Shown one piece after another: positions 1 through 30,274 of a stretch of 30,274 nucleotides of DNA. A program made the translations under genes and the position numbers. How positions within the stretch are numbered: the first letter of the stretch is position 1; each line of letters begins with the position of its first letter. Origin of the DNA: Candidatus Aenigmatarchaeota archaeon (GTDB taxonomy: Archaea; Aenigmatarchaeota; Aenigmatarchaeia; GW2011-AR5). Below the pieces are notes generated by a model that saw only the letters and a list, made by a program, of their open reading frames with translations, was not told the origin of the DNA and did no database searches. The stretch lies in assembly GCA_043799385.1 (NCBI GenBank), contig JAZDNV010000023.1:1-30274 (forward strand). The letters run 5' to 3'.

Positions 1-147
1 ACTTGCCATGAAAAAATTTAAAACACAGTTCTGACTTACGAGAGAAGCATAACAAATAGATGTACATACGAAATGCTGCGTCATCGGCATTTTTACTTGG
101 AAATCGATTAACTTATGCCTCTTAAACTCATCCTGCCATATATAGAT

Positions 148-309
148 ATGACGCTATACATCTGCGGGAAATGTGGAAAATTTTTTGCAACGAAAAAAAA
201 CCGAAAACCTAGAGAGGTCATAAAGGAAATCAGGCATGGGGCAAAAGGAAAGGTAGAAGTAGCATTTCCATTGTGCCTGAAGTGCCAGCCGAAGAAAAAA
301 CTCGCTTAA
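148..309 (+). CDS. Zinc-finger micro-protein (53 aa, CGKC...CLKC)
   Basis: From ATG at 148: MTLYICGKCGKFF...FPLCLKCQPKKKLA. Two CxxC pairs. Confidence 0.65.
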   Translation: MTLYICGKCGKFFATKKNRKPREVIKEIRHGAKGKVEVAFPLCLKCQPKKKLA

Positions 310-400
310 GATTTTACCATATGCAAAATATCATAATCAATTATTTGTTTAGTCTGACGATTGCCGTGACTTTAAGGAGTTATGGACACATATTATAGTT

Positions 401-604
401 ATGAACATAACAAAGAAGCTTTTGATGTCTTGGTTGGACGGTGACAATAACAAAGAAGCGTTAGCAAGAACCGACCTGAAGAATGTAATCACATGGATGA
501 AAGGAGAGACCAATCCAGAAACTGAAAAAGAAATAAGAAACGAGGGTTACGGATGGATATACGACCTTCGCAAGAAATGGAAAAAAGAAAATAAAAAACG
601 ATAA
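401..604 (+). CDS. Hypothetical protein (67 aa)
   Basis: Clean ORF with typical composition and an AT-rich upstream region; no recognisable family. Confidence 0.6.
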   Translation: MNITKKLLMSWLDGDNNKEALARTDLKNVITWMKGETNPETEKEIRNEGYGWIYDLRKKWKKENKKR

Positions 605-648
605 TTCATTTCTGTCCTAATTATGCATTTTATTCTGATTTAGCGATA

Positions 649-700
649 TTTCAAAGTTTGCACTAATTTTCAAGGTTTGTACCAAAAGTCATATTATAAA
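649..700 (+). promoter_or_regulatory. Tandem imperfect 18-bp direct repeat (candidate operator) followed by a TATA-like element
   Basis: TTTCAAAGTTTGCACTAA (649-666) and TTTCAAGGTTTGTACCAA (668-685), 15/18 identical. TATTATAAA at 692-700 precedes the micro-ORF run. Confidence 0.4.
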
Positions 701-727
701 CGTCGTGTAGTTGTTATCGGTGATTGT

Positions 728-841
728 ATGAACTGTATGGTATGCGGAGAAGAAACGAATTTTATGAAAAGCATCGGCGACGTTGGCGTGGCCTTCTGTA
801 ATAAACACTATCACGAGGTGGATTTCTATGACGACTTTTAG
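728..841 (+). CDS. Zinc-finger micro-protein (37 aa, CxxC...CxxH)
   Basis: MNCMVCGEETNFMKSIGDVGVAFCNKHYHEVDFYDDF*; SD-like GGTGAT just upstream. Confidence 0.65.
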   Translation: MNCMVCGEETNFMKSIGDVGVAFCNKHYHEVDFYDDF

Positions 842-947
842 GGTTAAATTGAGCACACAGCAACTCAGAAGGCTGAATGGTATGGTGAAGAGCGGAGTCT
901 ATGAATCAAGAGACGAGGCGATAGGCAATGCCATCAAATGCCTGTAA
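828..947 (+). CDS. Ribbon-helix-helix (CopG/Arc/MetJ-like) micro-protein (39 aa)
   Basis: MTTFRVKLSTQQLRRLNGMVKSGVYESRDEAIGNAIKCL* fits the RHH pattern VxL...LxxLVxxGxYxSRxEAIxxAI. SD GAGGTG upstream; overlaps the previous ORF by 14 nt. Confidence 0.7.
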   Translation: MTTFRVKLSTQQLRRLNGMVKSGVYESRDEAIGNAIKCL

Positions 948-966
948 AAAGTTGGATGGCGGCGAG

Positions 967-1089
967 ATGGAAATGCCCGTATGCTGCGGAAAAAGAATGA
1001 AAATCAACATGGAGCTCGGACGTTTCTTGGAAGTCCAATGCGGCATATGCGGGGACATAGACTATACAAAAAGGTATAGCAGATTTTGA
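967..1089 (+). CDS. Zinc-ribbon micro-protein (40 aa, CCG..M...CxxCG)
   Basis: MEMPVCCGKRMKINMELGRFLEVQCGICGDIDYTKRYSRF*. Confidence 0.65.
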   Translation: MEMPVCCGKRMKINMELGRFLEVQCGICGDIDYTKRYSRF

Positions 1090-1115
1090 TATAAATATAA
1101 AATTGGGGTGTTGGT

Positions 1116-1217
1116 ATGAAGAACGTGCATTACTGCGGAGACGGGTTCAAAGGCGAGGTAATAAAAGCCAAGGGCATAATCTTCTGCGGCTTTTGTGGGC
1201 ACGAGTTCAAAAGATAA
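1116..1217 (+). CDS. Zinc-finger micro-protein (33 aa, HxC...CxxCG), paralog of 13341-13442
   Basis: MKNVHYCGDGFKGEVIKAKGIIFCGFCGHEFKR*; SD-like GGGGTG upstream; 24/33 identical to a second copy in this window. Confidence 0.8.
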   Translation: MKNVHYCGDGFKGEVIKAKGIIFCGFCGHEFKR

Positions 1218-1279
1218 TAAAATATTCTGGATGAGCATGCATTTTAATTTGTTTAATTTAAATTATTGACAGTGATCTT

Positions 1280-1738
1280 ATGAAAAACTACCATATCTTG
1301 ATTATGGTTTATTCAGTTGTCATAATAGCTTCGATAGTATATTTCGGGTTTTTTCAGCATTTCGGGGCACGAAACCTGAACTTCTGCATGGGCGGTCGGG
1401 ACAACGCAATAAGTCTTATAGACCTTATGATAATTCTCGCCGTTGCGGTTTCGTTATCCCTGCTGGTGATTTCAATCCTTGCTTTCAAAAGGACAAACGA
1501 CATAAAAATGCTTATCCTGGCTTTAGCCTTCTTCTTCTTCAGCGTAAAGGAATTCCTGTCTGCATTCGAGAACTTCTTTCCAGGCGAATTCATATACATA
1601 GACAACATGGACAAGATGCTGGAGCTTCTGATATTCCTGTCTTTCATAATATTGCTTTACGCAGGATACAAGAATATCATGAATAAAAATAGAACCAGAC
1701 CCGATAATAATGCTCGAAGAAAACAAAAGTTATCTTGA
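1280..1738 (+). CDS. Multi-pass membrane protein, coupled to the downstream wHTH regulator
   Basis: About 4 hydrophobic segments; overlaps the next ORF. Confidence 0.7.
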   Translation: MKNYHILIMVYSVVIIASIVYFGFFQHFGARNLNFCMGGRDNAISLIDLMIILAVAVSLSLLVISILAFKRTNDIKMLILALAFFFFSVKEFLSAFENFFPGEFIYIDNMDKMLELLIFLSFIILLYAGYKNIMNKNRTRPDNNARRKQKLS

Positions 1739-2237
1739 CCTAGCAGCCAGAAAGGATATATATGATTCCATAAAAAAGTCGCCTGGCCTTCATTTCAGAG
1801 AATTGCAGAGGCGGACAAAATTGGCAACCGGCTCTATTGATTATCATCTTCACTTTCTGCACAGGCACGGCCTAATAAGGACGGAAAAAACCAGCAGATT
1901 CGTTCGGTATTACCCGGCCGACCAAGCCTTTGATGAAAAGGAAAAGGAACTCCTTAATCTGCTGAGGCAGGAAAAGATAAGGCATATCTTGATTCATATC
2001 ATTCAAAATAAAAGGCCGAATGCATTGAAAATAGCCAACGACCTGGCAATATCACCGTCAAGCCTTTCGTGGTACCTGAAAAAGCTCGCTGAAAAAAACA
2101 TAATATTGCAAAAAAAGGTCGGGCGCTTTCGGTATTACTCTGTTTATGACAAAAAGAAGATTATCCTGTGCCTTATTGCGTACAAGACCAGCTTTGTTGA
2201 CGATGTGGTCGACAGTTTCATAAAAGCGTGGGAATGA
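1710..2237 (+). CDS. Tandem winged helix-turn-helix (ArsR-like) transcriptional regulator
   Basis: Two wHTH units: PGLHFRELQRRTKLATGSIDYHL and LKIANDLAISPSSLSWYLKKL. Confidence 0.85.
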   Translation: MLEENKSYLDLAARKDIYDSIKKSPGLHFRELQRRTKLATGSIDYHLHFLHRHGLIRTEKTSRFVRYYPADQAFDEKEKELLNLLRQEKIRHILIHIIQNKRPNALKIANDLAISPSSLSWYLKKLAEKNIILQKKVGRFRYYSVYDKKKIILCLIAYKTSFVDDVVDSFIKAWE

Positions 2238-2250
2238 GCTTTGCACAAAA
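2237..2250. repeat. Solo copy of the terminal repeat of the 5897-5983 element
   Basis: AGCTTTGCACAAAA is the exact reverse complement of 5970-5983; no partner end was found nearby. Confidence 0.35.
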
Positions 2251-2279
2251 CTTAAAACAACACGAAACTAGTAATAATT

Positions 2280-2414
2280 ATGAAATCGTGGAAGTGCATT
2301 CTCGGCATGCATAAATACGATAAGTTCATGGGTCTGGACAGCGTTGGCAACGGAAAATTCATTCAGCGCTATCGATGCGTTGTATGTGGCAAAACTAAAA
2401 AGGTCGTGAAATAA
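2280..2414 (+). CDS. Zinc-binding micro-protein (44 aa, CxxGxH...CxxCG; DUF1660-like pattern)
   Basis: MKSWKCILGMHKYDKFMGLDSVGNGKFIQRYRCVVCGKTKKVVK*. Confidence 0.65.
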   Translation: MKSWKCILGMHKYDKFMGLDSVGNGKFIQRYRCVVCGKTKKVVK

Positions 2415-2464
2415 TCATCTTATTCTTGTTGCATGATAATTCAATGCGAATCTGAAAAATAGTT

Positions 2465-2650
2465 TTATTTCTTTATGAGCCTGTAATACATGATTCCATC
2501 CTTGCGCATCTTCTCTATCGCCTGCCAGTTGTTGAAGAGCTTGTTCAGGCGCGATATGACAGGAGGCTTATCCGACTTGGTCTTCTTCATCAGCTCTTCA
2601 GCGGTCTGCCATTCATACGTCAATGCATCGTCGACTTTCATATATACCAC
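2465..2650 (-). CDS. Small winged-helix-like protein
   Basis: 61 aa; WQTAEELMKKT...VISRLNKL...IEK....YYRL resembles a wHTH. Confidence 0.55.
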   Translation of the reverse strand: MVYMKVDDALTYEWQTAEELMKKTKSDKPPVISRLNKLFNNWQAIEKMRKDGIMYYRLIKK

Positions 2651-2679
2651 TTTGTAGAAGCACTTAAAAAGACAAAAAG

Positions 2680-2949
2680 CTACCTATCTTCCCAGAATGC
2701 TTCTGCTTCCTTTTCCATTTTCTCTAATCGGTCGTAGTAGTCAGGGAATTCGTTGAGGTGCGCGAGCGCGATTTTTCCTGTCATTATCGGGTCGTCGTTC
2801 GTGACATTCGTGTTCTTGTCGATTGTACCATGTTCAAGCTCTACGTCCATTCCTCTGCGGAACTGATCAACGTCGAACTTGTCCCATTTGATTCCGAGCT
2901 TTTCGCCGATATTCTTTGCCTCGCCAGCAGTGAAATGCTTCTTAGCCAT
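2680..2949 (-). CDS. DUF5661-family protein
   Basis: Characteristic FRRGMDVELEHG...TNDDPIMTGKIALAHLNEFPDYYDRL; SD GGTGA upstream. Confidence 0.85.
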   Translation of the reverse strand: MAKKHFTAGEAKNIGEKLGIKWDKFDVDQFRRGMDVELEHGTIDKNTNVTNDDPIMTGKIALAHLNEFPDYYDRLEKMEKEAEAFWEDR

Positions 2950-3071
2950 TATATCACCTGTTTGCTTATTGGTATAATTGAATTAAATATACTAAAGCTG
3001 GGAATCAATAGTAACCTACAAGTAGTGAAATTTGTAAGATTTAAATACGTTATAGGGATATAGCATATCCT

Positions 3072-4070
3072 ATGAACAAGGCAAACCGTATAAGGCTCGG
3101 CCTTCCGAAGGGAAGCCTGAATACGCCGGGCAGGGGCAATACGCACGAGTTGTTTCTCAACGCAGGCTATGACATCGAGGGATATACGCCTAGCAATGAA
3201 TCGGATAGACATCTGAGGATAGCAAACGACCCTGAAATAGAGCTCTTCCTGACAAGACCGCAGAGCGCTCCGATAGAATTGAGCCTGGGCCTATTGGACA
3301 TTGCAGTCGTAGGCGAGGACTGGGTTCTGGAAGAGGCTGGTCTTAACGTCAGCGTAACAAAAGTCGGTAACCTGGATTATGGACAAACCCGGCTTGTGGC
3401 AGCAATTCCTGAAGAAAAGAAATATGAATCGCTCACTGATTTTTTCATGAAAAAACGGCACAGGAAAAAGCCTATAAGATGCTTTACCGAATATGTCAAC
3501 CTGACAAGAAAATTCTTCATGGAAAATCCTGGATACAGGAGCGCTTTTGGTGACAAAGCTCCTTACGTTCGTGTAAGAGGAATCGTCCAATCTCAAAATC
3601 AAAAGGTCCAGATTATAAGTTCTGATGGCGTAACAGAAGGCTACATAGCAAAGGGCGCCGATATAATAATTGATAATACGCAGAGCGGCTTAACGTTGAA
3701 AGAATACGGATTAAAGGAGATTGGGCAGCTGATGGAAACTTGCGCAGGACTATACGCAGGGCCTAGCTGTGTTGACTGGAAGAAGAGGAAATCAGAAGAG
3801 ATTTATACTCAGCTTTACGGTGCGCAGGCCGGAAAACAGCAGTTCGACGTAAAATTCAATGTCCCGAACAGCAACCTGGAAATTCTGAAAGAGCAACTGA
3901 TTGTAGCAGGACTGTGCTCGGACGAGCCTACGACATCATTAAGGGGCGAAAGCTACACTGCAGTCAATATACTGATACTCAGGGAGAAATACCCGCTGGC
4001 ATTGCGCGTACTTAAGGAGTATGGAGCTTCTGCAATCGTAAGGGACGAGATAAAGCAATTCATCAGGTAA
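3072..4070 (+). CDS. hisG: ATP phosphoribosyltransferase (long form)
   Basis: LGLPKGSL, RPQSAP, LDIAVVGEDW, L(D)YG and DIIIDNTQSGLTLKEYGL motifs, plus a C-terminal regulatory-like domain. Confidence 0.88.
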   Translation: MNKANRIRLGLPKGSLNTPGRGNTHELFLNAGYDIEGYTPSNESDRHLRIANDPEIELFLTRPQSAPIELSLGLLDIAVVGEDWVLEEAGLNVSVTKVGNLDYGQTRLVAAIPEEKKYESLTDFFMKKRHRKKPIRCFTEYVNLTRKFFMENPGYRSAFGDKAPYVRVRGIVQSQNQKVQIISSDGVTEGYIAKGADIIIDNTQSGLTLKEYGLKEIGQLMETCAGLYAGPSCVDWKKRKSEEIYTQLYGAQAGKQQFDVKFNVPNSNLEILKEQLIVAGLCSDEPTTSLRGESYTAVNILILREKYPLALRVLKEYGASAIVRDEIKQFIR

Positions 4071-4073
4071 GAA

Positions 4074-4247
4074 TCACGCAACGCACTTTATCGTTATCTC
4101 TTCTCCTGCTGCGGAAAACATATGCACAGACGCCATGCAATTCCAGTAATCGACGTCGCCGACCCTGATGTTTATGAGCTTGACTTTCAGGATTACGATG
4201 TCATCGTTTATCTTTTTCGTGTAATTATACTCTATTTTTTGCAGCAT
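4074..4247 (-). CDS. Hypothetical protein (57 aa)
   Basis: MLQKIEYNYTKK...; SD-like AGGTG upstream; abuts the stop of the upstream gene. Confidence 0.4.
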   Translation of the reverse strand: MLQKIEYNYTKKINDDIVILKVKLINIRVGDVDYWNCMASVHMFSAAGEEITIKCVA

Positions 4248-4248
4248 A

Positions 4249-4548
4249 TCAACAAACACCTGATGGTCGATAGTATCGTGATGTGTCCAGTGGATATTCG
4301 GGCACCAGCAATACGCTGGCACAGTCGCACGCAGATTTCAGATAGCCCTTAACGCAATTCAGCAACCCGGTTATGTTGTCTGCAGCTGACTTGCTGTCGA
4401 ATGTACCGAGATTATCACTAACCAGACGGGTTGCGCCACTCCTTTTTTCCATGCAGAAAACAGGGTACCTCCCTAAAATCGCCACAGCTGCATCATCTCC
4501 GACCTTCTTTGGAAATTCGACTGTCATGTATACCATCCGATCCACCAT
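4249..4548 (-). CDS. Hypothetical protein (~95-99 aa)
   Basis: ORF downstream of and co-oriented with ftsZ; start at 4548 or 4536. Confidence 0.5.
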   Translation of the reverse strand: MVDRMVYMTVEFPKKVGDDAAVAILGRYPVFCMEKRSGATRLVSDNLGTFDSKSAADNITGLLNCVKGYLKSACDCASVLLVPEYPLDTSRYYRPSGVC

Positions 4549-4606
4549 CACGGAAACCAAATGAAAAAGAAAAAAACAAAACAAAAAATTTACGAGGCAG
4601 TCACCG

Positions 4607-5683
4607 TTATATGATTACCTCAATGCCAAGATCGCTCTCCCTGCTCTTTGCTTTCGCGTAGCCGCCTGCTGATTTGCCAAGGATGTACGGTGACTTTACT
4701 CCTGTTATTATCGTTATCACCTGTATCTTTCCCTGGTACTCTGGTATGACTCTCGCGCCCCACATGACCATTGCCGACGGGTCCATGTTTCTGGATACGG
4801 TTTCGCCTATGTCATTTATTTCGTCCAGCCTCATGTCTTCGCCGCCTATGATCTGTATCATGGCGCCTGTTGCTCCAGAGTAGTCTACGTCCAGTAGCGG
4901 ATGGGCGAGCGCTTTGCTGATCGCTTCTTTTGCACGGCATGAATCGTTTTCGCTCTCGCCGACGCCTATTGTTGCTACGCCGCCTGCCTTCATTATCGTC
5001 CTGACGTCTGCATAGTCTAGGTTAACTAATGACGGCTGCGATATCGTTTCTGTTATCCCTTTTATCATCGTTGCTATCAAGCCGTCGGCCACGCCGAACG
5101 CCTCTTTTAGCGGCCGATTACCGGCTAGCTCAACAAGCTTCTGGTTCTCTATCACGATTACCGTGTCGCAGACCTCGCGAAGCTTTGCCAGGCCTTCTTC
5201 GGCCTTGACGATTCTTGCGCCTTCTATCTTGAACGGTAGCGTCACAGCTGCGATAACGATTGAGCCTAGCTCTTTCGCTATATGCGAGACGACTGGAGCT
5301 GCGCCAGTGCCTGTGCCACCGCCTAAACCTGCTGTGACAAACAGCAAGTCGCAGTCTTTAAGCGCGTCTCTTAGTTCTCCTTTGGCTTCCTGAGCAGCCT
5401 TCATTCCTACGTCAGGGTAGCCGCCTGCACCCAAGCCACGGGTCAAATCACGGCCAATCAGGATTTTCTTTTGGGCTTTTATTGCAGCCAGATGTCTGGC
5501 GTCCGTGTTAGCTGCTATTGTCTCTGCTCCTGCAATGCCCATTTCTGTGAGCCTGTTTACAGTATTACAACCACCGCCGCCACAGCCGACAACCATTATC
5601 CTGGCTTGTTCGAACTGGAAGTTTTCGATGTCGTCCATATGTACAACCTCTATTTTTTTACGAAACATATTCTGCACAACCAA
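4607..5683 (-). CDS. ftsZ: Cell division protein FtsZ
   Basis: VVGCGGGGCN, ANTD, GLGAGG, GGGTGTG tubulin signature, NLDYADV. Confidence 0.97.
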   Translation of the reverse strand: MVVQNMFRKKIEVVHMDDIENFQFEQARIMVVGCGGGGCNTVNRLTEMGIAGAETIAANTDARHLAAIKAQKKILIGRDLTRGLGAGGYPDVGMKAAQEAKGELRDALKDCDLLFVTAGLGGGTGTGAAPVVSHIAKELGSIVIAAVTLPFKIEGARIVKAEEGLAKLREVCDTVIVIENQKLVELAGNRPLKEAFGVADGLIATMIKGITETISQPSLVNLDYADVRTIMKAGGVATIGVGESENDSCRAKEAISKALAHPLLDVDYSGATGAMIQIIGGEDMRLDEINDIGETVSRNMDPSAMVMWGARVIPEYQGKIQVITIITGVKSPYILGKSAGGYAKAKSRESDLGIEVII

Positions 5684-5865
5684 AATGCTTAAAAGCGTGG
5701 CTTCCTATGTTTTCCAATCTAAGAACAAACACAATCCTAGTCTTCTTTGGGTTCGCGCCAACGAACTCAAATCTTACTTTCATTTTCTACTTAAATAATT
5801 ATTCGTTATGCAGAGTATATTTTCAAAAATCATGCAATTTCAACCAGATTAGAAAACTGAGGCGG

Positions 5866-5889
5866 TTTCTAACCTACTTTCTAACCTAC
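5866..5889. repeat. 12-bp tandem duplication TTTCTAACCTAC x2
   Basis: Directly visible next to the MITE-like element. Confidence 0.7.
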
Positions 5890-5896
5890 CAGCAGT

Positions 5897-5983
5897 AGCT
5901 TTGCATAAAAACAGGCTATCAGCCTGCAAATAGCGCTGATAGCCTACGGTCGATGGATGTGAGAATCACTTTTGTGCAAAGCT
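5897..5983. mobile_element. MITE-like structured repeat, copy 1
   Basis: Ends AGCTTTGCATAAAA / TTTTGTGCAAAGCT; flanks ACCAGCAGT / ACCAGCAGA (8/9); internal 11-bp hairpin AGGCTATCAGC/GCTGATAGCCT; ~80% identical to the reverse complement of 17134-17222. Confidence 0.7.
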
Positions 5984-6017
5984 ACCAGCAGAAGAAATAG
6001 TTAATCATCGGCAAAAT

Positions 6018-6290
6018 CTAGTACCCGAACTCCTTTCCGCTTGCTGAAAGGCTGAGGTTGTAGTTTTCGTCCTCGATTATTTTCTTCTTTTTTTCCTCGT
6101 TGTTCTTTATTTTTCCGTAGCGGAAGAAATCGTGCAGTATTTTTTCCCGCTGCTCTTCTGTAAATTCTTTTTCAAACTCGTCTATCACCTTTGATATCGA
6201 ATTTTCTATCTCAGAATGAGCCAGGTCGTCGTTTTCCATCGACTTTAATGTGTTAAAGAGTACTCGGAATTTCTCGTCTTCCATAACCAC
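6018..6290 (-). CDS. Hypothetical acidic/charged protein (90 aa)
   Basis: Clean ORF; no family recognised. Confidence 0.6.
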   Translation of the reverse strand: MVMEDEKFRVLFNTLKSMENDDLAHSEIENSISKVIDEFEKEFTEEQREKILHDFFRYGKIKNNEEKKKKIIEDENYNLSLSASGKEFGY

Positions 6291-6473
6291 ACCCTATTCA
6301 TAATTATAGCTATGTATTTCAACATTAGTCTTTTTTAAAGGATTAAAGAGTTCCTTGGGAACAAAGTGGGAAACGTGGGAACGATGCACCTACGGTCACA
6401 TCATACGAATATTCAACACAATCTATAGGCACCATGTAAAAACCTTTTTATTCCGCGAATACAAAAATTAATC

Positions 6474-6854
6474 ATGAAGCTGAAGAGGCACTATAAGATA
6501 CTGCTGATTATAGTGATGGCGTTCATAATCCTGTACTATCTTGGAGGCTTTCTCGGCAAGCAGTGCTCGCCTGTAAAAATTGAGGGTTGTTCTAGCGCTT
6601 GCTGGAACATAGTGGCGACGACAGTCAATTCTGAACTTTGCCCAAGCAGCGAGCCGTGCATGGCAGAGCCGTACAAGATGCAGCACAACGCGATAACCGA
6701 GATGCTGACGTGCGCCTGCTACAAGGCGAGCCAAGGTAATTATGCAGACGCTTCGCTGAACGGAAAGATAGAAGACGTGTTCCGCGAGTGGAAGGGCCAG
6801 TCGCTGAAAGCGAACGAGATATGCAGCGTCGCTTTCGTCAAGATGCGGTACTGA
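6474..6854 (+). CDS. Membrane-anchored Cys-rich exported protein
   Basis: N-terminal transmembrane segment and 8 Cys. Confidence 0.7.
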   Translation: MKLKRHYKILLIIVMAFIILYYLGGFLGKQCSPVKIEGCSSACWNIVATTVNSELCPSSEPCMAEPYKMQHNAITEMLTCACYKASQGNYADASLNGKIEDVFREWKGQSLKANEICSVAFVKMRY

Positions 6855-6912
6855 TTTTTTGGCTTAAAGATTTCTGAAATGCCTTTAAAAATCTTTTTGA
6901 AATAGGTAAGGC

Positions 6913-8493
6913 ATGGCTAAAGAGATAAGAAGCGTGCCTTCAAAATCTATCAGTGAGTATACTGTTCCTGAATTATTGTTGCAACCTGGATATATACCCA
7001 AGGGGTTTTCAAGTGAAGAAGTCGATTTATCAGCTCCTGCAACAAGATACGAAATTGGCGAAGAGCCGAAATTAAAATTGCATTATTCTATTATAACTGC
7101 GCCGATGCAGGCGGTTTACAGCCCTGAACTCAACGTGGAAGCAGCAAAGATGGGAATACTGGCGATATCGCATTGCAGCCAGCCTATAGAAACCCAGGCA
7201 AAACAGAGGAGAGAAGTGCGAAACCGCAAAGCCGGATTCGTCACTCCAGATGTCGTTAATCCTGGGATGCTGATAGGCGATTTATTCAATTTATCTATAG
7301 AAAAGGGGTACTCAACGTTTCCTGTGACAAAGGACGGGACTCTGAAGACGGCGATGGTCGGGTACATAACAGCAAACGACTATGATTATGAATTGCACAA
7401 AAGCAAGAGGGTAAAGGACAGGATGATACCGAGAGAGGATGTCGTCGTTTCTTACTACGAAGACATCGGCGAGGACCCGCAAAAAGCGGACAGCATATTG
7501 AGAGACGGCCACCACGGAAGCATGCCAATACTGAGGAAAAGAGGCGAACCAATCGTGAAATGGTTTCCGTTCGTCAGGAAAAAAGACGAGACAATCGTTT
7601 ACATGGTTTTCAAAAGGGATATAGAAGAGCACAAAAAAAATCCTAATGCACTCGTTGACGAGCAGAAAAGGTACATCGGAGGCGACGCGATAAATACCAG
7701 GGACTATAAAGAACGCGTTCCTGCCCTGATTGAAGCCGGCTCAAAATTTTTATACATAACGACATCGCAGGCATATTCGGAATACGTTGCGGAAACTCTC
7801 AGATTCGTGCAGAAAGAATTTCCTGGTATTCCTGTAGGAGCAGGAAATATAGTAACAGAAGAAGGTTTCAGATTTCTAGTAGAGAACGGGGCAACGTGCG
7901 TTGGCATCGGCATGGGACCTGGCTCTATATGCATAACCCGAGAACAGATAGGCGTGGGTGACGCCCAGCTGACTGCCATTCTTAATGTTGCAAAAGCAAG
8001 GGACATATATTACAAAGAAACTGGAACATACATACCGATATGGGGCGACGGCGGGTTTTCAAAACCGCGCCACTTCGTTGTTGGTTACGTTGCAGGTGCT
8101 GACGGAATAATGGCTGGACGAGCGTTCGCTGGAACGTCTGAGAGCCCTACTGAAGTAAATTATAAAATGTCTCCGCCGTCAAAGCCTTACTGGGGCGAAG
8201 GCTCGAAAAGGGCAAGGTTGTGGGAAGAAGGAGTAAAAGACAGGTATGGTCATGATGTTTTTGAAGAAGGGGTTGAAGGATGGGTTGAATACGTTGGGCC
8301 TTTCACGCCTTATACGGAAAGATTAGTATTCACAGTTAAAGACGGCATGAGAAAAGGCGGGTGCGGAACAATACCTGATGCCCATGAAAACGGGGTATTG
8401 ATACCTATATCTGAAGGCGCATTGGAGGAAGGCCGTCCGCACGACATAAATATGAATGTCCCGAACAAGGCAACCGGTATTTCTAATGGTTGA
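6913..8493 (+). CDS. guaB: IMP dehydrogenase with CBS domains
   Basis: APMQAV, GAGNIVT, catalytic GMGPGSICITR, DGG, YWGEGS, EEGVEG. Confidence 0.92.
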   Translation: MAKEIRSVPSKSISEYTVPELLLQPGYIPKGFSSEEVDLSAPATRYEIGEEPKLKLHYSIITAPMQAVYSPELNVEAAKMGILAISHCSQPIETQAKQRREVRNRKAGFVTPDVVNPGMLIGDLFNLSIEKGYSTFPVTKDGTLKTAMVGYITANDYDYELHKSKRVKDRMIPREDVVVSYYEDIGEDPQKADSILRDGHHGSMPILRKRGEPIVKWFPFVRKKDETIVYMVFKRDIEEHKKNPNALVDEQKRYIGGDAINTRDYKERVPALIEAGSKFLYITTSQAYSEYVAETLRFVQKEFPGIPVGAGNIVTEEGFRFLVENGATCVGIGMGPGSICITREQIGVGDAQLTAILNVAKARDIYYKETGTYIPIWGDGGFSKPRHFVVGYVAGADGIMAGRAFAGTSESPTEVNYKMSPPSKPYWGEGSKRARLWEEGVKDRYGHDVFEEGVEGWVEYVGPFTPYTERLVFTVKDGMRKGGCGTIPDAHENGVLIPISEGALEEGRPHDINMNVPNKATGISNG

Positions 8494-8496
8494 TAA

Positions 8497-9828
<1,332 letters not shown>

Positions 9829-9851
9829 TTCTTTCCAAGCAATTCATAGTC

Positions 9852-10454
9852 ATGCTTGCACAGCTGAAGAACTCTTACAAGGCGAAAAAGCCTGCTATCG
9901 AAAAAAGGCTCAACGAATTCAAGAATCGCAAGGACGAGGAGATTTTTCACGAGCTTGCGTTCTGCTTATTGACGCCGCAATCACGAGCAAAAACGTGCTG
10001 GTCTGCTATCGAAAATTTAAAGAAGAATCGCCTGCTTTTTTCTGACGACCCAGGAGAGATAAGGAAATACATGACCGGCGTGCGATTTGCGAACACAAAG
10101 GCAAAACGAATACCTTTGGCGAGAAGATTGGTGAACGAAATCAGGGCGAGAAGAAATTCTAACCCATACGAACTGCGCGATTACTTGGTGAAGAACATAA
10201 ATGGTTACGGCTACAAAGAAGCTTCGCACTTCCTTCGCAACATCGGCTTCGATGATTTTGCAATACTTGACCGCCACATACTGAAGAATCTTCTCAGGTA
10301 CAAAGTGATAGACGAGATACCGAAAACACTGACAAAGAAGAGATATCTTGAAATCGAGTAGAAAATGAAAGAATTTTCGAAAAAAGTCGATATTCCGCTA
10401 TCGCATCTGGATCTGCTCTTCTGGTCCGAGGAGACAGGAGAGATATTCAAATAA
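9852..10454 (+). pseudogene. ogg: N-glycosylase/DNA lyase (8-oxoguanine glycosylase) with one in-frame TAG at 10359-10361
   Basis: ELAFCLLTPQS, GYGYKEASHFLRNIG and AILDRHIL motifs. The frame continues after TAG as KMKEFSKKVDIPLSHLDLLFWSEETGEIFK*, the expected C-terminus. Confidence 0.8.
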
Positions 10455-10555
10455 AATAATTTAAATACTTTTTTGACAGATTATTATAACAGGTAAGGTA
10501 AGTGAAGGCTTTTTCTTCATTTAATCTGACCAAAATAAAATAAGAGGTGTTTTGA

Positions 10556-10900
10556 ATGGAAAGGAGAGGTTTTGGTCATAGCAGTTTCGACAGGTTTGAC
10601 CAGCCAAAGCCCGTTAAAATCGGGGAAGAATACGATGTAAAGATAACAGACGTTGGAGCAAAAGGTGATGGCATTTGCAAAGTAGAGAATTTCATCATCT
10701 TTGTCCCAAACGTGAAGAAAGGAGAGAACTGCAAGATAAAGATAAAGGAAGTTGCAAGAAAATTCGCGATAGCCGAAAAAGTAGGTTCTGCAGACGTTAA
10801 AGAGGAATCAGACGAAGGCAAGGAAGAAGATGAATTACCTGAGGTTGAAGAGAAACTGAAATTCAAGGATGTTGACGAAGACAAGGAAGACACTTTCTAG
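10556..10900 (+). CDS. Single TRAM-domain RNA-binding protein with acidic tail
   Basis: PVKIGEEYDVKITDVGAKGDGICKVENFIIFVP; SD GAGGTG. Confidence 0.9.
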   Translation: MERRGFGHSSFDRFDQPKPVKIGEEYDVKITDVGAKGDGICKVENFIIFVPNVKKGENCKIKIKEVARKFAIAEKVGSADVKEESDEGKEEDELPEVEEKLKFKDVDEDKEDTF

Positions 10901-10962
10901 ATTCTTCATTTTTTTTCTTTTATTTTTATATTTCATTTATTTTTCGAAATCGGCCCATGCTA

Positions 10963-11388
10963 TCATAGGAGGCCCTTCTTCTTGGAATATATGAAAACAA
11001 TGCCAATGATTACTACAATCGCAAAGACAAGAAAACTGCCATAAACGAATTTCCAGATTATTTTTTCGGCAATCTCTTCAAAGGTTCCGGAGTATGGAAA
11101 CAAAAACACGCGGAAGAAGAACGCCTTTGTGCCGTGAATTATAAATGAATATAGAACGCCGAGAAACAGGACATTCTTCATGTTGAAGCTGCAATTCTTG
11201 ACTAGCTTCACCACGGATAATGCTACGAACAAAGCCCACAGAGCCTGCGTCACGTTCAGGACGAAAGGATACTGCGCAGATAACGGCAGTGCAATATAGT
11301 ATTGTGATACCACGACTACTAGCGATGCAATAACGTAGTATCTTATCGGCCATAGGTACTCACGAATCGCTTTACCGAATATTTCCAT
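10963..11388 (-). CDS. Multi-pass membrane protein
   Basis: About 4 hydrophobic segments. Confidence 0.75.
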   Translation of the reverse strand: MEIFGKAIREYLWPIRYYVIASLVVVVSQYYIALPLSAQYPFVLNVTQALWALFVALSVVKLVKNCSFNMKNVLFLGVLYSFIIHGTKAFFFRVFLFPYSGTFEEIAEKIIWKFVYGSFLVFAIVVIIGIVFIYSKKKGLL

Positions 11389-11437
11389 ATTCTTATTTTA
11401 AATACAGAGGTTAATAAAAGATTATTAGGCGCAAAAT

Positions 11438-11764
11438 ATGTACCTTAACAAAAAATTCCTGATACTGATTATCGGGCTGTTTATAGCAACCTACGTTCTT
11501 TCCACGTTCATTCCCGGAAAAACAAACGAGCCTCCGATAGTCGGCGGCGACAAGGACGAGCACGGCTGCATTGGCTCTGCAGGGTATAGTTGGTGCGAAG
11601 CCAAAAAGAAATGCCTGCGTTCTTGGGAAGAGAAATGCACGATAGGCGAAGATAAGCCAGTCGATATAGACGTGGACAAATACAAGCGCAACTGCCCGGA
11701 CGGGTACTGGTGCGACACGAAAAAGGAGTGCGTCCTGTCGTCAGACGACTGCGTAGCTGTTTGA
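11438..11764 (+). CDS. Exported Cys-rich protein
   Basis: N-terminal TM; VGGDKDEHGCIGSAGYSWC...C.R.WEE.C module. Confidence 0.8.
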   Translation: MYLNKKFLILIIGLFIATYVLSTFIPGKTNEPPIVGGDKDEHGCIGSAGYSWCEAKKKCLRSWEEKCTIGEDKPVDIDVDKYKRNCPDGYWCDTKKECVLSSDDCVAV

Positions 11765-11774
11765 ATTGTTTGAT

Positions 11775-12257
11775 ATGAAATCGGATAAAGTTTTTATTAT
11801 CGCTGTAATAATTACCATAATATTCTCAATTATTATGATATTTAACGTCAATCCTGATGTTGTATTGAAAGGGTATAGTCTTATCATAAGCAACAAATCT
11901 GTAGCTATTGTCCATTTTTCTAATAACTCTGTCAATGCTGAAATCGCCGATACGCCAGCGGAACGAACGCAGGGTTTGATGTTTCGTAAAAGTTTAGATG
12001 AAGACAACGGCATGCTCTTCATATTTGAAAGCAACGGCTACTACAGTTTTTGGATGAAAAATACCTACATACCGCTTGATATCATATGGATCAACAACAA
12101 TCACGTGATTCATATAGAACATGCGATTCCTTGCAACGATAGTTGTATATCTTATTATCCCAATTCATCTGCCAGGTACGTTCTGGAAGTAAACGGCGGC
12201 TTCACTGACAGATACAACATTAGAATCGGGGACACGATTACTATTGATTACCGTTAA
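11775..12257 (+). CDS. DUF192-family exported protein
   Basis: EIADTPAERTQGLMFR, GMLFIF, FWMKNTYIPLDIIW, YVLEVNGG. Confidence 0.9.
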   Translation: MKSDKVFIIAVIITIIFSIIMIFNVNPDVVLKGYSLIISNKSVAIVHFSNNSVNAEIADTPAERTQGLMFRKSLDEDNGMLFIFESNGYYSFWMKNTYIPLDIIWINNNHVIHIEHAIPCNDSCISYYPNSSARYVLEVNGGFTDRYNIRIGDTITIDYR

Positions 12258-12311
12258 TCGCTGTCAGCAAACCAAGATGAGACTGCTCTGCATCAGGCAT
12301 GGATTTTGTTT

Positions 12312-13298
12312 TTATCCCCTGATCACAGGATTGCCGAACATCAGATAAGCAAAGTTTCCGTAGCTCCACTCCAGTTTTGAATCACTGGGAGCCAGTCCAA
12401 TGTTGTTATTTTCCAGAGTTGGTGTGGCGCCTGCCACGTGTATCCCATCGCCAACGTTCACCATTGTGTTATTTTTTACAATGGCAGAGCCGCTCAATAT
12501 GACAATTCCAGTATGGACGTTATAAATCTTGTTATTTTCTATGACAGGGTTTCCTCCCTGGACATCTATGCCCTCATGGCCTGACTCCCATATCTCGTTG
12601 CCATAAATCTGCGAGGAAGAGAAACCTGAAGATATCGAGCCCCAGAATGTATAGTTTATTATATTGTTTTTGATGACTGTGTTCGGAGTATTGGGTCCCA
12701 AAGCGATGCCGTGTCTTGACCACTCGACTACACAGTACTCCATGATGCTTCTGTCAGCACCTACATGGATTCCAACCCAATCAGCGTAATTCGGTTTGGA
12801 AGCCTCAGAGGTAAAGATTATTCTTTTGTCTGGCGTTCCAATCGCCTTTAGTTTTCCATTGACGACCAAGTCAGAATGCGTTATCTCGTAGCTTTTCAGC
12901 CGCGTGGGGTCAAGGTCGTTATAGCCGTCTGGCGGAACCTCGTTGCCCCAGCCAACATCATCTCCAACGACAAACCTGACAACTGTTCCTGGTAGAATAG
13001 TCAGGTCACCATCGATGTGCGTGTCGCCTGTAATCAAGATTTCACCGCTCCATAGCTGATTTTCGTGGAACTTGCCAGATATAGAAGTGTTCTCAACGCG
13101 CTTTGCATTCTTCAACGCGTCGTCAATTGCTTCTTTCTCATCTAGCGTGGTATTGACGTCTGTTTGAGATTCTTCTGTCGGGAGTTCTTCTACATCTGTA
13201 TCATTTGTTGGCGCTTCTGATTTTTCGACACAACCACTGATAAAAATAATTATAAGAATCAAAATTAACAAAGGGGTTATAAAAAATAATTTTCTCAT
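12312..13298 (-). CDS. Putative lipoprotein with a right-handed beta-helix (NosD/pectin-lyase-like) domain
   Basis: Signal peptide ending in a lipobox (ISGC); LTILPGTVV, G.L.A.GT....I.FTS and repeated I.NN.I units. Confidence 0.8.
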   Translation of the reverse strand: MRKLFFITPLLILILIIIFISGCVEKSEAPTNDTDVEELPTEESQTDVNTTLDEKEAIDDALKNAKRVENTSISGKFHENQLWSGEILITGDTHIDGDLTILPGTVVRFVVGDDVGWGNEVPPDGYNDLDPTRLKSYEITHSDLVVNGKLKAIGTPDKRIIFTSEASKPNYADWVGIHVGADRSIMEYCVVEWSRHGIALGPNTPNTVIKNNIINYTFWGSISSGFSSSQIYGNEIWESGHEGIDVQGGNPVIENNKIYNVHTGIVILSGSAIVKNNTMVNVGDGIHVAGATPTLENNNIGLAPSDSKLEWSYGNFAYLMFGNPVIRG

Positions 13299-13340
13299 AA
13301 TAAATATTGATTTAAGATTATTTAATAATCTTTCCATAGG

Positions 13341-13442
13341 CTAGTTTCTAAATTCTTTTCCGCAGAAACCGCAGAAAACAATGCCATGAGCTTTGATTAT
13401 CTCGCCGCGAAAACCGTCACCGCAATAATGTTTCTTTTTCAT
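13341..13442 (-). CDS. Zinc-finger micro-protein (33 aa), paralog of 1116-1217
   Basis: MKKKHYCGDGFRGEIIKAHGIVFCGFCGKEFRN*; SD GAGGTG; same length as and 24/33 identical to the paralog. Confidence 0.8.
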   Translation of the reverse strand: MKKKHYCGDGFRGEIIKAHGIVFCGFCGKEFRN

Positions 13443-13475
13443 TTTCAAACACCTCAAACTTCACCCGTCATCTGC

Positions 13476-13521
13476 AAAAAAAGAAAAAGGCAATGGCCGG
13501 GTCCCGACTGGGACCCGCTCG
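13476..13521 (-). terminator. GC-rich hairpin followed by a U-tract (terminator-like)
   Basis: Minus strand CGGGUCCC-AGUC-GGGACCCG (8-bp perfect stem), then UUUUUCUUUUUUU about 10 nt later. Confidence 0.5.
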
Positions 13522-13670
13522 GCAAAACACGATGCGCCATCGAAACTATACTGATGGTTCTTCTTTTTTCTTTCTTGACATAGGACGACCACCTTCACCT
13601 TCATTCGAGCCGGGCCGAAAGGGGCTTGCGCGGATCAGGTCTTGGAGCATATCGCCATCCGCTTGGGCTC
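13495..13670 (-). ncRNA. Candidate structured RNA / cis-regulatory leader
   Basis: GC-rich intergenic island with stems GAGCC/GGCUC, GCGGAU/AUCCGC, CCAUC/GAUGG and the terminal hairpin. The strand is inferred from the U-tract and the downstream gene. Confidence 0.45.
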
Positions 13671-13773
13671 TATACATCAATTGTTTTCTTCCCATTATCT
13701 GATTTTCCCAAGAGCGCATGAAAAGTGAACAGTGACATGGAATTTATATTAATATTGCCTACAATCTATCTCT

Positions 13774-14802
13774 ATGAAGATGCTGCTTTCTGACGAGACG
13801 CTGTTCAAGGATGAAAACGTTTTTGATTTCAGCTACCTTCCTGAGCAGTTCACGCATCGAGACGCGCAACTTAAGTCGCTGGCGATGTGCATAAAGCCGG
13901 CAATGCGCGGAGCTAAGCCGCTGAACGCATTATTATACGGACCGCCAGCGACCGGCAAGACGACTGCAATCAAGACAGTTTTTCAGCAGCTGGAGGAAGA
14001 AACGGACAGAGCGGTCGCCGTACACGTGAATTGCCAGATTTATTCCTCGCCGTTCCGCGTGTTTTCGGAAATTCATAAAAAGATGTTCGGCTATCTGCCG
14101 CCGGAGACGGGTGTGCCTTTTTCGAACGTTTATGACAAAATTTTTCAGAAGTTGTCGAAAGAGGGCAAGACGCTTATCGTTGCATTGGATGATCTCAGCG
14201 GAGGCGATGAGATTCTCTATAATATTATCAGAGCGCATGAAGCATTCCCGAAAGCAAAGGCAGCAGTTTTTGCCGTGATGCCTGAGAATGCTATGCATAA
14301 ATTAGACGGACGCGTGCGATCGGTCTTTCAGCCGCAGCAGATAAGCTTTCCGCTATACAATGCGGGCGAGATATTCGACATACTAAAAGGCAGAGCAGAA
14401 ATCGGCTTTTATCCAAACGTTATTTCTGATGACATTATAAGAAAGATAGCAACGATTGCTTTTAGGAAGAATGATTCACGATTTGGAATCGAATTGTTAA
14501 AGCAATCGGCTATGACTGCAGAAAAGAACTCATCAAGAAAGATTGGAATCATTGATGTGGATAATGCGCTAAAAGCAATGATGCCATTGAGAGCAGAACG
14601 CAGCAATGATGAAGAAGCAATATTGAATTCACTGGCAAAGGGACCGATGAAATCCGGAGAACTTTATGATTCGTTGAAAAATAAGATGAGCTATTCAGGA
14701 TTGTACAGAACGCTGAAGAAATTAAAGGAAGCGAATCTTATTGAGATAAAGGAAACGAACCTGAAAAAAGGAAAAACGAGAATAATATCAAAGAGGAAAT
14801 GA
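13774..14802 (+). CDS. cdc6: Orc1/Cdc6-family AAA+ ATPase
   Basis: F.....YLPE....R, Walker A GPPATGKT, VNC, Walker B IVALDD, FPLY...EIFDIL..R, C-terminal wHTH. Confidence 0.88.
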   Translation: MKMLLSDETLFKDENVFDFSYLPEQFTHRDAQLKSLAMCIKPAMRGAKPLNALLYGPPATGKTTAIKTVFQQLEEETDRAVAVHVNCQIYSSPFRVFSEIHKKMFGYLPPETGVPFSNVYDKIFQKLSKEGKTLIVALDDLSGGDEILYNIIRAHEAFPKAKAAVFAVMPENAMHKLDGRVRSVFQPQQISFPLYNAGEIFDILKGRAEIGFYPNVISDDIIRKIATIAFRKNDSRFGIELLKQSAMTAEKNSSRKIGIIDVDNALKAMMPLRAERSNDEEAILNSLAKGPMKSGELYDSLKNKMSYSGLYRTLKKLKEANLIEIKETNLKKGKTRIISKRK

Positions 14803-14803
14803 T

Positions 14804-15175
14804 ATGAAAACAAAGATATTGCTTGATACCAACTTCCTGCTTGCGCCTGCTCAGTTCAAAGTCGATGTTTTTGAAGAGATGAAGAATTTTGGTGAGCCGG
14901 TCACGCTCGACGTATGCATCAACGAGCTGAAAAAACTATCGAAAAAGAAAGGCAATATCGGCAATGAGGCAAAAGTCGCACTTCTGCTGGTAAAGAAAAA
15001 TAATCTGAAAATCCTGAAGTCGTATAAGAAAAGAGCAGATTTCGCGCTCATGGATTGCGCTAAAAAGCTCGGTTGCACGATTGCGACAAATGATGTGAAA
15101 CTTATTAAAGCATTAAAAAATAAAGAAATAAAAGTTATAAGACTTAGGCAAAAGAAGTTTTTGACAATGGTGTAA
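14804..15175 (+). CDS. PIN-domain protein (Fcf1/Utp24-like)
   Basis: LLDTNFLL, NEL, ATND..L, IRLRQKKFL. Confidence 0.88.
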   Translation: MKTKILLDTNFLLAPAQFKVDVFEEMKNFGEPVTLDVCINELKKLSKKKGNIGNEAKVALLLVKKNNLKILKSYKKRADFALMDCAKKLGCTIATNDVKLIKALKNKEIKVIRLRQKKFLTMV

Positions 15176-15179
15176 TTGA

Positions 15180-17126
15180 ATGCTGATGATACCGTTAATC
15201 GCTAGTGTTTTTGCGCTGGTCTCTGCCTGTATACTTATTATATATTTGCTGAAGCAGGCAAAGGGCTCGGGCAAGATGATTGAGATACACGAAGCCATAA
15301 AGGAAGGCTCGATGTCTTATCTCAACAGGCAGTATAAAACGGTTGCAGTGATAGCAATAATTCTCGCTGTTGTTATTGCTATTTCAATAAACGTTCCTAC
15401 TGCTGTTACATTCGTTTTTGGTGCATTATCGTCCGCGTTGGCTGGTTATGTTGGAATGAATATCTCTATCCGCGCGAACGTACGCACGGCCGAGGCGGCG
15501 AAGAAAGGGCTTAGCTCGGCTTTGGGAATAGCGTTCAAGGGCGGGGCGGTCACTGGATTATTCGTTGTCGGCCTGGCGCTGCTCGGTCTGACCGTATTCT
15601 ATGATATTTATGGTGAGCCGTTGCTGATAGTCGGTTTCGGATTTGGCGCATGCCTGATTTCGCTTTTCGCCAGAATCGGCGGCGGAATATATACGAAAGC
15701 GGCGGACGTAGGCGCAGACCTAGTCGGAAAAGTAGAGGCAGGAATACCTGAAGACGATCCGCGCAATCCGGCTGTTATTGCCGATCAGGTCGGCGACAAT
15801 GTGGGCGACTGTGCAGGAATGGGCGCAGATTTATTCGAAACGTATGCAGTCACTGCGGTAGGCGCGATGCTGCTCGGTTCTCTGGTTTTAGGCAACGCTG
15901 GTATCGTTTATCCGCTAATGCTTGGCGCAGTTGCGATATTCGCATCGGTCATCGGCATCTTCTTTGTCCGTGTAAAAGAGAATATAATGAACGCATTATA
16001 CAAGGGAGTTATTGCAACCGGAATCATATCCGCTGTTTTGTTCTATTTCGTTGCGATAAACATGGCCCTGTTCTACTGCTCGCTGATTGGTATAATAATT
16101 GCAATATTATTGTTCGTAATAACAGAATACTATACGACAGATAAGTTCGCGCCTGTCAAGAGCATCGTCGAGGCGTCGAAAACTGGCGCCGGGACTAATA
16201 TAATAACAGGGCTTGCAGTCGGCATGCAATCAACTGTTCTTCCCGTATTGGTTATATCAGCAGGCATACTCGCATCATATTATCTTGCTAACGTTTACGG
16301 CATCGCGATAGCCGCAATGGCCATGCTGTCGCTGACCGGAATGATTATTGCATTGGATAGTTACGGGCCGATAACTGACAACGCCGGTGGTATTGCGGAG
16401 ATGTCTAACCTTAACAAAAGAATAAGGAACGTCACTGACAGGATGGATGCAGTCGGAAATACTACGAAAGCGGTGACGAAATCATTTGCAATCGGCTCGG
16501 CGGCGCTGGCAGCGTTAACATTATTCGCTGCTTACGTCAAGGAAGTGGAGATAGCAAAAGGCGCGCAATTGGTTTTCAGCATCGGCGATCCGCTAGTGCT
16601 TGTTGGTCTTTTCATCGGCGCGCTGATTCCGTTTTTGTTTAGTTCGCTGTGCATGCAAGCGGTCGGCAAAACTGCGTTCAAGGTCGTCGAGGAAGTCCGC
16701 GCGCAATTTAAAGGCATATTCAAGGGCAAGGCAAAGCCTAATTACGGCAGGTGCGTCGACATCGTAACTAAGTCAGCGATAAAGGAGATGACGATGCCAG
16801 CGTTGCTGGCAGTGATATCGCCATTGCTCGTCGGGTTTTTGCTCGGGCCGAAGGCGCTCGGTGGATTGCTGCTAGGTTCTATAATAAGCGGACTGCTGCT
16901 TGCGCTTATGCTCACTACTGGCGGAGCGGCGTGGGACAACGCGAAGAAGTCAATAGAAAAGAATAAGGGAAAAGGCACGGACACGCATAAAGCAGCTGTC
17001 GTAGGCGACACGGTAGGCGACCCGTGCAAAGACACTGCAGGACCTGCGATAAACCCGCTAATAAAGGTAATGAACACGATTGCAATTATATTTATACAGT
17101 TAATCGTGGCTTTTGCGATTTTTTAG
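15180..17126 (+). CDS. hppA: Membrane-integral proton-translocating pyrophosphatase, K+-independent type
   Basis: GGGIYTKAADVGADLVGKVE, DNVGDCAG, DNAGGIAEM, GNTTKA (Lys at the K+-dependence position), GDTVGDPCKDTAGP. Confidence 0.95.
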   Translation: MLMIPLIASVFALVSACILIIYLLKQAKGSGKMIEIHEAIKEGSMSYLNRQYKTVAVIAIILAVVIAISINVPTAVTFVFGALSSALAGYVGMNISIRANVRTAEAAKKGLSSALGIAFKGGAVTGLFVVGLALLGLTVFYDIYGEPLLIVGFGFGACLISLFARIGGGIYTKAADVGADLVGKVEAGIPEDDPRNPAVIADQVGDNVGDCAGMGADLFETYAVTAVGAMLLGSLVLGNAGIVYPLMLGAVAIFASVIGIFFVRVKENIMNALYKGVIATGIISAVLFYFVAINMALFYCSLIGIIIAILLFVITEYYTTDKFAPVKSIVEASKTGAGTNIITGLAVGMQSTVLPVLVISAGILASYYLANVYGIAIAAMAMLSLTGMIIALDSYGPITDNAGGIAEMSNLNKRIRNVTDRMDAVGNTTKAVTKSFAIGSAALAALTLFAAYVKEVEIAKGAQLVFSIGDPLVLVGLFIGALIPFLFSSLCMQAVGKTAFKVVEEVRAQFKGIFKGKAKPNYGRCVDIVTKSAIKEMTMPALLAVISPLLVGFLLGPKALGGLLLGSIISGLLLALMLTTGGAAWDNAKKSIEKNKGKGTDTHKAAVVGDTVGDPCKDTAGPAINPLIKVMNTIAIIFIQLIVAFAIF

Positions 17127-17133
17127 CTGATAG

Positions 17134-17222
17134 GGCTTTGTTTAAAAAGTGGTTCTCGCAACCATCGATGGAAGGCTATCAGCGCTAATCGCAGGCCGAT
17201 AGCCTGGTTTTTAAACAAAGCA
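17134..17222. mobile_element. MITE-like structured repeat, copy 2 (inverted relative to copy 1)
   Basis: Perfect 14-bp inverted ends GCTTTGTTTAAAAA/TTTTTAAACAAAGC; 71/89 identical to copy 1 by manual alignment. Confidence 0.7.
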
Positions 17223-17270
17223 AGGCTAATAAATAATCTTTTAAAACCTAACATCGATTAATGTGATAGT

Positions 17271-17831
17271 ATGTTCAAGATAGCAACAGTAAAAAACGAG
17301 GTCCGTGTGCCGCCAACCAAGTTTGACCTGGATTTAAACAAGGCAGTTATAGAAAGCCTACAGGAAACAATAGAAGGTAAAATGGAGCCTGACATAGGCG
17401 TATTCCTCGCAGTTACAGAGATATTGAGCATCGGCGAGGGAAAAATCGTGCCAGAAGACGGCGCAATATTCTACCCAGTCGAATACAAGATATTGATGTA
17501 CATGCCTGAGCTTAATGAGATAGTAATGGGCGAGGTCGTAGACATAACCGAGTTCGGCGCGTTCACAAGAATCGGCCCATTCGACGCCCTAGTTCACGTA
17601 AGCCAGATAATGGACGATAAAATAAGTTATGATTCAAAGAACGCGGTATTCACAGGAAAGAAAACCAGCTATAAACTAGAGGAAGGAGATATTGTGCGTG
17701 CGAGAATAGTCGGCGTTTCGCTCGGCAAAGGTAGGAACAAGATTTCGCTGACAATGCGCCAGCCAGGTTTGGGCGCGATAGAATGGATTGAAAGGGATAA
17801 AAAGAAGGCTAAGAAGGAAGAGAAGAAGTGA
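17271..17831 (+). CDS. rpoE1: DNA-directed RNA polymerase subunit E' (Rpo7)
   Basis: VRVPP..F, GEG.I...DG, EFGAF..IGP.DALVHVSQI.DD, LTMRQPGLG..EW. Confidence 0.96.
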   Translation: MFKIATVKNEVRVPPTKFDLDLNKAVIESLQETIEGKMEPDIGVFLAVTEILSIGEGKIVPEDGAIFYPVEYKILMYMPELNEIVMGEVVDITEFGAFTRIGPFDALVHVSQIMDDKISYDSKNAVFTGKKTSYKLEEGDIVRARIVGVSLGKGRNKISLTMRQPGLGAIEWIERDKKKAKKEEKK

Positions 17832-17850
17832 TAATCAACAGGTGATAGAT

Positions 17851-18027
17851 ATGCCAAAGTATGCGTGTCGGACATGCAAGAGAATCGTTAAAGGCAAGAT
17901 ATGTAGTGAGTGTAAAGGAGAAGCCACGACCAACTTTCAGGGCGTTGTCGTTATATTAGACGCAGAGTCTGAGATTGCAAAAAAGCTCGGCATAACTGTG
18001 CCAGGAACTTATGCGATAAGGGTGTAA
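17851..18027 (+). CDS. spt4: Transcription elongation factor Spt4 (RpoE'')
   Basis: MPKYACRTC...CSEC...SEIAKKLGITVPGTYAIRV; SD GGTGA; follows rpoE'. Confidence 0.93.
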   Translation: MPKYACRTCKRIVKGKICSECKGEATTNFQGVVVILDAESEIAKKLGITVPGTYAIRV

Positions 18028-18031
18028 TTAT

Positions 18032-18358
18032 ATGAAGATTTCAATCGTTAATGAGAGAAACAACCCGATAATGAAGAGAAACGAATTGGTGGTAGAAATA
18101 GAGCACGCGAGCGAATCAACCCCAGCGAAAGCCGCATTACAGATATTTTTGTCAAAAGAATTGAAAAAAGAGGTCGAGCACATAGACGTGAAGAATATCT
18201 TTTCAAGTCACGGAAAAGCGAAATCAAAATCATCTGTGTTTGTCTGGGAAACGAAAAGGGCCAAGGATTTGAGCAAAGTTGTGAAAGAGGAAACGAAGGA
18301 AGCTGAAGTAGAAAAAAAAGAAGATACACCAAAAACAAAGGAAGATATTAAAGAATAG
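18032..18358 (+). CDS. rps24e: 30S ribosomal protein S24e
   Basis: ER.NP.MKR.E.....H....TP; conserved position in the operon. Confidence 0.85.
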   Translation: MKISIVNERNNPIMKRNELVVEIEHASESTPAKAALQIFLSKELKKEVEHIDVKNIFSSHGKAKSKSSVFVWETKRAKDLSKVVKEETKEAEVEKKEDTPKTKEDIKE

Positions 18359-18369
18359 AAGTGATGATT

Positions 18370-18720
18370 ATGGCAAGAGACGAAAAGAAGGAGAAAAGGG
18401 CGCCAGTGACGCCAGCAGCGCCTGCTCCGACTAAGGCTGCACCTGCAAAAATGCAGGGCAAAGGAAAAGCGGTCGCGCCTGTTGAGGCAGCGCCTGCTCC
18501 AGTGAAAGAGGAGAAGAAAAAAGAGAAGAAATCACAGAAAGAGCGGCCCAAATCGAAGAAGAAGCATACGAAAGTGCAGGTATGGAAGCTCTACGACACG
18601 AAAGAAGGCGTGAAAAGGAAAAGAGAGAATTGTCCGCGATGCGGCGAAGGAACGTTCCTCGCGCAATACAAGAACCGAAAGTATTGCGGCAAGTGCGGCT
18701 GGAGCCAGATAGAAAATTAA
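18370..18720 (+). CDS. rps27ae: 30S ribosomal protein S27ae with a long Pro/Ala/Lys-rich N-terminal extension
   Basis: C-terminal CPRCGEGTFLA....R.YCGKCG; follows rps24e. Start at 18361, 18364 or 18370. Confidence 0.9.
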   Translation: MARDEKKEKRAPVTPAAPAPTKAAPAKMQGKGKAVAPVEAAPAPVKEEKKKEKKSQKERPKSKKKHTKVQVWKLYDTKEGVKRKRENCPRCGEGTFLAQYKNRKYCGKCGWSQIEN

Positions 18721-18750
18721 TTATTAAAATTATAGCGTGCATTTATTTCT

Positions 18751-19431
18751 ATGATAGTCTGCTTTGACTTCGACGATGTCATCTGCGACGGCAATCCTCT
18801 ATATAAAATAGGGAAAGATTTTCCTGACAAATTTTCAGAGCTCGTGGACATAGTCGAGTTTTTAGAAAGCAACAAGAACCCGAAAAAATTTTATTCTGTC
18901 ATAAAAAAAATCATTGCGCTTGGAAAGGGCATAACGTTCAGTGATGTTGAGAATATTGTGTTGTCATTTAATCTGATGGAAGGCGTTGAGGAAACGTTCA
19001 GCGAACTTAAAAAGAGAGGGTATAAAATTGTGATAATCAGCGCAGATGACAAGAACATAATAGAAAATTTCATGAAAAAGCACGATCTGATGAAGTATGT
19101 CGACCACATCTATGCATCGAGACTTGGCGTAGTGAACGGCGAACTGGATGGAACGATAACCGGCGATGTCATCGAAACGGAAAAGACTGGAATAGTCGAC
19201 GTTCTGGAAGAATTGTACGAAATAGAGTTGAAGGACATCTTTTATATCGGCGACGGGTTAACAGATCTGCCGATACTGAAAATCGTTGAAAAAGGAGTTC
19301 TTTTCTGCCCGAACATGCTCACGCAAGCAGAGATTTTTACAGACGACGAGTTGAAAAAGAAGATTGACTGCAAAAATCTGTTCATCGTCGAGAAGAAAGA
19401 TTTGCGAGAAGTCTTGAAATTCATTGATTAA
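18751..19431 (+). CDS. HAD-superfamily phosphatase (SerB-like)
   Basis: FDFDDVI, IISA, K and GDGLTD motifs. Confidence 0.85.
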   Translation: MIVCFDFDDVICDGNPLYKIGKDFPDKFSELVDIVEFLESNKNPKKFYSVIKKIIALGKGITFSDVENIVLSFNLMEGVEETFSELKKRGYKIVIISADDKNIIENFMKKHDLMKYVDHIYASRLGVVNGELDGTITGDVIETEKTGIVDVLEELYEIELKDIFYIGDGLTDLPILKIVEKGVLFCPNMLTQAEIFTDDELKKKIDCKNLFIVEKKDLREVLKFID

Positions 19432-19772
19432 CCGACGTACTGCTCCTGCGGCGCCTGAGGCGTCTGCGTTTTTCCTACCTTTATCCTGAACCTCTTGAAA
19501 TGACTGCGATACTCCTCCCATATTTTTTTTGCAAGTGCTCCTTTCAAGATTTTGACAACGACCAGCTTCGGCACGCTTGTGTTCGTTATAGGACGGTAAT
19601 CGACAAGAACGAGGTCTTTTTTCTTTATGCTCTTTGCGAATTTCGGGTCCACGAGAATCGTTATCAGGTTTTCATCCCACATCCTTAACATGGCTTGCAT
19701 CGTGTTGTCTACGGCTGCAACGTTCTTGTCGCTCGGTGAAATCAATTCAAGCACGATTCCTGGATGGTACAT
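19428..19772 (-). CDS. Hypothetical protein (possible OB-like beta fold)
   Basis: MYHPG.V...MWDEN.......K..D.VLVDY.P; co-oriented with the two upstream genes. Confidence 0.7.
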   Translation of the reverse strand: MYHPGIVLELISPSDKNVAAVDNTMQAMLRMWDENLITILVDPKFAKSIKKKDLVLVDYRPITNTSVPKLVVVKILKGALAKKIWEEYRSHFKRFRIKVGKTQTPQAPQEQYVG

Positions 19773-19797
19773 ATCTGCTCATTGACAACAAATGTTT

Positions 19798-20181
19798 TTA
19801 AATTCGTTTCCTGAAGAACAGCCAGTTATTCTTTCCCTTGAATTTCGTGCTTGGTTTTAATTTCAGCAGAACGTATTCGCCATTCAGCTTCTTGCCGTGA
19901 AGAACAAAAATCAATTCGCTCTTCTTCCTTTCCTTTAGTTCATAACTTCCGCTATCCCAAATCTTGACCGTGCCAGCGCCGTAGGAGCCTTCTGGTATTG
20001 TTCCTTCGAAATTTGCATAGGACAAGTCGTGGTCCTCGACCATTATCGCTAGGCGTTTTATTCCTTTTTCTTTCGGAGGCTCTTTTGGCACTGCCCAGCT
20101 CTTCAGGACGCCGTCTAATTCAATACGAAAGTCCCAGTGCAGCTTCTTTGCCCGATGTATCTGGATAACAAAGTTCGGCAT
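19798..20181 (-). CDS. Stand-alone LigD 3'-phosphoesterase domain protein
   Basis: FVIQ.H.A..LHWDFR.E.DGVLKSWAVPK.P, RLA..VEDH...Y..FEG.IP.G.YGAG.V.IWD.G. Confidence 0.93.
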   Translation of the reverse strand: MPNFVIQIHRAKKLHWDFRIELDGVLKSWAVPKEPPKEKGIKRLAIMVEDHDLSYANFEGTIPEGSYGAGTVKIWDSGSYELKERKKSELIFVLHGKKLNGEYVLLKLKPSTKFKGKNNWLFFRKRI

Positions 20182-20845
20182 AATTATCAGGAGTTATCAC
20201 GTTCAGACGTTTAGATATATGCTTACTTCCAGACCTTATATTAAAAACGTCGCCGCCGTTTAAATCAACGATAATAAGCGAAGATAGTTTTGCATCATAG
20301 AAATCGCCTGGCATGAAGCGTGGGCTCGTATACCGTGTGTCTGTTATTTTCTTTGCAATTTCGAGTTCTTTGGACTCTCTCGAGTGATTCAGGAAAAATG
20401 CAGGCACAGGCGGCTTGTATATTGGCTGCACTGCCAGTGAAAAATACGTAACCATGGGAGAGTACCTGGTTATCTTTGCTATGGTTCTCGCAGCAACCTT
20501 TATATCAAAATCAGATTTATCCCTGGTCTCCACTTCAACGCCGACGCTTTTTGAGCCAGACTTGCCATAAACGTCTATCACCAGTCCGAGCGGATTTGAT
20601 TCCTTGTCAAAACGGTGCTCTACTGATATCTCTTCACAACCCATTCCGAGAAGATGGCTCGAAACCAGCAGTTGCATGCATAAGTGTTCTCCGTGGAGCC
20701 CGTTCCTGTCCATACGGTCTGCTAAAAGTTTATAGATATCTGACAACTCTCCTCGGTTCGGCAGTGAACCGAAAAAACTCTCAAATTTATTCGGCCAGTC
20801 TGTAGTTTCTTCTACGTCTTGTTTATTATATCTATTTCTTGCCAT
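20120..20845 (-). CDS. Hypothetical protein, possible PD-(D/E)XK nuclease fold
   Basis: VEH...VIDVYG......GVEVET pattern. Confidence 0.6.
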   Translation of the reverse strand: MARNRYNKQDVEETTDWPNKFESFFGSLPNRGELSDIYKLLADRMDRNGLHGEHLCMQLLVSSHLLGMGCEEISVEHRFDKESNPLGLVIDVYGKSGSKSVGVEVETRDKSDFDIKVAARTIAKITRYSPMVTYFSLAVQPIYKPPVPAFFLNHSRESKELEIAKKITDTRYTSPRFMPGDFYDAKLSSLIIVDLNGGDVFNIRSGSKHISKRLNVITPDNYAELCYPDTSGKEAALGLSY

Positions 20846-20906
20846 TCAGAATCTTGCTAATAATTAAGCACTGAAATTTTTTATTCTTATACTCCATAAC
20901 TAGCTT

Positions 20907-21881
20907 ATGATATGCCTCGGTATCGAAGGAACAGCGCACACGCTTGGCGTAGGAATTGTGGATGGAAAGAAAATACTGTCCAATGCCAAGGATGTTTACG
21001 TGCCAGCGAAAGGCGGAATCCATCCAATCGAGGCGAAAAATCATCATCATGCTGTAAAAGAAAAGATACTGGAAGAGGCGTTGAGCAAAGCAAATATTTC
21101 CATTGATGACGTCGACTTAATAGCTTATTCTGCTGGACCTGGCCTTCCGCCGTGCCTCAAGGTAGTTGCAGAATTCGCCTCTGAACTTGCAAAGAATACA
21201 AAGAAACCGCTAATCGAAGTCAACCATTGCATCAGCCACATTGAAATAGGAAAATTGATGACAAGCGCTGTGGACCCTATAACTATATATGTATCTGGCG
21301 GCAACACCCAGATAATCGGTTATGCTTCGCAGCGTTACCGCGTCTTCGGCGAGACGCAGGATATATCCATTGGCAATGCTATTGATACTTTTATTCGTGA
21401 AGCGACTGGCAACGCAGGCTCTGGCGGTCCGGTTATGGAACGATTAGCAAAGGGTGGAAAATACATCGAGCTGCCTTACGTAGTTAAGGGCATGGATTTA
21501 TCTTTCTCTGGAATAATGACCGCAGCGCTGCAGAAGCACAAGCAGGGCGCGAAAATTGAGGATTTGTGTTACTCTTTCCAGGAAACGTGCTACTCGATGC
21601 TAACTGAAGTTACTGAAAGAGCGATGGCCCACACGGCGAAAAAAGAATGTTTGCTCACTGGCGGCGTCGCTGCATCGCAACGATTGCAAGAGATGCTGAG
21701 AATAATGTGCGAGGAACGAAACGCAAAATTTTTTGTCTGTCCTCGCGAGTTCGCAGGCGACAACGGCGCGATGATTGCATGGAACGGGTTGCTTGCATAC
21801 AGTCATAGGCAGAAAACGTGCAGTGGCGACTTCCATCAGCGCTGGAGAACGGATGAAGTTGAGATAGAATGGATTAAGTGA
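20907..21881 (+). CDS. kae1: tRNA N6-threonylcarbamoyladenosine transferase Kae1
   Basis: LGIEGTAHT, GPGL.P.L, VNHCISHIE, VSGGNTQ, GETQD, GGV, DNGAMIA. Confidence 0.96.
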   Translation: MICLGIEGTAHTLGVGIVDGKKILSNAKDVYVPAKGGIHPIEAKNHHHAVKEKILEEALSKANISIDDVDLIAYSAGPGLPPCLKVVAEFASELAKNTKKPLIEVNHCISHIEIGKLMTSAVDPITIYVSGGNTQIIGYASQRYRVFGETQDISIGNAIDTFIREATGNAGSGGPVMERLAKGGKYIELPYVVKGMDLSFSGIMTAALQKHKQGAKIEDLCYSFQETCYSMLTEVTERAMAHTAKKECLLTGGVAASQRLQEMLRIMCEERNAKFFVCPREFAGDNGAMIAWNGLLAYSHRQKTCSGDFHQRWRTDEVEIEWIK

Positions 21882-21897
21882 TTGAAAACAGAATTAT

Positions 21898-22290
21898 CTA
21901 TGATTTCTTACCCTTCATCATTAGGTAATCTCCGAATGTCCACACGAGGACTTCTTCGCCTTCGATCAATTGTCCTTTCAACTCGTCTGGAATAGGTACT
22001 TCTCTTATAGAATAATCCTCAGGATTCATCAATTGCACGTTATCGCCGATTATTGCGATTACCTGCATGGCTCTTTTTTCTATTATTGGTACGTCAATTT
22101 TTGAATCAGCAGGCTTGACTATTATGCGTTTCTGGTTGTCAAAAAGGCCGATAGCAGTCAGCCGCGCTTTCGCGCCGCCGTGCTTTCCTGGTTTTGAATG
22201 CTGGACAGTATCGACCTTGCATGGAATTTCATCTATAAGAACGAATCCGCCAGGCTTCAGATTTTTTATTTCAGTGAATCTCTTTTCCAT
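21898..22290 (-). CDS. eif5a: Translation factor aIF5A
   Basis: Hypusine motif SKPGKHGGAK. Confidence 0.96.
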   Translation of the reverse strand: MEKRFTEIKNLKPGGFVLIDEIPCKVDTVQHSKPGKHGGAKARLTAIGLFDNQKRIIVKPADSKIDVPIIEKRAMQVIAIIGDNVQLMNPEDYSIREVPIPDELKGQLIEGEEVLVWTFGDYLMMKGKKS

Positions 22291-22352
22291 ATACGATTAA
22301 CTCTTTTCTTTATCCTATATCGCCAAATATTTAAATAAAACATCTAAAAGAA

Positions 22353-22745
22353 TTACGCGCAGCTCTTTTTTGCATCGTTCGACGGGCCGGTTGCTTTCAC
22401 GTTTTTTCCGCTGCACGATTCTGATAATGTGCACGTTGCCACGCTGCTGGGCGCTATTGTGCCAGAACTCCACGAGCAAGTCGCTGCAGCATCGTTGACG
22501 TATAAACGGATTTCCGTGGCATTTACGACCTGCGAGCCGATGTTCCTTACGACTACGCTGGCAGCAGCGGCATTGTCTATCCATATACCCTTTGAAAACT
22601 TGGCTATCTGCTCCTTCAGTTGCTCCTCGGTCTGCTCGCCTGTTGTTGTAACGCTTCTTTCCATGTACATGAAAACAAACCCTATTAGTGAAATTGTTAT
22701 CAGTAAAAGAAGTATTGTAGCAATAACTGGTGAAACTCCTTTCAT
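22353..22745 (-). CDS. Archaeal type IV pilin-like protein
   Basis: Class III signal peptide MKG/VSPVIATILLL; VRNIG. Confidence 0.88.
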   Translation of the reverse strand: MKGVSPVIATILLLLITISLIGFVFMYMERSVTTTGEQTEEQLKEQIAKFSKGIWIDNAAAASVVVRNIGSQVVNATEIRLYVNDAAATCSWSSGTIAPSSVATCTLSESCSGKNVKATGPSNDAKKSCA

Positions 22746-22746
22746 A

Positions 22747-23397
22747 TCAATAAATATGGTTGGCCTGCTTAAATATTTTATAATAACTGCAAATGCGGCT
22801 TATTGGGCATAAGTTGCAACTCGGCTTCACTGGCTTGCAGAACTCGCGGCCAAACTGGATTAAACCGAGGTTCACGATAAACCGATCCGCTTTTTCCGTT
22901 AATTCTTCCAACTCTTTTCTGACTTCTTCGACGTTTGCTTTTTCATCAATAAGACCGATCCTTTTCGGTATTCGGTTGACGTGTGTATCAACAGCTATTG
23001 TCGGTACGCGATAACCGTAGGACAGGACTATGTCAGCAGTTTTGTAGCCGACGCCAGGCAAAGACAGTAGTTCCTCGCGCTTTTTTGGAACTTTTCCATC
23101 ATATCTTTCTATCAGTATACTGCAGACGACCTTTATCCTTCTGGCCTTCTGTTTATAGAATCCCGAGGAATAAACCAGTTGCTCAAGCTCTTTATTTTTT
23201 AATTTAATGATGTCAGTTGGCGTTTTTGCTCTTCTGAACAAACGTTCTGCGGCGACAGCCGTGTTCTCATCCCTTGTGCGCTGAGATAATATCGTCGAAA
23301 CGAGCAGACGGAACTTGTTTCTAGCAAAATAATTCTCCGTGTTGTAGCGCTTTTTGATGAATTTCAGAAGTATTCTCATCTTTTCTTTCCTGTTCAT
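22747..23397 (-). CDS. nth: Endonuclease III
   Basis: LLVSTILSQ, LPGVGYKTA, VDTHV.R, C-x6-C-x2-C-x5-C Fe-S motif. Confidence 0.95.
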   Translation of the reverse strand: MNRKEKMRILLKFIKKRYNTENYFARNKFRLLVSTILSQRTRDENTAVAAERLFRRAKTPTDIIKLKNKELEQLVYSSGFYKQKARRIKVVCSILIERYDGKVPKKREELLSLPGVGYKTADIVLSYGYRVPTIAVDTHVNRIPKRIGLIDEKANVEEVRKELEELTEKADRFIVNLGLIQFGREFCKPVKPSCNLCPISRICSYYKIFKQANHIY

Positions 23398-23505
23398 GAG
23401 TGAGATTGCTTAAGAAATTATTAAACCATTTATTGTCATGAGCGGTTACTTCCAGGGAAGGTTGTTCTGACTGTAAGTGCAATAGTAATTTGTTTTACTC
23501 TAAGC

Positions 23506-23597
23506 AGCTTTGTTGAAAAAGAAACCTATTGTCTGCCAACAATAGGTTATCCGTTGGTGGACACCAGTCATATGTCCACAACTTTTTCAACAAAGCC
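23506..23597. mobile_element. MITE-like structured repeat, copy 3 (same end type, different interior)
   Basis: Perfect 15-bp inverted ends GCTTTGTTGAAAAAG/CTTTTTCAACAAAGC; flanks ACTCTAAGC/ATTCTAAGA (7/9); internal hairpins AACCTATTGT/ACAATAGGTT and GTGGACA/TGTCCAC. Confidence 0.65.
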
Positions 23598-23642
23598 ATT
23601 CTAAGAGTAAGCTTTATTTACCGATTAATCCATGTTTTTAAT

Positions 23643-25973
23643 ATGAAACGAGTTTTTGTGATGTTTTTACTGCTGGCAACCGTGCAGTTTGCAGTAGCCC
23701 AGTCTTGTGCTGATTCTGACAACGGAAAAGAATATTACACAAAAGGCACTGTAACGTTTGGTGCAACAAGCAAAACCGACCAATGCAACTACTGTACAGG
23801 CGCCTGCATGCCGGGATTACCATGCAACCCCACGTGCGGCGCAGTGGATGAATACTACTGCGAAAACGGCGACATACAATCAACTACATTCTTATGCCCT
23901 AACAACTGCGAAGATGGCGCGTGCATAGAAGAGGTAAAAGAAGAGGTCAAGTGCATATTCACTAACGCAACAGCGGAGCAGAAATGCTATTCCGACAAAG
24001 GGGAGTGCACCGCAAAACTAACGAGATGCATGGAAGGGACGAAGTGCGCTGGAGAAAAGATAAGCTGCTCGGTTGAGATCAAAGGAGCTGAAGGAAGTAA
24101 GATAACATGGAAGAGCACCTGCGGCGGATATGCGTACACGACGATGGATGGTAAGAATGAGTATGCTGAATTCAAATGCCAGGAAGAGTGCAAAGAAGTC
24201 GGGAGTTCATGCTGTTTAGGAAATGTCTGCTCTATATCAGACGCGGTGTGCGCTACTGGAACCACGCCATCCTTTAAAGGCTGCGACGAAAACTGCTTTC
24301 CTAAATGGGTTTGCGAAGAAAATGCGACTGTATGTAAAAGAGGGGGAATAAAAAAATACCAATGCACGGATGGAAGTTATGTAGACTGGTGCGAATGTGC
24401 GAACGGAGAATGGATTTGCGTAAATTCGCCAGAAATCGGGTGTCCTGCTGGCTGCAATGAAAGTCTTGACTGCCCTGTTAAAATGAAATGTGAGAATTCT
24501 GCATGCGTTGATGTCGGCTGCGTAAAAGAGGGTGAAACAACGCCTGGCGCAATCTCTCCTGATTACAGAGACCACATGGCAACTGAATGCTGCAGAAATC
24601 TGAAATCCATAACGTATTCCGGAAGTTATGATAAGGATTGCAACCGTATTGAAATAGCAGGCGGACCGTCTGGAGTCTGCACGAACTGCGGAGACGGCGT
24701 CTGCGGCAAAGGAGAAGACAAATGCAACTGTCCTGCTGACTGCAAAACAACTTCCTGCAAACCGGAATTCAAAATAAAAGATTCCAAGATAGGCTGGTAC
24801 GATTCCTGCACAAACGCCCTGATTAACTATGAGAACCTTGTCTGCACTGCTGAGTGCAAGGCCATCGGTTCGCGAAGCGAAGGCTGGTACAGCTCATGCA
24901 GCGGTTCTCTGATAAAATACGAAAATTGTGGCGGCGATGAAGAAAAAGAGGATCTTTACATAACTTCTCCGAACGGCGGCGAGAGCTGGGAGAATGAAAA
25001 GACGTATGATATAACATGGTATTCCTCAGGCATAGCAACCGATTCTATTAACATTCAGCTCGTGGATTATCGCTATGGCTTCATCGGCAAACCGTGCGTG
25101 TGCAAAGGCTGGGAATGCAAGTGTGAGCATGGTCCTGCTGTCTATCCAATCGCATCAAATGTACTGATAGCTGACAAGAAATATTCATGGACAGTACCAC
25201 CAAAAATCAACCCTGGTAAAAAATACCGGATACGGATAGAGAGTTCTATTTATACTGTAGATGAATTAACGGTTGAAAACGAGTTCTTATTGCCAAAGAA
25301 CCCACCTGACATATACTATTCTGATGAAAGCGACGGATACATCAGCATTGGAGGCTCGTGCCCTAAAAAAGGCAGTGCATGCGGCGGTATTGCAGGAATC
25401 ATCTGCTGTGACGGATTAACATGCAAGTATGAAGGAAACTGGCCTGATGCAGGCGGTGTATGCGTGAAGAAGGATGAAACGTGCGAACAGAAATGCAGAG
25501 CTTCTGGTTATGAATCAGGAAAGTGCCGGACGTGGCCTGTGACGCCAGAAGGTTTGAAAGAGGCTGGCTGCCTTGCAGGTGAGTTAAGCATCGATGAAAC
25601 GTCTGACTGCACGACAAAGATAACAAGTACCGGAATAGAGGAGAGAATTGTCGGCGTAGGCAAAACCTGCTGCTGCATGAGGAAGAGAGTACAGTGTAAA
25701 GACGACAATGACTGCCCGCAGACCGACTGCTCTGCTGGAAAAGACTGCAAGGGTTTGATATCCAGGTGCATGAACAACGAATGTGTCACAAAAGAGCAGC
25801 TATGTAAAATAGATTCTGACTGTCCGCAGATAAAGTGCAGGCCTGGTGAAAAATGCATAGGAATGGAATCGAGATGCGTTGACGGTCTGTGCATCGTGAA
25901 GGAAGGCACCAATAAATCTATTATAGATATAGTATCCGAATTCTTTGGAAGGTTAACCGGAGCCAAAAAGTAA
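23643..25973 (+). CDS. Large secreted Cys-rich modular surface protein (776 aa)
   Basis: Signal peptide MKRVFVMFLLLATVQFAVA; CxDSDxG, CGDGVC...E....CP.DC and ITSPNGGE.W modules; amphipathic C-terminus. Confidence 0.85.
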   Translation: MKRVFVMFLLLATVQFAVAQSCADSDNGKEYYTKGTVTFGATSKTDQCNYCTGACMPGLPCNPTCGAVDEYYCENGDIQSTTFLCPNNCEDGACIEEVKEEVKCIFTNATAEQKCYSDKGECTAKLTRCMEGTKCAGEKISCSVEIKGAEGSKITWKSTCGGYAYTTMDGKNEYAEFKCQEECKEVGSSCCLGNVCSISDAVCATGTTPSFKGCDENCFPKWVCEENATVCKRGGIKKYQCTDGSYVDWCECANGEWICVNSPEIGCPAGCNESLDCPVKMKCENSACVDVGCVKEGETTPGAISPDYRDHMATECCRNLKSITYSGSYDKDCNRIEIAGGPSGVCTNCGDGVCGKGEDKCNCPADCKTTSCKPEFKIKDSKIGWYDSCTNALINYENLVCTAECKAIGSRSEGWYSSCSGSLIKYENCGGDEEKEDLYITSPNGGESWENEKTYDITWYSSGIATDSINIQLVDYRYGFIGKPCVCKGWECKCEHGPAVYPIASNVLIADKKYSWTVPPKINPGKKYRIRIESSIYTVDELTVENEFLLPKNPPDIYYSDESDGYISIGGSCPKKGSACGGIAGIICCDGLTCKYEGNWPDAGGVCVKKDETCEQKCRASGYESGKCRTWPVTPEGLKEAGCLAGELSIDETSDCTTKITSTGIEERIVGVGKTCCCMRKRVQCKDDNDCPQTDCSAGKDCKGLISRCMNNECVTKEQLCKIDSDCPQIKCRPGEKCIGMESRCVDGLCIVKEGTNKSIIDIVSEFFGRLTGAKK

Positions 25974-26012
25974 TTTCCAAGCTATAAAAGTTTTGCTGTA
26001 TTTCAGTTAGAT

Positions 26013-27173
26013 ATGAGATTCGCGCATCTTTCTGACTGCCATCTAGGAGCGTGGAGCAGCCACCCAGATTTGAAAGAGCTGCCGGCTCAGGCGTTCGAGA
26101 AGGCGATTGATCGCTGCATCGCCGAGCGAGTGGATTTTATTCTCATTTCAGGTGACCTTTTCGACAACGCCCTACCAGGTATCGATGTCCTCAGGCGTGC
26201 AGTCATAAAACTGAAACAATGCAAGGATAACGGAATAGCAATATATACGGTTGCAGGATCGCATGATTTCTCGCCCACGGGTAAGACGTTTCTGAGCGTT
26301 TTAGAAGATGCGGGTCTGATTGAAAACGTGAAGTTTGAAGAAAATGGAAAAGTGAAACTAAATTTTATAAAAGATGCGACAGGCGCAAAGATTGCCGGTA
26401 TTGTCGGCAGGAAAGGTGCCCTGGAGAAGGACTATTTTGAAAACCTAGAAGAGAGCAGCGAAGATGGGTTCAAGATATTCATGTTTCATTCAGCTGTAAA
26501 AGAGTTTCGTGGATTCGAAGACACAACGGCATTGCCATTAACGCTGCTTCCAAAAGGTTTTGATTACTATGCGTCTGGACACGTACACGACTATTCTGTC
26601 AACGACTTCAACGGAAAGAAAGTAGTTTTTCCAGGCGTTCTGTTCCCAACGAATTTCCAGGAGTTGGAGAAATATGATTCGGGTTTCTACATAGTTGAAG
26701 TCAATGACAGTATTGAAATAAAGCGGGTGGAGATACGACTGAATGATGTTGTATTGGTAAAGGTGAATGCAAACGGCAAATCGCCTATGCAGGTGGAAAA
26801 TGAGATAGTTGAAAAAACGGAAAAAGAGGATATCAAAAACGCTATCCTGCTGCTGAAAGTAGAAGGGTGTTTAGAGAACGGAAAGCCAAGCGATATAGAT
26901 TTCAAGAACATAACGTCGCTGGCTGCTGATGCATTAACAGTGAAGAAAAACACAAGCAAACTGACGTCAAAAGAATTTGAAGAGGTCGCAGTCAAGAGCG
27001 TCGCAATAGAAGAAATCGAGAAGGAGATAATCAAAAACCACGGAAAACCGTATGGCGAAGATTTTATTTTCGCGCTAATGAACGTCCTACAGGAAGAGAA
27101 GCTAGAGGACGAAACAAGCCATACATACGACGACAGGATAAAAAGTAATGTCAAGAAGGTTCTTGGGATATGA
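26013..27173 (+). CDS. mre11: DNA double-strand break repair nuclease Mre11
   Basis: HLSDCHLG, SGDLFD, GSHD, FH, GHVH; overlaps rad50 by 4 nt. Confidence 0.92.
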   Translation: MRFAHLSDCHLGAWSSHPDLKELPAQAFEKAIDRCIAERVDFILISGDLFDNALPGIDVLRRAVIKLKQCKDNGIAIYTVAGSHDFSPTGKTFLSVLEDAGLIENVKFEENGKVKLNFIKDATGAKIAGIVGRKGALEKDYFENLEESSEDGFKIFMFHSAVKEFRGFEDTTALPLTLLPKGFDYYASGHVHDYSVNDFNGKKVVFPGVLFPTNFQELEKYDSGFYIVEVNDSIEIKRVEIRLNDVVLVKVNANGKSPMQVENEIVEKTEKEDIKNAILLLKVEGCLENGKPSDIDFKNITSLAADALTVKKNTSKLTSKEFEEVAVKSVAIEEIEKEIIKNHGKPYGEDFIFALMNVLQEEKLEDETSHTYDDRIKSNVKKVLGI

Positions 27174-29191
27174 TAATAAAATCTCTGCGGCTTGGAAACA
27201 TACGCTCTTACATAGATGAGAAAATAGATTTTCCGCTTGGCTCGTTGCTGCTATCGGGCGATGTCGGCTCGGGCAAATCCACAATTTTACTGGCAATAGA
27301 CTACGCGCTCTTTGGGATAAGGCGTGGCGAGTTGTCAGGAGGCGATTTGTTGAGGCACGGCAAAAATTCCGGATTCGTCGAGCTTGACCTGATGATAGGC
27401 GACAATGATGTAAAAATAAGGAGAGAGTTGAAACGGGACCGCACGACTGTCAAGGACTCGTGCGCTCTTGGGATAAACGGCACTACAGAAGAATTTACTT
27501 CGTCTGAGATGAAGGCACGGGTTCTGGAATTGCTCGGTTATCCAAAAGATTTGCTTAAGAGGAACATACCGATTTTCCGATATACGGTATACACGCCGCA
27601 GGAGGAGATGAAACACATACTGCTGCACGCAGAGGACCGACTCGATACGCTAAGAAAAATATTCAATATAGACAAATATGGCAGGATAAAGGAAAACTCA
27701 AGGATGATGATAACAGAACTCAGGGCGATGAAAAGGGAGCTTGAGTCGTATACGCGCGACCTGGAAGAAAAGATAAGAGATAGGAATGAAAAATCCAAGA
27801 GCGAGAACGATATAACGACAGAACTCACGAGCGTCAATGGAAGACTGGATTCCATCAACAAGCGGCTGGAAGAAAAAAGAAATGATATAGAAAAAATCAA
27901 GTCAGAAATCGAAGAACTGAACAGAATAAATGGAGAGCTGATACATAAAGAAACTGACATGGGTAGCAGGGAGAGAAGACGATTGAAAATCAGCGCAGAC
28001 ATGACGGACATAAACAGCCGCATGGAAAAAATGGGGAAGGATCTTGAAAATTATAAAATAACGGAAAAGCCGCCGGCTGATGAAAACGAAATAAAAAACA
28101 GTATTTCTGCTTTAGAAAATGAAAAGTATTCGCTGGTATCAAAGACCGCAATAATCGATGAGGACGTAAAGAAACTCAGCGAGATATTCAAAAACGGCAT
28201 CTGCAAAACGTGCGGCCAGAAGGTTTCTGACCCGAAAGCGTTTGAAAACAACATGAATGAAAAAGCGTCATCACTGTCAGCACTAAAGCTGCATATAGAA
28301 GGCGTCACTAATGAAATCAAAAGGCTGAGAAACGTGCAGATAGAGACCAACAAATACATGATGGAAGCGGAAAAGAAGAAAAACTTGGAATATAATATAG
28401 CGGCGCTGGCCACTAATAAATCCAGCCTTGAAGAAGAGAACAGAACCCTGGTTGACGATATAACAAATCTCAAAAGCGACATCGATTTAATAAAAACAAA
28501 AATAGACCGTCTAGCAGGCGTGAGGGAAAGGTATGACGTGCTCGACAAGGAATCCCACGACATCCAGCAGGAAAGATTCAACGAAGTTAGAATAAAATCA
28601 CGGCTCGATCAGCAATTAGACGACACGAAAAAGCTGATTGTATCGCTAACAAAAGAAATTGATGAAAAGACGAATGGCAGGGAAAAGACGTCCAAATTGA
28701 ATGAGTTCGTAGCATGGATCGACGTGCAATTCGTAAATCTGGTGGAATCAATAGAAAAGAACGTAATGCTGACGATACAGCAAGAATTCAATAACTTATT
28801 CAGGGAATGGTTCAGCATGATAATGCAAGACGAAATTCTAACAGTAAAGATAGACGACAACTTCATGCCAATAATAGAGCAGAACGGATACGAGACTGAA
28901 TACCAGAATCTTTCCGGAGGCGAGAAGACTGCGGTTGCACTAGCCTATCGGCTTGCTCTGAACCGCGTAATCAACACGCTGATAGAAACGATAAAGACGA
29001 AAGACCTGCTTATCTTAGATGAGCCCATGGATGGTTTCAGCAGTGACCAGTTGGATCGCATAAAGGACGTCATAAGCGAGCTTAATATGAAGCAGATAAT
29101 CATCGTTTCCCATGATCCTAAGGTCGACACATTTGTCGATAATGTAATAAAGCTGTACAAGGACCAGCACATATCAAAGATTATGATATGA
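27170..29191 (+). CDS. rad50: DNA double-strand break repair ATPase Rad50
   Basis: Walker A GDVGSGKST, Q-loop, coiled coil with central zinc hook CKTCGQ, LSGGE, LILDEP, SHD. Confidence 0.92.
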   Translation: MIIKSLRLGNIRSYIDEKIDFPLGSLLLSGDVGSGKSTILLAIDYALFGIRRGELSGGDLLRHGKNSGFVELDLMIGDNDVKIRRELKRDRTTVKDSCALGINGTTEEFTSSEMKARVLELLGYPKDLLKRNIPIFRYTVYTPQEEMKHILLHAEDRLDTLRKIFNIDKYGRIKENSRMMITELRAMKRELESYTRDLEEKIRDRNEKSKSENDITTELTSVNGRLDSINKRLEEKRNDIEKIKSEIEELNRINGELIHKETDMGSRERRRLKISADMTDINSRMEKMGKDLENYKITEKPPADENEIKNSISALENEKYSLVSKTAIIDEDVKKLSEIFKNGICKTCGQKVSDPKAFENNMNEKASSLSALKLHIEGVTNEIKRLRNVQIETNKYMMEAEKKKNLEYNIAALATNKSSLEEENRTLVDDITNLKSDIDLIKTKIDRLAGVRERYDVLDKESHDIQQERFNEVRIKSRLDQQLDDTKKLIVSLTKEIDEKTNGREKTSKLNEFVAWIDVQFVNLVESIEKNVMLTIQQEFNNLFREWFSMIMQDEILTVKIDDNFMPIIEQNGYETEYQNLSGGEKTAVALAYRLALNRVINTLIETIKTKDLLILDEPMDGFSSDQLDRIKDVISELNMKQIIIVSHDPKVDTFVDNVIKLYKDQHISKIMI

Positions 29192-29193
29192 TT

Positions 29194-29583
29194 CTATATT
29201 TTCTTATTCTCCTTCTTCCAGACGTATTCTACCCTTTCTTCATGCAAGTGCCAGTCTTTTTTATCCCTGACAAAATTCCTTTCAACCACCTGAGCGATTC
29301 TGTGCGATTCTTTATCGACGTTCAATTTATACCTTTCAGTTATATATTTCTCCACAGCTTCGTGCACGAGCAGCGGTAAGATGTCTTCATCTTTAACTAT
29401 TTTATCTAAGTAGATATTCTTTCCGACGCGGGACCAGTTTGCCACATATTTTTCCTTTCTTCTGATAACCTTATTTCTGAGATGCGTATTGTCGTATACA
29501 AGAGAAATAACATTATTTTGGAATCTCGCATGAGTAGCTCTCTTTTTTGAAAGCTCTCTTATCAATCGTTTCCTGTCAATCAT
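29194..29583 (-). CDS. Hypothetical protein with an HExxE...H motif
   Basis: LLVHEAVE...ESHRIA...E. Confidence 0.65.
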   Translation of the reverse strand: MIDRKRLIRELSKKRATHARFQNNVISLVYDNTHLRNKVIRRKEKYVANWSRVGKNIYLDKIVKDEDILPLLVHEAVEKYITERYKLNVDKESHRIAQVVERNFVRDKKDWHLHEERVEYVWKKENKKI

Positions 29584-29638
29584 GAAAATATTTGCATCTC
29601 ATGGAATATAAAATTAAATCCAAGAAAAATCATTTTAA

Positions 29639-30274
29639 CTACCCCTTTATGCAGCCAAGCGGACGCAGACGCACGACTTTCTTTGACAGGCCTGCGCTAT
29701 GCACGGCATTTACAACTTCCTCGACAGGCTTGTAGGAATCAGGTGCTTCTTCGGCAAGACCTGGGAATGAATGCGCCTTGATATAGATTCCTTTTGCTTC
29801 CAGTTCTTTAACAAGCGTATCGCCGCGCCATCTCTTCTTTGCTGCGATCCTGCTCATCGTTCGACCAGAACCGTGGCACGTTGAACCGAACGCTTTCTCT
29901 TCGCCATGTTCTGTGCCGACAAGAATATAAGACGCAGTGCCCATTGTCCCGCCTATTATCACCGGCTGGCCGACACCCTGATAGACTTTTGGTAATTCCT
30001 TTCTATTCGGACCAAAAGCACGCGTGGCGCCTTTTCGATGGACATACACTTCTTTCATCTTTCCGTCTATGATGTGCTTCTCTTTCTTCACTGTGTTATG
30101 ACCAATATTATATAGCATGTCCAGTTTTGAATCAGGGAGAATCTTCTTGAATCCTTTTCTGATCAGATGCACAATGACCTGGCGGTTAGCGAAAGCGTAG
30201 TTTATTGCACAATTGACTGCTGATAAATACTTTTGCCCCTCAGGCGAGTTTATTGGTGCACAGACTAATTCTTT
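29639..30274 (-). CDS. rtcB: RNA-splicing ligase RtcB (3' part; runs off the window)
   Basis: NYAFANR, HN, HRKGATRAF, GGTMG, HGSGR, EEAP..YK, L.P...IKG; the frame is open to the window edge. Confidence 0.95.
   Translation of the reverse strand, partial: KELVCAPINSPEGQKYLSAVNCAINYAFANRQVIVHLIRKGFKKILPDSKLDMLYNIGHNTVKKEKHIIDGKMKEVYVHRKGATRAFGPNRKELPKVYQGVGQPVIIGGTMGTASYILVGTEHGEEKAFGSTCHGSGRTMSRIAAKKRWRGDTLVKELEAKGIYIKAHSFPGLAEEAPDSYKPVEEVVNAVHSAGLSKKVVRLRPLGCIKG

Follow-up and report, generated by a model that had tools for sequence, protein, structure and literature searches.

A multicopy family of putative zinc-ribbon micro-proteins in one order of Candidatus Aenigmatarchaeota, with a copy linked to the 23S rRNA gene in relatives

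Micro-proteins of fewer than 50 residues are routinely missed by gene callers. Among curated families, the nearest to the proteins described here is PF08792 (A2L_zn_ribbon), which we take to be a member of the TFIIB/TFIIS-type zinc beta-ribbon clan. It describes a two-knuckle zinc ribbon of about 30 residues with a second knuckle of the form ...FCxxCG.... Other relevant ribbons are those of the ribosomal proteins eS27, eL40, eL43, bL33 and bL36, and RpoP/Rpo12 (PF03604), a stand-alone zinc ribbon of about 45 residues. In archaea, C(P)XCG micro-proteins such as HVO_2753 and HVO_0758 of Haloferax volcanii, together with Brz of Halobacterium, are reported as proteins below 70 residues with a single zinc-binding domain, often unannotated and present as several per genome.

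The window, the whole stretch of 30,274 nucleotides analysed here, encodes two 33-residue proteins that can be set against each of these. They share with A2L_zn_ribbon its length, its two knuckles and the form of its second knuckle, but carry HxC in place of CxxC, stand alone rather than forming domains of transcription factors, and occur in one archaeal order. The four-cysteine CxxC...CxxC set of the Pfam family is replaced by H5-x-C7...C24-x2-C27. Their size and single domain place them within the range given for the haloarchaeal micro-proteins, and their CGFCG fits the CxxCG pattern. The haloarchaeal proteins have two C(P)XCG motifs, however, whereas the window proteins have one CxxCG (C24-G-F-C27-G) and a second knuckle of the form H-Y-C-G; the lineages differ, and no sequence relation was detected, the PDB entry 'Small CPxCG-related zinc finger protein' matching at E 1.3. 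With the ribosomal zinc ribbons they share size, basic charge (pI 9.0-9.3), predicted fold, very strong conservation and, in relatives, an rRNA gene as neighbour, but they differ in forming a multicopy family with diverged paralogues. RpoP likewise stands alone and is similarly conserved in the same genomes; the host genome nevertheless has its own RpoP (G000:C13:14198-14284), and an hhalign comparison with it reached 53% over 11 columns around the second knuckle only. By kind, the protein is an archaeal one-domain zinc-finger micro-protein, and by sequence it borders on A2L_zn_ribbon. Four traits set it apart from this known kin: its first knuckle is HxC, it is limited to a narrow lineage, it occurs in a multicopy pattern, and it is linked to the 23S gene.

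Two open reading frames and their family

Copy 1 is translated as MKNVHYCGDGFKGEVIKAKGIIFCGFCGHEFKR and copy 2 as MKKKHYCGDGFRGEIIKAHGIVFCGFCGKEFRN, each of 33 residues plus a stop; their positions and surroundings are given in Table 1. Translation and alignment bear out the claim of an earlier note that the two are of identical length and agree at 24 of 33 residues. At the DNA level they differ at 32 of 102 nucleotides, with nine non-synonymous and 14 synonymous differences among the sense codons and TAA versus TAG as stops. The many synonymous differences that the note had remarked upon are indeed present, 14 of the 24 identical residues being encoded by different codons. By the Nei-Gojobori method pS between the copies is 0.91, which is saturated, and pN is 0.18. 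The flanks are unrelated, as had been claimed, with ungapped identities of 20/100 upstream and 28/100 downstream. In a six-frame search of the whole 786-kb host genome (31 contigs, 91% complete), copy 1 retrieved copy 2 at E 7.1e-15, and nothing besides the two copies matched at E<=10.

Table 1. Features of the window around the two micro-protein genes
Feature	Position	Strand	Remarks
54-aa Cys/His-rich small ORF	677..841	+	First gene of conserved string
Possible ribbon-helix-helix ORF		+	Between the 54-aa and 53-aa ORFs in the string; by eye
53-aa CxxC...CxxC small ORF	928..1089	+	Ends 26 nt upstream of copy 1
GGGGTGT Shine-Dalgarno-like heptamer	1105..1111	+	4 nt before ATG of copy 1
Micro-protein copy 1, putative HC3 zinc ribbon	1116..1217	+	Faster-evolving 'CGHEF' accessory type
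152-aa 4-TM protein	1280..1738	+	3' of copy 1; sub-threshold DUF7471 (PF24283)
175-aa double winged-helix regulator	1710..2237	+	N-terminal HVO_0163 HTH (PF24266), 68.3 bits, cut-off 31
341-aa beta-helix/NosD-like protein	12312..13337	-	N-terminal hydrophobic segment; first ATG 3 nt after copy 2 stop
Micro-protein copy 2, putative HC3 zinc ribbon	13341..13442	-	Slow-evolving 'CGKEFR' core-like type
GAGGTGT Shine-Dalgarno-like heptamer	13449..13455	-	6 nt before ATG of copy 2
342-aa Orc1/Cdc6 paralogue	13774..14802	+	Divergent from copy 2, 331-nt spacer

The same pattern of substitution extends across the family, where the medians over 35 homologous genes are 0.77 for pS and 0.21 for pN. A dN/dS near 1, or missing homologues, would have weakened the case for coding; instead pN/pS is low both between the copies and family-wide, homologues are numerous, and the note's proposal of purifying selection on coding genes stands. 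Judged from their sequences, both ORFs are genes under purifying selection and, given the conservation of their starts and Shine-Dalgarno motifs, probably translated. That they might instead be chance ORFs, or a repeated RNA or DNA element that does not code for protein, is scarcely credible: synonymous sites are saturated with the amino acids kept, an open frame and a motif-preceded start persist in dozens of genomes, the flanks are unrelated and Rfam gives no hits.

Nearly all members of the family, including the sister branch described below, have GGGGTGT or GAGGTGT (GRGGTGT) 2-8 nt 5' of the start, the starts themselves having been inferred from these motifs. In the host genome GGGGTG precedes none of 500 long ORFs (>=200 aa), and G[GA]GGTGT lies before only some 20 start codons. 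One of these belongs to a TRAM-domain gene at 10556, and two others precede ORFs recognised by eye as, presumably, thermosome and Alba. The motif is read as a full-strength Shine-Dalgarno site that may accompany high expression, and the micro-protein is probably abundant. Contigs of RNA run X2 are identical to the window at ftsZ (4666-5740), 4296-4534 and 10691-10842; neither micro-gene is covered by any contig of these RNA data, which are of a kind that cannot show absence.

A single-protein query found matches in 32 of 41 relatives, all of them metagenome-assembled genomes, with sizes of 0.4-1.2 Mb. Of 70 genomes in the order, 48 were matched by a profile built from 20 sequences (A2), and the number of matches in a genome ranged over 0-4. 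Across 121 sampled genomes of the phylum it identified 10 carriers, all within the order (14 of the sampled genomes), and no match in the 107 outside it. When the sister branch was included in a joint profile, 13 of the 14 order genomes matched, with one weak hit (E 2.8e-4) among the 107 others, and the family is close to universal in the order. A profile search of 1.84 billion representative proteins yielded 70 hits at E<=1e-3, of which 63 are stand-alone proteins of 30-98 aa. The remaining seven are much longer, at 139-3655 aa, and each was matched in 3-11 stretches; the one with the best score aligned to the second-knuckle end of the profile, and no fused form of the micro-protein was seen among the 70. 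Of 34 loci on public contigs with close homologues, 14 have Candidatus Aenigmatarchaeota in their titles and most others 'archaeon'; a single one bears the name Woesearchaeota, and on two bacterial contigs the matches are weak and partial. As far as such searches reach, this is a stand-alone micro-protein family (about 30-60 aa) confined to one order of Candidatus Aenigmatarchaeota (DPANN).

The multicopy and probably unannotated family postulated in the earlier note is thus confirmed on both counts, by the number of matches per genome and by the lack of any Pfam or NCBIfam model reaching its cut-off on the window proteins. Their best scores, against A2L_zn_ribbon, are 15.9 bits (P0001) and 15.5 bits (P0002) for a cut-off of 22.9 bits, and align to model positions 13-31, its second half, only; NCBIfam returned nothing for them. 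The exact sequences of both are absent from a 15-billion-protein collection, in which 'hypothetical protein' is the only name on any homologue. Matches in the ESM Atlas were to unnamed clusters (0.89-0.90) and to a cluster of PhnA ribbons (0.88). By sequence, the PDB offered nothing beyond the generic CxxCGK knuckle, and the family was not described in any open-access text reached by word searches. The restriction to one order, the linkage to 23S rRNA, the apparent change from a C4 to an HC3 site and a sister branch bordering on A2L_zn_ribbon are features beyond those in the note.

A predicted zinc ribbon and its four-cysteine sisters

Four residues, H5, C7, C24 and C27, are invariant in 51 sequences, and G8, G10, F11, G13, F23 and G28 are invariant or nearly so in the family alignments. 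The first knuckle has the form HxCG (H5, C7; HYCG in the window copies) and the second is CGFCG (C24, C27). An AlphaFold2 model computed with the family alignment (pLDDT 84.6) has three strands, at residues 4-8, 11-18 and 21-24, in the layout of a zinc ribbon, and the predicted fold is therefore that of the three-stranded zinc-ribbon class. Foldseek with the predicted model gave no match at E<=1e-3, and VIA-align gave weak zinc-ribbon matches only (Z 2.0-2.4), to a chain of an RNA polymerase-topoisomerase I complex, an RNA polymerase subunit of ASFV and a 46-residue bacterial 50S protein. From the pattern of invariant residues we infer that one zinc ion would be held by H5, C7, C24 and C27, with the histidine as a metal ligand.

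Weaker profile hits within the order belong to a sister branch in which the first knuckle is canonical, as in ...HCxxCK[DE]GR...FCGFCGKEF, and these C4 proteins share the upstream motif GGGGTGTGG. Alignment with them puts C7 of the window proteins on the first cysteine of the sisters and G10 on the second, with the histidine two residues before C7; the window branch may for this reason be regarded as an HC3 derivative of a C4 ribbon. In an ancestral C4 protein the second cysteine would have become glycine (G10), and a histidine two residues before the first cysteine would have taken over its role. The HC3 and C4 branches occur together in at least one genome (G012), and the joint profile found no C4 copy in the genome of the window. 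The C4 sisters have no linkage to 23S, and pyrG adjoins them at 6 of 20 loci, which counts against a ribosomal role. If the metal site is as predicted, the family offers a natural example of a zinc ribbon that has exchanged a cysteine ligand for a histidine at a different position.

A tiny and probably abundant zinc peptide could have metal handling as its main role, as a buffer, store or metallochaperone. Four invariant ligands within 33 residues, a strong Shine-Dalgarno motif and several copies per genome would suit such a role. Each copy has a single metal site, however, metal-transport and Zur-type genes are absent beside every copy examined, and conservation is not limited to the ligands: because the non-ligand surface residues G8, G10, F11, G13, F23 and G28 are also invariant or nearly so, a specific macromolecular interface is suggested. 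A function in zinc buffering is accordingly very improbable.

Another candidate partner is the transcription machinery. The micro-protein could be a free-standing TFIIB/A2L-type ribbon that docks on RNA polymerase, either adding a subunit to it or acting as a TFB modulator or TFB decoy, and might tune rRNA transcription. Among Pfam models A2L_zn_ribbon is matched most often at E<=1, by 15 of 51 HC3 sequences and by 14 of the 18 in the superfamily alignment. Two of 12 C4-branch proteins pass its cut-off (P0063 with 29.2 bits and L021:1477-1587 with 24.8 bits) and ten fail. Ribbons associated with RNA polymerase are found, at Z 2.2-2.4, among the weak fold matches. Copy 1, moreover, shares its gene string with a transcription regulator, and the conservation of the 23S-linked copies equals that of RpoP and the TFB ribbon, as described below. 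Against this, the window proteins reach only the second half of the model, hhalign against local TFB ribbons gave 9.9% over 6 columns, and matches to zinc-ribbon profiles carry little beyond the knuckles. The genomes, furthermore, already encode TFB, RpoP (found in 4 of 5 relatives) and, as a gene apart, a small ribbon ORF of TFIIB type. A partner in the transcription machinery is on balance unlikely, though a serious rival.

A core copy downstream of the 23S rRNA gene in relatives

The 3' end of the 23S gene was defined by Rfam in one locus (L038) and then located in 37 of the 70 genomes of the order; the context counts that follow rest on comparison of coordinates between separate searches. 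The 23S 3' end is assembled in 22 genomes of the family to which the window belongs. Among these, 17 (17 of 20 assessable) show adjacency: a member of the micro-protein family lies 222-1163 nt downstream of 23S on the same strand. The contig ends just after 23S in two genomes (G047, G050), and three others (G010, G024, G011) have an intact region downstream of 23S that lacks the micro-gene, which speaks against a link with the ribosome. The 23S-linked copy of G012 is a variant with a loop insertion. In the other families of the order adjacency is found in 2 of 15 genomes (G062, G033), with G060 ambiguous. The genes beyond the 23S-linked micro-gene vary between genera, and because of this it is adjacency to 23S itself that is kept. 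Putative TATA-like boxes were seen by eye about 85-125 nt upstream of the micro-gene in at least 9 of 16 such loci, and between the 23S end and the micro-gene Rfam found nothing in L038. To our knowledge, haloarchaeal C(P)XCG micro-proteins are not linked to the 23S gene.

The 23S-linked copies evolve slowest, with the lowest pN and short branches in a tree of 35 core sequences (29 columns, 0 starred branches) that was used only for branch lengths and for clustering by context. Their median pN is 0.09 in 16 copies versus 0.24 in 19 others, at a pS of 0.77-0.78 in both. Across five genera they are 70-86% identical, in comparison with 56-72% for eS27, 71-83% for the TFB ribbon and 77-80% for RpoP in the same genomes; by this measure of sequence identity the core copy matches RpoP and the TFB ribbon in conservation. 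The two copies of the window are not beside rRNA, a point against the ribosomal link, and the 23S gene of their genome is absent from the assembly.

Since the micro-protein is small and basic, has a strong Shine-Dalgarno motif and is conserved over nearly its whole surface, it may be a small structural subunit bound to some large molecular machine. As the slowest copy in relatives lies directly behind the 23S gene, that machine would most likely be the large ribosomal subunit or 23S rRNA. The micro-protein is on these grounds tentatively viewed as a ribosome- or 23S rRNA-associated mini-protein, either a lineage-specific ribosomal protein or an assembly factor, a reading in which our confidence falls clearly short of even. 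The 23S-linked core gene would apparently have its own promoter, copy 2 would represent the slow core type and copy 1 an accessory paralogue. A precedent is provided by aS36, a lineage-specific archaeal ribosomal protein found by cryo-EM, as reported in a 2026 paper.

A more specific proposal, which is possible but more doubtful, makes the HC3 micro-protein either a ribosomal protein peculiar to this one order or an obligate partner of 23S rRNA; its diverged paralogues, both window copies among them, would be alternative ribosome subunits or moonlighting forms. The core gene would then be a transcription unit of its own behind 23S, and the HC3 form would have arisen by the move of a ligand from cysteine to histidine.

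In favour of a ribosomal link, the best full-length hhalign result among the local zinc-ribbon families was obtained with local eS27 (47% probability, 29 columns). Counting against a ribosomal link, the hhalign values for eS27, RpoP and the TFB ribbon are all <=53%, and the only curated model reached by relatives is A2L_zn_ribbon, a ribbon of transcription-factor type. No ribosomal Pfam model reached its cut-off on any scanned sequence, Ribosomal_S27e and Ribosomal_L37ae giving one far-below match each. The eS27 model (PF01667) had no hit on the window proteins, and a genuine eS27 lies elsewhere in the genome (G000:C4:15411-15566). The eL40 model (PF01020) had no hit on them at E<=10 and was not among the 25 most-matched families for either the 51 or the 18 sequences at E<=1. 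Replacement of eL40 by the micro-protein was considered and rejected. PF01020 has no match in the host genome, exceeds its cut-off in 0 of 70 genomes of the order and matches 0 of 121 across the phylum; since most of the latter lack the micro-protein, the absence of eL40 is not specific to its carriers.

Paralogues in other contexts and what the family may mean

Copy 1 is, by its sequence and setting, a faster-evolving accessory paralogue in a string of tightly spaced same-strand ORFs. The DNA of the 54-aa ORF that opens the string is conserved upstream of the micro-gene at three further loci (L018, L011, L006), and a 60-aa homologue of it precedes the 4-TM/HTH pair in L084. An ORF similar by eye to the 53-aa CxxC ORF lies directly upstream of the micro-gene in L013. 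The 4-TM protein scores 17.8 bits against DUF7471, for a cut-off of 27, and all six of six orthologues are likewise sub-threshold matches. The regulator has an orthologue in 30 of 70 order genomes, with a micro-gene 0.7-1.2 kb upstream of it in eight of the 30 (G000, G012, G013, G014, G015, G024, G053, G054). In G011 the string, without the micro-gene, directly follows the 23S gene.

Copy 2 is 79% identical to a 23S-linked copy and has an end branch of length 0. The divergent arrangement of micro-gene and Orc1/Cdc6 paralogue recurs in L053; a close homologue of this paralogue is present in only 1 of 5 relatives (46%). Proximity to a replication origin was entertained as an explanation for the placement of the family and dropped: in G016, G003 and G009 the 23S-linked copy shares its contig with an Orc1/Cdc6 homologue, but at a distance of 116-149 kb, and in G014 and G004 the two are on different contigs. 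Folding of the 236-nt spacer upstream of copy 2 gave z values of -0.9 for the minus strand and -2.0 for the plus strand, and no clear repeats were seen in it; in view of both results neither a structured RNA nor origin repeats are supported at this site. Rfam found nothing in the window at gathering scores and nothing meaningful in 13300-13850. Archaeal genes elsewhere in the window are those for FtsZ, Orc1/Cdc6, S24e, S27ae, aIF5A, Kae1, RtcB and H+-PPase.

Accessory copies also recur in a third setting, where genes for a PLD-like protein, a GT4 glycosyltransferase and orphan membrane proteins are clustered. The existence of a multicopy family with paralogues in such non-ribosomal settings, namely the membrane-protein/regulator string, this cluster and the position beside Orc1/Cdc6, weighs against a link to the ribosome. 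It favours a different view, in which the members are context-specific adaptor or regulatory micro-proteins, each paralogue with a protein partner of its own; copy 1 would bind either the DUF7471-like membrane protein or the regulator of HVO_0163 type, and adjacency to 23S would be inherited synteny. Several diverged paralogues exist per genome, the string of micro-gene, 4-TM gene and HTH gene recurs in 8 genomes of 5 genera, and at several loci the stop of the micro-gene lies 0-3 nt from the next ORF or overlaps it. The Haloferax zinc-finger micro-proteins and Brz are reported to be regulators, and a recent preprint describes CdpC, with C3H and C4 zinc ribbons that bind FtsZ1 and the membrane, as a possible precedent. 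Yet 22 of 30 genomes have the 4-TM/HTH pair with no detectable micro-gene upstream of it, most of the genes that follow the micro-genes are unrelated orphans, and the extreme conservation of the 23S-linked copy (pN 0.09) is better explained by one fixed, universal partner. We regard the adaptor explanation as less likely than not, but as a serious rival.

DPANN archaea have reduced genomes, and we know of no experimental determination of the composition of their ribosomes. A lineage-specific zinc ribbon linked to rRNA is in this setting a concrete candidate for some part of the translation or transcription apparatus that is either novel or has so far been missing. Should the more specific ribosomal proposal be true, in which the HC3 protein is an obligate partner of 23S and its paralogues have diverged in role, archaea with tiny genomes would maintain alternative ribosome subunits or moonlighting copies of a ribosomal protein.

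Small cysteine-rich reading frames near copy 1

Within its first 2.5 kb, the window has at least five small cysteine-rich ORFs, all on a single strand, including those at 115-309 and 2280-2414. One of them, a Cys/His-rich frame, is a second conserved small ORF in addition to the micro gene; it lies upstream of the string formed by the micro gene, the gene for the DUF7471-like 4-TM protein and that for the HVO_0163-type regulator. Its product of 54-60 residues carries the pattern C..C ... [AC]FC..H[YF], and the window member has no Pfam match. In one relative (G011) the counterpart of this frame lies behind the 23S gene without a micro gene. An ORF similar to the 53-residue CxxC...CxxC frame next to copy 1, recognised by eye in the sequence, precedes the micro gene at locus L013, upstream of position 1596.

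Features beside the two copies and short ribbon frames of relatives
Feature	Location	Strand	Remarks
Cys/His-rich small ORF	window:677-841	+	also L084:865-1047 and upstream regions of L006, L011, L018
CxxC...CxxC small ORF, 53 aa	window:928-1089	+	ends 26 nt before copy 1
Spacer, copy 2 to Orc1/Cdc6 paralogue	window:13443-13773		51-53% GC; adjoining stretches 19-29% GC
Short Orc1/Cdc6 paralogue, 342 aa	window:13774-14802	+
Short TFIIB-type ribbon frames	L101, L102, L103, L104, L105		genomes G018, G016, G003, G004, G014

The spacer and the Orc1/Cdc6 paralogue beside copy 2

Between copy 2 and the Orc1/Cdc6 paralogue, the spacer includes a hairpin, GGGTCCC-N4-GGGACCC, with a run of T after it on the strand of copy 2. 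The spacer has no Rfam match, its folding gave nothing significant and no clear repeats were seen within it. Among five relatives compared, a close homologue of the paralogue (46% identity) was found in G009 only; the Orc1/Cdc6 proteins of the remaining relatives are just 29-32% identical to that of the window and are encoded by open frames of 407-433 aa. Elsewhere in the window, close to ftsZ, one contig of RNA run X2 links position 4534 back to 4296, a return of 239 (window:4296-4534), at a depth of 56. An artefact of assembly, or else a repeat next to ftsZ, could account for this join.

Surroundings of the micro gene in relatives

Accessory copies of the micro gene are housed in a recurrent cluster (L043, L045, L048 and L054, as well as L004, L014 and L047), which comprises a secreted PLD-like protein, a GT4 glycosyltransferase and several orphan and multi-TM proteins, the last two groups having no Pfam matches. 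Two micro genes lie 1 kb apart at L043, and two stand in tandem at L055. In relatives, interruptions split the 23S rRNA genes, whose Rfam matches fall in separate pieces (L038:1-2996; also L032, L034, L040 and L044), and putative LAGLIDADG-like motifs were spotted by eye in ORFs lying between the pieces.

eL40 and separate TFIIB-type ribbons

The Pfam model for eL40, PF01020, scored above its cut-off in none of the 70 genomes of the order and gave no match of any kind in the 121 genomes sampled across the phylum; the same model does match in four archaeal control genomes. In these genomes eL40 has either been lost or diverged past recognition. Apart from TFB, each of five relatives has a short frame of 39-53 aa that matches the zinc-ribbon model for TFIIB, exceeding the model cut-off in two. 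These frames constitute another family of stand-alone ribbons, distinct from that of the micro-protein.

Follow-up and report, generated by a model that had tools for sequence, protein, structure and literature searches.

The spacer between a cdc6 gene and a gene for a very small Cys/His protein raises the question of what a G+C-rich, hairpin-rich stretch of DNA does when it lies between a promoter-like module and a Shine-Dalgarno sequence. The window analyzed here comprises 30,274 nt of contig JAZDNV010000023.1 from a Candidatus Aenigmatarchaeota archaeon (GCA_043799385.1), and the stretch in question is found at 13443-13670 on its minus strand. The original prediction described it as riboswitch- or attenuator-like, being either an undescribed archaeal RNA switch or an independent small RNA. 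We tentatively interpret it as a species-specific, non-coding 5' leader with a U-tract that would act as a leaky, constitutive archaeal terminator. The riboswitch reading is unsupported.

The gene that follows the leader was taken from the ORF list and codes for a Cys/His microprotein of 33 aa (13341..13442, minus strand, start ATG at 13442). It has tblastn matches of 42-81% identity at 19 other loci, while no family was found in Pfam (at family cut-offs) or NCBIfam. Its Shine-Dalgarno sequence, GAGGTG (13450..13455, minus strand), is located 7 nt 5' of the ATG and is identical in two orthologous operons (genomes G001 and G010). The divergent neighbor is orc1/cdc6 (13774..14802, plus strand; Pfam Cdc6_lid, 1.8e-15, and AAA_16, 1.5e-11), for which nine family genomes have orthologs that are 43-55% identical. 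The genome has an overall G+C content of 43%, and its spacers average 35%. In this spacer, a 150-nt segment reaches a G+C fraction of 0.56, the maximum among the 139 non-ORF segments of the genome (mean 0.35). A tRNA scan of the window returned none. SRP RNA is encoded elsewhere in the genome (G000:C28:3513-3782), which rules it out as the identity of the leader.

Within the spacer, BLAST matches in relatives are confined to a conserved promoter box (13702..13735, minus strand). Its core, CTTTTCA-N3-GCTCTTGG, is matched exactly at 13725-13708, occurs once in the genome and is preceded by a second half repeat of the TTCA type. Box and TATA module could be aligned across 17 loci, that of the window among them, and the box pattern was found 28 times in 18 of 44 family genomes, a reversed control giving 9 matches. 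The box-type promoters of the family have a TATA-like hexamer 8-10 nt after the core. In the window, alignment with the other loci identifies this as GATAAT (13694..13699, minus strand), 8 nt past the box. The other loci carry TATATC, TTATAC or TTTATA at this position; the element of the window is weaker than most, and G001 has no TATA element there. According to the layout of the operons in G001 and G010, the box module drives the microprotein gene itself. Among the titles and abstract openings listed in literature searches, none deals with the box or the leader, the motif itself not being searchable as text.

The spacing at other loci allows a prediction of the transcript start. In four box-led ORFs, three of which are LAGLIDADG proteins by Pfam, the ATG is found 34-36 nt past CTCTTGG. 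For a fifth, LAGLIDADG-type ORF (L199), the distance is 34 nt (counted by eye), and Pfam LAGLIDADG_3 is present in four of the five box-led ORFs that were scanned. This spacing implies leaderless mRNAs for the box-led ORFs. The same box and TATA element also precede LAGLIDADG ORFs inside 23S rRNA genes (from an LSU rRNA search), again at the fixed leaderless distance. When this offset is applied to the window, the start falls at about 13674-13672, and we infer that the microprotein transcript begins near 13672 (13668..13675, minus strand; placed by offset from other loci). The module that has been defined here as conserved fixes the probable transcript start.

There is also an AT-rich, TATA-containing region at 13740..13755 (read from the sequence). 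The distance of about 26 nt from TTTATATT (13741-13748) on its plus strand to the ATG of cdc6 points to a leaderless mRNA for this gene. On the minus strand, the same region may serve as an alternative promoter, with a predicted start near 13720. No TATA-like hexamer was seen by eye on the minus strand at 13540-13443. With no nearer promoter seen, the hairpin and the T-tract described below would separate start and gene for all three promoter candidates (13751, 13699 and 13552).

Archaeal transcription termination is independent of a hairpin. The 3' module of the leader (13590-13462) has both a T-tract and hairpins, several of which are enclosed by a purine/pyrimidine outer stem, with T5CT7 at its end. 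The purine-rich 5' arm of this stem (containing GUCAAGAAAGAAAAA; 13565..13587, minus strand) is paired in the MFE fold. It forms a 23-nt inverted repeat (13565-13587 versus 13466-13488) that is 78% complementary. Among the enclosed hairpins is a weak one (CCAUC 13557-13553 / GAUGG 13541-13537; 13537..13557, minus strand; 11-nt loop, -4.9 kcal/mol) and a strong 8-bp G+C hairpin, CGGGUCCC-AGUC-GGGACCCG, with an AGUC loop (13498..13517, minus strand; -17.5 kcal/mol). Compared to shuffled sequences, the module folds with z -3.4 on the minus strand and z -4.4 on the plus strand, and z is still -2.6 when the A/U tracts are held fixed.

The T5CT7 tract itself (13476..13488, minus strand) supplies the outer stem with its 3' arm and is likely an archaeal termination signal. 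It has at least five U on the transcribed strand, and the genome codes for an aCPSF1 ortholog (TIGR03675, 852.7 bits against a cut-off of 580.2; G000:C13:12045-13898). T runs in this genome cluster within 20 nt past stop codons. When the surroundings of 692 long ORFs were analyzed, a tract of T5-N-T5 or better was found in 1.0% of the 120-nt upstream and in 1.3% of the 80-nt downstream regions, so that T5CT7 is among the ~1% strongest T-tracts near genes. Such tracts occur in 6 of 105 divergent spacers; when T7 or T5-N-T5 on either strand is counted, the number is 19 of 105, and thus the tract alone is not rare there.

As stated in passages of PMC10450193, archaeal termination requires poly-U and aCPSF1, only 30-80% termination is observed at most sites, and termination sites inside operons set differential expression. 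Since oligo-U and aCPSF1 end transcription in archaea, usually in part, we interpret the module as a leaky constitutive terminator within the transcription unit. Under this account, the region from 13443 to about 13672 would be the 5' leader of the microprotein gene, transcribed from the minus strand under control of the family-conserved promoter module (box at 13735-13702, 8 nt, TATA-like hexamer). No special structure was detectable in the leader's 5' third, while the 3' half is the stable palindromic module. There, the purine tract would pair with the downstream pyrimidine tract around three or four hairpins, the last being the 8-bp G+C hairpin, followed by T5CT7. The T run probably stops part of the transcription. 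Many transcripts would end near 13476-13482, leaving a non-coding RNA of ~190 nt, or ~240 nt if the upstream TATA is used. The fraction that reads through would carry the Shine-Dalgarno sequence and the 33-aa gene, and partial termination would keep the gene from being expressed as strongly as its promoter allows, presumably without a ligand.

That the leader would be species-specific follows from searches for relatives. A search of 371 phylum genomes gave nothing but low-complexity matches of 18-28 nt, and there is neither a second copy in the own genome nor a leader homolog at the syntenic loci of relatives. Two covariance models were used, R1 representing the 5' domain, and R2; both have limited reach because they derive from a single sequence (the window's own, entered twice). 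Among 70 genomes of the order, they matched only the genome under study. On 100 loci of relatives, 80 of which are cdc6 loci from metagenomes, R2 had no match and R1 had a single one with an E-value of 0.38. The metagenome loci were obtained with an alignment of 10 Cdc6 sequences (80 loci, the best being 55% identical), a scan with Cdc6 alone having found nothing. Thus, the leader comparison ranged over relatives with Cdc6 at most 55% identical, none of them from the same genus. A positional analog beside cdc6 in G018, where the box is followed by a structured non-coding stretch of 280 nt (z -2.6), is likewise an orphan, even inside its own genus. The similarity of the two leaders is not significant, as 55 of 500 shuffles reach the local alignment score.

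Sequence variation was seen in a DNA run (X1), in which a single low-depth contig has 12 base differences and one gap across 13582-13733 (152 nt). The corresponding cdc6 contig has 15 differences in 366 positions, and all ten of those listed are at third codon positions (hand count). The divergence of this strain is near-neutral, so that the 5' part of the leader is probably under little constraint. Counting against the leader explanation are the weak GATAAT, the good fold of the module on the plus strand, the lack of relatives, the orphan state of the G018 analog, this near-neutral drift and the T-tracts in other divergent spacers.

Several of these observations fit an alternative that we consider doubtful but serious. 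The spacer may be fast-evolving DNA without RNA function, its palindrome being a DNA-level feature, e.g. what is left of a fold-back mobile insertion. Transcription of the microprotein gene would then pass through the module or start at an unrecognized promoter. On the plus strand, the fold of the module is at least as stable as on the minus strand, so that it may be a DNA-level palindrome rather than an RNA element. Neither in sequence nor in structure does the leader have a relative; its analog in G018 is an orphan too, and the two cannot be aligned. In addition, a GGTGAAG repeat flanks the module on both sides, and the genome has ~29 copies of a MITE (90-100 bp) that is built alike, with two hairpins inside an A5/T5 outer stem. 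Module and MITE are both intergenic fold-back elements whose outer inverted repeat has A5/T5 at its ends and encloses hairpins. They differ in that the module is single-copy, has a length of 122-129 nt, encloses three or four different hairpins and lacks a target-site duplication directly at the repeat ends (reading by eye). Membership in the MITE family was rejected: with filters off (nhmmer --max, E up to 10), the profile has no match in 13440-13700 while finding the ~29 copies elsewhere. The G+C content, which is the highest among the non-ORF segments, would also be unusual for junk DNA in a genome with 43% G+C.

A stand-alone RNA is possible but unlikely. It would be a trans-acting small non-coding RNA of ~190-240 nt with its own box promoter and U-tract terminator, the microprotein gene being a separate unit. 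This is consistent with a G+C-rich, non-coding stretch that runs from a promoter module to a strong T-tract. The G018 analog adds to this, as its box also heads a structured non-coding stretch, and the gene beyond has a strong TATA region of its own. In the window, however, only 20 nt separate the T-tract from the Shine-Dalgarno sequence, and no promoter-like sequence was seen there. The box module drives the microprotein gene itself in G001 and G010, no conservation was found in the phylum (371 genomes) and order (70 genomes), and the 5' two thirds of the leader have no structure above chance.

The leader could also be a regulated attenuator, which we regard as decidedly unlikely. Transcription from the box would stop at T5CT7 by default, and termination would be overcome either by translation of a 47-codon frame or by a trans-acting factor, possibly the zinc microprotein itself. 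If true, this would be an archaeal, lineage-specific counterpart of the leader-peptide- or protein-mediated attenuation of bacteria, with the ~190-nt small RNA as a by-product, and it would be of real interest in a DPANN archaeon. Nothing here points to regulation.

The 47-codon frame is one of three that might make the leader a coding region, which is improbable: a 43-aa frame (ATG at 13677, nearly leaderless), a 34-aa frame (13650) and the 47-aa frame (13604-13461, minus strand; from the ORF list). The latter reads across hairpins and T-tract, its stop being 18 nt 5' of the microprotein ATG, so that translation of this frame could couple to microprotein expression or protect the transcript from termination. 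In the orthologous operons of G001 and G010, the position of the leader is occupied by a real, conserved upstream ORF of 36-41 aa with the motif WF[LI]NRPS, the two matching each other with an E-value of 1e-4. Promoter module, downstream gene and operon position are shared with these loci, and ATG 13677 is 31 nt past CTCTTGG, near the 34-36 nt of the leaderless ORFs. The window, in contrast, has no homolog of this micro-ORF and carries an unrelated G+C-rich non-coding stretch instead. The G001 and G010 peptides have no tblastn match in the spacer (their best E-values in the own genome, 0.6-2, are elsewhere). The idea that the spacer retains a remnant of the WF[LI]NRPS ORF was therefore rejected; a resemblance seen by eye is inconsistent in register.

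The frames of the window itself fare no better. No relative was found for any candidate frame. The 57-aa and 47-aa ORFs have none among the 70 genomes of the order, a word-index protein search with the 47-aa ORF and a 69-aa plus-strand ORF returned nothing, and the 57-aa ORF had only two matches among 1.84 billion representatives, both being tandem-repeat proteins. There is no Pfam or NCBIfam match, and ATG 13604 lacks a Shine-Dalgarno sequence. Codon scores of the spacer frames are 0.02, 0.01 and -0.03, which is a weak test with 43-57 codons. Real genes score 0.21 +/- 0.12 and two microprotein genes 0.19-0.32; all three spacer scores fall short of 0.027, the 5th percentile for real coding windows. 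With neither homologs nor gene-like codon usage, the leader stretch is non-coding, as far as this can be tested.

It is quite improbable that the spacer is part of a replication origin, with the box as an Orc1/Cdc6 recognition box and the A/T-tract palindrome as an unwinding or structural element. The spacer directly adjoins cdc6, and the box recurs 40-900 nt upstream of cdc6 orthologs in G010, G005, G059 (with three copies in both orientations) and G018, as well as at the metagenome loci L079, L080 and L084-L089. There is, however, only one box in the window, and ahead of the LAGLIDADG ORFs in 23S rRNA genes, box and TATA behave as a promoter. The spacer is G+C-rich rather than an A+T-rich unwinding element, and the cumulative GC skew over the 30-kb window has no turning point here.

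The RNA switch of the original prediction has become very improbable. It would consist of an aptamer (13670-13607) that responds to a ligand or factor and chooses between an antiterminator (13616-13606 with 13521-13512) and the terminator hairpin. All elements that had been described, i.e. the stems, the ORF, the hairpins, the U-tract, the Shine-Dalgarno sequence and the alternative pairing, are indeed present on the minus strand at the positions given for them. The 5' domain (13604..13672, minus strand) is closed by P1 (GAGCC 13670-13666 / GGCUC 13611-13607) and has an inner stem (GCGGAU 13662-13657 / AUCCGC 13635-13630). Its stability does not exceed chance, the MFE being -19.9 compared to -19.2 +/- 2.8 for shuffles (z -0.24), and the entire leader (13670-13443) has z -0.36. 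The alternative pairing comprises 10 bp with one bulge (-15.4 kcal/mol) and is the best duplex of the upstream region with the hairpin arm. For the 5' arm of the hairpin, the optimal upstream duplex (-18.0) is equaled or bettered in 301 of 1000 dinucleotide shuffles, and forcing the alternative pairing results in a fold that is worse by 15 kcal/mol (-45.5 versus -60.5). The mutually exclusive terminator and antiterminator structures thus do not exceed chance.

Rfam gave no support for a switch either. A scan of the window with Rfam 15 at gathering scores had no match, and 4227 models run on 13250-13900 with E up to 10 gave only five chance-level matches to unrelated families. With no relative at the range covered, there is no aptamer conserved across species and no covariation, an outcome that the original prediction itself had listed as refuting it. 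The orthologous loci in G001 and G010 have an ORF where the aptamer would be. A hairpin is not needed for archaeal termination, for which PMC10450193 names poly-U and aCPSF1. In favor of a switch are the existing pairings and the strong T-tract. What stands of the original prediction is its broader part. The stretch is non-coding as far as tests reach, lies between a conserved promoter module and a Shine-Dalgarno sequence and has a strong hairpin and U-tract, so that an attenuator-like leader or a small RNA is still reasonable, while the riboswitch reading is not supported. A false lead is thereby removed, and G+C-rich, hairpin-rich leaders of DPANN archaea can mimic expression platforms by chance.

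A C/D-box small RNA was considered (UGAUGU 13679-13674, CUGA 13638-13635; by eye) and rejected, as the C box lacks the final GA and does not lie downstream of the predicted start. Covariance-model and motif tests dismiss the idea of a highly reduced RNase P RNA: RF00373 is indeed not found in this genome while present in 20 of 25 relatives, some of which have short forms of 226-247 nt, and in 7 relatives the RNA is encoded 0.2-1.9 kb downstream of the microprotein gene on the same strand, but the stretch studied here is upstream of that gene, 13250-13900 has no family match with E up to 10, the conserved motifs of the relatives (GAGGAAGCTCTGTCCAC and ACAGAAGACGGGCTA) are not in the spacer, the CR-I motif is missing, and genome-wide motif matches number 13 compared to 11 for a control. 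This arrangement links the microprotein family to RNA genes in relatives.

On paper, the leader resembles bacterial riboswitches and attenuators in having an upstream domain, an alternative pairing with a hairpin arm, a U-tract, a Shine-Dalgarno sequence and a gene. It differs from them in lacking a conserved aptamer, covariation and an Rfam match, in an alternative pairing that is at chance level, and in its archaeal host. The riboswitch classes named for archaea in passages of PMC5473149 are TPP and fluoride; an archaeal 5' leader is common to these and to the window, but neither class matches 13250-13900 with E up to 10. There is also a likeness to archaeal poly-U/aCPSF1 terminators located within transcription units, the ioTTS of Methanococcus maripaludis, as described in passages of PMC10450193. 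In both cases, a U-tract is located between a promoter and a downstream gene, partial termination is expected to lower expression of that gene, and aCPSF1 is encoded in the genome studied here. The tract of the window differs in being part of a 5' leader rather than lying between two genes of an operon, in following an 8-bp G+C hairpin, and in its pairing with a purine tract upstream. Control by a U-tract in a leader is a known kind of archaeal control. If our reading holds, the case would be an ordinary one, adding one more archaeal gene whose output depends on leaky termination at a U-tract in the leader.

The spacer between the gene for the 33-aa Cys/His microprotein (13341-13442, minus strand) and the divergent orc1/cdc6 gene (13774-14802, Pfam Cdc6_lid) comprises 331 bp (13443-13773). 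The genome (786 kb, 91% complete) consists of 31 contigs, of which the window is C23. The original prediction saw in the minus-strand leader (13443-13670) a riboswitch or attenuator, or else an independent small RNA. All elements that it named are present on the minus strand: the stems GAGCC/GGCUC and GCGGAU/AUCCGC, a 47-codon ORF (13604-13461), a CCAUC/GAUGG hairpin, an 8-bp G+C hairpin (13517-13498), a T-tract (T5CT7, 13488-13476), GAGGTG 7 nt before the microprotein ATG, and an alternative pairing of 10 bp between 13616-13606 and 13521-13512 (-15.4 kcal/mol). As to their interpretation, a leader, an attenuator or a small RNA is possible, and a riboswitch is unsupported. The best-supported reading, which we propose tentatively, is a species-specific leader with a predicted leaky, constitutive terminator.

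We favor a leaky terminator because archaeal termination, which is often partial, depends on poly-U together with aCPSF1, and because aCPSF1 is encoded in this genome (score above the family cut-off). In PMC10450193, only 30-80% termination is reported for most archaeal sites, and termination sites within operons are described as tuning the downstream genes. By the standards of this genome, T5CT7 is a strong T-tract. Among 692 long ORFs, the pattern T5-N-T5 occurs in 1.0% of the 120-nt regions upstream and 1.3% of the 80-nt regions downstream; it also occurs in 6 of 105 divergent spacers when either strand is counted; first T runs are concentrated at most 20 nt 3' of stop codons. With partial termination at the T-tract, most transcripts would end as a non-coding RNA of about 190 nt; the minority that read through would be the mRNA for the microprotein.

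Within the spacer, DNA conservation is confined to a 30-nt box (13702-13735). BLASTN of 13340-13775 against 40 relatives returned only this box and a match that begins at the Shine-Dalgarno sequence and covers the microprotein ORF. The box core, CTTTTCA-N3-GCTCTTGG, is unique in the genome. In the family, 28 core matches were found in 18 of 44 genomes (reversed control: 9); several matches with one mismatch fall within ORFs and are probably false. The layout of the module, seen in the window and in L003, L079, L084, L086-L089, L175, L180-L182, L193, L194 and L197-L199, is (ACTTTTCA)x2-N3-GCTCTTGG-N8-TATA, with 0-4 copies per genome. A TATA-like hexamer follows the core by 8-10 nt in most of the 17 aligned loci, which include the window. 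In genus g19, the module is located within 23S rRNA genes (LSU coordinates), upstream of ORFs, and four of the five scanned ORFs encode LAGLIDADG homing endonucleases (Pfam LAGLIDADG_3). In four of these 23S-located ORFs, the ATG follows CTCTTGG by 34-36 nt; given this fixed distance, the module behaves as a promoter of leaderless mRNAs. It also stands in front of other genes, among them the microprotein operons of two relatives (G001 and G010) and, upstream of cdc6, zinc-ribbon ORFs.

By analogy, GATAAT (13699-13694) would be the TATA-like element of the window, with a predicted start near 13672, at the GAGCC of the original prediction. Another, stronger AT-rich element lies at 13755-13740. 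It probably serves leaderless cdc6 and could also act as a minus-strand promoter, with a start near 13720. There is a weak GTATAGTTT at 13552-13544, and no TATA-like sequence was seen by eye on the minus strand of 13540-13443. Judged from the sequence, the G+C hairpin and T5CT7 are in the path of any transcript that reaches the gene, whichever candidate promoter is used.

The observation behind the original prediction was partly confirmed. The 3' module (13590-13462) folds better than chance, with z -3.4 for the minus and -4.4 for the plus strand; keeping the purine and pyrimidine tracts fixed leaves a z of -2.6. Its outer stem pairs a purine with a pyrimidine tract (23-nt arms, 78% complementary) and encloses 3-4 hairpins. 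The remainder is at chance level: the whole leader folds like its shuffles (z -0.47 and -0.36 in two computations), as does the proposed aptamer, the 5' domain 13672-13604 (z -0.24). The 5' arm of the G+C hairpin finds an upstream partner equal to or better than the real one in 301 of 1000 shuffles, and imposing the alternative pairing makes the fold less stable by 15 kcal/mol.

With a plus-strand fold at least as good as that of the minus strand, the 3' module may be a DNA palindrome rather than an RNA element. A further observation against the terminator reading is a MITE family of similar layout in this genome (90-100 bp, about 29 copies, two hairpins enclosed by an A5/T5 outer stem); the 3' module does not match the family profile, is single-copy and lacks a target-site duplication. 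Three MITE copies are in the window (5896-5984, 17134-17221 and 23505-23598) and about 26 more elsewhere in the genome. Their ends are GCTTTG…AAAAA / TTTTT…CAAAGC, target-site duplications are visible at several copies, and each copy resembles a bidirectional terminator composed of hairpin and T-tract.

No relatives of the leader were found. There is no second copy in the genome; searches of 371 genomes of the phylum returned only low-complexity matches of 18-28 nt, and none was found in 80 metagenome loci recruited by Cdc6. The best Cdc6 among the latter is 55% identical, so that the collections contain no close relative. When the 5' domain and the 3' module were each turned into a single-sequence covariance model, the window alone was matched among 70 genomes of the order, and 100 loci of relatives gave one chance-level match (E 0.38). 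Two loci (G001:C55 and G010:C4) have the same operon, with a conserved 36-41-aa ORF (motif WF[LI]NRPS) between box and microprotein gene; no trace of this ORF is found in the window. It is kept between two genera (tblastn E 1e-4). In these operons (L003; L047/L077), the box promoter, this ORF and the zinc microprotein are followed by a third small ORF that begins MW[FI]GT[SN]F.

A positional analogue occurs in genome G018 (L194, contig C23, 1552-1831), where cdc6 and the box are followed by a structured non-coding stretch of 280 nt (z -2.6). It has no relatives, its own genus included. That this analogue is likewise an orphan and cannot be aligned to the leader counts against the terminator reading. 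A related strain from groundwater (sequencing run X1) has, in a contig of low depth, 12 base differences and one gap relative to the window over 13582-13733. Its cdc6 contig (window region 13761-14570) differs in 15 of 366 bases; all 10 listed differences are at third codon positions (manual count). The pattern looks like near-neutral drift in the 5' part of the leader, which also counts against the terminator reading. For cdc6, the comparison indicates that the short Cdc6 paralogue would be under strong purifying selection.

With a small reserve, the leader stretch is treated as non-coding. Per codon, its ORFs score 0.02, 0.01 and -0.03, compared with 0.21 +/- 0.12 in genuine coding windows (5th percentile 0.027) and 0.19 and 0.32 in the two microprotein genes. 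For the minus-strand ORFs of 57 and 47 aa, 70 genomes of the order yielded no relative, a word-index protein search found nothing for the 47-aa or a 69-aa plus-strand ORF, and the leader ORFs are unmatched in Pfam and NCBIfam. Among 1.84 billion representatives, the 57-aa ORF has two matches, both tandem-repeat proteins with a score inflated by a short repeat.

Rfam 15 gave no match in the window at the gathering score and, for 13250-13900 with E up to 10, five chance-level matches to unrelated families. The window has no tRNA genes, and the SRP RNA is encoded elsewhere in the genome. Because RNase P RNA was not found in the genome (43 RF00373 candidates, none at E <=0.001) though 20 of 25 relatives have it, the spacer was tested as a reduced version. 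This was ruled out: the CR-I and CR-V motifs common to the relatives are absent from the spacer, and matches genome-wide are no better than the reversed control. The missing RNA may be encoded in the absent 9% of the genome or may be lost.

The spacer contains the most G+C-rich 150-nt window (0.56) among 139 non-ORF segments (segment mean 0.35). Of the next 13, four have tRNA genes and nine have no Rfam match. These nine, without long ORF, tRNA or Rfam match (E 0.01), include C2:1614-1828, C2:3953-4461, C7:672-953, C10:35772-36035, C14:19980-20508 and C26:14786-15092, and may contain small genes or unknown RNAs.

The microprotein belongs to a multi-copy family without Pfam or NCBIfam name (loci L004, L008, L010, L014, L031, L032, L034), with consensus HxCGxGF+GxxxKAxGxxFCGFCGKEF and distant forms CxxC…CxxC. 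In the window, copies are at 13341-13442 and 1116-1217. The latter ends a plus-strand cluster of small ORFs (115-1217), several with CxxC pairs (115-309, 677-841, 928-1089); in G008 (L002), a counterpart of 928-1089 immediately precedes the microprotein gene. Of the 12 genomes of the family in which RNase P RNA was matched, 7 have a microprotein copy 0.2-1.9 kb upstream of this RNA, on the same strand; in several genomes (G004, G009, G018, G023), a copy is located just 3' of the 23S rRNA end. This adjacency suggests a role in RNA metabolism. The RNase P-linked leaders (L004, L008, L011, L032) span 150-200 nt and share, besides the GGGGTGTGG-N-TTTCTG motif at the start codon, another copy of it far upstream; those of G003 and G014 also share two hairpins at matching positions with differing sequences. 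Such leaders may have a conserved structure.

A regulated attenuator, acting via translation of the 47-codon frame or via a protein, is unlikely. A replication origin is a weak proposal, as there is only one box, which also occurs within rRNA introns, and the spacer is G+C-rich and has no skew turn.

Conserved aptamers are the defining feature of riboswitches. The leader has no family match, relative or covariation, its proposed aptamer and antiterminator are at chance level, and an ORF replaces the RNA domain in orthologous loci; we consider an RNA switch highly improbable. According to PMC5473149, the riboswitch classes known in archaea are essentially limited to TPP and fluoride. The spacer leader is an orphan example of an already known kind of element.
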